Origin: an uncultured Gammaproteobacteria bacterium
GTDB lineage: Bacteria; Pseudomonadota; Gammaproteobacteria; JABCZS01
Reading direction: 5' to 3'
DNA: 64,000 nucleotides
Assembly (NCBI GenBank): GCA_963848305.1
Contig: CAWKDC010000001.1
Coordinates: 1,024,001-1,088,000 of the forward strand
In this document: one piece after another, positions 1-64,000 of the stretch
Layout: each line of letters opens with the position of its first letter
How positions within the stretch are numbered: the stretch's first letter is position 1
Notes under the pieces: model-generated
Seen by the model: the letters and a program-made list of their open reading frames with translations, nothing else
Told to the model about the DNA's origin: nothing
Database searches by the model: none
Translations under genes and position numbers: made by a program

Positions 1-815
1 TTCTCATAGATACAGGTACAGACAAACACCCTTTCCCCACAGCAACTGAAGCATTAGAAACTTATCGCAAGAGCAAAAAAGATTTTGACGCCTGCAGGGT
101 CTTTATCACAGCCCTTGCGATCTGCGACAAGAAAGCCATCATAACCCCGACTTTGTTTAAAACATCAGGCACTGGCACGATGATGGACTTCAGTAAGCAG
201 CAAATGTTCAAACTGTCCGGTGCCTATGGTGATTATTTATATCTTATGCGACGATACAGTGGCTTAGACAGTGGCATTTTTGAGCAGGCTCTTGCAGCGA
301 GCTTTAGCAAAAAATTGAGTTACCGAGTCAGGTTAGATGGTGATTCATTCGACTCTTCTGTTGTCAATATAGTACCACTTCAAACCGCGCTCAATGATTT
401 TTATAAGGCATTACACACATATCGTTGCAATCCACCTCAAGGCGACCCACAAAAAGGCGATGTCCTTCAATGGATAACCGAACACGGTGTTCCAGACCCT
501 GACAAAGAGACGACTCGAAAACCATTCGAACGTAAAACAGATAACAATCTGTTCAAATTTATCCTGTTATGTGCAGCAATAGGAGCCATCTCAACAGCTC
601 TCTGGGTTCATCAAGAAGGACCGGGCGTTAAGACTGCTGGCGATACAGAAGAGATGACTGTCATGTGTGGTATCTTCGGTTTAATAACGGGTCTGGTCAT
701 TGGCATGATTGCGGGATCTTATGTCCGGAGTAAATGCCTTGCACAGTATGACCAAAAGTTTGATGAAGATCGTGGCCCGACTGCTGGTGCAGCGACAGAA
801 CCTTTGCTCTGCTAG
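1..815 (+). CDS. Hypothetical protein, 5'-partial, with two C-terminal TM helices (effector-like)
   Basis: The frame of ORF 153..815 is open back to the window start; hydrophobic segments LFKFILLCAAIGAISTALW and MCGIFGLITGLVIGMIAG. Confidence 0.6.
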   Translation, partial: LIDTGTDKHPFPTATEALETYRKSKKDFDACRVFITALAICDKKAIITPTLFKTSGTGTMMDFSKQQMFKLSGAYGDYLYLMRRYSGLDSGIFEQALAASFSKKLSYRVRLDGDSFDSSVVNIVPLQTALNDFYKALHTYRCNPPQGDPQKGDVLQWITEHGVPDPDKETTRKPFERKTDNNLFKFILLCAAIGAISTALWVHQEGPGVKTAGDTEEMTVMCGIFGLITGLVIGMIAGSYVRSKCLAQYDQKFDEDRGPTAGAATEPLLC

Positions 816-824
816 TTAATGAGC

Positions 825-862
825 GCGCAGCAGCATTGCTGGAAACAACAACGCTGCTGCGC
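825..862. terminator. Hairpin between convergent genes (probable terminator or REP-like element)
   Basis: GCGCAGCAGC (825-834) pairs with GCTGCTGCGC (853-862), just past the groEL stop. Confidence 0.5.
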
Positions 863-870
863 AGGCCTCC

Positions 871-2515
871 CTACATCATGCCGCCCATTCCTCCCATGCC
901 GCCCATGCCACCTTCGCCGCCAGCATTGCTGCTCTCCGGCTTAGGCAGATCGGCAATCATGGCTTCCGTGGTGATCATCAAACCGGCAATCGATGCGGCA
1001 TTTTGTAATGCACTGCGCACGACTTTGGTCGGATCCAGAATACCCATTTCTAACATGTCGCCATATTCGCTGGTTGCTGCATTGTATCCAAAGTTGCCCT
1101 TTTCACTGGAGACTTTGTTCAATACAACAGAAGGTTCATCCCCTGCATTCAGCACAATGCGACGCAAAGGCGCTTCCATGGCGCGACGCACAATTTTAAT
1201 ACCCACATCTTGATCGTCGTTATGCCCTTTGAGGGTTTTCAACGCGCTCAATGCACGCACCAATGCCACGCCGCCGCCAGGCACAATGCCTTCTTCAACA
1301 GCCGCACGTGTTGCAGCCAAGGCATCGTCAACGCGCGCACGTTTTTCTTTCATTTCGATTTCAGTGGCCGCACCAATCTTGATCACTGCAACACCGCCAG
1401 CCAATTTGGCCACACGTTCTTGCAATTTTTCACGATCGTAATCGGAGGTTGCTGCTTCCATTTGTTGACGGATTTGCGCGACGCGATCTTGGATCGCTTT
1501 TTTATCGCCTGAACCATCAACAATCGTTGTGTTTTCTTTCGTGACAACAACGCGTTTCGCGGTTCCCAAATGCTGCATGGTGGCCGCATCGAGTGTCAAG
1601 CCGACTTCTTCAGCAATCACTTCTGCACCAGTCAAAATACCAATGTCACGCAACATCTCTTTGCGACGATCACCAAAGCCAGGCGCTTTCACCGCACAAA
1701 TACGTACAGCACCACGGATCGCATTCACCACCAACGTCGTGAGCGCTTCGCCCTCAAGGTCTTCTGCGATGAGCAGTAAAGGTTTGCCAGATTTGGCAAC
1801 CGCTTCCAGCACAGGCAACATGTCGCGAATATTCGAGACTTTTTTATCAACAATTAAAATGTAAGGCGATTCTAATTCGGCCGTCATTGTTTGTTGATTC
1901 GTCACGAAATAAGGTGACACATAACCGCGATCAAATTGCATTCCTTCTACCGTGGTCAACTCATTGTCGAAGCTAGTACCATCTTCAACAGTGATCACGC
2001 CTTCATTGCCCACTTTCGCCATGGCATCTGCAATGATTTTGCCGATATCGCTGTCGGAGTTTGCCGAAATGGTACCCACTTGTTGAATGGATTTATTGTC
2101 AGTGCAAGGACGTGACATGCTTTTCAATTCATCCACAGCGACTTTAACCGCTTTGTCAATACCGCGTTTCACATCCATGGGATTGAAACCTGCAGCAACT
2201 GCTTTTTGCCCTTCAGCAAATAATTCACGCGCCAATACCGTTGCGGTTGTCGTGCCATCGCCTGCATCTTCTGCAGTTTTTGATGCGACACCTTTCACCA
2301 TGCGTGCGCCCATGCTTTCGAAGACATCAGGCAACGCGTCAAAGGCTTCTGCCACAGACACACCATCTTTGGTGATCACGGGTGAACCAAATGATTTATC
2401 AATTACCACGTTACGGCCTTTGGCGCAACGTTGCAGCGACTGCATCAGCCAAGAGATCGACACCTTTCAATAAACGAAGGCGCGCGTCTGGCCCAAAAGC
2501 AACTTGTTTTGCCAT
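871..2515 (-). CDS. groEL: Chaperonin GroEL (frameshift near 2422-2425, probably an assembly error)
   Basis: True start [12 protein letters not shown] at 2515; motifs [22 protein letters not shown] and GGM tail; the TLGPKG motif is garbled at Gly-Pro. Confidence 0.97.
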
Positions 2516-2530
2516 GTTATACTCTCCTCT

Positions 2531-2824
2531 TTATTCAACAACACACATGATTTCATCTTCGCGGATCACGACGTACTCTTTGTCATCATATTTGACTTCA
2601 GTACCCGCATATTTCGCGAAAAATACTTCTTGACCGACCTTAACCACCAAGGGGCGAATTTGACCAGACTCTAACGATTTGCCTGGTCCCACTGCGACGA
2701 CCTTGCCACGGGCAGGTTTTTCTTTGTCCGCATTGGGCAAATAAATGCCACCGGCAGTTTTGGTTTCTTCTTCATGACGAACCACGATAACGCGGTCGTG
2801 TAAAGGATGGATTTTCAATGACAT
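2531..2824 (-). CDS. groES: Co-chaperonin GroES
   Basis: [31 protein letters not shown]; directly upstream of groEL. Confidence 0.97.
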
Positions 2825-2875
2825 TGTGACTTCTCCCATTTGACTAAATAAAGGGGTATCGTTACCCTGCCTTCC

Positions 2876-2904
2876 ACATGGGGGTATGATTTGAAAATTC
2901 AAGG
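2876..2904 (-). promoter_or_regulatory. Sigma32 (RpoH) heat-shock promoter of groESL
   Basis: Minus strand reads CTTGAA-ttttcaaatcatac-CCCCATGT, matching the CTTGAA...CCCCATNT consensus. Confidence 0.85.
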
Positions 2905-2946
2905 CCTATAGCGTATGATAGCCAGGCTGTATGAGTGGAGAAAATC

Positions 2947-4101
2947 ATGAGTCGTTCCTACCTGTTTACATCTGAATCCGTGTCTGAAGGGCACCCTGAC
3001 AAGATTGCTGACCAAATTTCTGATGCCGTCTTAGACGCCATCATTGCCCAAGACCCCAAAGCCCGGGTCGCCTGTGAAGTCATGGTTAAAACGGGAATGG
3101 TGCTGATTGGCGGAGAAATCACCACAGAAGCCTGGGTAGACATGGACGCGCTGGCGCGCGAGGTCGTGAATGGCGTGGGCTACACGGATCCCACCTATGG
3201 CTTTGATGGCGCCGCTTGCGCCGTTTTGACGGCCATTGGCCGCCAATCCCCCGATATCGCCCAAGGCGTGAATGAAACGCCTACCCACGCCATGGGTGCC
3301 GGCGATCAAGGCATGATGTTCGGCTATGCCTGTGACGAAACTGACGTCCTCATGCCCGCCCCCATCACTTACGCCCACCGCCTCATGCGTCGTCAGGCCC
3401 ATTTGCGCCACAGCGGCATCTTGCCCTGGTTGCGCCCCGATGCCAAATCCCAAGTCACTTTCATGTATGAAGGGCATAAACCCGTCGGCATTCATACCGT
3501 GGTATTGTCCACGCAGCATGATCCAGGCATTGAATACGCTGATCTCGTCGAGGCCGTCCGTGAAGAAATCATCAAACCCGTTTTGCCTGCTGAATGGCTG
3601 ACGAAAGACACCCGCTATTTTATCAACCCTACCGGTCGCTTTGTGATTGGCGGACCCATGGGCGATTGCGGCTTGACGGGTCGAAAGATCATTGTCGATA
3701 CCTACGGCGGCATGGCCCGTCACGGCGGCGGTTGTTTTTCGGGGAAAGATCCCACAAAAGTCGATCGTTCCGCAGCGTATGCGGCGCGTTATGTGGCGAA
3801 AAATATTGTGGCCGCAGGATTGGCGAAACGGTGTGAAGTACAATTATCCTATGCAATTGGTGTCGCAAAACCAATTTCGATTTATGTGGAAACATTCGGC
3901 ACGGGAAAACTGCCTGATGATGCATGGCTCCCCTTGATTGAAGCCCATTTCGATTTAAGTCCTCATGGCATCATCGATATGCTTGATTTGTGGCGTCCGA
4001 TTTATCGCCCCATTGCCGCTTATGGGCATTTTGGGCGCGAGGATTTGGATCTCACATGGGAGCGGGTGGATAAGGCGGAAGCTCTGGGCAAGTCTGATTA
4101 G
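2947..4101 (+). CDS. metK: S-adenosylmethionine synthetase
   Basis: [35 protein letters not shown]. Confidence 0.98.
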
Positions 4102-4173
4102 GGGATTGGCACCATACACGATATCCGCCGCTCACAGGCGCGAGGATTTGGATCTCACTTGGGAGCGCGTGGA
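4034..4173 (+). repeat. 37-bp direct repeat of the metK 3' end (4034-4070 and 4137-4173)
   Basis: GGCGCGAGGATTTGGATCTCAC[A/T]TGGGAGCG[G/C]GTGGA, 2 mismatches. Confidence 0.9.
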
Positions 4174-4182
4174 ATTGAAATT

Positions 4183-4577
4183 TTATTCAGCTAAAGCCAC
4201 TGTATTGATCCCGAGCGCAACCGCCTTCTTAATCATTTTTTTGTCAAAACTCACATATTTTTTGGCTGATTTTCCAGCAAGAAGATGCATTGCATCACCA
4301 AAATCCATACCCAATTTATACAGCATGATTGCTTTGGTCATATCATTCAATTCGTCCATCGTAATATGTGGCACACCTAATAGCCCCTCAAAAGCAAGTG
4401 CAATCTGCCCAACAGGAATATCATAACAGGCACGTAACACCCATTCTGCCTCTAGCATCACTGTTTTCGAAATAAATACCTGATTTCTGTCTATCAAGGA
4501 AGCGGCAATAGCCCCTTTTTTTTATCATCATTAACCAAAAAACGAACCAAAACATTGGTATCAATGGCAACCATCAT
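4183..4577 (-). CDS. vapC: VapC-like PIN-domain toxin (frameshift in the homopolymer near 4512-4523)
   Basis: N-terminus MVAIDTNVLVRFL in an adjacent frame; VMLEAEWVL, MDFGDAMH, SFDKKM; ATGA overlap with the antitoxin. Confidence 0.85.
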
Positions 4578-4825
4578 TTTTTACCGGCCTCTTTCAAAAT
4601 AGCAGCTTCCATGTCTTTTAAAGATTTTTTGGGGCCATGATAATCAAGACAACCCAACAAATCACGAACAGATGTTTTAGCACATGAACGAATTGGGGTT
4701 AATAGGATACCATTTTCCACCTCGCGAACCTCGAACCGTTCGCCCGCTTCCCAATGGTGAGCATCCCGAATAGGTTGCGGGATAACGATTTGTCCTTTGC
4801 TTGATAACCGCGTTGTTTCCATCAT
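4574..4825 (-). CDS. AbrB/MazE-family antitoxin
   Basis: METTRLSSKGQIVIPQPIR AbrB signature; coupled to the PIN gene. Confidence 0.88.
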   Translation of the reverse strand: MMETTRLSSKGQIVIPQPIRDAHHWEAGERFEVREVENGILLTPIRSCAKTSVRDLLGCLDYHGPKKSLKDMEAAILKEAGKK

Positions 4826-4886
4826 AACCCCTAAATAAGACGATGGTAAGATTATAGCGGAAAAATCCTGAACCCCCCCCCTCCCC

Positions 4887-5348
4887 CTAGAATACAATAT
4901 CCGCATCCACAATCCCGGCACTTTTCTTGGTTGCAGACAAGGATAGCGGTTCAATACCGTTTTTCGTGTCCAAATCTTCCAAACATTGCGCAAACGAGGC
5001 AAAAGGCACATCTTGCATGTGTACGACAATTTCCTTATTTTCATTTTGGGATAAGTGCTTCACAAAAGGGCTTAACCCTGCATTCGAAAATGCTTTTTCA
5101 ATGGTACTCAGTCTTGGGGTTTTTTTCGTTGATTTGGTTTGACCCGCGCTCTTTTTTAACATCGCGACGGTGGGATGCATCCACTCAACCAATGCGCGCT
5201 CGTTTTCAATATCAGCCTTCAAGATATCGATGCGAGAATATAATGGCCACCAGATAAATCGAACAACGATCAACAACCCCAATGCAATGGCGCCCCACTT
5301 TACTGTGCGTTGTTCTTGTGAGGATAGATTGTCCCAATGCTGCCTCAT
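4887..5348 (-). CDS. gspM: T2SS protein GspM
   Basis: WDNLSSQEQR followed by a TM helix; last gene of the gsp operon. Confidence 0.8.
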   Translation of the reverse strand: MRQHWDNLSSQEQRTVKWGAIALGLLIVVRFIWWPLYSRIDILKADIENERALVEWMHPTVAMLKKSAGQTKSTKKTPRLSTIEKAFSNAGLSPFVKHLSQNENKEIVVHMQDVPFASFAQCLEDLDTKNGIEPLSLSATKKSAGIVDADIVF

Positions 5349-6457
5349 GATTTCACCTCCAACTGAATACGTGCGACAACATGATCATCTTCCCGCTCTG
5401 CACTTTCTTGCTTGAACGAAACATTACTTTGCGAAAATAGTGACGACAACGCTTCCAGCGAGGCAAAATCCTTGGCAGTGATGGATGCCGTGAGGCGATC
5501 ACCCGTGAATTGCAAATGGGTTAATTGAACATCCTTCGCTGATGATAACCCTTGATTCAATGTGGATAAAAGCAAGAAAAAGCGCTGTTGACTTTTTCCA
5601 TTTTTTTGCAGTTCTCTGCTTAATACGACGCGAGGACTTGTCGCTTGCGTGGCACCAGGGAAAACCTGTTGATACAATGATAATGTTTCAGATTGCAAAC
5701 CTTGCAAACGATGCGACAAAATGGCGCCCGTCAGAATCAAATACATAAAATAAATAGCGAATGAAGCACCCAATGCATAGATCGATTTCTTGAGCAAACT
5801 GCTATTTGTTTTAGGTGCAGCTGGTGAAAAATCCCCTTGTAATAAATTGATCGGGGGAGGCGTATCGAATAATGCTTCCACCCAACCATCAATAGCATCC
5901 GTATGTTGATACACCATATGCTCTGGCTGATGCATTTCACGCAACCACGATTCACTTTCAGATTCACGCAATGCAAAGCCGCGGTATTTATCTTGTCTTA
6001 CACACAATCGATCGTCATTTTTCCAGCAAGACCAGCCATCTTCAACAATTGGGAGCAAATAAATATCAGGATAAATGGCTTCCAAGTAAATACCCGCCGC
6101 GCGATACGTATTAATCATGTTTTCCATGTGTGAACGTTGTACCACAGCAACGACTATCTGCGCAGACTCGCGTACAAGCGGCATCGCACAATGCACTTGC
6201 TCAATCGGCTCGGCTAACTGTTCTTCAACCAAATTCGGCACAACCACGCGCAACAAGGCAGGCTTGACCACAGGAAGTTCCACCTCAATAAAAGAAACCC
6301 ATTCGGTTTGACATAATAATATTGCGGCACCATCGCCCAACAATGTTTTGAGTGCTTCCAGTGAAACATTCGCGTGAAATTCAATCCCTTCCTGGGATTG
6401 AAGATAGGCATCGACATGTGTCGCATCTTGCTTGGATATCAACAATGCCCGATTCAT
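5345..6457 (-). CDS. gspL: T2SS protein GspL
   Basis: VPNLVEEQLAEPIEQVH, INLLQGDF, single TM helix; operon position. Confidence 0.85.
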   Translation of the reverse strand: MNRALLISKQDATHVDAYLQSQEGIEFHANVSLEALKTLLGDGAAILLCQTEWVSFIEVELPVVKPALLRVVVPNLVEEQLAEPIEQVHCAMPLVRESAQIVVAVVQRSHMENMINTYRAAGIYLEAIYPDIYLLPIVEDGWSCWKNDDRLCVRQDKYRGFALRESESESWLREMHQPEHMVYQHTDAIDGWVEALFDTPPPINLLQGDFSPAAPKTNSSLLKKSIYALGASFAIYFMYLILTGAILSHRLQGLQSETLSLYQQVFPGATQATSPRVVLSRELQKNGKSQQRFFLLLSTLNQGLSSAKDVQLTHLQFTGDRLTASITAKDFASLEALSSLFSQSNVSFKQESAEREDDHVVARIQLEVKS

Positions 6458-6903
6458 AGCTTCTCCTCCACCATTCCCTGATCCACCACCTGCCAACCTT
6501 GATCAGGAGAATGGTTCAATAAAGTATATATCCGTAATGTTCGCTTTGCCTCTATTTCTGCCTTCACGCGATATGTTTGTTTTTCCTCCTCTTCGGCCGC
6601 CTCCTCAGCTTCGCTAGGCTGTTCAAGCGTGACTTGGAGCTTCGCCCCATTTAGCAAGACCGAAAAGGTTTGTTCAGTTTTATTCTCAATCTGATCATCT
6701 GTTAAAATAGACAGTGCCCATGCCGTCGCACTGCGGATCGCTAATTGTTCAATCACGATTTCATGCATTTTGTTGTAACGGCGCATATCGAGGTGCAATG
6801 ATAATATCATGCTCGTGGCCAATATCACGACGAGTGTACATAACCCCATCGCAAACACGAGCGCGCTCCCTTTCTGTTTATTTATGGGGCGATGAAAATC
6901 CAT
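6454..6903 (-). CDS. gspK: Short GspK-like minor pseudopilin (149 aa)
   Basis: KQKG/SALVFAM prepilin leader lacking E5, as in GspK; lies between gspJ and gspL. Confidence 0.65.
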   Translation of the reverse strand: MDFHRPINKQKGSALVFAMGLCTLVVILATSMILSLHLDMRRYNKMHEIVIEQLAIRSATAWALSILTDDQIENKTEQTFSVLLNGAKLQVTLEQPSEAEEAAEEEEKQTYRVKAEIEAKRTLRIYTLLNHSPDQGWQVVDQGMVEEKL

Positions 6904-7376
6904 GAAACCTCCCCGAATGTGGAATCTGTGAAAGACAATTGAAACGCACGGGGCCTCGTGTGATTAATATTGGGCACAGATACATCTTGCCATGTCTCTT
7001 CTGATAGCCATTCCCATTTCACTGATTGAGCCGCTTTAATCAATGTTTGTTCAGGTGACGCATCGTCATTTTTCAGTGTGCGCACCAACGTACCTTTATC
7101 CCACGTGTATAGCACTTCTCCAGCAGCACCCGCTAGCGTTAATTCATATGCTTGAAATGACAGTTCAGAACCCTGCTTCATCTGTTTTGCAAAATCATTG
7201 AGCAAGGTGGTGTATGCAAAAGATAAACTATTTAAGATGGATTCATGTGATTTCTGCACTTCCCTTGCATGGATCATTTGTTGAAAACTCGAAAGCGCCG
7301 CAACCGACATGATGCTCAGAATAAACATGGATACGATCAGTTCAATCAGTGTAAAAGCCCTATTTTTTTCGATCAT
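6882..7376 (-). CDS. gspJ: Minor pseudopilin GspJ
   Basis: RA/FTLIELIVSMFILS type IV pilin leader; operon position. Confidence 0.75.
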   Translation of the reverse strand: MIEKNRAFTLIELIVSMFILSIMSVAALSSFQQMIHAREVQKSHESILNSLSFAYTTLLNDFAKQMKQGSELSFQAYELTLAGAAGEVLYTWDKGTLVRTLKNDDASPEQTLIKAAQSVKWEWLSEETWQDVSVPNINHTRPRAFQLSFTDSTFGEVSWIFIAP

Positions 7377-7761
7377 TGTTATCCTCCAAAACAGGAGGGA
7401 GATTAAAGTACAAAAAATCGAAGGTTGCCAACGCTTTTCCACCACGATGATCTGAAACAGTGACAGTGACGCGCTCTGTCTTCTCTTCAGACACTGATGT
7501 GGCGGTCCAAAACCATGTTTTACCAAGCATGCGCATATCTCCATGCTTGTTCACATCTTGCGTCATACCACCCGACAAATCTAATATGATCTCAGCCACC
7601 GCATTTTGCGCAACCCACAACCCAACCGTTTTTTCTTCTAGCAGTGTCACCGTACGTGACACATGACTCGACGTGCCCATGACACCGATAAACGCGAGGG
7701 CCAACACGAAGAGTGCAATCATGACTTCAATGAGTGTGAACGCGCGCGATCGTGCTGTCAT
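7360..7761 (-). CDS. gspI: Minor pseudopilin GspI
   Basis: RA/FTLIEVMIAL, LEEKTVGLWVAQN. Confidence 0.85.
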   Translation of the reverse strand: MTARSRAFTLIEVMIALFVLALAFIGVMGTSSHVSRTVTLLEEKTVGLWVAQNAVAEIILDLSGGMTQDVNKHGDMRMLGKTWFWTATSVSEEKTERVTVTVSDHRGGKALATFDFLYFNLPPVLEDNNDRKK

Positions 7762-7766
7762 GGTGA

Positions 7767-8192
7767 CTAACTCGATTGCCAGTTGCCAATGTCGGAGTCA
7801 ACGCCCTCGCCACCTTCACGGCCATCTGCACCCAATGAAAAAACATCGACATCGCTGTAAATCCCAGGATTACGATATTGGTATTCGTGACCCCAAGGAT
7901 CTTTCGGCAAACGTTTCAAATATGCACTCGCATTATAATGGGATGGGATAGGTGATACAGTGGGTTTTTGCACCAGCGCAGCAAGACCCTGTGCTTGCGT
8001 GGGATAGTCTCCATTATCGAGCCTATATAAATCGAGCGCGCTTTCAATGCGAATCACATCTTGTTGTGCTTTCACCATTTTCGCTTCATCAGGGCGAGAC
8101 ATGATTTGCGGCACGACAAATGCAGCCAAAATACTTAAAATGACCACGACTACCATCACTTCGATCAACGTAAAACCGCGTGTCTTTTTCAT
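7767..8192 (-). CDS. gspG: Major pseudopilin GspG
   Basis: RG/FTLIEVMVV, LDLYRLDNGDYP, LPKDPWG, SLGADG. Confidence 0.95.
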   Translation of the reverse strand: MKKTRGFTLIEVMVVVVILSILAAFVVPQIMSRPDEAKMVKAQQDVIRIESALDLYRLDNGDYPTQAQGLAALVQKPTVSPIPSHYNASAYLKRLPKDPWGHEYQYRNPGIYSDVDVFSLGADGREGGEGVDSDIGNWQSS

Positions 8193-8213
8193 GATAACTC
8201 CTATGCTAACATT

Positions 8214-9410
8214 TTAAAATTGTGTTGCCGAAAAAATCGGTAACAATACCGCCAGAACGATGAATAATACCACACCGCCCATCACCAAAATCATCACGGG
8301 TTCGAATAATGCAAGTCCTTTTTGAAGTAAACTTTCCAATTCATTTTCTTGTTGCTTTGCAGCCCGTTCAATCATTTGCTCCAATTTTCCTGCGCGCTCG
8401 CCAGAAGCAATCATGTGCAAGCTCATCGGGCTAAAATAGTGTGAGTGCGTCAATGCTTGATGTAAACTGGTGCCTTCTTGCACTTGCTTCATGACTTCAG
8501 TCATAGAAGATGCGATTGGCCGTGAAGTGACCACCTGTTGTGCAGCGCGCAATGCATCTAATAACGGGACTCCCGCGGATAACAATAATGATAACGTTCT
8601 CATGAGTCGCGCTGTTTCTGATTGTTGAATAATCCTGCCCAATAATGGCAAACGTAACACCCATGCATCAAATCGATAGGCAAAAGATGCCTTCTTCAAT
8701 GCAAATTTTAAACCAATGAATCCACCCATGATCAACAACAATATCGGAAGCCCTAATATTTTAACAGTGGAACTGATCACCAAGAGAATACGTGTTGGCA
8801 ATGGCAATACTTGGCCGTTACCCGTAAAGACATCGAGCAATTGCGGCACGACACTCACCATCAAAAACGCAGTGAATGCGAATGAAATGATCATGACAAA
8901 ACTGGGATAAATCAATGCTTGTGTGACTTTCGCACGTAAACGTTCTGTTTCTTCCATATGATCAGCGAGACTAACCAATACTTTCGATAAATCACCAGAC
9001 GCTTCAGCTGCCGCAATACTCGCACAATATAAATTTGAAAAAACGCGAGGATGCTCTTGCATCGCTTGACTTAACGCATATCCTTCAGCCACCTTGTTTT
9101 TGACAGCCATTAAAATATGTTTTGCAGACTTGGATTCTGTTTGTGCAATGACGCCTTCTAATGATTGAGTCAAGGGTAATTCTGCTTCAAGCAAAGTAGC
9201 GAGTTGGCGTGTGAACAACGTTACTTCTCGAAAAGACACTCGCTTTTGTCTCTTACCCAATGTTTTTCCAGCCACCACCTCTGTCACGGTTACAGGCACT
9301 AGACCGCGCTCACGCAATGATTGACGCACCATTTTTGGACTGTCCGCATCCAGCACGCCTTTTTCTTTTTTGCCTTGCGCATTGAGCGCGGTGTATTCAT
9401 ACGTGTTCAT
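8214..9410 (-). CDS. gspF: T2SS inner-membrane platform GspF
   Basis: FTRQLATLL, ALIYPS, GERAGKLEQM, EPVMILVMG. Confidence 0.95.
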   Translation of the reverse strand: MNTYEYTALNAQGKKEKGVLDADSPKMVRQSLRERGLVPVTVTEVVAGKTLGKRQKRVSFREVTLFTRQLATLLEAELPLTQSLEGVIAQTESKSAKHILMAVKNKVAEGYALSQAMQEHPRVFSNLYCASIAAAEASGDLSKVLVSLADHMEETERLRAKVTQALIYPSFVMIISFAFTAFLMVSVVPQLLDVFTGNGQVLPLPTRILLVISSTVKILGLPILLLIMGGFIGLKFALKKASFAYRFDAWVLRLPLLGRIIQQSETARLMRTLSLLLSAGVPLLDALRAAQQVVTSRPIASSMTEVMKQVQEGTSLHQALTHSHYFSPMSLHMIASGERAGKLEQMIERAAKQQENELESLLQKGLALFEPVMILVMGGVVLFIVLAVLLPIFSATQF

Positions 9411-10867
9411 GATGATAAATCCGTGACACGGATCACTTCATCAAGGGTTGTTTCACCTTCTATCACGCGCGCAATACCTGCCTCTTTAATAGAAGGATAT
9501 ATTTTATTGGCATACGCCTTAATATGATTTTCCGTTTCATCCTCATGAATCATTTGCTTGAGCGTATCATCAATGAGCACAATTTCATAAATCGCCATGC
9601 GACCCTTATACCCCGTGTGATCACATGCATTGCATCCTTGCGCAGTGTAAACATGCAACGGTTTTGATTCAGGATAGTTTAAACATTTTTTTAATGCCGT
9701 ATCTGCTTCAATTTCTTTTTTGCAGGCTGGACATAAACGACGCACCAAACGTTGCGCAATCACTGCCTCTAATGTTGATGCGATCAAATACGATGCCACA
9801 CCCATATCGCGTAAACGCGTGATAGCACCCACTGCTGTATTGGTGTGCAACGTGGACAGCATTAAATGTCCGGTGAGTGAGGCTTGAATCGCAATATCCG
9901 CTGTTTCCAAATCACGGATTTCGCCAACCATCACGATGTCAGGATCTTGCCGCAAAATCGCTCGCAAACCGCGCGCAAATGTCATGCCAATTTTTGCATT
10001 GACTTGTGACTGGCCAACACCTTGCAATTCATATTCAACAGGATCTTCGACCGTTAAAATATTGCGTGTATGATCATTCAATTCATTCAAGAAAGCATAT
10101 AAGGTTGTTGTTTTACCGGCACCTGTCGGCCCTGTAACCAAAATAATCCCGTGCGGTTTTTGCTTTAAATGTTTCATCAAATTCAAATCATGTTCAGTCA
10201 ACCCTAAACTGCTCAATGTGAGGGCAACACTTTCTTTGTCCAATAATCGCAATACAATTCTCTCACCATGACTTGATGGCAGTGTTGAAACACGAACATC
10301 CACATGACGCCCGCCCACTTGCAGTGTAATGCGCCCATCTTGTGGCAATCTTTTCTCAGCGATATTGAGTTTTGCCATGATTTTAATGCGTGAAATCACC
10401 AGAGGTGCAAGCTTCACAGGTAATTTCATTTTCATCTTGAGCACGCCATCTAGACGCATCCTGAATACCAAATCATTTTTGTAGGTTTCAACGTGAATAT
10501 CAGAGGCTTTTTCTTTAAGGGCTTGTGCGATCAATGCATTGATCAGACGTATGATGGGCGCTTCTTGTTCGGTGTCCAATAAATCTTCAACGGTTTGTAA
10601 TTCATACGCAACAACATCGAGATCCATGGCTTGTTCAGCTTGTGCATCCAGCCCGCCTTCAGAATGTTTATGGTAAAACTGTTCTAATAACCGATCGAAT
10701 GCATTGTTTTCCATGCGATGAATCTGGCATGGGGATGATAATGTGCGGCGTACTTCCATCAAAATAGGCATGGCTGTGTCTGCACGACATGTCAAAACCA
10801 CTTCACCCGCCTCTTCTTGCAACAATACGCCAAACCGTTTTGAAAAGGCATATGGGAGCACATGCAT
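9407..10867 (-). CDS. gspE: T2SS ATPase GspE
   Basis: ASDIH, GPTGAGKTT, LRQDPD, CxxC pairs. Confidence 0.96.
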   Translation of the reverse strand: MHVLPYAFSKRFGVLLQEEAGEVVLTCRADTAMPILMEVRRTLSSPCQIHRMENNAFDRLLEQFYHKHSEGGLDAQAEQAMDLDVVAYELQTVEDLLDTEQEAPIIRLINALIAQALKEKASDIHVETYKNDLVFRMRLDGVLKMKMKLPVKLAPLVISRIKIMAKLNIAEKRLPQDGRITLQVGGRHVDVRVSTLPSSHGERIVLRLLDKESVALTLSSLGLTEHDLNLMKHLKQKPHGIILVTGPTGAGKTTTLYAFLNELNDHTRNILTVEDPVEYELQGVGQSQVNAKIGMTFARGLRAILRQDPDIVMVGEIRDLETADIAIQASLTGHLMLSTLHTNTAVGAITRLRDMGVASYLIASTLEAVIAQRLVRRLCPACKKEIEADTALKKCLNYPESKPLHVYTAQGCNACDHTGYKGRMAIYEIVLIDDTLKQMIHEDETENHIKAYANKIYPSIKEAGIARVIEGETTLDEVIRVTDLSS

Positions 10868-10870
10868 GGG

Positions 10871-12883
10871 CTAATCCTCATCCGTTGCAAATGGCTTAGG
10901 TAATTCAGCATCGCTATATTGCCAAGGCGGCAACAGATTGCTGCCGAAATTATTTGGCTCGTGGCTCAATATTTGTAAATTGCGGATGGTATTGTATTTG
11001 TCTTGTGACACCACATTGTTTTGTTCACCATCACGCATGATCACAGGGCGCATGAAAATCATTAAATTGGTTTTTTCACTGCTCTTCTTATCACTCTGAA
11101 ATAATTTGCCCAATAAAGGAATATCACCCAATACTGGTACTTTATCAAGCGACGTTCTTTCTTCAGTGGAGATCAACCCCCCCAGCACCAAAATATCACC
11201 ATCATCCACCAAGACTTGTGTATTGATTTCACGTAACGCAGTGGTGGGTTTATTATTCATTGAAGGCCCTAGGTTATCCACTTTTTGCATGATCTGCATT
11301 TGAATTGCATCGCCACTTGTGATTTGCGGCAAAATATTGAGCTCAAGGCCAACATCACGGTATTCCACTGTGATAAATGGTGTGACAGTATTTTCGCCCC
11401 CCGTCGTTGCATACTGCCCAATTTCAAATGGGATACTGGCGCCCACTTTGATCTGTGCAGACGCATTGTCCATCGCCACCAATGACGGTGTTGAAAGCAC
11501 GTTCACACTCGTATCTGATTCAAGCGCATGCAATAGAAAACGCAAATCGCCGTTGCGAATAAATCCCACCGTTAAGCCTGAGCCAGGCAATGCATCTGAA
11601 CCATTATCGATATTCTGCTGATAGGCATTGATCATACCCGCAATATTGCCATCATCTCCTGGGAAACTCGTGCCCCCAGCCAGATCGCCTGCGCCACGCC
11701 ATTCGGCCGCCCATTCATCCGCTCTTTTGCCGCGCACTTCCACAATGATGGCTTCCACCAACACTTGTGCACGACGCACATCCAACCGGTGAATCACATT
11801 TTTCATGCTTAACATCAAACTTGGTGGAGCAGTGATGATCAATGCATTGGTATTCGGTTCTGCTTGTACGCCATAAGGGCCGATCACAACCCCGGCTGCT
11901 TGACGTTCATTTTCCAATGTATCGTCGCCTTTCTTTTGATTCAATTGGGCTTTGGTCGTATCAAATACGGTAGGTTGCGTCATTTGTGAGCGGGCTGCGG
12001 TTTTGCTTCCATTTGCTGAACGCGCTTCCATTTGTGCAGCGTAGCTGTCTAATATGTTGCCCAGCACAGGAACCAGTAGTTCTGCTTTTTGATATTTTAA
12101 ATAGATGACCTGTGTATTACCTTGTTCAGGTACTTTCACATCCAGTTTTGTAATCAATGCTCGGATGTTGTCTCGCGTGGCTTTATCACCACTGAAAATC
12201 ACACTGTTGGTTCTATCATCCGAACCCACGGTCACATTGCTTGCCTCGGGGCCACGACGTTGTGCTTGCAACACTTGCGTCAAACCGGTCACCACATCTC
12301 CCGCAGAAGCATGCTCTAATTGCATCACTTCCATGCCTTCTGCATCTTCGACATCGAGACGTTTGATCAAATCCAGAATGCGTTCCACATTAGACGCCCT
12401 ATCAGCGATGATCAAACTATTAGAAGGGCCATATGCAGCCAAGTGACCAGAAGGTGAAACAAGATTACGCAACGTCGGTACCATTTGAGCTGCAGACACA
12501 TGATTCAACACGATCACTTCCGCCACCACAGAAGCCCCTTTCGACGAACCCCCTGTCGCGCCGCCTGTATGTCGCACTTGCGCATCAGGCACAATTTTAA
12601 TCACGTTGCCTTCCGGAATGGCGGCATAACCTAATACTTGCAAGGCAGATAAATACACTTCATAGGTTGCATCGCTGTCCAGATCGGTTGATGAAATCAT
12701 GGTGATTTTGCCGGACACGCTAGGATCCAGTAAGAAATTTTTGCCGGTCACACGGGATACTTCTTCCGTCACAATTTTAATGTCAACGTCTTGAATATTC
12801 CAACGGCGTTTTTCAGCAGCAAAAACAGAGCAGGTAAGCAAGACACCGAGAAAAAGACAGGCTATTGTTCGATAAAGCTTCAT
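10871..12883 (-). CDS. gspD: T2SS secretin GspD
   Basis: Signal peptide, N-domain repeats, QVLVEAIIVEV, KVPVLGDIPLLGKLF. Confidence 0.95.
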   Translation of the reverse strand: MKLYRTIACLFLGVLLTCSVFAAEKRRWNIQDVDIKIVTEEVSRVTGKNFLLDPSVSGKITMISSTDLDSDATYEVYLSALQVLGYAAIPEGNVIKIVPDAQVRHTGGATGGSSKGASVVAEVIVLNHVSAAQMVPTLRNLVSPSGHLAAYGPSNSLIIADRASNVERILDLIKRLDVEDAEGMEVMQLEHASAGDVVTGLTQVLQAQRRGPEASNVTVGSDDRTNSVIFSGDKATRDNIRALITKLDVKVPEQGNTQVIYLKYQKAELLVPVLGNILDSYAAQMEARSANGSKTAARSQMTQPTVFDTTKAQLNQKKGDDTLENERQAAGVVIGPYGVQAEPNTNALIITAPPSLMLSMKNVIHRLDVRRAQVLVEAIIVEVRGKRADEWAAEWRGAGDLAGGTSFPGDDGNIAGMINAYQQNIDNGSDALPGSGLTVGFIRNGDLRFLLHALESDTSVNVLSTPSLVAMDNASAQIKVGASIPFEIGQYATTGGENTVTPFITVEYRDVGLELNILPQITSGDAIQMQIMQKVDNLGPSMNNKPTTALREINTQVLVDDGDILVLGGLISTEERTSLDKVPVLGDIPLLGKLFQSDKKSSEKTNLMIFMRPVIMRDGEQNNVVSQDKYNTIRNLQILSHEPNNFGSNLLPPWQYSDAELPKPFATDED

Positions 12884-12902
12884 TCATACCATCCTTGTGC
12901 GA

Positions 12903-13337
12903 TCACAGACGCGAAGTAGGCAATGGTAACATACTTTGCTCCCCGGCTTTTTCCAATACAACCTGCGCATCGTGAACAGCAATCAAGGTGCTGCCATTGG
13001 GTAAACGATCACCCACGATATACAGCTTGGGCTGCTTACCCTGAGCAGCGATGATCGCGGATCCTTTTTCGGGTACTTCACCCGTGAAAATCCCACGCAA
13101 TAATAACCCTCCCTCCGCCATTTTCAGCAGGGAGGGCGATTGACCAAAAATACCTTCAATGTCGACAGACTGATCGGCGCGGGGGGCGTGCGAAGTGGCA
13201 GTGACCTTGGGGCGATGGGATTCATCAGAGAACACTTGCCAAAAGCCCACGAGAGAATTCACTATAATGATACCGGCCAAGCCAAGAAGCCAAGGTATGA
13301 AAGGCATAACGCGCTTGACGTAAGTAGGTAACAGCAT
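12903..13337 (-). CDS. gspC: GspC-like protein (TM plus HR domain, no PDZ)
   Basis: LLLRGIF...SAIIA...YIVGDRLP...VVLE; immediately upstream of gspD. Confidence 0.75.
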   Translation of the reverse strand: MLLPTYVKRVMPFIPWLLGLAGIIIVNSLVGFWQVFSDESHRPKVTATSHAPRADQSVDIEGIFGQSPSLLKMAEGGLLLRGIFTGEVPEKGSAIIAAQGKQPKLYIVGDRLPNGSTLIAVHDAQVVLEKAGEQSMLPLPTSRL

Positions 13338-13456
13338 GATTTCCCCTTAGTTTAGTTTGATGATTTTCTATTGGGCACACTCTACTCTGTTTGCCCTATT
13401 AAGTCAAGGGCATGATACTATACTGGGATAACTTTTTTGCAAGGTGGGCACAATCC

Positions 13457-14338
13457 ATGTCATTGATAGAGCAAGATATTATTCAGGGCTTTCTTTTCCA
13501 AGGCATGCCCATTCGAGGCATCCTCGTTCGGCTTCATGGCAGCTACCAAACTGCCATCAGCAAACACAACTATCCCACGGTCGTTCAAGGCTTGCTCGGC
13601 GATGCTTTATGCGTCGCTGCCCTGCTCGCCCACACCACCAAAATCCAGGGAACGATTTCACTCCAAGCCCAGGGCACCTATCCTGTTAACCTACTCTTGG
13701 CTGAATGCACGAACAAATACCACCTGCGAGGGCTCGCCAAACACGCCGAGCAGGTTTTGCCCGGCAGTTTGGCAGAGCTGTTTGGCGCAGGTCAAATGGC
13801 CGTCACCATGAAACTGGAAGGCCAAAACCAACAATATCAAGGTGTTATTCCTTTAGTCGGTGAAAACCTCGCTCAAGCCATCGAAAGTTATTTTATTCAA
13901 TCCGAACAAATTCCCACGAAAATTTACCTCGCGCATGATGGCAACACTGCCGCAGGGTTGCTGTTGCAAATTCTCCCCAGCGATTTGCCTTCTGCCCCTG
14001 ACGATTGGCAACATATCACGACACTCAGCAACACCCTCACCCCCGAAGAATTATTAGGGCTGTCAAACACGGATATTTTACGCCGTTTATACCATCAAGA
14101 ATCTATTCATTTATTTGAAACGCAGCCGCTGACATTCCGTTGCTCCTGCTCTCGCACGCGGATTGAAGCGATGCTATTGTCTCTCGGTGAGGCGGCCCTC
14201 AAAACCGTTTTGGATGAAAAAGGAATGATTGATACGCATTGCGAATTCTGCAACCACCACTATATTTTTGATACGGTGGATGTGCATCAATTATTAGCCG
14301 ATCCCACCAGCCATACTTTTTCAACCAAGGAACACTGA
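13457..14338 (+). CDS. hslO: Hsp33 redox-regulated chaperone
   Basis: YQGVIPL, YFIQSEQIPT, CSCS...CEFC zinc motif. Confidence 0.95.
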   Translation: MSLIEQDIIQGFLFQGMPIRGILVRLHGSYQTAISKHNYPTVVQGLLGDALCVAALLAHTTKIQGTISLQAQGTYPVNLLLAECTNKYHLRGLAKHAEQVLPGSLAELFGAGQMAVTMKLEGQNQQYQGVIPLVGENLAQAIESYFIQSEQIPTKIYLAHDGNTAAGLLLQILPSDLPSAPDDWQHITTLSNTLTPEELLGLSNTDILRRLYHQESIHLFETQPLTFRCSCSRTRIEAMLLSLGEAALKTVLDEKGMIDTHCEFCNHHYIFDTVDVHQLLADPTSHTFSTKEH

Positions 14339-14839
14339 ATGATACTCAAACGTCCGCTCCCTTTTGTGATCATGTTGATTTGCCTGGGCTCATTGTGCTT
14401 CGGCTATTATTTGCAATATGTTGAACATCTCCAGCCCTGTTTGTTATGCATCGCGCAGCGTATCGCATTATATGTCATCGGGATATCTGCCGCCTTGTTG
14501 TGGCTTTACCCATTTCAAACCTTTGGCCGATGGCTTGGGAACGGCTTGATATTGCTGTCCGCCTCTGCTGGCATTTTTTTTGCGGGCAAACAATTGTATT
14601 TGGAATCGTTGCCCCCTGAATTGCGTCCTGCCTGCACCATTCCGTTTGAAATGCTGATTCAAAACCATGAATGGGGCGATGCTTTTATGCAACTGATGAG
14701 TGGCACCAGCGATTGCGGCGTACGTCAGTGGGCGTTTTTGAATATGTCGCTTCCGTTTTGGAGCGGATTGGTTTTTGTGGTGGTGATTGTTTTGTTTGTG
14801 GTGGCTAAATGCCAAAAAAAGCGGCTTGTTCTATCCTAA
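14339..14839 (+). CDS. dsbB: Disulfide bond formation protein DsbB
   Basis: PCLLCIAQR, four TM helices, second Cys pair. Confidence 0.92.
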   Translation: MILKRPLPFVIMLICLGSLCFGYYLQYVEHLQPCLLCIAQRIALYVIGISAALLWLYPFQTFGRWLGNGLILLSASAGIFFAGKQLYLESLPPELRPACTIPFEMLIQNHEWGDAFMQLMSGTSDCGVRQWAFLNMSLPFWSGLVFVVVIVLFVVAKCQKKRLVLS

Positions 14840-15164
14840 ACAAGCCGCAGGGTTGTAATCGTTCACGTCATCCTTGATGTGCGAAGCACACCAATTTTTA
14901 CCCCCTGAACGATCACGCACAGTGAATATTGACATCCCTGTCAAAAACTTACTTCTCTGCCCATCCATGAGCGTGGAGACAGTATCTTCGATCGCCCCCG
15001 AGGGCGCAACCCAAAAAATGATCGGTTTTTTGGGAGCCATAGACACATAATCTTATTTAAAAACAGATAGATAGCGTGCTCATGCAGATATTGACGGTTG
15101 GTTGATCAGCCAACCGCTCGCAAATGCTTAAGCAATTTCTCACAAAATAGAATGATAATATTCC

Positions 15165-15488
15165 TTAATCTTCCAGATACTGGCGCTTATTAGGCACGCC
15201 TTCCCAAGATTTTGCATCCGCAGGGGCAGGTTTCATGTTCGTGATCGTTGGCCAGGTCGCTGCATGATCAGCGTTCCACTGAATAAACATTTTCTGATCT
15301 TCAGGCACATCATCTTCCGCATAAATAGCATTCACGGGACACTCTGGTTCACACAGCGCACAATCGATACATTCCTCAGGATCGATGATCAACATATTGG
15401 GACCTTCCCTAAAACAATCCACAGGGCATACTTCGACACAATCCATATATTTACAACGCACACAATTTTCAGTGACGATAAAAGCCAT
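15165..15488 (-). CDS. fdxA: 7Fe/8Fe ferredoxin
   Basis: [17 protein letters not shown]...[12 protein letters not shown]. Confidence 0.95.
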
Positions 15489-15599
15489 GATTTGCTCCTT
15501 GAGTAGAAAAAATATAATGCGAAAAAATTTATTTCGCAATTTTTTTCAAATGATGTATAATTTGCCAAATCCGTTTTACAATTCATTGGAGAGAATATC

Positions 15600-16169
15600 A
15601 TGGCAAAGAAATCAAAGCAACCTAAACCTGGCAAACCCAAAGCTGCTAAAGCTTCAAAAAGCCTGGGCGCAACCATCATTGCAACCTTAAAGTCCAGCAA
15701 AACCGAATTAACTCAACAAGTCAAAGGCGCTAAAAAAGCTTTAGCCGTTGCTAAAGTCGCGCACAAAAAAGAATCCGCAAAAGTAAAAGCTTCTCTCGCT
15801 CAAGCAAAAGCCACTGTTAAAGGCCCACGTGGCGCACAAGCCAAAGCAAAAACAGCATTGGCAAAAGCTCAAGCTGCTGCTGCAGCCGCGGCAAAAAAAT
15901 TAGCTGCCGCCACTGACACAGTGAATGCCTCTTTGTTGGCCTTGAAAGAAGTCACACTCCTGCAAAAAGCTGTTGCTCAATTTGAAAAATCTTGGAAGAA
16001 AGAAGCCAAGTCTGCAGCTGTTGCCAAAAAACGTGGTCGCAAAGCCAAGACAGTTGCTGTCACCGCAGCATCTACGAATGCAACCGGTAAAAAACGTGGA
16101 CGTAAGCCAAAGTCACAAGTCGTTGCAACTGAGATTGTTGAGACAGCGCCGGTTGTTGAAGTGGCCTGA
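15600..16169 (+). CDS. Lys/Ala-rich histone H1-like DNA-binding protein with two AT-hook-like motifs
   Basis: Extreme K/A content; KKRGRKAK and KKRGRKPK; RBS GGAGA. Confidence 0.7.
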   Translation: MAKKSKQPKPGKPKAAKASKSLGATIIATLKSSKTELTQQVKGAKKALAVAKVAHKKESAKVKASLAQAKATVKGPRGAQAKAKTALAKAQAAAAAAAKKLAAATDTVNASLLALKEVTLLQKAVAQFEKSWKKEAKSAAVAKKRGRKAKTVAVTAASTNATGKKRGRKPKSQVVATEIVETAPVVEVA

Positions 16170-16234
16170 TCCCGGATAAACGCTAACGCGTTTTCCGGGA
16201 TGACATGGGATAAACGCTAACGCGTTTTCCGGAT
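16168..16234. repeat. CGTC-type REP-like palindrome plus a truncated second copy
   Basis: ATCCCGGATAAACGC-TAAC-GCGTTTTCCGGGATGAC; same outer stem and GTCATCCCGGA end as the 25.7-26.4 kb arms. Confidence 0.8.
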
Positions 16235-16237
16235 TGC

Positions 16238-16263
16238 AGGGGTGCAGCATGCTGCACCCCTAC
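16238..16263 (-). repeat. GTAG-type REP palindrome
   Basis: GTAGGGGTGCAGCATGCTGCACCCCT; second copy at 55135-55159. Confidence 0.8.
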
Positions 16264-16279
16264 TACAATGGGTTCCCAT

Positions 16280-17041
16280 TTACAACACATCCATCACCAC
16301 AATCGTGTGGTCACTCGGCCGCTCAAACCCCCTCACTGATTTATCAATCACACAACTCTTCACACGTTGAGACAGTGCGTTACTCGCCAAAATTAAATCA
16401 ATCCGCAACCCTCTGTCACGCTCAAACGCTCGGGTGCGATAATCCCACCATGAATAACGCCCTTCACGTGTTTCAAACATCCTGAAGGTATCGACAAAGC
16501 CCAGCGCTAAAATCTCTTTCAACGCATCGCGCTCTTTATCTGTGCACAATACTTGCCCTGCCCATGCAATGGGATCGTAAACATCCGCATCTGTGGGCGC
16601 AATATTAAAATCCCCGAGCACGATTAATTCAGGATACGTCTGCAATTCGTTTTTTAAATAATCCCGCAAACGCGCCAACCATTTTAATTTATACACATAT
16701 TTATCACTGTCAGGGGACTGCCCATTAGGCACATACACATTCACCACGCGAATACCATCGACGGTGGAAGCCAATAAACGGCGCTCAGGATCATCCGGTG
16801 ATAAGTCACATACCACCTCTGCTTGCGGCAAACGCGACAAGGTCGCCACACCATTGTAAGATTTCTGCCCTGCAAAAGTCGCTTGATAACCCAACGCTGC
16901 AATGGCTTCCAGGGGAAACAATGCATCTTCCACTTTGATTTCTTGCAAACAAATCACATCCGGCGCATGCTCGGCAATCATTTCAGCCAAATGAGGCAAC
17001 CTCACCCGTAAAGAATTCACATTCCACGTGACAATCTTCAT
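16280..17041 (-). CDS. xth: Exodeoxyribonuclease III
   Basis: TWNVNS, CLQEIK, GDFNIAP, RIDLIL, PSDH. Confidence 0.95.
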   Translation of the reverse strand: MKIVTWNVNSLRVRLPHLAEMIAEHAPDVICLQEIKVEDALFPLEAIAALGYQATFAGQKSYNGVATLSRLPQAEVVCDLSPDDPERRLLASTVDGIRVVNVYVPNGQSPDSDKYVYKLKWLARLRDYLKNELQTYPELIVLGDFNIAPTDADVYDPIAWAGQVLCTDKERDALKEILALGFVDTFRMFETREGRYSWWDYRTRAFERDRGLRIDLILASNALSQRVKSCVIDKSVRGFERPSDHTIVVMDVL

Positions 17042-17072
17042 CAAACCTCTCCCTCTCTGATAAACTAACGAG

Positions 17073-19057
17073 ATGAACCCAACACCCTTGATCATTCAAG
17101 TCGCGGTGCCCACACCGCTGCGCAAAACTTTTGACTACCTTCCCCCGATTGGGGAAACAACTCCTATCGTACCTGGTTTGCGCGTCAAAATCTCGTTTGG
17201 TAAACGAGAATGTATTGGGATTGTGATGGGGACATCCACGGAAAGCACCTTTCCCCTCGATAAACTCAAACCTATCGAAACAGTGTTGGATGAAACACCC
17301 CTGCTAGACAGCCACCTACTCTCCCTTGCGCGCTTTGCCGCACAATATTATCACCATCCCATTGGCGATGTGTTGAGTCACTTTCTACCCGGCCCATTAC
17401 GTCAGGGCAAAATGCCGCGCGCCAAAAAAACAGCTGCACCCATCGCCATCACCTCTTTTCCACCCACATTGACGGATGAACAAGACATTGCCCTCAAGCA
17501 TATCTTAAATCACCGCAATACTTTCCACGTGTCCTTATTACAAGGCGTCACGGGCAGTGGGAAAACAGAAATTTATTTGCGCGCCATGGAACCTGTTTTG
17601 GCTGCGGGCCAACAAGTGTTGATCCTTGTCCCTGAAATTGGCTTAACCCCCCAAATTGTCGCACGCGTGGAAGCACGCTTTGGCTTGCCTGTTGCACTCT
17701 TGCATTCCGGGCTGGCGGATGGCGCACGTGCGCAAGCCTGGCTGGCCGCACAGCGCAATGAAGCGCACATCATCATTGCGACCCGTTCCGGTGTGTTTGT
17801 GCCGTTGCCCAAGCTAGGCTTGATGGTGATTGATGAAGAACACGATTTATCATTCAAACAACAAGAAGGCTTCCGTTATCATGCACGCGATTTAGCGATA
17901 TGGCGCGCCAAAGCAATGCATATTCCCATTATTTTGGGTTCCGCCACTCCTTCATTTGAAAGCTTGAAACAAGCTGAACTCGGTCGTTATACCACACTCA
18001 CGTTAAATGAACGCGCTCAAGGATTGAAAACCCCTTTAAGGGTGATTGATTTGCGCAATCAAAAAATGGACGCCCATCTCTCCCCCATATTATTAGAAGC
18101 AATTGCGCGCCGATTAGAACGCAAAGAACAGGTTTTGATTTTTTTAAACCGCCGCGGCTTTGCGCCCACCTGGATGTGTCATGCCTGCGGATGGGTCGCC
18201 ACCTGCACACGCTGTGATGCGCACCTCACCTATCATCAAGACAAACGTCTGATTTGCCATCATTGTGATCATCAAATCAAACACCTCGATCGCTGTAAAC
18301 AATGCGGCAGCCCTAGTTTTTTATTATTGGGCCAAGGCACACAACGCGTCGAAGAAACCTTGGCCAAATGTTTTCCAAACGCGCGCATTGCACGCGTCGA
18401 TCGCGATTCCACCCGTAAAAAAGATGCGTTATCCGATGTGCTCACACAGGTGCAACAAGGTGATATCGACATTTTACTCGGCACACAAATGCTTGCCAAA
18501 GGCCATCATTTTCCACGTGTCACATTGGTGGCGATATTGGACGCCGATTCGGGATTATTATCAAGCGATTTCCGCGCACCCGAACGCCTCGCACAATTGC
18601 TGACACAAGTCTCAGGCCGTGCAGGCCGCGAACATTTACCGGGTGAAGTATTTTTACAAACACACCATCCCGATCATCCCCTATTGATGGAATGGTTGCA
18701 AGGCGGCTACCCGCATTTCGCACAAAAAGCGATGCGTGATCGCGCCGCGTTAAACTTACCCCCGTTCGGCCACATGACATTGTTGCGCGCAGAGTCATCC
18801 AAACAAGAAGCACCGATGGCTTTTTTAAACGACATTAAACAATGGTTAAACCAGCATACAAAAGGTTTGCAGGTGTTGGCACCATCCCCGCTTTGATGGA
18901 AAAAAGGCAAGGCAAATTTCGCGCCCAATTATTATTGCACGCCCCTGATCGCAGCGCTTTGCATGAATGTTTACATCAATTGATGCATTTGATTGAACAG
19001 CATGTCCACCTTCGAGCCGTGCGCTTCAGCTGGGATGTTGATCCGCAAGAAATGTGA
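17073..19057 (+). CDS. priA: Primosomal protein N' (frameshift near 18879-18883)
   Basis: GVTGSGKTE, DEEHD, Cys-rich region, QVSGRAGR; C-terminus continues in the next frame to WDVDPQEM. Confidence 0.95.
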
Positions 19058-19258
19058 AAATTGAGTGTCGTGGACTCAATTTTCATGCCATGATTGGGCT
19101 ATCGAGGTGATTGTATGTTGTCTACCCAGGCGATCGACCATACAAACTGGCAGAAAACATACTTGTCATAAATTTAGAGGCTTTGCTATCAAATTTTTTC
19201 TAAAAAATACTTTTTTAAGGATTGCCTTGCCAAGGTACCTGTTTTATTGTATTTTCGT

Positions 19259-20248
19259 TTAAGCTACCCTGACTTTGTTTTTGAGCGCCATCAATTGCTG
19301 TTCAAAAAAGAGGGGGATACGATCTTCCAACCAGTATTTGGGTTTCAGCGGGTTCCATCCGGAAACAAATCCGACATGCCCACCATGTTGATACACTTCC
19401 AATTCCACTTGTTCTGACACTTCATGCGGATGCGGAATAGTTCCTTTCCCCATGAAAGGATCATCTTCTGATTGAATCAACAATGTTGGTACACGCACAT
19501 GTTGTACAAACATGCGTGAGCTGCATTGACGATAATAATCCAATGCATCTTTAAAACCATACATCGGCGCAGTGATCCGTTCATCATATTCGCGGATTGA
19601 TAAAATCGCTTTCACTGTCGCTGCATCAAAAGGATATTCATGCATTTCTGCTTTCTTCAATAATTTTGCTTTTAATGGTTTTAAAAAATATTGTTGATAC
19701 GCCCAGGCCATGCGTTTACCGAGCACGGACGTTGCGCGTTCCAAATCAAATGGCACAGACACCGCGACTGCAGCCAATAAAGGATTTTGATGACCTGTTT
19801 CACCTAACCATTTTAACAACACATTTCCACCCAATGAATAACCCACACCCATCAACGGGGTTTGAGGCTCACGGGCACGCAATGATTTCACGAATTCTGC
19901 AATATCACTCGTTTCACCGGAATGATAATTTTTGGCCGAACGATTCAACCGTTCACCACACGAACGGAAATGCACCAGCACCGCGCGCCATCCCAATTTA
20001 TCGACGGCCTGCATCATCCCTTTCACATAATGCGATTCCACGCTGCCTTCCAATCCGTGCAAAATGATCACAATCGGACCGGTGCTGCCACCTGCCCAAC
20101 GACAATCCAAGAAGTCGCCATCCGCCAATTCAAAAATCTCTTGCCGAGACGGTACCAGGCGATTCCGCCCAATAAAGCGCGCATAAACCGTTTGAAGGTG
20201 CGGGTTCTTAAGCCACCAGGCTGGTTTGAAGCGATGATCTCTGTGCAT
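19259..20248 (-). CDS. YheT-family alpha/beta hydrolase
   Basis: NPHLQT, HGLEGS, GYSLGG nucleophile, DDP, GGHVGF. Confidence 0.9.
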   Translation of the reverse strand: MHRDHRFKPAWWLKNPHLQTVYARFIGRNRLVPSRQEIFELADGDFLDCRWAGGSTGPIVIILHGLEGSVESHYVKGMMQAVDKLGWRAVLVHFRSCGERLNRSAKNYHSGETSDIAEFVKSLRAREPQTPLMGVGYSLGGNVLLKWLGETGHQNPLLAAVAVSVPFDLERATSVLGKRMAWAYQQYFLKPLKAKLLKKAEMHEYPFDAATVKAILSIREYDERITAPMYGFKDALDYYRQCSSRMFVQHVRVPTLLIQSEDDPFMGKGTIPHPHEVSEQVELEVYQHGGHVGFVSGWNPLKPKYWLEDRIPLFFEQQLMALKNKVRVA

Positions 20249-20490
20249 AGTAGTTGTCTCTCTCAGTGCTTATCTGGGATATCGGAGATTTTTGCTTTTT
20301 CTTGAAGGACGACCTACCACCAACTCTTTTAACGAATTGTTTTATATGAACATTGTTTTATGGTTGGCTATTGATCATTGCTCAGGGAGCTAGTATTTAG
20401 ACTTAATATTTATTATACTTTTGGTTGTAGGTGTCGATATAAGCGATATACGATATAAAAGTAACTATATAAATTAAGTAAGAGGTTTGC

Positions 20491-23400
20491 ATGTCAAGTT
20501 CTCTCAACACATTAGAACAAATCATCGCTGCTTTGGCTGCCCTCGAGAAATATCGGCAGCGGCTAGCAGCCCCAGCTATTCCGCAGACTACTGCTGCTGG
20601 CAGGCTCACGTTGTACACACATCCTTCTGCCTGCCCCAGCCCAATCCTCGATAAATCTACGCCCCCCGACTCGACCGCTCCTAAACCAGTGGTGCCCGCA
20701 GATTCAGCGTTTCTGGAAGGCGTGTTGAGTAAATTTAAGAATACAAGAGGCAGTTTTGGAGCACTTTATTGGAACGAACAAAATGCCCAAAAAGATAATA
20801 AAGCTTATGAGTTACCTGAGCTAGATATTGATTATTTTCATAAAGATAATGACTCCCGAGAACCAATTCCCCCCAAAGTGCTGATCGATGTCGCCTATGC
20901 TGGCACCCACAAAGAATTCGTGGATATCAACATATTGGCACCCACAAGTGGAACTTTCCTACTACCTGATCACAATAGATGGTTTAACCTCTGCACAGAA
21001 CAAAAAAAATGGTTGACTAATTTTCTCGTTATAGCGAGCCCAGGCTCCACCCTTGACATTAAATCCAACGCAACAGATGGCACCATTGATTTTTGGGTGA
21101 TTCCACCCGGAGGATCTTCTAGACCACCCAATATAGATGAAGTTAAAGCGTTAACACCCGCCGTGGCTCGTTTAACACAGTGGGAATTGAATGGTCGTCC
21201 AGATAGTGGAAATCCAGAGATGCCCAATGCATGGATTTATACACACAAAAAAAGTGATGACCCCCTTGCCACTCTGACTCAGACTGAATTGACGAAAGTG
21301 ACCGAAACGCTAAGCGCTGCTGAAAACAATGTAGCCCCTATCCCATTCATAGTATCGACAAGCAGTGCTACACCTGCGTCTTCAACTTCCTCAAGCAGCA
21401 GTTTTGCATCGTCCGGATCGAGTGCTTCGCAACAACAGCAAAGGACTCCTGATCAGATACTTCTTGACAGCCTAGCAGTGACATCTTCCTCTGCTGATAC
21501 GAGCGCTTCATCCTTGATGTCAAGCAGTTCATCTGGGTCTGCGCCGACAAGCACCACAATGACGGGAACCAATACGGGAACGGATGAACAGCAGAAAAAA
21601 CGCCAACTATTGGTGGAGCTAGAAAAGCGGCAAGAAGAAGCTCGCCTTCAAAAGGTGCAGCAGCAACAAGAACAACTGCGTCAACAACAGACAAGTGCGA
21701 CAAATGCCGGGTCTTTAGCCTCATCTTCCTCAAGCAGCAGTTTTGCATCGTCCGCATCGTCGGGCTCGAGCAGTTCTTCCTCTGATCTGGGCACTTTATC
21801 AAGCTCGAGCGCTTCGCTACAAACTGACACAACAAGCCAGACTACCAATGACCCGCTCAATGAGCTGCGCGATACTCTACTGGCACTTCAAATAATATGC
21901 GCAGCACATGAAGAAGCCAACAAAGCAATAATACTTAGCATCCCGAAGCCCCCTGAGCCAAATGCAGAAACCGATGGAGAGGCCGAGGATGAACCTCAAG
22001 CAGACTATGCAAGAGAACAGGCAGCATATGAAGAAGCAAAGAAAAAATATCAACAAGAACTACCGTCGCTAGAAGCAAAAAAGCAAGCGGAAGGAGAAAG
22101 ATATACACAGCAAATTAAACGGATCAAAGATGGTGAAACTGTCATTCCACCAACGGCCCAAAAAAACAAACCCATTGCCCTGATCTGCGCAAGGATTATC
22201 CTGGATATCCACGCTCTCAATGCCTCTATTGACGATGAGATAGGTGCTGTCAATAAACTTTTACGCATTGCAAATATGCAAAGCCCAGGATTCACTGCAT
22301 CAAACCTTAACGACGACAACCAGGTATTCAAGTCCATGGTAGCCGTGAAAGCGGATTTAGAAAGAGTGATAGCAGTCACAACGATAAAAAAAGTTCCTGA
22401 TGAGTCTGACAAGGATGACGAAGTAAATGAGGAGGTCGCACCAGCTTTACAAAAGATTGTAGAGATACTCAAGTCAATCAAAAGCAATGCTAGTATTGCT
22501 ACTGGGGAACAGATCAATACCCTCAAACAGAATTACAATACCGTTAAAAAGCGTGCAGCCACCCCCCAGCTACTAGCACTCAACTGCCTTCTCATCTATT
22601 TACGTTTAATAGATATTTCAGGCTCTAATCAAAAGACACCAAAGAGATTTTTCAATCATGTCTATGAAGAGATGTGTCGCATTTCTGAAGATAGTGCGAC
22701 AACAAGCAGCGCCGACTCAAGAAATTCCATAGGTTCAAATCCGCTTTTGAGTTTCATTCTTAATGCAAGCCGTGTTAAATATAACATTTTAACAAGTGAA
22801 AGCGAGGCAGGCAAAGGCAAAAGTCCCGAACAAATAGCAAAAGAGAATAAGCGAATCCAGGCAGAATACGAAGCGGCAATAAACACATGTATGGATGAAT
22901 ACGAGGAAATCACGCCCACATCCACAGCAGAAATCGCCCCGTCCTGGACCACATGGGTTAGAAAAGGCGCTACAGCGGCAGGCACGGCAATTTTAGACGG
23001 TGTGAATGCTGTAGGAGCAGGAATTGCAACATTAGGCAAATCGTTCGTGAACCTGTTTGGTGCTAAAGAAAAAGCCAGCGGAACCAGCGCACCAACTGCA
23101 TCATCTTCTCCAACAACATCAAAAAAACCTGCAATGTCAGAAGGGATCGGTGAAACCCTCAGAAATGCTGGCACGACCATTGTTGTGGGATTTGAAGCTG
23201 TTGGTGCTGCGATTGGACGGTTTTGGAAGAAAATGTTCAAAACAAAGAAAGATAATAGAAGAGACACTCAGGCGATACTTGATGATTTCCGCAAAAAGGA
23301 TGAGGAAAGGCAGGAAGACGATGAGATGTTTGCAGAATGGGGCGCACAACTTCGTGACGAGCATGGCAATATCATATCGCCGAAAAGGGAACGAAACTCA

Positions 23401-25644
23401 AGCCGCTTATCCTTGGGCACTGCAATATCAAATGCAAGTAGCTCTTCCTCAAGCAGCGCAGCAACGGACACAAGCAGCAGCTCATCCAGTAGCTCCACAA
23501 CAGCATCATCGAGCAGCATGCCGCCTGCCACAACGACCACAGGAGCTGCATCCGGCGCCTCGTCGGGCAGCTTCGCAGCAGCTACAGAAGACTTGACCGC
23601 TGCAAGCAGCGTAGCCCCCCCTTCAAACCTAGCATTGAGACTTTGGGGCGCAGCAGCCAATGGGTTCATGGGCATGATGCGAGCAGCAAGTGCCTCGAAC
23701 AGCGTATCGCAAGCTGAGCTAGGCTCAGCCGCCGTCAATGGAGTCATTCAAGGTAAAAATAACATTGAACTTGACGAGATAACCAATGAAACCGCTCAGA
23801 AAATAATGACCCTCGGGGCTCGAAAAGATGAAGAAGAAGTCAAGAAAAATCCAAATGTAGCACAAGCAGCATCAAAATACACTGCGCTCAAATATCAGAT
23901 CCTTGCTTTTGAGGGTCAGGAACCCACCTCATTTAAACCTATCAAAGCTGAACTCGCAAGAATTGAGAATATGCCATTTGATGACACGACAAATACAATC
24001 ACCATCATTCCAATATTGGATGTGCAGGGCAGCTCCCTCGTCCAAGCATTTGCTGAAATGCAGGTTCAAAATAAAATCACTGAAATGATCAGTATTTTAA
24101 ATGCTATCCAATCTAGCAGTAGATTATCGACATTGGAGAGTGACAGACTCAAGATGTTGATTAAAACAAATATTCAAAGCCCGACACAAGGAAGTGTTGA
24201 AGATCTCTATCTCAATGTTATCATTCCTGTCGTCAGCACTTTATTACGGATTGCAGAAAACATTGCTGATGGCAATAGAATATCTATCGATTATTTAAAA
24301 CAAGTCAAAAATATTGTGCCAGGATTATTTCATGAAAACTTCAATGCTGCAGCACCTCAAATTATCAATGCTTATGAAAACAGCACGATTTCATCTTTAC
24401 CTGAACCAAAGAGTCTCCCTCTCACATCCGAAAACATTGAAACAGAGATCACAGTTACGCCAATACCAGCATCTCAACCCACTAAAAGAGTGGAACAGCA
24501 AACTCTACACGCCACTGGAAATTACGCCGACACTGTCAAAAAATATCTTTCTATGTTGCAAATGTGCGAAGAGATGTTGAACATTTTTGAAGAGATCGGA
24601 ACAAGAGAACCGGGTATCGCAGTCAAAACATCTAAAACCACGGAAAGGCTTTCTACACTATGTGGGGATTATACAACTAGTAACTTGCTCGCTAAACCAC
24701 GAGAAAAAGTTGTTTATCGTCAGGCAAACACTGCCGTGCAGATAAACAACCTGTATCAATCACCAAACAACCCTCCTAGTCACGAGCAGGCTAAAGCACT
24801 GCGAGATACCTATGTGGTATTGTGCAATTGCGTGAGGAAGCTTGAACAGGCGAACCCTCCTGTCAATTGCGCAGACTTGAAACTCGAGCTTCAAAAATTG
24901 GAATCTCTTTCGCCGATGACTAAAGACAATGTTCTCACTACCTTGCAGCGAGCTGTGAATAAACTCAAAATCATCAATAGAGAACATGCTGAACTCAGCA
25001 AGCTTGAACAAAATCTTGGTATTGCTGGGACAGCCGCACCTGTCAAAACTTCTTTCTTTCCCCTTTTCAACCTGCGCAAACCTAAGCCACAGGAATCTCC
25101 TGTAGTTATCCCACCCCTTACTTTAGAGATAAAGTTAAAAATCAACATCGCTTTTCTTAAGTGGAGAATGAATGATAAGAATGACACATTAAAGGCTGAA
25201 TATCTTGCTAAGTTGCAAGTACTACATCCTGAAATAAAGTCTATTAAATCACTGGGACTGCCGGACGCCTACAATAGTCAGCTCACCGGAGATGACAGAG
25301 CTCTGCTTCTTGACCTCGTTCTTGATGAAGTGCCTGAAAAAGTAAATTCAGAATATCAGCAGTATGTGGATATGCTGGGTAACGGGAAAGTTCTAAGCGA
25401 AGAACAGACATATCGAATGAAAATGATTTGTGTAAGGCTTGGGGAACCACCTGCCCTGAGCGCTGCAGCAGCATCTGATACCGCGAGCAGTAGTAGCTCC
25501 GCTTCGAGCAGTGCCCCACCCTCGCCAACGGCTTCGCCCCATTTACTTGCTGCCGAGGAATTGCACAGTACATTAACAAGTAGTGTGAAAGAAAAAAAAG
25601 AGGAAGAGGAAGTGGAAAAGGGAAACAAGAAGAAGAACGAATAA
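20491..25644 (+). CDS. 1717-aa low-complexity/coiled-coil protein, candidate translocated effector
   Basis: Uninterrupted ORF with RBS GAGG; poly-Ser/Gln tracts; Glu-rich C-terminus; no recognisable enzyme motif. Confidence 0.75.
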   Translation: MSSSLNTLEQIIAALAALEKYRQRLAAPAIPQTTAAGRLTLYTHPSACPSPILDKSTPPDSTAPKPVVPADSAFLEGVLSKFKNTRGSFGALYWNEQNAQKDNKAYELPELDIDYFHKDNDSREPIPPKVLIDVAYAGTHKEFVDINILAPTSGTFLLPDHNRWFNLCTEQKKWLTNFLVIASPGSTLDIKSNATDGTIDFWVIPPGGSSRPPNIDEVKALTPAVARLTQWELNGRPDSGNPEMPNAWIYTHKKSDDPLATLTQTELTKVTETLSAAENNVAPIPFIVSTSSATPASSTSSSSSFASSGSSASQQQQRTPDQILLDSLAVTSSSADTSASSLMSSSSSGSAPTSTTMTGTNTGTDEQQKKRQLLVELEKRQEEARLQKVQQQQEQLRQQQTSATNAGSLASSSSSSSFASSASSGSSSSSSDLGTLSSSSASLQTDTTSQTTNDPLNELRDTLLALQIICAAHEEANKAIILSIPKPPEPNAETDGEAEDEPQADYAREQAAYEEAKKKYQQELPSLEAKKQAEGERYTQQIKRIKDGETVIPPTAQKNKPIALICARIILDIHALNASIDDEIGAVNKLLRIANMQSPGFTASNLNDDNQVFKSMVAVKADLERVIAVTTIKKVPDESDKDDEVNEEVAPALQKIVEILKSIKSNASIATGEQINTLKQNYNTVKKRAATPQLLALNCLLIYLRLIDISGSNQKTPKRFFNHVYEEMCRISEDSATTSSADSRNSIGSNPLLSFILNASRVKYNILTSESEAGKGKSPEQIAKENKRIQAEYEAAINTCMDEYEEITPTSTAEIAPSWTTWVRKGATAAGTAILDGVNAVGAGIATLGKSFVNLFGAKEKASGTSAPTASSSPTTSKKPAMSEGIGETLRNAGTTIVVGFEAVGAAIGRFWKKMFKTKKDNRRDTQAILDDFRKKDEERQEDDEMFAEWGAQLRDEHGNIISPKRERNSSRLSLGTAISNASSSSSSSAATDTSSSSSSSSTTASSSSMPPATTTTGAASGASSGSFAAATEDLTAASSVAPPSNLALRLWGAAANGFMGMMRAASASNSVSQAELGSAAVNGVIQGKNNIELDEITNETAQKIMTLGARKDEEEVKKNPNVAQAASKYTALKYQILAFEGQEPTSFKPIKAELARIENMPFDDTTNTITIIPILDVQGSSLVQAFAEMQVQNKITEMISILNAIQSSSRLSTLESDRLKMLIKTNIQSPTQGSVEDLYLNVIIPVVSTLLRIAENIADGNRISIDYLKQVKNIVPGLFHENFNAAAPQIINAYENSTISSLPEPKSLPLTSENIETEITVTPIPASQPTKRVEQQTLHATGNYADTVKKYLSMLQMCEEMLNIFEEIGTREPGIAVKTSKTTERLSTLCGDYTTSNLLAKPREKVVYRQANTAVQINNLYQSPNNPPSHEQAKALRDTYVVLCNCVRKLEQANPPVNCADLKLELQKLESLSPMTKDNVLTTLQRAVNKLKIINREHAELSKLEQNLGIAGTAAPVKTSFFPLFNLRKPKPQESPVVIPPLTLEIKLKINIAFLKWRMNDKNDTLKAEYLAKLQVLHPEIKSIKSLGLPDAYNSQLTGDDRALLLDLVLDEVPEKVNSEYQQYVDMLGNGKVLSEEQTYRMKMICVRLGEPPALSAAAASDTASSSSSASSSAPPSPTASPHLLAAEELHSTLTSSVKEKKEEEEVEKGNKKKNE

Positions 25645-25673
25645 ACTTGTCCTAAACAACCCCCTAGAAAAAT

Positions 25674-25822
25674 CCCTGGCCTCGTCATCCCGGAAATTTT
25701 GCGTAGCAGACACGAAGCGCCCCCTGGCCTCGTCATCCCGGAAATTTTGCGTAGCAAGCGCGAAGCGTCCCCCTGACCTCGTCATCCCGGAAATTTTGCG
25801 TAGCAAAATTATCCGGGATCCA
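25674..25822 (+). repeat. Left arm: three tandem 48-49-bp CGTC-REP units, only the innermost a full palindrome
   Basis: CTCGTCATCCCGGAAATTTTGCGTAGCA in units starting 25674, 25722 and 25771. Confidence 0.95.
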
Positions 25823-25897
25823 CTCATACCTCATTGCAATTAATTTAAACATTAGATATCATTCACACACTATCAATCAAAATAAGAAGAGCAAAAA

Positions 25898-26209
25898 ATG
25901 AGAACATTCTATGTTTATATTTTAGCAAGTAGAAGAAATGGTACGTTGTATGTAGGAGTCACCGCGCATCTTAGTCATCGCATACAAGAACATAAACAAA
26001 AAATGTTGCCCGGATTTACTTCAAAATACGGAGTGAATCGCTTGGTGTATTACGAAAAGCATAAAATGATTATTGAGGCAATTAAGCGGGAAAAACAAAT
26101 CAAAAGGTGGCGCAGGGCATGGAAAATTGCATTAATAGAAAAAATAAATCCAGAGTGGGAAGATCTTTGTAGAGGTGATTATATTGCATATCCTCGCCCG
26201 AAAACATAG
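25898..26209 (+). CDS. Stand-alone GIY-YIG nuclease (YhbQ-like)
   Basis: FYVYIL...TLYVGVT...RIQEH...LVYYE...AIKREKQIKRWRRAWK. Confidence 0.93.
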   Translation: MRTFYVYILASRRNGTLYVGVTAHLSHRIQEHKQKMLPGFTSKYGVNRLVYYEKHKMIIEAIKREKQIKRWRRAWKIALIEKINPEWEDLCRGDYIAYPRPKT

Positions 26210-26235
26210 TTTCACTTGGTCTGAGATCGTTTCCC

Positions 26236-26377
26236 TGGATCCCGGATAATTTTGCTACGCAAAATTTCCGGGATGACGAGGCCAGGGGGACGCTTCGCGT
26301 CTGCTACGCAAAATTTCCGGGATGACGAGGCCAGGGGGGCGCTTCGCGTTTGCTACGCAACATTTCCGGGATGACGA
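26236..26377 (-). repeat. Right arm: inverted copy of the three-unit CGTC-REP array
   Basis: Near-identical reverse complement of 25682-25822. Confidence 0.95.
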
Positions 26378-26410
26378 AGTATGTGTGGGCAGCCCGCTGC
26401 GTGGGGGTTG

Positions 26411-27467
26411 TCACGCATGACGCTCATGCACCGCATCCACCAAGGCAGCCACGTGCTCAGGTGGAATACCGGGATGAATGCCGTGGCCGAGGTTAAACAC
26501 ATGGCCGGGATGTGAGCCGAAATCACGTAATATTTTCGCGACTTCAGATTGAATCACTGCAGGAGATGAGTACAGCACAGCGGGATCAAGATTACCTTGC
26601 AACGCCACTTTATCGCCCACACGTATGCGCGCATCGCCGATGTTGATCATCCAATCCAAGCCCAATGCATCACAACCAGTATCACTCATCCATTCTAACC
26701 ATTGACCGCCGCCTTTGGTGAATAAAATATTCGGGATGCGCGAGGCGCCACGCGATTTCGTTAAACATTCGACAATGCGTTGCATGGGTTCGAGTGAAAA
26801 GCGTTTGTATTGCTCAGGCGCTAAGATGCCGCCCCAAGTATCAAAAATCATCACCGCATCTACGCCAGCATCGATTTGTGCGTTTAAATATTCAGCCACG
26901 CTGTCGCTTAACACCGCCAATAATTGATCCATCAACGCAGGCGATTCGTACATCATTGCTTTGACTTTCGCAAATTCTCGCGTGCTGCTGCCTTCGACCA
27001 TGTAAGTGGCCAATGTCCAAGGACTGCCGGCAAAGCCAATCAAGGGGACGCGCTGATTCAATCCTTGCTTGATCAGACGAATGGTTTCATAAACATATGG
27101 CATGGTATCGAGCGGATCGGGGACAGCCAATCGTGCAATGTCAGCGGCTTGTTTGATGGGACGCGCAAATTGCTCAGTCGCCTTCCACGAAATGTAACCC
27201 TAACCCCATGGCGTTCGGGATGGTGAGAATATCAGAAAACAAAATCGCTGCGTCTAAATCGAAGCGGGCCAAGGGTTGCAACGTGACCTCACACGCCCAT
27301 TCGGGCGTTTGCATCAAGTTCATAAAGCTACCCGCCTGTGCCCGCAGCGCACGGTATTCGGGCAAATAACGTCCCGCCTGACGCATGATCCACACGGGTG
27401 TTTTATCGACGGGTTGACGCAGTAACGCTTTGATCAAACGATCATTGTGCAAAGGCCGATCACTCAT
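26411..27467 (-). CDS. hemE: Uroporphyrinogen decarboxylase (frameshift near 27173-27177)
   Basis: [32 protein letters not shown]; two ORFs join at a garbled GEGP motif. Confidence 0.95.
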
Positions 27468-28035
27468 CTGGCAAAGACTCCCCACCATCAAAACTAATAC
27501 CTGAATCATCTAATGTCATACCCAAATGATTGGCAATGGCCTCAACCACTTGTGCGGGCGTGCGCCTGTCAACATCGACCGTGAATTGCGCCAAGGTTTG
27601 ATACACCGGTTCGCGCTGGGCCAAGGTCGCTGCCAGCTGCTCTTCCAAGCTGCCTTGTCCTTTCAGCAACGGGCGTTCGGCATTGCCTGCCAGCCGTTGT
27701 GCCAAGGTTGCCGGTTGCGCACGTAAATAAACCACACGGTGTGTGGCAAACAGGGGGCGAATATTGATGTCCATCACTGCCCCGCCGCCTGTGGCTAACA
27801 CGCCATGAAAAGGGCGCAATAAACGCTGTGTGACAACGGCTTCTTTGTGGCGGAAATAGGGCTCACCTTTGGTTTGAATCAAATCGGCAATGGAGTGGTT
27901 CAATGCCTCGACAATCATGGCGTCGGTGTCGAAAAAGGGGATGTCCGCCCGTTCGGCCAATTGCTGACCCACCGTGGTTTTACCAGAGCCGGGCATGCCG
28001 ATCAGGACGATTTTTTGAGCTGTGGATTGTGTCAT
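27460..28035 (-). CDS. aroK: Shikimate kinase
   Basis: [21 protein letters not shown]. Confidence 0.93.
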
Positions 28036-28077
28036 AGGGGAAGTATATCTGTTTAGCCCTCAATCGTCCATATCAAA

Positions 28078-28172
28078 GATGACGCTGCTGATGTAGTGCC
28101 TATATGCAGCGCAATCTCACAAATATATTGACAGATTGCGCTACTTATAGAATACTTATTCGCAGCGCAATC
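28078..28172. promoter_or_regulatory. Four 11-bp boxes (GCAGCGCAATC) in alternating orientation at 28-bp period, overlapping a TTGACA -35
   Basis: Boxes start at 28078, 28106, 28134 and 28162; TTGACA at 28128-28133. Confidence 0.7.
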
Positions 28173-28194
28173 GTGCTTGTCTTGAGGAGGGCTT

Positions 28195-29670
28195 ATGGCA
28201 AGTCTAGTCGGAAGAGTTGAAGAATATCAGATACTTGAATCAATGTATCAGTCTGATCAAGCTGAATTTTTAGCCCTTTATGGTCGCCGTCGGATAGGAA
28301 AAACCTTTCTCATTCATTCCTTTTTTAGTCAAAAGAAAAGCATTTTTTTTCGTGTGACAGGGCAAAGAAATGGCACACTGAAGGAGCAAATTCGAGCCTT
28401 CACCTCCATGATTGGCGAAACATTTTATGGTGGCGCAGAGATCAAAGTAAAAGATAACTGGTTTGAGACTCTGGAGATGCTCAGACAAGCCATTTTGAGT
28501 ACTGCCGGTAAAAAAGAGCGTGTCGTTCTTTTTCTTGATGAGTTTCCGTGGATGGTCAATCGTAAATCTCGTTTATTAGAGGGGTTAGAATACTTTTGGA
28601 ATCAATATTGGTCTCATGATCCACGCATTAAACTGATTATCTGTGGCTCTTCTGCTGAGTGGATTGTGCGCAAAATCATTAATCAGAAGGGAGGTCTTCA
28701 CAATCGCATCACGCGTAAAATACAACTCAAACCTTTCAAACTCAATGAACTCAAAGCTTTTTTCTTGAGCAAGGGAGTCAAACTCAACCATAAACAAATC
28801 ACTGACATTTACATGGTCACGGGCGGTGTCCCTTATTATTTATCCAGTGTCTCAAAAGGGCAGAGTGCAACACAAATTATTGAGCAATTGGCCTTCAGTG
28901 AAAATGGCATATTGTTTAAAGAGTTTGACAATTTATTCAATTCGTTATTTGAAAATGCTGATGCATATATTGAATTGTTGCGCATTCTGGCTAAAACAAA
29001 AACAGGGGTTGAACAAACGGACATCATTGCTCAATCAACCCATTTTTCAAATGGAGGAATGGCCATTCAAAAATTAAACGACTTGGTAGAAACAGGCTTC
29101 ATTATGAAATTGAAACCCCACTTTAATAAGAAGAAAGGTATTTATTATCGTCTCATCGATGAATACACACTTTTTTATCTACATTGGATTGAACCCATCA
29201 AAGATACTTTGCAAAGAACATCTTTAGAGATGGGCTATTGGGAGCATCTTCATGAATCACCCTCATGGAGAGCGTGGGCAGGCTATGCGTTTGAATCAGT
29301 CTGCTATCAACATATTTCCGAAATCAGGAAAGCGCTTCATCTGAAGCCTACCGCAATCGCAGATACCTGGCGTTATATTCCCACAAAAGGCTCAGATGAT
29401 CATGGCGCACAAATTGATCTCCTGTTTGACAGAAGAGATGATGCTATCACGTTATGTGAAATAAAATATACAGACTCTCCTTATGTACTAGACAAAGCTG
29501 AAGCCATTGCCTTGAAAAGTCGCATTGACATATTTGTCAAGAAAACGGGTACCCGAAAACAAATTTTTCCTGTGATGATTTGCTCCAGTGGCATGAAATC
29601 AACCCTTTATGCAGACGATATGATCACCTCGGTCGTCACATTAGATGATTTATTTGTCACTCCTCGATGA
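28195..29670 (+). CDS. P-loop ATPase (archaeal ATPase_2-like) with C-terminal PD-(D/E)xK nuclease-like domain
   Basis: Walker A YGRRRIGKT, Walker B FLDEFPW, ICGSS; C-terminal AFE...QIDL...CEIK. Confidence 0.88.
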   Translation: MASLVGRVEEYQILESMYQSDQAEFLALYGRRRIGKTFLIHSFFSQKKSIFFRVTGQRNGTLKEQIRAFTSMIGETFYGGAEIKVKDNWFETLEMLRQAILSTAGKKERVVLFLDEFPWMVNRKSRLLEGLEYFWNQYWSHDPRIKLIICGSSAEWIVRKIINQKGGLHNRITRKIQLKPFKLNELKAFFLSKGVKLNHKQITDIYMVTGGVPYYLSSVSKGQSATQIIEQLAFSENGILFKEFDNLFNSLFENADAYIELLRILAKTKTGVEQTDIIAQSTHFSNGGMAIQKLNDLVETGFIMKLKPHFNKKKGIYYRLIDEYTLFYLHWIEPIKDTLQRTSLEMGYWEHLHESPSWRAWAGYAFESVCYQHISEIRKALHLKPTAIADTWRYIPTKGSDDHGAQIDLLFDRRDDAITLCEIKYTDSPYVLDKAEAIALKSRIDIFVKKTGTRKQIFPVMICSSGMKSTLYADDMITSVVTLDDLFVTPR

Positions 29671-30865
29671 TTGTCGGCGTCACGAACACCAGTAATTCGT
29701 TTTTATCGTCCTCCCGGTAACGGTCTTTGAAGAGATGACCAAGCAAGGGAATTTTGCTGAGCACGGGAACATCTTGACGTTGGTTTAAATGTCGATTGGA
29801 ATAAATGCCGCCGAGAACAATGGTTTCACCATCATGCAGCCGCACTTGAGTGTGGATCGCCTGTGTGTCAATCGTGGGTTGCCCGTTCTCAGCGAGCTTG
29901 CCGATGACATCATGCTTCACGTGTAAATCTAAAATGATGTCGTGATTGGGCGTGATGTGTGGCGTGACACTCAATTCCAACACGGCTTCTTTGAAACGCA
30001 CACTGGTGGCGCCACTCGTTGCAGTTTCTTCATACGCCAATTCTTTCCCTTGTTTGATCGTCGCATTTTGTTGATCCGCGGTCAATATTTTGGGCATGGC
30101 CAACACTTCTGTTTGATTATTTTTTTCAGCCGCAGAAATATGTGAATCCAGAGAAATGCCCCCGCCGATTTTGGCGAGCGTGATCTGAAATTGCCCAAAA
30201 TCACCTGCCGGATTTCTTCCTTGAAATGCGATCTCATCTTTATCATGTTTTGCCGAAAAACTGACACCCAGTGATTTTGAAAAACCTTTCGATGCATTTA
30301 AAATTCTCGCTTGAATAAATATTTGCTTCACGGGAATGTCCAAGGTTTTGAGCAGCTCAGTTGCTTTTAATAAATGCGCGTCATCATCTGTGATCACCAG
30401 CGCATTGGTGCGCTCATCGACACGCACACTGCCCACATCCGACAACACCCCTTGTTTATCAAATATTTTTTGCAATGATATGGCACGACTGTATTTGAGT
30501 GAAAATACGTGCGTGGCGAGGCCTGCATGATCTGTCGATGCTTTCCCGACCCATAAATACCCATTTCGTTTTACCGCGCTCAACTGAAATGTATCACACA
30601 ATGCAAGCAATATCTGATTGGCAGATACACGGTTGAGGTGCAACGTCACTGGTTCCGTGAATTCTCCTTGCACAATGATATTTTCCCCCACTGCTTTCGC
30701 AACACGTTCCAATACCACTGCCATGGGCGCATCTTGCGCATGCAATGTTAAATAAGGTTTATCATAAGAAACCACCACTTGATTGTCTTCGAAGGGATCT
30801 GGCCCTGTGTCTGCGAAACACAACCATGTCAACCCCCATAATATCATGCACAAAATATATTTCAT
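29657..30865 (-). CDS. pilQ: Short PilQ/HofQ-type secretin
   Basis: VDERTNALVI, ATSVRFKEAVLELSVTPHITP, VPVLSKIPLLGHLF; mrcA-pilMNOPQ-aroK synteny. Confidence 0.88.
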   Translation of the reverse strand: MKYILCMILWGLTWLCFADTGPDPFEDNQVVVSYDKPYLTLHAQDAPMAVVLERVAKAVGENIIVQGEFTEPVTLHLNRVSANQILLALCDTFQLSAVKRNGYLWVGKASTDHAGLATHVFSLKYSRAISLQKIFDKQGVLSDVGSVRVDERTNALVITDDDAHLLKATELLKTLDIPVKQIFIQARILNASKGFSKSLGVSFSAKHDKDEIAFQGRNPAGDFGQFQITLAKIGGGISLDSHISAAEKNNQTEVLAMPKILTADQQNATIKQGKELAYEETATSGATSVRFKEAVLELSVTPHITPNHDIILDLHVKHDVIGKLAENGQPTIDTQAIHTQVRLHDGETIVLGGIYSNRHLNQRQDVPVLSKIPLLGHLFKDRYREDDKNELLVFVTPTIIEE

Positions 30866-31251
30866 TGTTCATTCTCTGGATGAAAACGGATCGTGGCAGA
30901 TATGCCCAACACATGTTTTTTAAGCTGCACTGAGTTGAGCTGTTGCTGGTTAGGCACGCTGTGCAACAGACAATCATACACGTACGCAAACGATCCAGAT
31001 AACACCCATATTGGCTGCGTTTTTTCCCACGCACATGCTATGTTGTTCTTTTGTATTGTCGTTTGATCAGGCATTGTTTGTGCCCTTAATGTGCCGAGCG
31101 AATGGGTTAATGCGCTGATTTCCTGCTGTCTCGGGTTAATGATCAGATGATATTGCAAGCTGATCAGCACCACCGCGAATAACACCCCATATGCACACAA
31201 ACGCAGTGGATTGTCTCGCCACAACGCATCAAACCTTTCATGGTTTTTCAT
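30862..31251 (-). CDS. Highly divergent PilO/HofO-like bitopic protein
   Basis: N-terminal TM plus coiled coil; assigned from position only. Confidence 0.45.
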   Translation of the reverse strand: MKNHERFDALWRDNPLRLCAYGVLFAVVLISLQYHLIINPRQQEISALTHSLGTLRAQTMPDQTTIQKNNIACAWEKTQPIWVLSGSFAYVYDCLLHSVPNQQQLNSVQLKKHVLGISATIRFHPENEQ

Positions 31252-31693
31252 GCAATAATACCTCGAAATTTAATTCACGACCTGATCGTGTTTCTGATGT
31301 ATGCATCTCCACTGAAAACGCTTCTGAAACATGTGACAACCATTTATCCAATGATGCTGCCGTGCGTGCTCGTCCACGCACATGCATTCCTGTTTCATCC
31401 AATGATAAAACGCTGAATGAAATGCCTGGCAATGGCACGGAAAATAAATGCGTGAGCTGATTTTTAACAGTTTCCATGGTTTGATTATCCTTTTTGTTGA
31501 TGTTGTTGTGACTCGCTAATGAGCCTGTTTTTAATTGCTGAATTTGATGGTTCAACAATAAAGCTTGTGCATCGAGCGTGTTTTTGAATACCACACCCCA
31601 TACGGTACATACGGCAACCACGCTGATATACAAGATGAACGCGATATGCTGATGCCGACGAAAAACACGTGCGTGATCAACCCGTAAATTCAT
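31238..31693 (-). CDS. Divergent PilN/HofN-like protein
   Basis: MNL start, TM helix, coiled coil, LPGISFSVLSL...HVRGRA. Confidence 0.55.
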   Translation of the reverse strand: MNLRVDHARVFRRHQHIAFILYISVVAVCTVWGVVFKNTLDAQALLLNHQIQQLKTGSLASHNNINKKDNQTMETVKNQLTHLFSVPLPGISFSVLSLDETGMHVRGRARTAASLDKWLSHVSEAFSVEMHTSETRSGRELNFEVLLHEKP

Positions 31694-32330
31694 GCTCACC
31701 TTCCCGCATCCGCTTAAAAATTCGCCCTACCACATGGTTTGCCGATGGCAATGTGATGCAATGGCCATGATGCGGCTGAAACAAGGCGGTGATAGAACCC
31801 TCCAGGCTATATAAAGGTGCCGCGGCCAAAACGGGCATGGTTTGTACCACACGAGACCACAATGCCCGGGCACTGTCTGAGGTTGGGAGCCCACTGTCTG
31901 CATGGCGTAGCAACCCATACTGGTAGGCACACAATTCAAGGCGCCCGAGCCATCGATAAGCGAGTAAGGAAAATGGCAGGGTTTGTTTGGGTAAAAAACG
32001 GTTTGCCATGATGTTGGGCGCGGTGACATGATCGATCTGGTCTGCTGAAAAAGGCAGACCCGTCCAGGGGTAACCATCAATATGCATGACCGATACCTGG
32101 GTTTTTTGTTGCGACACATCAAAGTGTTGCTCAAAGTTAAACATACCCTGACAACAAGGTTCTGCGCGAACCCGCTGCCATACCCGATAACGGTGCAGGC
32201 GACCCGGCCAACTGAATGACACCACGCGCACGGCATCGCTTGGAAGCCATAAGCGAATGGATGCCGTCGATACTGGAACGGTACCGACCCAACCCCAAGG
32301 GGCAAGGACTATTTCATTGATTTTCATCAT
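31677..32330 (-). CDS. Degenerate PilM/HofM-position protein
   Basis: First gene of the cluster, divergent from mrcA; no clear actin-like motifs. Confidence 0.4.
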   Translation of the reverse strand: MMKINEIVLAPWGWVGTVPVSTASIRLWLPSDAVRVVSFSWPGRLHRYRVWQRVRAEPCCQGMFNFEQHFDVSQQKTQVSVMHIDGYPWTGLPFSADQIDHVTAPNIMANRFLPKQTLPFSLLAYRWLGRLELCAYQYGLLRHADSGLPTSDSARALWSRVVQTMPVLAAAPLYSLEGSITALFQPHHGHCITLPSANHVVGRIFKRMREGEHEFTG

Positions 32331-32506
32331 GTTCTCTTTATTATTATGTTGATGACATGGATTGGCTCGAATTCTATCCGGTTTTTTTTAAAATGCCAAG
32401 AGGTTTGCATGATTTTTTTTCAAAAAAATTGCCACAGCGGGCAATACACTATTATACTAATTAGTGATATTATAAAGTCCCTAAATACGTTGGTTGCATA
32501 ACCCTG

Positions 32507-34912
32507 ATGATACGCCTCCTGACACTTATGTTTAATTTAGGTTTACTCGTCGCTTTCGGCGTCGTGATTGCCGTCATTTATATGAGCGATCAGCTCCCCT
32601 CCGTGGAAATGATGAAAGATGTTCGCCTGCAAACACCTTTACGTGTTTACACGATCGATGGCAAGCTGATTGGCCAGTTTGGTGAAAAGCGCCGTATTCC
32701 CGTCAAACTTGATCATGTTCCCCCGATGATGATCAATGCTTTTGTGTCCACCGAAGATCGCCGTTTTTTCAGCCACGCTGGCGTAGATTTTCGTGGACTG
32801 ATGCGCGCAGCCCACCACGTTTTAACTGAAGGCAACCGTGGTCAAGGGGGCAGCACGATCACCATGCAGCTCGCACGTAACATGTTTTTATCACCTCAAA
32901 AAACATATGTACGAAAAATCAATGAGATTTTATTGGCACTCCAAATTGAAAAAGAATTTTCCAAAAAAGAAATCCTTGAATTATATTTCAACAAAATTTA
33001 TTTAGGCCAACGTGCCTATGGGATTTCAGCCGCCGCGGAAGTGTATTATGGCAAAACATTGAATGAACTCACCATCGCTGAAATGGCCACGATTGCGGGT
33101 TTACCGAAAGCACCTTCCACGATGAACCCCATCAGCAGTCCCACCCGCGCATTAGAGCGCCGTACGCATGTATTGGATGCAATGTTGTCTGAACATTACA
33201 TCACTCAAGCCGAATATGATACCGCCATGAAAGAACCTATTCAAACATATTACCATGCCCCTCAAGTTGAAATTGAAGCGCCTTACGTCGCTGAAATGGC
33301 GCGTCAAGTCATGTTCAATCAATTGGGTGAAGATGCTTACACGATTGGCCTGCAAGTGTATACCACGCTCCACAGTGATCTCCAATTAGCCGCTAATCGA
33401 GCGCTTGAAAATGGCATGGTTCAATACGACAGGCGTCACGGTTTCCGCGGCGTGATCAAACAAATCAAATTATCTGACGATAAAAATGTCTTGCTCAAAA
33501 CGCTGCATGAAATTCCCAATGCCGGTCCGCTCGAAACCGTGTTGGTCATGTCGATCGACGATGCACAGGCCCATGTCTTGATGCGTGATGGAAAAACTAT
33601 CGTTATCCCTGCCACAGCCCTCACCTTCAGCAACCGCAGTGCCAGCGAATTGAATATCAAACCGGGCAGCGTGATCAGGCTGTTTAAAGGGGAAGACAAT
33701 CAATGGATATTGGCACAGCGGCCTCAAGTGGAAGGTGCTTTCGTCGCCATACGCCCACAAGATGGCGCCATTTTAGCGCTGGTCGGTGGGTTTGATTTTT
33801 ATCATAATAATTTTAATATGGCGACACAAGCGGAACGTCAACCGGGTTCCAGCTTCAAACCATTTATTTATTCAGCCGGTTTGGACAATGGCTTCACCGC
33901 TGCCACCTTGATCAATGACGCGCCCATCGTATTTGAAGAAACCGATCACAGCAGCGCGTGGCGCCCACAAAATTATGAACGCCGTTTTTATGGCCCCACA
34001 CGTTTACGCATGGGATTAGTGCGTTCACGTAATCTTGTGTCTATTCGTGTGTTATCGGGCACCGGTTTGGAAACAGCAATTGCATATGCCGAACGTTTCG
34101 GGTTCAGTCGCGGCACCATGCCACTCGGTTTGTCGCTTGCACTCGGTACAAACATTGTCACCCCCCTACAAATGGCGCGTGGTCTCGCCGTATTTGCCAA
34201 TGGCGGTTTTCTCATCACGCCTTACGTGATTGATCATGTCCGCAATGATGCCGGTAAAGTGATTGAACATGCTACACCTGCTTTCGCCTGCGACCCATGC
34301 GACCCCGAAGAGGTATCACGCTTGTTTAGTCATTCACTCGTGAATATTCATGAAGCGCCCCGTGTGATCACACCCGAAAATGCTTATATCATGAGCGACA
34401 TGTTGCGTGATGTCGTACGTCGCGGCACCGCAGTTGGCGCAAAAGTGTTGAACCGATCAGACATTGGCGGCAAGACGGGCACTACACAAGATCAACGCGA
34501 TGGTTGGTTTACCGGTTTTAATCCTGATATCGTCGCGACCAGCTGGATTGGTTTTGACACAGCACGATCGCTCGGTGAATATGGTGCGCAGTCTGCATTG
34601 CCCACATGGGTTGATTTTATGCGCTATGCTTTAAAAGATAAACCTGAACGTTTCATCCCTCAACCTGATGATGTCGTGAGTGTGCGCATTGATCCCCGCA
34701 CTGGGTTATTGGCATCGCCGAATCAAACCGATGCTGAATTTGAATTGTTTACGAAAGACACTGTCCCGACAGAATACGCTGCTGATTCACAAAATGATGA
34801 CGGCGAAAACGACAGTGATAACGACGGTAGCAATCACACAGATATTCAGGAAGATGGTGATCAAGATACAGGACCCGTATCAACAGAGCAACACGATAAC
34901 AATATGTTTTAG
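32507..34912 (+). CDS. mrcA: Penicillin-binding protein 1A
   Basis: EDRRFFSH, GGSTITMQ, RKINE, QPGSSFK, SRN, KTG. Confidence 0.96.
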   Translation: MIRLLTLMFNLGLLVAFGVVIAVIYMSDQLPSVEMMKDVRLQTPLRVYTIDGKLIGQFGEKRRIPVKLDHVPPMMINAFVSTEDRRFFSHAGVDFRGLMRAAHHVLTEGNRGQGGSTITMQLARNMFLSPQKTYVRKINEILLALQIEKEFSKKEILELYFNKIYLGQRAYGISAAAEVYYGKTLNELTIAEMATIAGLPKAPSTMNPISSPTRALERRTHVLDAMLSEHYITQAEYDTAMKEPIQTYYHAPQVEIEAPYVAEMARQVMFNQLGEDAYTIGLQVYTTLHSDLQLAANRALENGMVQYDRRHGFRGVIKQIKLSDDKNVLLKTLHEIPNAGPLETVLVMSIDDAQAHVLMRDGKTIVIPATALTFSNRSASELNIKPGSVIRLFKGEDNQWILAQRPQVEGAFVAIRPQDGAILALVGGFDFYHNNFNMATQAERQPGSSFKPFIYSAGLDNGFTAATLINDAPIVFEETDHSSAWRPQNYERRFYGPTRLRMGLVRSRNLVSIRVLSGTGLETAIAYAERFGFSRGTMPLGLSLALGTNIVTPLQMARGLAVFANGGFLITPYVIDHVRNDAGKVIEHATPAFACDPCDPEEVSRLFSHSLVNIHEAPRVITPENAYIMSDMLRDVVRRGTAVGAKVLNRSDIGGKTGTTQDQRDGWFTGFNPDIVATSWIGFDTARSLGEYGAQSALPTWVDFMRYALKDKPERFIPQPDDVVSVRIDPRTGLLASPNQTDAEFELFTKDTVPTEYAADSQNDDGENDSDNDGSNHTDIQEDGDQDTGPVSTEQHDNNMF

Positions 34913-34929
34913 TCATGCGGGGGAATACC

Positions 34930-35544
34930 ATGCGTAAAACTTCCAAGCGTCAACTCCAAGTACGTGAAACCATTGCACAAGAAGCTGCCAAATGGATGGT
35001 GACTCACGGTATCATCGATTTTGAATCTGCTAAACGTCGTGCCGTGAAATCTCTGGGCATCGACCGAATTGATTCCAATATTTTACCCTCGCATCACCAT
35101 GTGCAACAAGCGTTGATCAGCTACCAACAATTATTCACGGATCCCCATCGCGAAGCGAACCTGTTCATGCTCCGCCAAAAGGCCTATCGTGGCATGTTGA
35201 TATTGAAAGAATTTGATCCACACCTGACCGGTATGGTGTTGGACGGCAGCGCAACCAATCATGTCAATATTGAGCTACATGTCTTCGCCTCTCGGTCTGA
35301 AGAAGTGATGATCCACCTCATCAATTTAAATATTGCACATGAATCGGATGAATACCGCATGCAACTGCTCGACAAGCAATTTAAATCATTCCCTGTCATA
35401 CGTTTTTATTTGGCAGAAAACACGATTGATGCTGTCATTTTCCCTGAGAAAACGTTAAAATACCATGCACGATGCCAAATTCATGGCAAACCGATGGAGC
35501 GTGCTAATTTGGATGCGGTTAAAGTATTGGTGGGGCTGGCATGA
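34930..35544 (+). CDS. Conserved hypothetical protein (possible nucleotidyltransferase-like fold)
   Basis: IAQEAAKWM...AKRRA...PHLTGMVLDG...IELHVF. Confidence 0.6.
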   Translation: MRKTSKRQLQVRETIAQEAAKWMVTHGIIDFESAKRRAVKSLGIDRIDSNILPSHHHVQQALISYQQLFTDPHREANLFMLRQKAYRGMLILKEFDPHLTGMVLDGSATNHVNIELHVFASRSEEVMIHLINLNIAHESDEYRMQLLDKQFKSFPVIRFYLAENTIDAVIFPEKTLKYHARCQIHGKPMERANLDAVKVLVGLA

Positions 35545-36248
35545 TTGGTATTATTGCAGCGATGCACGAAGAAGCTGCTTATTTAATTGAACACATGCAA
35601 AACAAACTCACAACCGAGATTGCGAAAACTGTTTTTACTTCAGGAACACTCAACGGCATGCCCGTTGCGATGGTTGAATGCGGGATCGGCAAAGTCAATG
35701 CAGCTATCGGCACCACATTACTCATTGAACATTTCAAACCCGATTGCGTGATCAACACAGGAACTGCCGGAGGCCTGAACCCCGCACTCACCATGGGAGA
35801 TGTCGTGATTTCAACAGACGTCACGCACCACGATGTTGATTTAACCGTGTGGGGATATGCGCATGGCCAACTGCCCAAATTGCCCGCTGCATTCCTGCCT
35901 GATCTGTCTTTGATCGAGGCTGCTGAGCGTGCTGCATTGAACATGAACATGCACGTCACAAAAGGCCTGATCGTTTCAGGCGACAGTTTTATTTCAACTG
36001 AAAACACTATCGCACGCATCCTCGCATTATTTCCTGCTGTGCAAGCGGTTGAGATGGAAGCTGCTGCCATCGCTCAAGTTTGCCACCAATTTAGTGTCCC
36101 TTTTGTGATCATTCGAGCGATATCAGATGTAGCCGGGAAAGATTCCGTCTTATCCTTCGATGCTTTCTTAAAGCAAGCTGCGCAAAACAGCGCACAATTA
36201 TTGTTGAATACCCTTTCGGAGTGGTCTCATGCAAAAAACCAATGTTGA
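35541..36248 (+). CDS. mtnN: MTA/SAH nucleosidase Pfs
   Basis: [35 protein letters not shown]. Confidence 0.95.
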
Positions 36249-36690
36249 AAGTTTTGATTTAGATCATACCCTCGTGAAAGCGCCTTACATTCGCCTGGCA
36301 GGTGAAATCCCCTCTCCCAAGGGAGACATCGCTTATAAATATGATGTGCGATTTTGCCAACCCAATCAAGCGCACATGGACATGAAAGGGTTGCATTCAC
36401 TCGAACATTTGATGGCTGATCGGATCCGAAACCACCTCAGCGATGTCATCGATCTCAGCCCCATGGGTTGTCAAACAGGGTTTTACTTAACTGTTTTTAA
36501 GCACAACTCTGTTGAAGCCATCGAAGCTGCCCTGGCGCTCACACTCGATGATGTGCTTCAAGCGACAGCAGTGCCCGCGTGCAACATTAAACAATGCGGC
36601 TGGGCGGCCAATCATAGCCTGACGGGAGCACAAGAAATTGCACGTGACATGCTGGCGCATCGAGGAAAATGGCTGAAAGTTTTTGAGTAA
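36229..36690 (+). CDS. luxS: S-ribosylhomocysteine lyase (AI-2 synthase)
   Basis: [26 protein letters not shown]. Confidence 0.96.
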
Positions 36691-36742
36691 CACGGATTTT
36701 CATAGCTCTCTTGATCACTTTTTTAACACTACATTAGATGTT

Positions 36743-36904
36743 TTAACACCTGATCGATCTCATTTTGCAGCCAGTGTCTGCCTCAAGGGTTAATTCGCGC
36801 ACTAGTTTAGACAAAGAGATATGTTCTTCCTTGGCAATCTGATTCAGCATGTCGACGGCTTCGCGTTCCAAACTGACATTGACTCTTGGGCTTTTTGATG
36901 ACAT
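36743..36904 (-). pseudogene. Truncated ribbon-helix-helix antitoxin-like ORF
   Basis: MSSKSPRVNVSLEREAVDMLNQIAKEEHISLSKLVRELTLEA then unrelated tail; RBS GAGGAGG; absent from the ORF track. Confidence 0.55.
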
Positions 36905-37237
36905 GAACTTCCCCTCCTCTCTGAGGGCGTAAGTGTGCCACTTTTATATCACATTATCAATTTTGCGCCTTTACATGCAAAAATATTCATAAAAGATATT
37001 GACAATATCATTGATGATAGTTATTATATCTTTGTTGATGCGGCATTGATGATAACAACGATAAATATGCTGCAGCAATGGCAAGTGCATAAGCGATAAT
37101 AACATAGCACTTGCCGGAAATAAGAGAAGAAGAACAATAAGATAATAAGTAGGAGGGCACTCCCCGACACAGCGCAAACGTGGCCCGGCTGGATCGGGGG
37201 GAAACCCCGTTAAAAAATCTCACCATCTACCATCCCC

Positions 37238-37645
37238 TCACATCTCCCCCATCGGACAAACCTCTGCAGGCTCCGGCACACATTCCCACCAAAATTCTTC
37301 CCTGCGCCAACCTGCATGTGGCAAAAGATCCGCCACAATGTTAAATCCCGGTTGCGCGCGCAGTGATAATGTTTGAGCCATTGCTTCATGCGTATATACA
37401 CATATCGCATAACCTGATGCATCATTTACATCGGGTGCTGACGCATAAGTATGATAATAAATGCCAGCCAACACAGGTTGTGTGCGCTTTCCAGGAACCC
37501 ACTGCCAAAACCCACGCAGGGTTTGTTCGAAATGGCATGAATCGACTTGAGCGGCTTCCTCGCAAATTACCTGAGATGGGCAATAAATATGGGCGAGAGT
37601 GCTGACACTGAAGAGTAATAAAAATAACCCGATGATTTTTTGCAT
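37238..37645 (-). CDS. Small secreted Cys-containing hypothetical protein
   Basis: Signal peptide MQKIIGLFLLLFSVSTLA; six Cys. Confidence 0.65.
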   Translation of the reverse strand: MQKIIGLFLLLFSVSTLAHIYCPSQVICEEAAQVDSCHFEQTLRGFWQWVPGKRTQPVLAGIYYHTYASAPDVNDASGYAICVYTHEAMAQTLSLRAQPGFNIVADLLPHAGWRREEFWWECVPEPAEVCPMGEM

Positions 37646-37732
37646 AATACATTCCTTATTGTTATTGTGTGAATGATGGGATGCATTGTACAATGCTTTT
37701 TTGGTTTTTTGTCAACATTTGGAATGATCACC

Positions 37733-38473
37733 ATGAAAAAATATATGCTCACGTTCACTGCTTTTTTTATCGCAGCCAGCGCGCAGGCGAACATGGAATT
37801 TGTGGCGATGGGCGGTGCGGGTATCATCGATGTTGACGATTTTACGTTGCAAGTCACTGAATGGGAAACTGACAAACTCTTCCAAACCAATCCGAGTGAA
37901 TGGAGTCCGTGGACAGCCCAAATCGGCATGGGCTACATCTACGCGTTTGAAAAACCTCTGCTCACCGGTGATGTGCGTTGGTTTTCCAGCATCACGCCGC
38001 AGATCAACCTCTATTATATGAATGGATACGACATCACTGGCGAAGTATATCAGTTCGAAAGCCCCGAATACCACTTCCTCAATGAAGAGATGCATTATAA
38101 CAGCACAAGGTTGATGTTTGATCTCAACATCAACATTGCCCAATACCAATGGTTGTCTTTGTATGCGATTGCAGGTGCTGGCGCAGCATGGCATGTTTTC
38201 GATATCCATGCCAAACCGAATGAAGCCGGACTGGATTGCGGTGTGATCGCGTATGATTTTCAAACAGGTCGGCTTAACACCTTTGCGTATGAATTTGGTG
38301 CAGGGGTCACGGTTCCGATTGTGAACCATTTCTCAGTATCACTTGAATATTTGTATGCAGGTTTTCATGATATCTCTTTAGAAAATGATGTCAGCGCGGG
38401 TTTTGATATTGAAGGCTCTGAATTGAGTCTGACATCACAATCCATCCTGCTCGGTTTCCGTTTTGCCCTGTGA
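37733..38473 (+). CDS. Outer-membrane beta-barrel (opacity/OmpA-TM-like) protein
   Basis: Signal peptide; FAYEFGAGV, LEYLY, C-terminal GFRFAL. Confidence 0.8.
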   Translation: MKKYMLTFTAFFIAASAQANMEFVAMGGAGIIDVDDFTLQVTEWETDKLFQTNPSEWSPWTAQIGMGYIYAFEKPLLTGDVRWFSSITPQINLYYMNGYDITGEVYQFESPEYHFLNEEMHYNSTRLMFDLNINIAQYQWLSLYAIAGAGAAWHVFDIHAKPNEAGLDCGVIAYDFQTGRLNTFAYEFGAGVTVPIVNHFSVSLEYLYAGFHDISLENDVSAGFDIEGSELSLTSQSILLGFRFAL

Positions 38474-38489
38474 TTGAAAGGAATCAAAC

Positions 38490-38990
38490 ATGTTTAAACA
38501 ACTCTGCACTTTGATCGGATTACTCAGTGTCACCTGCACAGTCATCGCAGACCACTGCCCATTATCCCTCACAGGTCCAACGACAACCACCCTCAATTGC
38601 AGCCCATCTGACACCGAGTTAAATTCGACGGTGCTCACATTCACAGTCACCAACCACACGCACGCACCCATCGGCTTCCACCCTACCATCGGGGGCGCTG
38701 CTCCCACACCATCATCCATTGTCGTGACAGGCGGCAGCTGTCCAAAAAATGTTGTGCGTGCTCGCAACTCGTGTACCGTTGAGGTGACTGTCACCGCAGG
38801 CTTGTGCAGCGCCATTACGCCACCATCTCAAATGATTGATGCCGTACTGGATGTCAAACCTGATATCAATCAAGGTCTTTTGAAACAGCCATTTGAGGTC
38901 ACTGTTAATGGAGCTATCTTTCGCCAAATTTCTTGCGCTGCTCAAAAGGATGGGGAAATCATGTGTCGCTTCCACAAAAATGACATTTGA
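38490..38990 (+). CDS. Secreted Ig-like beta-rich protein, possibly truncated
   Basis: Signal peptide; TFTVTN...GGSC...SCTVEVT. Confidence 0.55.
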   Translation: MFKQLCTLIGLLSVTCTVIADHCPLSLTGPTTTTLNCSPSDTELNSTVLTFTVTNHTHAPIGFHPTIGGAAPTPSSIVVTGGSCPKNVVRARNSCTVEVTVTAGLCSAITPPSQMIDAVLDVKPDINQGLLKQPFEVTVNGAIFRQISCAAQKDGEIMCRFHKNDI

Positions 38991-39120
38991 GTAAGTCAAG
39001 GCCTTTGGCCTTGGGAATTGTCTGCCTCCGGCCTGGGACGATGACCGGAGGAAAGGGGGCTTCACATAAGATCCTTGGCACGGTTCTCCTGAAGCCAATA
39101 ACTAATATATGGAAAAAATT

Positions 39121-39648
39121 TCATTTCCACTTGATCGAACAACCCATGCTGGGGATTTGCTCCCGCGAGCCTTGCCCTGTTTGCGCAATTTGCTGCATGG
39201 CCAATAACAATTCTTGCTTGCCATCACCCGAAAATCGCCCACGGTATTGCAGTTTCAATTCTTTGTTGTATCCGAAAAAATCTGGGGTACACACGGCACC
39301 ATAAGCTTTTGCGGTTGCTTGAGTCGCATCAATTAAATAATGGAATGGGAAATCCAGTTTTTGAGCAAGTTTAGCCATATTGTCCGGCGCATCTTCAGGA
39401 TATTCTTCATAATCATTCGCCATGATCGCGACACAGCCGATACCCTCTTTCATGAGTTGTCGTGCATCTTCAACCAATTCGGGCAAAATCTTTTTCACAT
39501 AAGGGCAATGGTTGCAAATAAACATCACGAGCAAACCTTTCGGCCCGCGACAATCTGCCAAATGATACGTCTTACCTTCACTGTCTTTAAGCACGAAATC
39601 GATGGCGTTTGTATCAAAATCACAAACAGGGGTGTGTAACAGTACCAT
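39121..39648 (-). CDS. Thioredoxin-fold (AhpC/TSA, PRX-like1) protein
   Basis: FICNHCPYV, YGAVCTPDFF, PSMGCSIKW. Confidence 0.9.
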   Translation of the reverse strand: MVLLHTPVCDFDTNAIDFVLKDSEGKTYHLADCRGPKGLLVMFICNHCPYVKKILPELVEDARQLMKEGIGCVAIMANDYEEYPEDAPDNMAKLAQKLDFPFHYLIDATQATAKAYGAVCTPDFFGYNKELKLQYRGRFSGDGKQELLLAMQQIAQTGQGSREQIPSMGCSIKWK

Positions 39649-39934
39649 TGCATTTCTCCGTATATTGAATGTTGAGACATGATACCGCATAAAATGACAC
39701 AATACCAATATGCGGCAAATCATAAATCCTGCAGAGCTGAGTTCTAATACTTATATGCAGTCATATGAGAAAGATTTTGAATCTATTCATCCATAAAAGT
39801 TTAAATGATTTGAGATATGATCACCCAAGGTTGTCATATTCCAATATAGATGAACTGGATGCCAATTGGGCCACAGGCTGTGAACCCATTTGATGGGTGA
39901 CTTTGCGAAACAGCCTGTTTCACAATTAGGAAGT

Positions 39935-41538
39935 TCAAAGAGAGGACTCTGCCATACTCATGTCTTTCAACTCTATCTCTGAAGCCGAAACATCCCCCGT
40001 GTGCCGTTCCTGCTGACCTTGCCTCCAGATAAAATACTGTTGCGTTGGGGCGGGATACTTGGCTATCAGCGCTGCACACAGCTGATGCCAATCACTCGTC
40101 CCTGCGGGATCCTGCGCATAACTTTTCCGCAAAATCATCACGATGTGATGAGCTAACGCACGCTCATTGTTTGCATCCACTGGAAGCCTGCATAAACGGT
40201 TCAATTCATCACGATCTGCCTCCGTCACGTGTCTGGCCGGTGACACAAACATCATATTGTATCCACCGATGGTATAGCGAGGCGTTATCTGGTGCAGCAC
40301 CGCATAACCCGCGAGTCTAAAGGGCCGATTATGCCCAATATTGATTGAATTAGTAATATTAAAATGGCTCCAAAAATTCGGACCAAATATGAGATCTCTG
40401 TTGGCGCCCTTCTCAATCAATCGACAGAAAATCTCGTCGTGATCATTCCCCCCGAGCTCCCTCAGAAGAGCATAGCTAGAATCATCTTGTAATGTTTGAT
40501 TGACAATCTCTGCTGTCATATCTGTTTTGTTCAGAGGGCCATGATAATTTTTTTCCATACTTCTGCAGTTTGTGCATGCGCTTGATTATTTTCTGTATAG
40601 TTCTGAAACGCGCGAAAAAAAGCAAGATAATGATGAATTGCAATGCCCAACAATGTATATGATCTACCATCCATATCATGTTTCCATGCCTCAAGCAAGG
40701 AAGATGTTTGAAATACAAATAATGCACTGCTTTGAACGGGGAATTTTTCATCCTGGATGAATGAAAACAAGGCGCCGAATTGATTTTCTGTGATGGCATC
40801 TGCTACCCACTCACGAGTAATCGAATTAGCATGGGTCGAACGATACTGCGGTTCCCACTTGTTATCATTTACATAGGTCTGGAATGCTGGCCAGTTCAAT
40901 GCCATCTCATGCTGACATTGATTCACCAACGAACACCACGCTTTTGGTTTCTTTTTAAGATCAATGCCCAAAAATTGGAAAAAACCTTCGGGATCATGCT
41001 CAAAGGGAAATCCCTTCACATCAAACATCACTTTTCTTTCTACAAAAAATAACGCTACCTTTGGCTTTCTCTCCGCAATCGCACGATTAAGATAGTGACT
41101 ATCTTTCCCAATAGGCAACGATATCCACAATATGTGAAATAGAAAAGTATCATCGACGGCCAAAGCCTCATCAAAAAATTCGCTGGTGTCTGGGATGCGT
41201 CGAAATAAGGCCGAAATAATACGTTCATTTTTTCCGGGTAGAAACTGCTTGGCCAATGACCTAAAATCCAGCGTTGTTTCTTGCGGAATATGGGATATAA
41301 ATGTGTTAATCAGCTGCGACATGTATTCAGGCACAATCACAATAGAGCCTGTTCCAAATGCACGGTATCTCGCCTCGAAAAATTTGAGTACAGCGCTGAC
41401 CTGGGCTATGTCATTCAAGTCGATGCTCTTTAAATACGCTATCAACCCACTTAGGGTTTCAGCATTCCAAAAGTGGATCGCTGAATACTGCCCCAGCTGT
41501 TCGGTTATCTCTTTGATTTTTTCAGGATGACTTGCCAC
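39935..41538 (-). CDS. Hypothetical effector-like protein, probably one gene split near 40531-40555
   Basis: ORFs 40531..41538 and 39935..40558 overlap on the same strand; GGCCC and an A-run at the junction. Confidence 0.5.
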
Positions 41539-41620
41539 GGTGCACTCCCAATGGGCACTGAATTAAGTCAGCATTGTATCCTGATTTTCAAGCAGAAGGC
41601 AAGGACAGCACGAGGACAAG

Positions 41621-41672
41621 CATAAAAAATGCGTATTCATCAGCCTCGTCAGAGGCGTTAGATGCAGAGCCC
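41621..41672 (+). repeat. Third, partial copy of the cassette-arm motif
   Basis: 33-bp TCAGCCTCGTCAGAGGCGTTAGATGCAGAGCCC identical to 45251-45283. Confidence 0.9.
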
Positions 41673-41736
41673 TTTGAGAAAAGAAACGCACTATCTCATT
41701 TTTGTACAGTTTCCACATCCGAAACGGCTCGACGAT

Positions 41737-42114
41737 CTACATATCCGCATCAGAAGGCTTTCCTTCAATCATCCTGACACTTCCATGAATATGAATGATT
41801 TGATCTTCTTTAAATTTGAAATAGGCAATCACTTCAGCCAGAATAGGTTGCCCGGCAAAATTTTTGCCCGTTGGGTAGTACAGTGCAAAAAGCTCATCTC
41901 CCTGCTCAAGGATATGCCGATAATCGATAGATTCCAGCACGATATTTTTCTTTTGCTCAATCACATGCTCAATGTATGCATCTCTTCGCAAGGTAACCCC
42001 GTTGATCGATTGGTCAAAGTCAGGATGAAAATATTCTTTAATCAGCGCTTCGACATCAGCCTGAGGCGCATAAACTTCAGCCCAAATTTTTTGAAGCAGT
42101 GCCTTGTGACTCAT
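41737..42114 (-). CDS. NTF2/SnoaL-like protein
   Basis: YFHPDFDQSING...YIEHV...EVIAYFKFKEDQI. Confidence 0.65.
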   Translation of the reverse strand: MSHKALLQKIWAEVYAPQADVEALIKEYFHPDFDQSINGVTLRRDAYIEHVIEQKKNIVLESIDYRHILEQGDELFALYYPTGKNFAGQPILAEVIAYFKFKEDQIIHIHGSVRMIEGKPSDADM

Positions 42115-42135
42115 GTATCCAAAAATCCTCGATAA

Positions 42136-42399
42136 TTGCTGGGCCACTAGGACTTGAACCTAGGACCAAAGGGTGGTGAGATCAAAAAATAACGATTCTT
42201 GCAAATTCTACATCACTTCTATTATAGATGAACTGGAGGTCACTTGCGGCACAAGCTGTATCGCAAATGATGAATACACATAGGCGGGTCTAACGCCCCT
42301 TTAAAAAGGTTTTGTTACATAAAAATCGAATATTCTTCAGCCTCGTTAGAGGCGTTAGATACAGAGCCCCATATGCAGCCGCCGCAGGCGGCGGAATGG
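42136..42399 (+). repeat. Cassette arm copy A: tRNA-Ile 3' fragment (att) plus ~230-bp conserved segment
   Basis: 42140-42172 matches tRNA 46587-46620; the whole arm is near-identical to 45049-45304. Confidence 0.95.
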
Positions 42400-42565
42400 G
42401 GGGGGAATGGGGTATGATTCCCCTCTAAGCCCTGAAGGAGCGTGAGAAAAATAAATAATAACAATCAAATCAAGCTATTAAAAACATCCTATTGTCACCA
42501 TTTATTATCTATTGATAGGAAAAGTTATCTGTGGGTGTCCCGCCAGTGTCCTACGGCACAGTCTA

Positions 42566-42595
42566 TTGCCATTCTCTCCCATTTTCGACTATAAT
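42566..42595 (+). promoter_or_regulatory. Sigma70 promoter for the Abi leader and gene
   Basis: TTGCCA-N18-TATAAT. Confidence 0.7.
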
Positions 42596-42601
42596 CACCA
42601 G

Positions 42602-42652
42602 TAACACGGCCCGCTCCTCTGCACTGAAAGGTGTACGGGTGGGTTTTCTTTT
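42602..42652 (+). ncRNA. Putative abiF-type leader/antitoxin RNA
   Basis: GGCCCGCTC/GGGTGGGTT outer stem, TGCAC/GTGTA inner stem, then a U-tract, immediately upstream of an Abi_2 gene. Confidence 0.6.
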
Positions 42653-42670
42653 AGGAGTAGAAGCAAAGGG

Positions 42671-43645
42671 ATGTCCATTTACCTCAAACCCCACCTTTCA
42701 TTTCAAGACCAACTTAATCTACTGAAATCGCGCGGGCTCATCATCACTGATGAGACACTTGCTTTGGCTCACCTTAATCGCTTGGGTTACTATCGCTTGA
42801 GTGGATATTGGTACCCCTGTCGTCAGTTAATCCCAGCTTCTGACCCTAAACGAGGGCACGCTCGTCCTCAAAGATATGATGAATTTATGCCTCAAGCAAG
42901 ATTCCAAGACGCTGTGGCGTTATACGTTTTTGATAAAAAATTAAGACTACATGTCCTAGATGCTATCGAGCGTATAGAGGTAGCTGTCCGCGTGGACATT
43001 GCATACCTAATGGGTAAAAAAGATACATTTGCTTATACTAAACCTGAGTTACTACATGGCCATTTCACAAAAAAGGTTAACCCTAAAACAGGCAAAACCA
43101 AGCATGAAGAGTGGTTGTTGAAACATGAGTTTATGATCAGTCGCTCTAAAGAAGATTTTGTTGAACATTTTAAAAATAAGTATGAATTACCTTTACCGAT
43201 ATGGGTTGCAATCGAATTATGGGATTTTGGTCTTTTATCGATGTTTTATCACGGTATGACCGTTGCAGATAAAACAACGATCGCCAAAAAATATAACGTG
43301 GCTGATTGGCAAGTCATGGAAAGCTGGCTGCGTTGCATAAACTACGCAAGAAATGTTGCCGCACACCATAATAGATTATGGAACCGGAATTTAATTGATC
43401 AACCTAAGATCCCAAAAAAAGGAAAGATGCCTGCGTTCGATTCATTCATTGGGCACACTGAAGCCACATCACGGATATACATCCTTTTGTGTATCTTGGC
43501 ACATTTTATGCAGCAAATTTGTCCTCGTTCTTCCTGGGCAACGAGAGTGAAGACTTTGATCGCCTCTTTCCCAAATACGGAATATTTTGATATTGTACAC
43601 ATGGGCTTTCCACCAGATTGGATGGATCATTCATTTTGGAAGTAG
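42671..43645 (+). CDS. Abi_2 (AbiD/AbiF-like) HEPN abortive-infection protein
   Basis: QLNLLKSRGL, GYYRLSGY, LYVFDKKLR, IERIEV, PIWVAIELWDFG, RNVAAH (Rx4H). Confidence 0.92.
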   Translation: MSIYLKPHLSFQDQLNLLKSRGLIITDETLALAHLNRLGYYRLSGYWYPCRQLIPASDPKRGHARPQRYDEFMPQARFQDAVALYVFDKKLRLHVLDAIERIEVAVRVDIAYLMGKKDTFAYTKPELLHGHFTKKVNPKTGKTKHEEWLLKHEFMISRSKEDFVEHFKNKYELPLPIWVAIELWDFGLLSMFYHGMTVADKTTIAKKYNVADWQVMESWLRCINYARNVAAHHNRLWNRNLIDQPKIPKKGKMPAFDSFIGHTEATSRIYILLCILAHFMQQICPRSSWATRVKTLIASFPNTEYFDIVHMGFPPDWMDHSFWK

Positions 43646-43961
43646 TCATTTCTATCCGGTATGCTCCGCCTATCTCTAAATCACCAGTGTCAATTTTTTC
43701 ATGTATCCGAACATCATAGTACACACTGTCCAAAGCCCTCCCCCCAACGACCTCAAATCAAGCCTACCTACCATTGAATTAAAGCTACAAAAGCCTAACT
43801 CCATGGGAGGCATATAACGCTGTGAATGAAATATAACCACACTTAATTTAATTCGAATAGCCAGGGCTCTTAAAGTAGAGGTTGGCGATCTGTTGGAAAC
43901 AATATTTTAGGGTATACTTGCGATCATTTAGTGACGTATTTTGCTGTTGATAGTGGGTTAT

Positions 43962-44900
43962 ATGAAATATAAGCTAGATTTGTATAAATATAAGCCTGCC
44001 TTGGGGAAAACCCTCGGTGGTCACACGAAAGGACGCCAACACTTAGATGCTTTTTTAAAGCAAAAACTTTGGATGACCCCATTATACAAACTGAACGATC
44101 CTTTTGAAGGGTGTTTTCATATGTCAATTCCAAAACGAGTAACTTTGATTAAGTATCCTGCTCTTCTTCGTGAACTTCTAATTAAAACTGGTCATAGAGG
44201 AATTGATGAGCTTAACAATGAGGAGATGATCAAAAAAATTCCAGGCCTACGTAAAAAGATAAAATTAGATGGAAGTCATCAAATGAATAACAAATTCGAC
44301 AATTTTGGTGCTTTTTCATTTGCTCACTCTTACTCAAATATTCCTATGTGGTCACATTATTCGAACGATCATCAAGGATATTGTGTGGTTTTTGAAGCTG
44401 AGCTCGACTATCCTTTTGAGCAGATGAAGCTCACTGAAGCACAAAAAGATAAATATAATAAACTCTTCCTAAATGGAGACGAGATCATTCAATTCAAATC
44501 GAACGATGGAGATTTCGTTTTTGCCTTCGCGAAGATAAAATATAGGAAAACAGTACCCATAATTAATTTCGAAGAAAATCTAAAATTGAGAAATGGGGAT
44601 GATTACGTAAAAATGCGTTTTGCTCTTGAAAACGCTTTTGGCGTCAAATCACGTCAGTGGTCTAATGAAAATGAATACAGGCTTATTGTTAATGCAAACA
44701 GTGAAAAGCATGCCGATAATAAATCCATAGATATGAAGTTATACATTCCTTTCCTGCAGGTGACCGGTATTATTCTTGGTGAACAAATGATTGAAGATGA
44801 TAAAGAGATCATTACGAAAGCATGTCGAGATCAAGGGGTCAGAGTTTATCAAGCTAAGCACTCAGCTCAATTATACGCTGTCGAGTTAGACCCTATTTAA
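43962..44900 (+). CDS. DUF2971-family protein
   Basis: LYKY, LNDPFE, MWSHYS..HQGYC, KSRQWSNENEYR; AT-rich. Confidence 0.8.
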   Translation: MKYKLDLYKYKPALGKTLGGHTKGRQHLDAFLKQKLWMTPLYKLNDPFEGCFHMSIPKRVTLIKYPALLRELLIKTGHRGIDELNNEEMIKKIPGLRKKIKLDGSHQMNNKFDNFGAFSFAHSYSNIPMWSHYSNDHQGYCVVFEAELDYPFEQMKLTEAQKDKYNKLFLNGDEIIQFKSNDGDFVFAFAKIKYRKTVPIINFEENLKLRNGDDYVKMRFALENAFGVKSRQWSNENEYRLIVNANSEKHADNKSIDMKLYIPFLQVTGIILGEQMIEDDKEIITKACRDQGVRVYQAKHSAQLYAVELDPI

Positions 44901-45048
44901 ACACTTGGTAACATGCGCTCTATTATCGAGTGCCCGATAAAAAACATCAACGCTTTCCCATCTTTCATACTATTGCCCTACTAAATAACCAGAGCGTTTC
45001 TACAAGCTATCTTATTGCGCTTTATCTATTTGATTTAAATTAACCTTT

Positions 45049-45304
45049 TTGCTGGCCCACTAGGACTTGAACCTAGCGACCAAAGGGTGGTGAGATCAAA
45101 AAATAACGATTCTTGCAAATTCTACATCACTTCTATTATAGATGAACTGGAGGTCACTTGCGGCACAAGCTGTATCGCAAATGATGAATACACATAGGCG
45201 GGTCTAACGCCCCTTTAAAAAGGTTTTGTTACATAAAAATCGAATATTCTTCAGCCTCGTCAGAGGCGTTAGATGCAGAGCCCCATATGCAGGCGGCGGA
45301 ATGG
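45049..45304 (+). repeat. Cassette arm copy B: tRNA-Ile 3' fragment (att) plus conserved segment
   Basis: Direct repeat of 42136-42399 with a few substitutions and a 9-bp deletion. Confidence 0.95.
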
Positions 45305-45394
45305 AGGTATTCGGTATGATTTCTCAGCAAACCATCAAAAATGGCTGGTCGGAGGCAGTTTTGGGCATGCAAATTGAAACCCGTCTTTATGGAC

Positions 45395-46108
45395 TTAAGG
45401 CTCATCAGGTAAGTCGTTATCGATTTTCTCAGCATAGGCAACAAGATCCTGAGTAATCTGCGGATCAAATGGCTTCCTGTTAGCACATTCAAGCTGCTTC
45501 TCGTATCTTTTTCCCGTCCATGATGTACTGTAAACAAATCCCGAGGCATCACTTCCTTCTGCCCCCCTTGTAGTAGGTTTCCCGTTTATATCATAGGTAG
45601 TATAACTTGGATCATAAATAGATTGTGCATTATATGAGGGCATATCAAACACAACCAATCGACACGTCCCGAAATGGTCATCTAAGAAGTAGGCTGTTAC
45701 ACCAGTCCAATATCCATCATCAAGACCACCACTCGGCACAAAACCCAATAAATGTTCACTATCCACAGATGATATACCTTTGAAAGGGAATGTCATTTGA
45801 AACTCAGAAGGGCTCATCCTTAAGTGTCTAAAATAAGGATCACTGTCTTTTTCTGTGAGTGCAGTAGCCTTTTTGCTCTTTAATGTCAGCAACGTTGCCG
45901 CATTTTCGGAGTAAGTATGATAATACCCATTATTCTTAATTTGACGCCTTATCTCTTCACCTTCCTCTATTTGGCTATATGTTTGTTCTTCCATTATTGT
46001 TGGCTGGTCAGTTGAGCGCACGACGTAGCTTTCATAAGCCATAGAACTTAACGAACATATTGCAGATAACGTCAATGTTAAAAATTGAATTGAATATGCT
46101 TTTGTCAT
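45395..46108 (-). CDS. Secreted hypothetical protein
   Basis: Signal-like N-terminus; WTGVTAYF, INGKPT, LECAN. Confidence 0.7.
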   Translation of the reverse strand: MTKAYSIQFLTLTLSAICSLSSMAYESYVVRSTDQPTIMEEQTYSQIEEGEEIRRQIKNNGYYHTYSENAATLLTLKSKKATALTEKDSDPYFRHLRMSPSEFQMTFPFKGISSVDSEHLLGFVPSGGLDDGYWTGVTAYFLDDHFGTCRLVVFDMPSYNAQSIYDPSYTTYDINGKPTTRGAEGSDASGFVYSTSWTGKRYEKQLECANRKPFDPQITQDLVAYAEKIDNDLPDEP

Positions 46109-46119
46109 CAAAAACTCCT

Positions 46120-46494
46120 CTAAGGTTCCCAGTCCCACCAACCATCATACATACTACAATCCGTAGAGTAACTATTACGAACCCAAATTATTTTATTTGA
46201 ACTGTCCTCAAATAAATAATGTTCTCCACGAACAGTCCACCCTCCCGTACCTTCACCCCAATGGACTGCTGCTGAGCGATGCGTGTTTGCTATTCCTGAT
46301 CCAAACTTATGCGATGCTCCAGTTTTAGAAGTATGAGTACTATTAGTTCCCAGACGATGAGGCTTTAAAGCATCCCAAGAAATCGACTCATTATTACCAC
46401 AATTAGCGCGGCTATGGGTAGTCAACCCATTAAACCCGGCTTGCAATACGCTGGAGAAAATAAGGAAAGAAATGAAGATGATTGTTTTTTTCAT
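46120..46494 (-). CDS. Small secreted hypothetical protein
   Basis: Signal peptide ending LQA; HSRANCGNNESISWD...CSMYDGWWD. Confidence 0.75.
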   Translation of the reverse strand: MKKTIIFISFLIFSSVLQAGFNGLTTHSRANCGNNESISWDALKPHRLGTNSTHTSKTGASHKFGSGIANTHRSAAVHWGEGTGGWTVRGEHYLFEDSSNKIIWVRNSYSTDCSMYDGWWDWEP

Positions 46495-46586
46495 ATGTTC
46501 CGGTACTCAAAGCGACAACATCCCATCAACTCTTCTACATGGAAAACTGATTTTCCAGAATAAGCAAAAAATATCAATTAAATCAA

Positions 46587-46660
46587 TGGGCCCACTAGGA
46601 CTTGAACCTAGGACCAAAGGATTATGAGTCCTCTGCTCTAACCAACTGAGCTATGAGCCC
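46587..46660 (-). tRNA. tRNA with CAT anticodon, most likely tRNA-Ile2 (lysidine); CCA not encoded
   Basis: GGGCTCATAGCTCAGTTGGTTAGAGCAGAGGACT-CAT-AATCCTTTGGTCCTAGGTTCAAGTCCTAGTGGGCCCA cloverleaf; downstream of rpoD like ileX. Confidence 0.93.
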
Positions 46661-46773
46661 GAAGCGGGCATTGTAGCATAGACAAAACGATATTGACACT
46701 CAAAAAAGCACAATGTAAGCTGACTAAAGTTTAATGAAAGAAGATTGCATTCACCCCTACAATTTTGGCTCCA

Positions 46774-47598
46774 TTATTCCATGGGGCTCTTCACTTTCAC
46801 CTTAGTTTGAGAAGCCTTTGTTGGACTCGCATATGTCCCGCCTTTTTTACTGTTATATGAGTGTGTCATTTTTTCCTTCACAGGGGTACCAGGTTTCGAA
46901 GAGGTGGATTCGAAAGCCGGACTGTAATGCTCGGTACGTTTTTGCCCATCGCGGACAAGTTTCAAATGTCGCGTCGCATTTTCATTGATCCTGATTTCCG
47001 TTGGAGATTGACTATCATCAACAAAATCTAAAATCACAAGTTCAACGTTTAACATCTTTGCCAATGCATCAATCACTGGTCCTTCAGCCCACTCCTTATC
47101 CTTTTGCATTTTTGCGCAAAAATCATCCAACGTACCCAGTTCTTCATCTGGGCCAAAGCCAACATGGAGCGATTTATCTTTCCTCAAGTAATCAACAGCC
47201 TCGCTTCTCAACTGTGCTGCCGTTTTCTTGGGGAAACGATAATGTTCTAAAAGCATGCTGACAGAAGAAAAGAAACAATTACCATCGCCGGGAACTTCTC
47301 CCTTGATATAACCTTGCTCCGGATGACTACTCTCCTCACTTGTATTGACCCTGGCTTTAACTGTTTTTAACTCATGAACAGTAAAATACAATTTTTCAAA
47401 ATGTTCCAAGAGATCTAATGCTTCTGCTAAATGCACATCGACTGATGCAATTGAACAGATTTTCTTATTTCTCCATGTTATTTCTTCTACGGATTTCAAA
47501 GTTGCATCTTTAAAAATCTCAAGATGCGTTTTTAATCGAACGTGTTCTCTCTCAATCAGATTGTGTAATGTGATGACACATGGAGTAGATTTTTTCAA
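46774..47598 (-). CDS. OTU-family cysteine protease/deubiquitinase domain (probably the C-terminus of a larger gene)
   Basis: VPGDGNCFFSSV, LRSEAVDYL, WAEGPVIDALA, EHYSP. Confidence 0.85.
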   Translation of the reverse strand: MKKSTPCVITLHNLIEREHVRLKTHLEIFKDATLKSVEEITWRNKKICSIASVDVHLAEALDLLEHFEKLYFTVHELKTVKARVNTSEESSHPEQGYIKGEVPGDGNCFFSSVSMLLEHYRFPKKTAAQLRSEAVDYLRKDKSLHVGFGPDEELGTLDDFCAKMQKDKEWAEGPVIDALAKMLNVELVILDFVDDSQSPTEIRINENATRHLKLVRDGQKRTEHYSPAFESTSSKPGTPVKEKMTHSYNSKKGGTYASPTKASQTKVKVKSPME

Positions 47599-47599
47599 T

Positions 47600-49399
47600 T
47601 CAGCGATGACCTTGGATTTGGTCCGAAAAAGCCTCTTTGTAGTAAATTTTTAGCTCGGGGTACATGGGCAACAGCCATTCTATAAAGAATCTCAATAATG
47701 TTGCATGATCATCCAATGCATCTAATTTTTTGACCAATGCAAGATCTGCTTCAACAACGTCCAATGCTCCGTTAGCATGAGCTTCATAAGCTCTTTTCAT
47801 CAAATCTCGATCAGGGAGTTTCTGTTTATCAGCAGCTGCAGCTTTAGATAATTTCGCGGCGGATCGACTCAATAAAGCTTTGGCATAATTTGTGGCAAGC
47901 GTTCGTTCACCAGGTGACGCCATGGCAGTCGTTACATCTCGCAAATTATTCATGAGTGTGAGCCAGTTATTTTGGTGTGCATTTATGTTTTGCTTGATGG
48001 TTGTAGCAAATCCAAAATCGTAATTTCCCCCAGCGTTTTGATCATCTTTAACACGATTTACCTCATTCTCCATATCCGTATGAATACCCTTAACGGCATC
48101 TTCACAACCACTGAGACTATCACCTATAGCAGGTTGATCAAGATAAGGTCTGAGCATTTCTCGCCCAATCGTTCTCATATGATGGGCATCATGAAAGCGA
48201 ATTTCAGAAGCGCGTAGATTATGCACAAACAAACCAGCGAAAATGTGATAACCAGGATTAGGAAACTGTGCTGCGAGTGAATCAGGCAATGCGTGCGACG
48301 CATGAAATCGATTTGTTGTATTATCTGGGCCTGCAAGCCCACTGATATAATCAGCCAAGACAAGACTTAATACATTTAATCCAGTTGCATGTGCCTGAGT
48401 GGCATTTGCATCTTCTGAGTGAGCTTCTGATTCAGCAGAAGAAGGCCATTGTTTTACATAAAGCGCGACAACAACATCTCGCAATGCGGATTCGTAGTTC
48501 TCAAACAATTTTTCCCAAAATACTTTATTGGTCTGGCATTGCAAGATAAAGTCTTTAAGTTCATTGCCTTTTGTTTGAATTAAATTTAACTGCTCATGTT
48601 GCAATTTTCTAGCGGGGACGTGAGATACGGCATGGCCATATAAAAACGTATGATTATTCATCACAAAGTTAATCAGACCTTTCGACCCTGTAGCCCATAC
48701 AAACGGATTGACATATCGCTTCTTATTTATTTTAGGATCCAAAAAACGCGAATAGGCAGCTATTGAATTGATGCTGGTTTCATATCCATAGCTACCATCT
48801 TCCCGATGCGCAGTTCTCAAAATGGTTGCAAGCATATTTGCTTCATTTTTTTCTGTTAAAGTATTTGAGCCTGCTAATGTATCGCTTGATGCATCCACCG
48901 TTAAAACTGCATAAAACCGTTGATAATATTCAATCAATTTTCTGCGAGCAGCATCATCATTTGGATTTAACTGTTGTCCTAGTTCTTGCTCAGAGTACAG
49001 ATGACTGAACAACAATAAATGTTTAAATTCTTGTGTATATGTATCAGTGAACAATGTTTCATGTCGTCGCGCGATTTCTTCTAGCCCTGTTTGGATAGCA
49101 TTTAATTTATCATATATCGCTGCGAAACCTTTATTGATGTCATTTTTTAATTCATGAATTGCTTCACTGAGTAGTTTATGACTTTCCATAATCAGCGAAC
49201 GCAACTCTTCAACTTTTACGTCGAGATGCGCAGCAAGACCTTCGATATATTTTTCAATCCGATCAAATCGTTTGTCCATATGGAAAGTTAATCTTTCCAA
49301 TTGTCGCAATATAATTTCATCAGGAGTAGCTCTGCCGCCCTTTGCATAAGGCAGCAATGCCCATAACGAGTGTGGCCATAGCACCAGCGAGCGCGACAT
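47600..49399 (-). CDS. Coiled-coil/helical hypothetical protein (probably the middle of a larger gene)
   Basis: Heptad-rich segment after TPDEIIL; implausible start; abuts both neighbours. Confidence 0.6.
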   Translation of the reverse strand: MSRSLVLWPHSLWALLPYAKGGRATPDEIILRQLERLTFHMDKRFDRIEKYIEGLAAHLDVKVEELRSLIMESHKLLSEAIHELKNDINKGFAAIYDKLNAIQTGLEEIARRHETLFTDTYTQEFKHLLLFSHLYSEQELGQQLNPNDDAARRKLIEYYQRFYAVLTVDASSDTLAGSNTLTEKNEANMLATILRTAHREDGSYGYETSINSIAAYSRFLDPKINKKRYVNPFVWATGSKGLINFVMNNHTFLYGHAVSHVPARKLQHEQLNLIQTKGNELKDFILQCQTNKVFWEKLFENYESALRDVVVALYVKQWPSSAESEAHSEDANATQAHATGLNVLSLVLADYISGLAGPDNTTNRFHASHALPDSLAAQFPNPGYHIFAGLFVHNLRASEIRFHDAHHMRTIGREMLRPYLDQPAIGDSLSGCEDAVKGIHTDMENEVNRVKDDQNAGGNYDFGFATTIKQNINAHQNNWLTLMNNLRDVTTAMASPGERTLATNYAKALLSRSAAKLSKAAAADKQKLPDRDLMKRAYEAHANGALDVVEADLALVKKLDALDDHATLLRFFIEWLLPMYPELKIYYKEAFSDQIQGHR

Positions 49400-50966
49400 A
49401 AGGTGCGGCAGGCCCAGAGACCGCTACAATTGTGCCCCAGGTACATAAAGTGGCCGCAATACTTAATGCAGGCACAGCGATACTTGTGATGATCGCACCC
49501 ACATCTGATTTACCACATGCAGTGCATAAGACACCAATAAACTGCGCAGCTGATTGCGCAACCATAAGCGTTCTTCCTAGGGATAAATTTTCTTTTCTTA
49601 ATGATGACTGATCATCTGAATGATTGTATTCCGATAAGCTAGGTTTTTTTGATAAACCATCACCATCAATGACAATGTTTTCAGCGCCAGCAGAAGCAAC
49701 CCCATTAAATACCTTGCTCCATGTTTGAGGCGCGTCATCTTCCTTCATCATCGTTGAAATAGGTGAAAAGCTTTCTGAGGCATATTCGAGCTGTTGATCA
49801 AGCAGTGACACCTTGTTTGGTACTTCTTGAAATATTTTTCCTGTACCATAATTGAAGGCTGATAAGGGTTGTGACGTATCCCCGATACCCGTTTTGCTGA
49901 ATATGCTATTTAAATCATTCATGCTATCTGCGGCTGTTTGATAACACGCAGCGGCATTCAAGAATGGTTCTGCAAGTTCTGACAACTTAGCGTCATCAAA
50001 CCCCAAAGAACCCGAAGACAATCCGACGCAATGGGCAATGTTGACATGATCTTTGGCAAGGTCAGATAGTAAGCATGCGCCATGCTTTGTAAATTCTTGT
50101 AGATTATCGAGATTAATTTGTGATTTCGGCGCCTTCAACTCTGCCATACCTATACTCATCATATTCGATAAATGTGTCAGTGGCGATTTTCCATCAATGC
50201 CGATTTTCAACGCTTCATTTTTAAGTTGATCCCCCAGCGGCCCATTCACAGCATTCGCCATTGAAAATGCTTTATCGCGCATCATTTGCAAATAATCCAT
50301 TTTGTCACTGCTTAACAAATGAAGTGACCCAAGCACTTGAGGAAAAACCATTGGGTCTTCAAATTCATATGGTTGGGGATGTGGAATTTTATATTTTTTA
50401 TAAAATGATTCTGGGAAGTCACCTTTTTTCAAACAATCTTGAATTTCAGTGTAACGAACATGTATACCTGTATATTTTATATGATCTCTTTTTTCAGCAT
50501 GAGATGCTTTTCCCTGTAGAAAATTGTCATCCCACTGATCTTTTTTAATAAAACCGGCGACTTCTTTCATCGACACAGGGCTGTTAGCTGCCAAAGAGAT
50601 CGCTGCTGCCTGCCTTGCAGGCGACATTTTTGTAAATCGATCTCCGCCTAATTGTGTCGCTGCAATGATTGCCGCTTCATGAATAACATAATTTTCGAGA
50701 CGTTGTGCTTGAGCAGGCGTGAGTGTTTCACTCGATGTTTTGAGCGCTTGAACCTTATGAGGAATGCCACACGCTTTCAATACTCGAGCGGCATCCTTTC
50801 TATCTAAATTAAAACCGGTGGAAATGGTAGGATGTTTATCACCAGGATTATAAGCTTTTAACTTTCTTCCTTCATGTGCACGCAGAACAGATTTCACGAA
50901 ATCAAAATCTTTAATCAGTACAGGCCCTTGATATTGATAGTGTGTGTGAAATTTTCCATGCGGCAT
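49320..50966 (-). CDS. Protein with an N-terminal GH24/T4-lysozyme-like domain and C-terminal TM helices
   Basis: HEGRKLKAY...PTISTGFNL...RQAAAISLAAN; RBS GAGGAGGGG; hydrophobic helices at the end. Confidence 0.7.
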   Translation of the reverse strand: MPHGKFHTHYQYQGPVLIKDFDFVKSVLRAHEGRKLKAYNPGDKHPTISTGFNLDRKDAARVLKACGIPHKVQALKTSSETLTPAQAQRLENYVIHEAAIIAATQLGGDRFTKMSPARQAAAISLAANSPVSMKEVAGFIKKDQWDDNFLQGKASHAEKRDHIKYTGIHVRYTEIQDCLKKGDFPESFYKKYKIPHPQPYEFEDPMVFPQVLGSLHLLSSDKMDYLQMMRDKAFSMANAVNGPLGDQLKNEALKIGIDGKSPLTHLSNMMSIGMAELKAPKSQINLDNLQEFTKHGACLLSDLAKDHVNIAHCVGLSSGSLGFDDAKLSELAEPFLNAAACYQTAADSMNDLNSIFSKTGIGDTSQPLSAFNYGTGKIFQEVPNKVSLLDQQLEYASESFSPISTMMKEDDAPQTWSKVFNGVASAGAENIVIDGDGLSKKPSLSEYNHSDDQSSLRKENLSLGRTLMVAQSAAQFIGVLCTACGKSDVGAIITSIAVPALSIAATLCTWGTIVAVSGPAAPYVALAGAMATLVMGIAALCKGRQSYS

Positions 50967-51079
50967 ATCTATTCCCCCTCCTCGATGATATTCGCCGAGA
51001 ACTCTATCACAGTTTGAAAATGAATGTCACGTGTTGAAAGTGAAGCACCCATTGTTCAATATCTGAGGACGCATAGCAG

Positions 51080-51106
51080 TTTATCCCCGCGAAAGCGGGA
51101 ACGCCC
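51080..51106. repeat. Degenerate REP-like hairpin
   Basis: CCCGC-GAAA-GCGGG, resembling GTCATCCCCGCGAAAGCGGGGATC-type REPs. Confidence 0.45.
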
Positions 51107-51234
51107 CTACACAAGCGTGGCCATATTTTTATCACGCGGGCGAGAACGATATGCCATCGCGCCGCTACCGATCGTCAGCAGGGAATAGGTGAATGCCATG
51201 GTTAGTGTTTTACCGAGATCTTGATTCTCACCAT

Positions 51235-51343
51235 GATGGGTGTCACCCATCCAAGCGTTTTCCGGGATGACAGCTGGATGGGTGGAACCCATCCAAGCAT
51301 TTTCCCAGATCACAGCTGGATGGGTGGCGCCCATCCAAGCATT
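51235..51343. repeat. Three tandem 42-bp hairpin units directly after the rpoD stop
   Basis: GATGGG-N5-CCCATCCAAGC at 51235, 51277 and 51319; the first linker carries GCGTTTTCCGGGATGAC. Confidence 0.88.
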
Positions 51344-53200
51344 ATTTCTTATCTTCCTCGTCCTTTTCCTCTTCTTCGAGGAAACTGCGGAGCAGCTCAG
51401 CGCGAGAAGGATGACGAAGCTTACGCAGGGCTTTAGCCTCAATTTGACGAATACGCTCGCGCGTCACGTCGAATTGTTTACCGACTTCTTCCAACGTATG
51501 ATCGGTATTCATTTCAATACCGAAACGCATACGCAACACTTTAGCTTCACGGGCTGTCAGCGTAGACATCATGTACGCCATGGCTTCTTGCAAACCCTTT
51601 TGCGTCGCGATTTCGAGCGGTGAATAAATATTCGTGTCTTCAATAAAATCGCCCAAAGAGGAATCGTCATCGTCACCCACAGGGGTTTCCATGGAGATGG
51701 GCTCTTTGGCAATTTTCATGATTTTACGAATTTTATCTTCGCTCAATTCCATACGCACTGCCAATTCTTCTGGCGTGGCTTCACGGCCCATTTCCTGCAG
51801 CATTTGACGTGAAATACGATTCAGTTTATTGATCGTTTCAATCATATGAACAGGGATACGGATCGTGCGCGCTTGATCGGCAATTGAACGTGTGATGGCC
51901 TGACGGATCCACCAGGTCGCGTACGTCGAGAATTTATACCCACGGCGATGTTCAAATTTATCCACGGCTTTCATCAAACCGATATTGCCTTCTTGAATCA
52001 AATCCAAGAATTGCAAACCACGGTTCGTGTACTTCTTCGCAATGGAAATCACCAGACGCAAGTTCGCTTCCACCATTTCTTTTTTCGCACGGCGCGCTTT
52101 CGTTTCAGCCGAGGAAATAGCGCGATTCAATTCTTTGATCGCTGCAATGGTTAACTTGTGTTGCGATTCGAGTGCAGCCAACTTTTGCTGCGCTTCAAGG
52201 ATCGCCGGTTTTTTCGCAAGCAGTGCTTCTGCTTTTGATTTCACCGCTTTCTCTTTGGCAAACTCATCTACCCAATTCATATTGGTTTCATTGCCAGGGA
52301 AAGATGCGATGAAAGCATCGCGATCAATTCTCGCTTCCTTCACGCAGATTTTCATGATCGCACGTTCTTGCGCACGGATGGCATCAACCATGTCACGCAC
52401 CACGCCAATCACGTCATCAAATTGTTTCGGCACCAGTTTCGCAGTTTCAAGCACATTCGCCATTTCCAAGAATAACACTTGCGTGCGTGGATCATCAAAA
52501 CCATAAGTTTCCCAAGTTTTGAGATATTCTGGATACAATGTTTGAACAACCGCAAAACGTTTTTGCGTTTCGAGTGGATCGGGCCGGCGTCGGCTTCGTC
52601 CGTCACCACAGCGCCTGCAGATTCCTCTTCATCATCCGCCGCCAAATCAATTTCTTCAGCACCCACTGCTTCTGGCGCGACAACAGGATGATCAGCAGAG
52701 ACATCGATAAAGCCAATCAAGAAATCAACCAAACGCGATTCACCTGATTGAACTTTCACAAATTGCTCGAGCAAATATCCCACCAATGGAGGATAACTTG
52801 CCACGAGACGCATGACTTCTCGAATGCCTTCTTCAATGCGAATGGCAATGACAATTTCACCTTCGCGGGTTAAGAGTTCCACAGAACCCATTTCGCGCAT
52901 GTACATTCGAACAGGGTCCGTTGTGCGACCCAATTCATTCAAAGCAGCCAGCGCTGCCGCCGCTTCTTCTTCCACTTCTTCATCATTGGCGACTTGCGGG
53001 TCGGCCAATAAAGCTTCGTCCTCCGCTGGCGCTTCCTCAACAACAGGAATGTGCAAGTCTTCGGACAGGGTTAACATCAAGTCTTCCAACTGCTCGGTAT
53101 CTGCATCGGGCAAGTAATCGTTTAACTGCTCTATTGTCAAATATCTTTGCTCTTTCCCTAGCGCAATCAATAATTTAAACTTTTCTTCCTCAATCTTCAT
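51342..53200 (-). CDS. rpoD: RNA polymerase sigma70 (frameshift near 52581-52585)
   Basis: [44 protein letters not shown]. Confidence 0.97.
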
Positions 53201-53346
53201 ATCTACCTACTTCGTGAACAGTGCCCATATTATAAGAGAACGTATAGACGCCCCCTCAGTCTTTTGGATTGAACTTTTGTGCATGTGCTTACCCGAAGCC
53301 ACACCAATGGGTAAGACCGCACTTTTTATAAAAGTTCAATGTATTT

Positions 53347-55071
53347 TCAGGTTTGGTCTGTACTGGTGAGAAAATCTCGGATTTGCTGTCGCTCGCTGTC
53401 CGTCAGCCCATGGAAACCCACGGCCTTGGCCCTTTCGTGAAGTGTCGTCATCTCTATCTCCCTCAATCTCTTACCCAACTGACCTAGAATACCTTTAAAT
53501 TCTTCTTCTGCTTCTTTTTCTGTCAACACTGAGGGTATAGCGGCAAGTTCGGCTAAATATTTAGCTTCACTTTCATCATGCCACACTGCTAACAACTGCC
53601 CTGTGTTGTTTGCGCCATTTTTCTTCATAGACTGTGCCAATTCAACCAATAAAGTCACTTGCGGATCATTGAGGGTGAGAAGCACATCCTGTGCATCCAT
53701 CCAACGAACCAAAGCGGGTTGCTTGAGCAACATTCCGATAGCGCGTTCATATAACGTTTGTTTGCGCGATGTTTTGTTTAGTACCGTTTCCTCTTTCGCA
53801 ACATGCAATGTTGTGCGAAGTGTTCCGACATCTAAACGTGTGTATCGCGCTAACTCATCTAACAACAAACTTCTGTATACATCACTGCTCATTTTATCAA
53901 GATACGGTTTTGCTAATTCAGCAAGACGCGCTCTTCCATCTAAGCTACTAATCTCGACTTCACTGAGAAGATGTTCAATGATCATAGACGACAAATGTTC
54001 AGATTGTGCAAGTCTTTTTAAAAATTTTTCTTTCCCTTCTGATCTGATTAAGCTATCTGGATCGTGTTCAGTCGGTAAAAATAAAAATTTTATTTGTCTC
54101 CCTTGCGAAACCATCGGCAATGCGTGCTCCAATGCACGCAATGCAGCATTGCGTCCAGCCTTATCACCATCAAAACAAATCACAACTTCGGACGTGACTT
54201 GATACAACAACGATAAGTGTTGTGGTGTCAATGCAGTGCCCAATGTCGCCACTACATTAGACACCCCATGCTGCGCTAATGCAATAACATCCATGTAGCC
54301 TTCGACCACAATGATGGTAGGACATTTCTGATTTATTTGTAAGCATTCGTACAGTCCGTAAAGTTGACCACCTTTATGAAATAAAGCCGTTTCGGGAGAA
54401 TTTAAATATTTCGGTTCACCTTGGTCCAAAATACGACCACCAAATGCAATCACACGTCCGCGTTTGTCACGTATTGGAAACATGATTCTGTCGCGGAAGC
54501 GATCATATTTTTTGCCATCTTCTTTTTGTGTGATCATACCGGTTTGTAATAAATCGTCGTGATCTTTTGGAAAGTGACGCAACACATTATCCCAACCTGC
54601 GGGTGCGTATCCTACACGAAAACGTTTGCAGATTTGTCCTGTCAATCCGCGTTTTTTTAAATATTGAATCGCACGATCAGAGTCTTTTAACTGCTTTTCA
54701 TAATACGTAGCAACTTGGTCAAGTAGCGTATAAAAATGTGTCGTGGCAATCGCTTTAGAAGGTTCTGCATTGCCTTCGCGTGGAACAGGAATACCTGCTG
54801 TTGTGGCGAGTGTTTCAATCGCTTCTACAAAAGATAAATGTCCGTGATTCATTAAAAAACGAATTGCATCACCACTTGCACCACAACCGAAGCAATAATA
54901 AAATTGTTTTTGCGGACTGACTGTGAATGAAGGCGATTTTTCTTGGTGAAATGGACAACATGCAGAAAATTCGCGGCCTTGTTTTTTAAGAGGAACGTAT
55001 TGACTGATGACATCGACAATGTCAATGCGGGAAAGGAGTTCGGGGATGAAGGTGTCGGGGATGCGGGACAT
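53347..55071 (-). CDS. dnaG: DNA primase
   Basis: CPFH...CFGC zinc finger, KYLNSPET, VEGYMDV, CFDGDKAG. Confidence 0.97.
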   Translation of the reverse strand: MSRIPDTFIPELLSRIDIVDVISQYVPLKKQGREFSACCPFHQEKSPSFTVSPQKQFYYCFGCGASGDAIRFLMNHGHLSFVEAIETLATTAGIPVPREGNAEPSKAIATTHFYTLLDQVATYYEKQLKDSDRAIQYLKKRGLTGQICKRFRVGYAPAGWDNVLRHFPKDHDDLLQTGMITQKEDGKKYDRFRDRIMFPIRDKRGRVIAFGGRILDQGEPKYLNSPETALFHKGGQLYGLYECLQINQKCPTIIVVEGYMDVIALAQHGVSNVVATLGTALTPQHLSLLYQVTSEVVICFDGDKAGRNAALRALEHALPMVSQGRQIKFLFLPTEHDPDSLIRSEGKEKFLKRLAQSEHLSSMIIEHLLSEVEISSLDGRARLAELAKPYLDKMSSDVYRSLLLDELARYTRLDVGTLRTTLHVAKEETVLNKTSRKQTLYERAIGMLLKQPALVRWMDAQDVLLTLNDPQVTLLVELAQSMKKNGANNTGQLLAVWHDESEAKYLAELAAIPSVLTEKEAEEEFKGILGQLGKRLREIEMTTLHERAKAVGFHGLTDSERQQIRDFLTSTDQT

Positions 55072-55102
55072 TTCATTCTCCTTGAAAAGGTGGCAGCCAT
55101 GT

Positions 55103-55159
55103 CGGTAGATTGATAGGCTCTTTCGAGCCCATCAAGGGTGCAGCATGCTGCACCCCTAC
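55103..55159. repeat. Pair of opposed GTAG-tagged hairpins (REP doublet)
   Basis: GTAGATTGATAGGCTC-TTTC-GAGCCCATCAA followed by GGGTGCAGCATGCTGCACCCCTAC. Confidence 0.65.
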
Positions 55160-55602
55160 AATAGGTTTTTCACCATCTCTCCGACAGGACCCATCTCTGC
55201 ACGGCCAGCCAGCTTGGGCTTTAAAATCGCCATGACGCGGCCCATGTCTTTAACACTGGTGGCACCTGATTCAGCAATAGCCGCAGCTACAAGGGCTTTT
55301 AATTCGTCAGGAGAGAGCTGCTCAGGCAAATAGACTTGCAGCAGGGTTAATTCGGCGCGCTCTTTGTCTGCCAAGTCTTGGCGAGCGGCAGCATCGTATT
55401 GTGCGATAGATTCACGGCGTTGCTTCACCATCTTTTCGATGATGGCAACGATCTGGGCGTCATCGAGCAGAATGCGCTCGTCGACTTCCCGTTGCTTCAC
55501 GGCCGCCAAGATGAGGCGAATGGTTTGAAGGCGTTCTTTCTCAGCCGCCTTCATCGCCGTTTTCATGTCATCTTGCAAGCGAACCTTTAAGGTTTGACTC
55601 AC
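55156..55602 (-). CDS. GatB/YqeY domain protein
   Basis: DMKTAMKA, KQRRESI, YLPEQLS, KDMGRVM; between rpsU and dnaG. Confidence 0.93.
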   Translation of the reverse strand: MSQTLKVRLQDDMKTAMKAAEKERLQTIRLILAAVKQREVDERILLDDAQIVAIIEKMVKQRRESIAQYDAAARQDLADKERAELTLLQVYLPEQLSPDELKALVAAAIAESGATSVKDMGRVMAILKPKLAGRAEMGPVGEMVKNLL

Positions 55603-55605
55603 AGG

Positions 55606-55885
55606 TTAATCCTTGTCAATGAAACTACCCAAACCACCGCAACCACCGACGCCACCTTTATGATGTTCGCGACCGTTGAGCAATTGCTTGATTTCTCTGG
55701 ATATTTTCTTATGTAGGCGTTTAACAGCCATCTGTTTCGGCCCGGCGACGGGTCTCAGATCTCGTTTGAAAACCTTGCGCGCGGCGACGTGCATTGGCTG
55801 CACGGCCTGATTTATCACAGTACCGTCTGAAACGGCGTAAGAGAGACTCGACTGTTTCATGTTCTCGAGCTTTAATACCCTCCAT
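55606..55885 (-). CDS. rpsU: 30S ribosomal protein S21, divergent and extended (frameshift near 55739-55743)
   Basis: MEGIKAREHETVESLLRRFRRYCDKSG...AVKRLHKKISRE; RBS GGAGG; synteny. Confidence 0.85.
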
Positions 55886-55996
55886 AAGGAACACCTCCAC
55901 CTATTTAGTTTGATATATACGTAACAGCTGTTTAACACAGCTGCCGTAGTATATATGCATTGTAGCGTTTGGGCAAGGGGGTTTAGCGCCCCCAAC

Positions 55997-56031
55997 AAGA
56001 ATGCCGCCCCCATGAAAGGAGCGGCATTCTT
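55997..56031 (-). terminator. Terminator hairpin after porin paralogue 2
   Basis: AAGAATGCCGC...GCGGCATTCTT. Confidence 0.7.
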
Positions 56032-56048
56032 AATTAAACACAATGCGA

Positions 56049-57020
56049 TTAGAACTTGTAGGACAGAGTTGCCACGATGGTGCTTGTGCTGGAGCTCAAA
56101 TCTTGAGCGTGGTCAGCATATTCCAGATGGAGATTCGTGCCCATATCGTCAGAAACGGGGTAATTTGAATCTACGAACAGATGGTTCCCGCCGTTAGCCA
56201 AGGAGTCCAAATCGCCATAATGGGTGTAAGCGTATTCTAACCCCAGGAAAAAATGCTCGGACAACGCTTGGCGGATACCCACACCAGCAGTCACACCCAA
56301 TTGGTATTTGGAATTACTGCTAGAATCGGTCAATGTGGCATCCCAAGCATTATTGCAGCTCACAAGATTTACGCAATTCGTGTCAGTGAGCCCGTTATTG
56401 TTGTATGTGCTGTTCAATGTGCTTTCGAAGTTACCCCAACGTGAACCGACCAATGCATAGATCAAGGTGTTGTGACGCACTACAAACCCGGCCTTGAACA
56501 GGAGGGCAAAATCGTTTTCTAACTCAACGTTTAACGTGCTCGAGACATTAGTATAGTTGTCGAAATAAGCCATATCATCGGTCGTGAAAGCATGATCAAA
56601 CGTGTTCAACGTATTGTTGAACTCCACATTGTTAAAGCCCGCTATCGCGGCAAGACCTAACAGAAAACCATTATGGAATTGGTAAGCATATTCAATACCT
56701 ACCGAGCCGGCGATATTGGCTTCAGCCAATTCCAACTTGTCAGACAAGGTCTCATTGTTTTCAGCAGTGAAACCATAACCAGGGGGCGTGAGAGTTGCCC
56801 CATCTCCAGCAGCGCTTTGGCCAGTGAAATTTTGAGTTGCATCCAACTGCGCAGTAATACCGCCGAGAGCACCCGTGATGCTAAAGCCGTTGAAAAGGCG
56901 TGGGGCAGCGTGGTGTTGAGGGCGCCCTTCGTGCTTGTAAGCAGGCGTATTCATGCCGCCCGCAAAAGCCACATTGGCCAATACGATGGGCGATAAACAG
57001 AGTAGTGCAAGTTTCTTCAT
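56049..57020 (-). CDS. Outer-membrane beta-barrel porin-like protein, paralogue 2
   Basis: Signal peptide, GLEYAYTHYG, terminal SYKF. Confidence 0.85.
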   Translation of the reverse strand: MKKLALLCLSPIVLANVAFAGGMNTPAYKHEGRPQHHAAPRLFNGFSITGALGGITAQLDATQNFTGQSAAGDGATLTPPGYGFTAENNETLSDKLELAEANIAGSVGIEYAYQFHNGFLLGLAAIAGFNNVEFNNTLNTFDHAFTTDDMAYFDNYTNVSSTLNVELENDFALLFKAGFVVRHNTLIYALVGSRWGNFESTLNSTYNNNGLTDTNCVNLVSCNNAWDATLTDSSSNSKYQLGVTAGVGIRQALSEHFFLGLEYAYTHYGDLDSLANGGNHLFVDSNYPVSDDMGTNLHLEYADHAQDLSSSTSTIVATLSYKF

Positions 57021-57108
57021 GGTCTCATCCTTGAGTTAATGAATAAGGGAACAACGATAATACCGTTGATTGTATCCATCATAGATCAACCTGGCGAAAA
57101 ATGCTAAC

Positions 57109-57145
57109 AAAAAATGCCGCCCCTTGTGAAGGAAGCGGCATTCTT
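57109..57145 (-). terminator. Terminator hairpin after porin paralogue 1
   Basis: AATGCCGC...GCGGCATT with a T-run; homologous to 55997-56031. Confidence 0.75.
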
Positions 57146-57165
57146 ATTTGAGCCAAACGATGTGA

Positions 57166-58113
57166 TTAGAACTTGTAGGATAAAGTCGCCATCACGGTGT
57201 TGGTTCTAGAAGCGAGATCTTGAGCGGCAGCAGAGAAAGCCACTCTTGATGTAATTGCTTCACCACCATGCGCAGGATTAGTAAAAAACTCAGGACCTGC
57301 AGTATTCAACAGCTCATCTAAATCACCATAGTGGGTGTAAGCATATTCCAAGCCCAGCATGACATGATCTGCAATCACTTGACGTATACCCACACCAGCG
57401 GTGATACCCACTTGGTATTTGGAATTGCTGGCTGAGTCAGTTAATGTGCCATTCCAGCCGCTGTCACAATCGTCTGGGCTGTCGCAATCAATGCCCCCAT
57501 TGTTATTGTAACTGCTGCTCAACGTGGTATGGAAATTACCCCAACGTGGGCCGACCAAGGCATAAATCAACGTGTTTTCACGTACTACAAAGCCAGGTTT
57601 GAACAGGATAGCAAAATCATTGTCCAGCTTGGCTTTCAATGTAACATCTGCATTGTTGTAATTAATGTAATTAGTATCTTCGTCATTCAGATAAGTGAAG
57701 TCGGATGTTGTCACAGTATTATCGACATCCACATAGTTAAAGCCTGCGGTAGCCGCAATACCCATCAGAAAACCATTGTGGAATTGGAAAGCATATTCAA
57801 TACCGACTAAGCCAGCCACGTTGGTTTCGGTCAACTCCAAATTATCAGAAGAAGTGAGGCTACTGAAAATATCGGTACCTTCGATACTCATGACTTCTGT
57901 TTCACTGCGGCCCAATACGTTTTGAGCGGCATCCACTTCAGCCGCAATCCCGCCGACAGCACCCGTGATGCTGAAGCCGTTAAAATAGCGTGGGGCTGTG
58001 TGATGATGGTGAGGACGTGCTTCGTGCTTGTAAGCAGGTGTGTTCATGCCGCCAGCAAATGCAACATTGGCGAGCACAAGGGGAGAAATACATAAGAGTG
58101 TCAATCTTTTCAT
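57166..58113 (-). CDS. Outer-membrane beta-barrel porin-like protein, paralogue 1
   Basis: Collinear with 56049..57020; terminal SYKF. Confidence 0.85.
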   Translation of the reverse strand: MKRLTLLCISPLVLANVAFAGGMNTPAYKHEARPHHHHTAPRYFNGFSITGAVGGIAAEVDAAQNVLGRSETEVMSIEGTDIFSSLTSSDNLELTETNVAGLVGIEYAFQFHNGFLMGIAATAGFNYVDVDNTVTTSDFTYLNDEDTNYINYNNADVTLKAKLDNDFAILFKPGFVVRENTLIYALVGPRWGNFHTTLSSSYNNNGGIDCDSPDDCDSGWNGTLTDSASNSKYQVGITAGVGIRQVIADHVMLGLEYAYTHYGDLDELLNTAGPEFFTNPAHGGEAITSRVAFSAAAQDLASRTNTVMATLSYKF

Positions 58114-58189
58114 GGTGTGTTCCTTTAATCTAAGTGTATAGGGGAAACAACGATAAAACTGTTGATTCTATGTTAGCTTAGTTAAGGAA

Positions 58190-59185
58190 TTATAAAAGAT
58201 CCAGTGACCAGCGTGGTTTGACGTCTATGGCTAAATCAGATCGCTGCCCTCGCATCAAGCGCTGGCAACCGGCGAAGGCAATCATGGCGCCATTGTCTGT
58301 GCAAAACTCTTGGCGCGGGTAAAAGATCTCAACCCCGCGTTCTCGCCCCATGCGGTCAAACACTTCCCGCAGGTAGGTATTCGCACTCACCCCGCCCGAC
58401 ACCACCAACTGAGGATAGTGCCCTTCATCAAGCGCCCGCTCGCATTTAATCCGCAAGGTATTGACAATGGCTTCTTCAAAAGCTGCAGCAATATCCGCTT
58501 TGGCATCGGGATGTTGTGTGAAGGTATTCAGCGCAAATGTTTTTAAGCCGCTGAAGCTGAAGTCTAGCCCAGGGCGATCAGTCATGGGACGAGGGAAACG
58601 AAAACGGTGGCGATTCCCTGTAAGCGCCAATTTGGCTAAGGCAGGACCGCCGGGATATCCCAACCCCAAAATTTTGGCGGTTTTATCGAACGCTTCGCCA
58701 GCGGCATCATCAACCGATTCGCCCAGCACACGGTATTGCCCAAACGCTTGAACATCGATCAGCATGGTGTGGCCACCGGAAACGAGCAAGGCTAAAAATG
58801 GATAACTGGGTTGCTGCTCTTCGAGAAAAGGTGCGAGCAAATGCCCTTCCATATGATGCACGCCAATCGCCGGCACATTCCATGCGTACGCCAATGAACG
58901 CCCCAATGAAGCGCCAACCAATAATGCCCCGACCAAACCGGGCCCCATGGTGTAAGCAACGCCATCGATCTCATTTGCCTTTAAGCCTGCTTGGGCAAGC
59001 ACCCGTTCAATGATAGGCAATATTTTTTGGATATGATCGCGCGATGCCAGTTCCGGCACGACGCCGCCATATTCGGCATGCAGCGCGACTTGGCTGTACA
59101 ATTCATGCGCCAATAAACCACGCTCTGAATCAACAATGGCAATGCCTGTTTCATCACAGGAAGTTTCTATCCCCAATACCTTCAA
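58190..59185 (-). CDS. tsaD: tRNA N6-threonylcarbamoyltransferase
   Basis: [27 protein letters not shown]. Confidence 0.97.
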
Positions 59186-59767
59186 TTACTTCGCTCCCAT
59201 TTTGGATTCAGTGCCCAAAAGCAACCGTTTGATATTCTCACGGTGACGATAAAGCAAGATAGCAGACATCATAAACCAAGGCAATGCGGCCAGGGGTTGA
59301 AGGATAAATGCAACGGCAGGCACGACCAAGGCCATCATCATGGCGGATAAAGAAGAGTAGCGGGTGATCGCAGCGGTGATCAACCAAATCCCAATCCCGC
59401 CTAAAGCAAGCCAGGGATTCGCGGCCAATAATGCACCTATATAGGTGGCAACGCCCTTTCCTCCTTTGAATTCAAAAAAGAGGGGGTAAACATGACCCAA
59501 AAAGACGCACAATGCCGTGAGGCCAATCATCAAGGGACTTCCGCCCCATATGGCCACAGGCAACACGGCCAGAACGCCTTTCAAGGCATCCCCGAATAAC
59601 ACCAGTGCGGCGAGCTTTTTGCCACCGAAACGCAAAACATTGGTGGCGCCAGGGTTTCCAGAGCCCTGTGAACGCGGATCTGGTAAACCGGCCAGTTTAC
59701 AGAGTATAATGGCGCTCGAGACCGAGCCGAGCAGGTAGGCAATGATAAACCAGACAATATAAAGCAT
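59186..59767 (-). CDS. plsY: Glycerol-3-phosphate acyltransferase
   Basis: GSGNPGATN, FKGGKGVAT, HRENIKRL. Confidence 0.95.
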   Translation of the reverse strand: MLYIVWFIIAYLLGSVSSAIILCKLAGLPDPRSQGSGNPGATNVLRFGGKKLAALVLFGDALKGVLAVLPVAIWGGSPLMIGLTALCVFLGHVYPLFFEFKGGKGVATYIGALLAANPWLALGGIGIWLITAAITRYSSLSAMMMALVVPAVAFILQPLAALPWFMMSAILLYRHRENIKRLLLGTESKMGAK

Positions 59768-59811
59768 AGGGTCACCTTTCGATATTGCAGACATTTTAGC
59801 GGGTTTTTAGC

Positions 59812-60165
59812 ATGGATACTATCATTATCAAACAATTGAAGGTTCACACCGTGATCGGCGTGTTTCCGATTGAGCGTCAAATCCAGCAAACCTTGCTGCT
59901 GGATCTGGAATTGGCGACTGATGCGGCCCTGATCGCCACCACAGATTCTTTGGTCCATGCGGTTGATTATGCCGCCGTTTCTCTTTTTATAGCACAATTT
60001 GCTTCGACTCATCATTTTCACATGATCGAAACATTTGCACAGCGCTTGAGTGAAGCGCTCTCTGCGCAATTTAAAATACGCCGACAAATCATCACGGTAT
60101 ATAAGACCGGCGCGGTATTAAGCGCGCAAACAGTGGGCATTCGCATTCAGCGAGGGGAAATATAA
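59812..60165 (+). CDS. folB: Dihydroneopterin aldolase
   Basis: IGVFPIER, VDY, IETFA; divergent from plsY. Confidence 0.9.
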   Translation: MDTIIIKQLKVHTVIGVFPIERQIQQTLLLDLELATDAALIATTDSLVHAVDYAAVSLFIAQFASTHHFHMIETFAQRLSEALSAQFKIRRQIITVYKTGAVLSAQTVGIRIQRGEI

Positions 60166-61041
60166 ATGGATGTGATCAATGTCGGCTCTCTCAATTTAGA
60201 TTTTGTGTATCGCGTGGATCATTTCGCCCTGCCCGGTGAAACACAAAGTGCACGTCAATTTGATGTCCACATGGGTGGAAAAGGATTGAATCAATCCATT
60301 GCACTGTCCCGCGCGGGCTTGAAAGTCGCGCATGTGGGCGCGATTGGTAGCGATGGAGAAGCGTTGCGCAACACGCTGAAACAAGATAATGTCGATATTA
60401 CATTTGTGCGCCATTCTGAAAAACGCAGCGGGCATGCAATCATTCAAGTCGTGAGCAGTGGACAAAATGCGATCATCATTGAAGGTGGCGCCAATCATGA
60501 TTTAAGCGCCGAACAACTCGAAGAAGCGCTCAATCATTTTCGGCCGAAAGCATTGGTATTGCAAAACGAAACGAATATCATCAACGACACATTATTGCTC
60601 GCGAAACAACGCGGTTTGAAAATCTTTTACAATCCTGCTCCGCTATTGCCTGAGACAAATCATTTCGCATTAGAGGTCGTGGATGTCTTGATTGTAAATG
60701 AAATAGAAGCACAAGGGTTGTGTGGTAATGGTGCGCCTGAAGAGCAACTCAAACTATTACGCGAACGTTGCCACCCTGATATATTGTGCGTATTAACATT
60801 GGGTGCGCAAGGCGTGTGGATATTGCAGGATCGCGAGCCGGCGCATTTTCCCGCCTTTCCCGTTGAACGCGTGGTCGATACCACTGCGGCGGGCGATACC
60901 TTTATCGGCTTTTTCATGGCTGGGTTATTGCGTGCATTATCGGTCGAAGAAGCGGTTTTGCAGGGCATGCGCGCCGCCAGCATCTGCATCACCCGCGAAG
61001 GTGCCGCGGCGTCGATCCCGCATGATATTGTCACTTTTTGA
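60166..61041 (+). CDS. rbsK: Ribokinase (PfkB family)
   Basis: GSLNLD, GGKGLNQ, NEIEA, DTTAAGDTF. Confidence 0.9.
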   Translation: MDVINVGSLNLDFVYRVDHFALPGETQSARQFDVHMGGKGLNQSIALSRAGLKVAHVGAIGSDGEALRNTLKQDNVDITFVRHSEKRSGHAIIQVVSSGQNAIIIEGGANHDLSAEQLEEALNHFRPKALVLQNETNIINDTLLLAKQRGLKIFYNPAPLLPETNHFALEVVDVLIVNEIEAQGLCGNGAPEEQLKLLRERCHPDILCVLTLGAQGVWILQDREPAHFPAFPVERVVDTTAAGDTFIGFFMAGLLRALSVEEAVLQGMRAASICITREGAAASIPHDIVTF

Positions 61042-61093
61042 CGATATTGTGCGAGAATGTTGGCATTGCAGCCATTTTACAAAATAATCAATT

Positions 61094-61319
61094 AGGCCGC
61101 AGGCCTGATAGTTTTTAGCCCAGGGTGAGGTGCGCGCAGCGCACCGTAACCCTGGGTAATATTATGGCACAAGATATCAAGCGCTGAAGGCGCGTGACTT
61201 TGATTGAAATTTTTTCTTTCGCACTTTCAGTGCTCAACGCATTCTCTCATACATTTCCCAGGGTTACGGCGCGCTGCGCGCACCTCACCCTGGGCTAGCA
61301 GCTTTAAGGCCTCCGGCCT
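61094..61319. mobile_element. ~225-bp non-coding MITE-like element with long inverted repeats
   Basis: 41-bp IR at 61116-61156 and 61257-61297 (1 mismatch); outer AGGCC.CAGGCCT ends; inner GCGCTGAAGGCGCG/CGCACTTTCAGTGC arms. Confidence 0.75.
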
Positions 61320-61324
61320 TCTGA

Positions 61325-63601
61325 TTACTTCGTGAATGATAGGGGAATGGGCATGGCCTGGCGACTAAAATGGCTTGTGCGCCAAAATAAGATGGCGGAT
61401 TGAATAAACATCATGCCTGCACCCACGCCGGGATGATCCAATACTTCTGGATATGTAAATACGAGCGCGCCCGCAGCGCCGATCGCCAGTGCGTTGAATA
61501 TCAGATTGATCCGCAAATTCCAGTTCACGTGATTCACAGTTTTTTCAGCCATCATGAATAATATGATCACCTGATTCAATGAGGGACCCTGAAGATAAGC
61601 GCTCGCTTGCAGAATATCTTTACCCCCGACGGCAACGCCAATATTGGCTGCCTCAAATGCAACGACGTCATTGGAGCCATCTCCAAAATAAGCAACCGGG
61701 CCTTCTTTTTGAAGATCTGAAATCTTTTTGTTCTTTCCCACTCTGCCGTCTTTTTGGTCAATTGGACCACAATTGGCAAAAACATCTTCTCGATCAATGC
61801 CCCATGTATCTGTCTGCGGATAAAGATTGGCTTCTTCGGCGCCTGAAATGACAACGACTTTCTTTCCCATTTTCTTCAATGTCTCAATGACATTTTTCGC
61901 GTCGCTTCTTGGCGTATTTTTCAAGAAAAAACAGCCGACAAATTGCTTATTTTTAAGTACGAATGTTTTTCGGGTGGCGAGATCAGTTTTTTTGTTTTTG
62001 AAAAAAGTCTCCATTTCTTCTATTTTCTTTTCAATATCAGCTTCACCTTTCAAAACATGTCTCATCATTTGAATATCGCCAATCGCATAATGGTCACTGC
62101 CTACACTTCCTGAAACACCAAATGCCGGGACATTGTTATCAAGCGCACATTGAGCGGGTTTAATAGATTTTTCTGTTAAGTATGTTTGAATCGCTTTTGA
62201 AATAAGATGGTCTGATTTTTCTTCTAATGCCAACACCGCAGGGAAAATATTTTCATTATCGCAGCCATTTGATTTCCAATCCATCACTTCAAACTTTCTT
62301 TCTGTCAGCGTACCCGTGAAATCAAACGCAACTGTTTTAATATTGGAAGCAGCTTCCAGCGCCTTATCACTTTTAAAAACCACGTGGCTTTTGGCTTTGT
62401 CACGCCCGACATACATGGCCAATGAACTCAGCATGCCTATGACGCAGGGGCAAGCAACCACCAAGGTAAACAACGATACTTCGATACCATCTGACATGTC
62501 TCCGAAGTATCCTGCAAAAACGCCTAATGTTAAAGAGAGCAAGATCACTGCTGGCACAAAATACCGCATCATTGTATCTGTGAAGTTCTCGTCTTGATTG
62601 TTTGACATTTGCGCGTTTTTGATGGCCTCGGCAATCGCCTGGTCTTTGCGCGCGAGTGCGGAATCTTTTTCAAGTGCTGTGACTTTGATTTTTAAATACT
62701 CTGGGGCACCTTGATATTTTTTGTAAATCATTCCCTGACATAATGAACCATTTTTGCTGACATTGGTTGGCGAGATCTCGCCATCTTCACTTTCGGTATT
62801 GATTGAATAGTTATCTTCGCCCTCACAAATGCCATCCAATGGAATCGTATCGCCAGGCTCGATAAAAATAATATCATCTATTTCGATATCATTGAGATCA
62901 CATTCAGAAGGCTCTGTTTTTCCTTTTTTTTGACACAACCATTGTCGTTTCAAACTTGCGATCAAGGGTGACGGCGCTGTCAACTGTTGTCTTTGCCTTT
63001 CCTTATGGGCTTCATTCAAATGCGCAAACCCAAAAATCATGAGGGCTGAATCAATCAGCATCGGCATATCAATCGGAAATTCGGGATCAATGTGATGGAA
63101 AACATGAAGAATACTCACAACCAGGGCGGTTGCTGTGCTGAGGGCAATGAGCGTATACATGTTAACATGGTATCCCGCTTTCCATGCTTTCACATAAAAT
63201 TGCATACCGATGATTAACGTTAATGCACTGCCGGCTAGGGTCACACCTATCATTTCTTCATCAGAAAATTCGTCACCCCCCAGCATCATGCACATTAAAG
63301 CAAGACCGGTGGCGGTGCCTAGGATGCCTTGGATGAGATGGGGATTGAACTTTTCGGGGACTTTGCTAAATGTGACTGGGCCATAGGCGTCGAGCAGTTC
63401 TGATAATTCTTGCTCTATTTCTTCGGTATTTTTTGTGCATCCATCTCCCACATTAATAGTGACTTTTTTAAAATTCGTATCGACTAATATGTCGCCTTGA
63501 ATATCGAGTGCTTTTCTACAGTTATTTTTGATGAGATCTTTGACGGCGAGACCACAGCATCCGCCCATGCCCTCTAAATATAATTCGATTTTTTTTGGCA
63601 T
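61325..63601 (-). CDS. Divergent heavy-metal (P1B) ATPase
   Basis: CPC, DFTGT, GDGSND, PGDTIPLDG; several canonical motifs altered. Confidence 0.85.
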   Translation of the reverse strand: MPKKIELYLEGMGGCCGLAVKDLIKNNCRKALDIQGDILVDTNFKKVTINVGDGCTKNTEEIEQELSELLDAYGPVTFSKVPEKFNPHLIQGILGTATGLALMCMMLGGDEFSDEEMIGVTLAGSALTLIIGMQFYVKAWKAGYHVNMYTLIALSTATALVVSILHVFHHIDPEFPIDMPMLIDSALMIFGFAHLNEAHKERQRQQLTAPSPLIASLKRQWLCQKKGKTEPSECDLNDIEIDDIIFIEPGDTIPLDGICEGEDNYSINTESEDGEISPTNVSKNGSLCQGMIYKKYQGAPEYLKIKVTALEKDSALARKDQAIAEAIKNAQMSNNQDENFTDTMMRYFVPAVILLSLTLGVFAGYFGDMSDGIEVSLFTLVVACPCVIGMLSSLAMYVGRDKAKSHVVFKSDKALEAASNIKTVAFDFTGTLTERKFEVMDWKSNGCDNENIFPAVLALEEKSDHLISKAIQTYLTEKSIKPAQCALDNNVPAFGVSGSVGSDHYAIGDIQMMRHVLKGEADIEKKIEEMETFFKNKKTDLATRKTFVLKNKQFVGCFFLKNTPRSDAKNVIETLKKMGKKVVVISGAEEANLYPQTDTWGIDREDVFANCGPIDQKDGRVGKNKKISDLQKEGPVAYFGDGSNDVVAFEAANIGVAVGGKDILQASAYLQGPSLNQVIILFMMAEKTVNHVNWNLRINLIFNALAIGAAGALVFTYPEVLDHPGVGAGMMFIQSAILFWRTSHFSRQAMPIPLSFTK

Positions 63602-63629
63602 ACTTCTTGCCTTTACAATTTTATAACTT

Positions 63630-63700
63630 CTTTCGCGCTGTCAGCGCTCATTCATTGTGGCTAATATTACCCAGGGTTGCGGTGCGCTACGCGCCCCTAC
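63630..63700. repeat. Partial copy of the 61.1-61.3 kb element arm
   Basis: TTCGCGCTGTCAGCGCT...TAATATTACCCAGGGTTGCGGTGCGCT. Confidence 0.75.
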
Positions 63701-64000
63701 ACATTCAACAACTGATTCATCTTCGCTTTGATAATATCAATCGCAATGCGGTTTTTGCCGCCGCGGGGAACAATGATATCGGCATAACGCTTGGATGGAT
63801 CGATAAATTGCAAATACATGGGCCGCACGGTATTTTGATATTGCGTTAAAATGCTTTCGATCGTACGGTTGCGTTCAACCAAATCGCGCGTCAAACGGCG
63901 TATCAAACAAATATCCATCGGTGTATCGACATAAATGCGAATATCCATCAAATCGCGTAAGGTTTCATCCGTGAATAGCAAAATCCCCTCAAGGACAATG
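63697..64000 (-). CDS. udk: Uridine kinase, 5'-partial
   Basis: [31 protein letters not shown]. Confidence 0.92.

What the first reader, a model, noticed from the sequence alone, without database searches (positions are those of the whole stretch)
25674..26377. GIY-YIG nuclease gene bracketed by mirror-image CGTC-REP arrays: candidate dedicated mobiliser of a REP family
Seen: a 103-aa stand-alone GIY-YIG gene sits between two ~145-bp inverted arms. Each arm has one complete hairpin (CGTCATCCCGGA-AATTTTGC-GTA-GCAAAATT-A-TCCGGGATCC) facing the gene and two truncated half-copies outward at 48-49-bp period. REPs with the same GTCATCCCGGA end but a different inner stem occur gene-free at 16168 and 51255. 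Established: GTAG-type REPs flank their HUH mobiliser RAYT in this same geometry; I know of no established mobiliser for CGTC-type REPs. Inference: the GIY-YIG protein is the cognate structure-specific nuclease of a REP-associated element, and the outward half-copies are amplification products.
Basis: partly seen in the sequence, partly recalled or inferred. Interest (0 to 1): 0.82.

Follow-up and report, generated by a model that had tools for sequence, protein, structure and literature searches.

The report
Ssn nuclease gene with hairpin repeats
A small DNA-cutting enzyme gene sits between mirror-image hairpin repeats; this pairing was described in 2025 as the Ssn single-strand nuclease family, so it is a new example of a known system with some unusual repeat details.

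Summary
A 103-aa single-domain GIY-YIG gene (25898-26209) lies between two inverted arms of about 145 bp. Each arm has one complete CGTC-tagged hairpin next to the gene and two truncated copies further out.

The same geometry recurs across phyla. A flanking inverted-repeat score of 30 or more was found at 42 of 73 homologues, against 4 of 291 neighbouring ORFs.

This is not new. Chenal et al. 2025 (PMC11893778; Results, Discussion and one Methods section read) described these proteins as Ssn nucleases. Ssn proteins bind such hairpins (NTS/SRM) only in single-stranded DNA and cut a few bases upstream. The scan had also found this system before on other DNA.

The window protein is 51-65% identical to 30 homologues that carry the exact Neisseria NTS consensus, and it keeps the catalytic residues.

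Three local features stand out:
- The hairpin has a long nested stem that the published search motif misses.
- Truncated 5' half-copies stack on the tag side, here and in other genomes.
- Gene-less hairpin doublets have the same layout as the cassette.

The 'mobiliser' idea remains an untested hypothesis that the 2025 authors also raised. Verdict: new member of a known kind, modest interest.

The parts
25674..25769 (+). Two truncated 5' half-copies of the repeat (5' flank CCCTGGCCT, CGTC tag, left arm, loop, then a 12-nt filler containing CGAAGCG), period 48 nt
   Evidence: (family D2)
25770..25823 (+). Complete SRM/NTS-like hairpin. The tag starts at 25780; the 16-bp stem has one bulged A; the loop is GTA; the tail TCCAC faces the gene
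   Evidence: (matches the published SRM pattern only when the loop gap is widened to 25)
25834..25862 (+). Weak sigma-70-like promoter match (TTGCAA-17-TATCAT, 9 of 12) in the 27% G+C spacer upstream of the gene. No better than chance (2 found, 1.5 expected)
25898..26209 (+). ssn-type gene: a 103-aa single-domain GIY-YIG nuclease, 36.5% G+C against 46.5% for the genome
26235..26278 (-). Complete SRM/NTS-like hairpin, inverted copy, with its tail facing the gene
26279..26380 (-). 5' flank plus two truncated 5' half-copies, period 49 nt. The outermost has one change in the inner stem (AATGTT)
   Evidence: (family D1)
16168..16204 (-). Gene-free complete hairpin of the same family (same tag, outer stem and tail; inner stem AAACGC-GTTA-GCGTTT), preceded by a degenerate tandem copy
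51233..51300 (-). Two tag-plus-left-arm copies with no right arm, alternating with an unrelated palindrome

Best explanation
The locus is an Ssn cassette. It encodes a single-domain GIY-YIG nuclease of the Ssn family (cd10448 type; SsnA of Neisseria meningitidis is the prototype). The gene is flanked by inverted copies of its own recognition hairpin, an SRM/NTS element, which is the CGTC-tagged REP of Di Nocera 2013. By homology (inferred, not shown for this protein), the enzyme binds the folded hairpin only when the DNA is single-stranded. It reads the outer stem, the 5' GTCA tag and the C after the stem, and it cuts the tagged strand a few nucleotides 5' of the tag. With tags outward, each strand of the cassette would be cut just outside the complete hairpin on its 5' side. 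The roughly 14-20 other hairpins in this genome share the tag, outer stem (TCCCGGA/TCCGGGA) and tail but differ in their inner stem. They would be substrates of the same enzyme, because the paper found loop identity not essential for cleavage and that extensions at the loop position, including complementary ones that lengthen the stem, still allow it. The likely cellular effect is cutting of hairpin-bearing ssDNA, whether incoming transforming DNA or replication and repair intermediates.
For: Protein: Pfam GIY-YIG at E 7.5e-15 and 103 aa with no other domain. Y7, Y18, R28, H32, E65 and N84 are invariant in 9 sequences. They lie one position from the Y6, Y17 and E64 whose mutation abolished cleavage in SsnA (PMC11893778 Fig. 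3 legend). Homology: 341 and 578 relatives turned up in two scans of genome contigs, and 160 loci were kept. Of 151 scorable loci, 30 carry the exact N. meningitidis NTS consensus within 300 bp (6 on both sides), and their proteins are 51-65% identical to the window protein. Association: flanking inverted-repeat score of 30 or more in 42 of 73 homologues against 4 of 291 neighbouring ORFs; score of 50 or more in 24 of 73 against 0 of 291. 51 of 73 lie above the 95th percentile of 1080 random placements. The published SRM pattern is found within 300 bp of 84 of 151 loci and on both sides of 45. Of those 45, 27 have tags outward as here, 2 have tags inward and 16 are other arrangements. Co-variation: Mantel r 0.434 between protein and hairpin distances over 99 loci, with 0 of 999 permutations as high. 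Co-occurrence within this bacterial family: the tag-stem-tail pattern hits 14, 35 and 16 times in the three genomes that have the gene (G000, G006, G007). It hits 0, 0, 0, 0, 0, 6, 5, 1 and 2 times in the nine where the gene was not found, and both same-genus genomes score 0. Hairpin stability as ssDNA. Biochemistry of the family: PMC11893778, sections read.
Against: No direct comparison with the SsnA sequence itself was possible, and no CDD assignment is available here. Membership therefore rests on homologues flanked by canonical NTS. That pattern is not enriched in this genome (7 observed against 4.6 +/- 1.6 in 10 shuffles). The copy number is low (about 14-20 complete hairpins), far from the hundreds seen in Neisseria. 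Activity on the nested hairpin is extrapolated from stem-extension experiments on a different enzyme. Four genomes of the sister genus have a few hairpins but no detected gene; they are 72-89% complete.
Confidence: 0.82

Rival explanations
1. Self-propagating cassette (the first reader's 'mobiliser', and the IS-like hypothesis in the Discussion of PMC11893778). Hairpin-ssn-hairpin is or was an autonomous element. The gene-less hairpin doublets are its non-autonomous miniatures, analogous to REPINs with RAYT. The nuclease drives their spread, and the half-copy arrays are by-products of its nicking. This is compatible with the best explanation for the biochemistry and differs only on the biological role.
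For: The cassette is absent from both same-genus genomes, which also have 0 hairpins. The gene is compositionally foreign (36.5% against 46.5% G+C). Its best relatives (up to 69% identity) are in unrelated lineages, while same-family genomes give 50-62%. G006 and G007 hold several diverged copies and fragments. A 125-nt doublet with the cassette's layout (halves outward, tags outward, a 4-nt spacer in place of the gene) occurs at two loci, alignment score 209. Lone 5' halves lie upstream of 27 of 302 complete copies, against 9 downstream and 5 and 6 for 3' halves. Hairpin counts are high only in genomes that have the gene.
Against: GIY-YIG nucleases only cleave; no joining chemistry is known. 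No precise empty site was found, because synteny ends at the hemE stop codon in both congeners. Co-occurrence and co-variation can reflect shared descent or joint transfer. The half-copies show no outward decay gradient (3 more, 3 less and 8 equal of 14 arrays). The only demonstrated role of the family is restriction of transforming ssDNA.
Confidence: 0.3
2. Homing-type selfish gene. The nuclease cuts hairpin sites that lack the gene, and recombinational repair from a gene-bearing copy, using the flanking hairpins as homology, copies the gene into them.
For: The gene lies exactly between two hairpins in the arrangement of the common gene-less doublets. Its distribution is patchy.
Against: There is only one copy in this genome despite several doublets. 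The family does not cut dsDNA (PMC11893778). There is no DNA-binding domain like those of I-TevI-type enzymes, and TIGR01453 scores 19.7 bits against a cut-off of 56.
Confidence: 0.07
3. Passive association. REPs accumulate around a dispensable gene or serve only as terminators or insulators, with no functional link to the protein.
For: The same arrays occur without a gene elsewhere in the genome. No terminator-like T tract was found, so this reading has little positive support.
Against: Enrichment is 42 of 73 against 4 of 291. Orientation is consistent (27 of 45 with tags outward). Protein and hairpin co-vary. Binding and cleavage have been published.
Confidence: 0.03

Closest known systems
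Ssn nucleases with NTS/SRM hairpins (SsnA of Neisseria meningitidis; Chenal et al. 2025, Nat Commun 16:2388, PMC11893778)
   Same: Single-domain GIY-YIG protein of about 95-100 aa with conserved catalytic Tyr, Tyr and Glu. The gene is flanked on both sides by oriented hairpins of the form (C)GTCA tag, stem, loop, stem, TCC(A/G) tail. Further copies of the hairpin lie in intergenic DNA. The protein is 51-65% identical to homologues flanked by the canonical NTS.
   Different: The hairpin has a nested 16-bp stem, with 18 nt between the outer-stem halves, so the published SRM search pattern does not match it. The copy number is low. Truncated 5' half-copies are stacked in mirror symmetry on both sides. 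No biochemistry or transformation data exist for this organism.
CGTC-tagged REPs (Di Nocera, De Gregorio and Rocco 2013, BMC Genomics 14:522, PMC3733652)
   Same: Short extragenic palindromes with CGTC at one end, occurring singly, as inverted dimers and in clusters. The arms found next to Bradyrhizobium-type homologues have the same long-stem form.
   Different: [quoted passage not shown] Here, and in the 2025 paper, they flank a GIY-YIG gene. This genome has tens of copies, not hundreds.
REPtrons: RAYT (HUH/Y1, IS200/IS605-related) genes flanked by GTAG REPs, with REPIN doublets
   Same: A single-copy gene bracketed by inverted copies of the genome's own palindromic repeat; gene-less doublets elsewhere; recognition of ssDNA hairpins.
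   Different: Different enzyme superfamily (GIY-YIG, not HUH), different tag (CGTC, not GTAG), and no covalent-intermediate chemistry that could rejoin DNA.
UPF0213 / YhbQ-type small GIY-YIG proteins (PDB 1zg2, BH0048)
   Same: About 100 aa, GIY-YIG only.
   Different: Only a marginal sequence match (E 0.0086), so this is a separate small-GIY-YIG family.

Membership tests
Ssn nuclease family (Chenal et al. 2025) | Single-domain GIY-YIG protein of about 94-100 aa | tested here: met
   103-aa ORF. PF01541 covers residues 4-76 at E 7.5e-15, and there is no other Pfam or NCBIfam family above cut-off.
Ssn nuclease family (Chenal et al. 2025) | Catalytic residues equivalent to SsnA Y6, Y17 and E64 | tested here: met
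   Y7, Y18 and E65 (also R28, H32, N84) are invariant in 9 sequences. Equivalence to SsnA numbering is inferred from the one-residue offset, not from a direct alignment.
Ssn nuclease family (Chenal et al. 2025) | Sequence homology to N. meningitidis SsnA (the paper's criterion: E < 1e-10) or CDD cd10448 assignment | not testable with these tools
Indirect evidence: 51-65% identity to 30 homologues whose flanks carry the exact NTS consensus.
Ssn nuclease family (Chenal et al. 2025) | SRM hairpins flanking the gene, as matched by the published search pattern | tested here: not met
   0 matches of the published pattern in the window. With the loop gap widened from 5 to 25, both complete hairpins match (25780-25823 +, 26235-26278 -). 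All fixed parts of the pattern fit; only the spacing fails.
Ssn nuclease family (Chenal et al. 2025) | ssDNA-only, strand-specific cleavage a few nt upstream of the hairpin | not testable with these tools
   Needs a biochemical assay.
CGTC-tagged REP (Di Nocera 2013) | Palindromic stem-loop with CGTC at one end, extragenic | tested here: met
CGTC-tagged REP (Di Nocera 2013) | High copy number in the genome | tested here: not met
   About 14 to 20 complete copies in 1.89 Mb.
REPtron / RAYT | HUH-Y1 transposase flanked by GTAG REPs | tested here: not met
   The protein is GIY-YIG and the tag is CGTC.
GIY-YIG homing endonuclease (I-TevI type) | Nuclease domain plus a separate DNA-binding domain; an intron or intein context | tested here: not met
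   TIGR01453 scores 19.7 bits against a cut-off of 56. The protein is 103 aa and the gene is free-standing and intergenic.

The most novel reading that the evidence does not exclude
The cassette and the gene-less doublets form a nuclease-only replicator system, the CGTC counterpart of RAYT and REPINs. The tandem 5' half-copies would be footprints of the enzyme's action: a nick just 5' of the tag, strand-displacement synthesis that stops at the hairpin, and religation of the displaced flap, which duplicates flank, tag and left arm. That would make Ssn nicking a direct source of repeat growth and local genome instability rather than only a filter on transforming DNA.
Probability: 0.22. Interest if true: 0.65.

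Novelty: new member of a known kind. Interest (0 to 1): 0.3.

Why it matters
The finding adds a member of the Ssn family from a small (1.9 Mb) genome with a hairpin type that the published search motif cannot see. Genome surveys based on that motif therefore undercount Ssn-related repeats, especially the long-stem forms common next to alphaproteobacterial-type homologues. A distinct enzyme-hairpin pair could be useful as an ssDNA tool if its specificity differs. The asymmetric 5' half-copy arrays and the doublets that mirror the cassette give a concrete, testable handle on an open question: whether Ssn nucleases only restrict ssDNA or also generate and spread their repeats.

Tried and rejected
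Empty site: the DNA from 24400 to 28100 was searched in both same-genus genomes. Similarity starts at the hemE stop codon, and the neighbouring genes differ (an unrelated 177-aa ORF in G001, a HicA/HicB-like pair in G002). No precise empty site could be defined.

Neisseria homologue: a second scan seeded with the Undibacterium protein gave no Neisseria record among its best 80, so no direct comparison with SsnA was made.

Outward decay of half-copies: not supported.

End point of half-copies relative to the hairpin apex: median -1 nt, but a wide spread (19 of 39 within 5 nt). The measure is crude because some pattern hits spanned a half plus a full copy. Inconclusive.

Public reads: 13 runs listed, none on record as RNA ('no RNA holder listed'). 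The four best were laid (word shares 0.20-0.42, Logan contigs of wetland and soil metagenomes). They gave only short contigs that break at the repeat arms, and no joints, variants or bridging pieces. This says nothing about excision or expression.

Promoter and terminator scan: 2 promoter-like sites against 1.5 expected, and 0 terminators. Uninformative.

Literature: 0 papers hold both 'GIY-YIG' and 'repetitive extragenic palindromic'. Searches did not surface the Ssn paper. It was found through the scan's earlier notes and then confirmed by reading it. Searches for the terms 'tandem', 'truncated', 'partial' and 'array' in PMC11893778, and 'truncated', 'tandem', 'half', 'incomplete', 'degenerat' and 'array' in PMC3733652, found no description of half-copy arrays. 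The supplements of both papers were not opened and might bear on this.

No structure prediction, complex prediction or large protein-database search was run.

Full report
**What is there**

The window is G000:C1:1024001-1088000 of a 1.89-Mb, 46.5% G+C genome in 4 contigs. Between the end of a 1717-aa Ser-rich ORF (20491-25644) and the 3' end of hemE lies a 103-aa ORF (25898-26209, + strand). It matches Pfam GIY-YIG (PF01541, E 7.5e-15, residues 4-76) and nothing else above cut-off.

The ORF is bracketed by two inverted arms. The left arm holds units 25674-25721, 25722-25769 and 25771-25818 (spacing 48 and 49). The right arm holds 26253-26301, 26302-26350 and 26351-26399 (spacing 49). The longest inverted pair is 103 nt at 97% complementarity, 413 nt apart.

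Only the unit nearest the gene on each side is a full hairpin. It consists of a CGTC tag, a 16-bp stem with one bulged A, a GTA loop and a TCC tail. As ssDNA it folds at -14.6 kcal/mol (left) and -19.9 kcal/mol (right), z about -6.5 to -6.8, and 0 of 200 shuffles fold as well. The outer units keep the 5' flank, the tag, the left arm and the loop, but not the right arm.

**Is the association more than chance?**

Relatives of the protein in this bacterial family and class are also flanked by inverted CGTC-type palindromes, each of a different sequence.

I fetched 80 loci with 5-kb flanks from genome contigs of many phyla. For each I scored a local alignment of the 300 bp upstream against the reverse complement of the 300 bp downstream.
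- Of 73 scorable genes, 51 exceed the 95th percentile and 43 the 99th percentile of 1080 random placements in the same loci.
- Against real neighbouring ORFs of 100 aa or more, a score of 30 or more is reached by 42 of 73 homologues and 4 of 291 controls. A score of 50 or more is reached by 24 of 73 and 0 of 291.
- The arms are nearly always (C/T)GTCA(T/C), stem, loop, stem, (A)TCCAG palindromes that differ between genomes.

**It is a known system**

My first literature searches did not find a link. Di Nocera et al. [quoted passage not shown]

Earlier notes of this scan pointed to Chenal et al. 2025 (PMC11893778). I read its Results parts 1-3, its Discussion and Methods section 17. The paper reports the following.
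- It defines the Ssn family as single-domain GIY-YIG proteins of CDD family cd10448.
- SsnA of N. meningitidis binds the NTS hairpin only as ssDNA and cuts a few nucleotides upstream, on one strand only.
- Y6A, Y17A and E64A abolish cutting.
- Loop identity is not essential for cleavage.
- Added stem extensions, and even two half-sites supplied in trans, still allow cleavage.
- SsnA lowers transformation by NTS-bearing DNA.
- 71% of homologues have an SRM nearby and 42% have one on both sides.
- The NTS-ssnA-NTS layout resembles an insertion sequence, which the authors raise as a domestication hypothesis.

**Membership**

- The window protein keeps Y7, Y18, R28, H32, E65 and N84, which are invariant in 9 sequences.
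- Among 151 scorable homologue loci, 30 carry the exact Neisseria NTS consensus within 300 bp, 6 of them on both sides. Their proteins are 51-65% identical to the window protein.
- In the same 151 loci the published SRM pattern occurs near 84 and on both sides of 45. Of those 45, 27 have tags outward as here, 2 have tags inward and 16 are other arrangements. These figures are of the same order as the paper's.
- Protein distance and flanking-hairpin distance correlate: Mantel r 0.434 over 99 loci, with 0 of 999 permutations as high. The caveat is that shared descent, and my use of two seed proteins, both inflate such a test.
- I could not align the protein with SsnA itself or assign a CDD family. 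The only solved relative is the UPF0213 protein 1zg2, at a marginal E of 0.0086.

**What is particular here**

1. The hairpin is a nested, long-stem form. The tag, outer stem and tail fit every fixed position of the published SRM pattern, but 18 nt separate the outer-stem halves where the pattern allows 5. The pattern therefore finds nothing in the window. With the gap widened to 25 it finds both complete hairpins plus one probable chance hit at 50525. Genome-wide, the published pattern is not enriched (7 against 4.6 +/- 1.6). The widened one is modestly enriched (36 against 22.4 +/- 6.6, 10 shuffles).

2. The family is low-copy. There are about 14-20 complete hairpins in three main subfamilies, which share GTCATCCCGG...CCGGGATCC but differ in the inner stem.

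3. Within the bacterial family, a tag-stem-tail pattern hits 14, 35 and 16 times in the three genomes with the gene. It hits 0, 0, 0, 0, 0, 6, 5, 1 and 2 times in the nine where the gene was not found. Both congeners score 0. The four with a few hits are 72-89% complete.

4. Truncated 5' half-copies stacked on the tag side of a complete hairpin occur at five further gene-free sites in this genome. They also occur in other taxa. Among 302 complete copies in the 160 loci, a lone 5' half lies within 85 nt upstream of 27. It lies downstream of 9, and 3' halves occur at 5 and 6. I found no outward decay gradient, and the end points relative to the hairpin apex are only loosely clustered. By term search, neither paper mentions such arrays; their supplements were not read.

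5. A 125-nt gene-less doublet (C1:676151-676273 and, inverted, C1:1408730-1408852) has the cassette's layout, with a 4-nt spacer in place of the gene.

**How it most likely works**

Shown for four relatives and inferred here: the protein binds the folded hairpin in ssDNA and nicks the tagged strand just 5' of the tag. With tags outward, each strand of the cassette would be cut on its outer 5' side.

ComEC and DprA are encoded in this genome, so uptake of ssDNA is genomically possible and the transformation-filter role is not excluded.

Several observations fit acquisition by transfer and some capacity to spread. The gene is 36.5% G+C. It is absent from congeners. Its closest relatives are in distant lineages. 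None of this shows that the nuclease moves the repeats. I found no empty site and no structural variants in public contigs.

**Verdict**

This is a new member of a known kind, already seen several times by this scan on other DNA. The points worth a follow-up are the long-stem hairpin type that the published motif misses and the asymmetric 5' half-copy arrays.

Noticed in passing
window 26411-27509 (- strand): hemE is split by a frameshift into 111-aa (27509-27174) and 239-aa (27130-26411) pieces. It is an intact 347 aa in both same-genus genomes. This is either a pseudogene or an assembly error.
   Followed up: partly
G000:C1:630942-631208 and C1:958396-958662 (L002/L003 1492-1758, - strand): An 88-aa GIY-YIG ORF (PF01541 E 2.7e-10, 34% identical to the ssn product) lies inside the 23S rRNA gene of both rRNA operons. 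The Rfam LSU match spans 2316 nt for 2047 model positions, and the excess is about the size of the ORF. It looks like an intervening sequence or intron-type insertion carrying its own nuclease ORF.
   Followed up: partly
L023 900-1500 (G001) and L024 3090-3860 (G002): The region downstream of hemE is variable in the genus. G001 has an unrelated 177-aa ORF and a 41-bp spacer. G002 has a small two-gene pair that looks like HicA/HicB (names recalled from the translated sequence, not tested).
   Followed up: no
window 20491-25644 (+): A 1717-aa ORF with long Ser/Thr/Ala-rich low-complexity tracts ends 30 bp before the left repeat arm. No function was examined.
   Followed up: no
window 51233-51300 (-): Two tag-plus-left-arm copies of the repeat alternate with an unrelated palindrome (GGATGGGT..CACCCATCC), with no right arm.
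   Followed up: no
L119 (about 1380-1480, - strand), L143 and L149 (about 1830-1970, + strand): Striking tandem arrays of 18-22-nt units (tag, left arm and loop) precede a single complete hairpin next to ssn homologues of Pseudomaricurvus and Endozoicomonas.
   Followed up: partly
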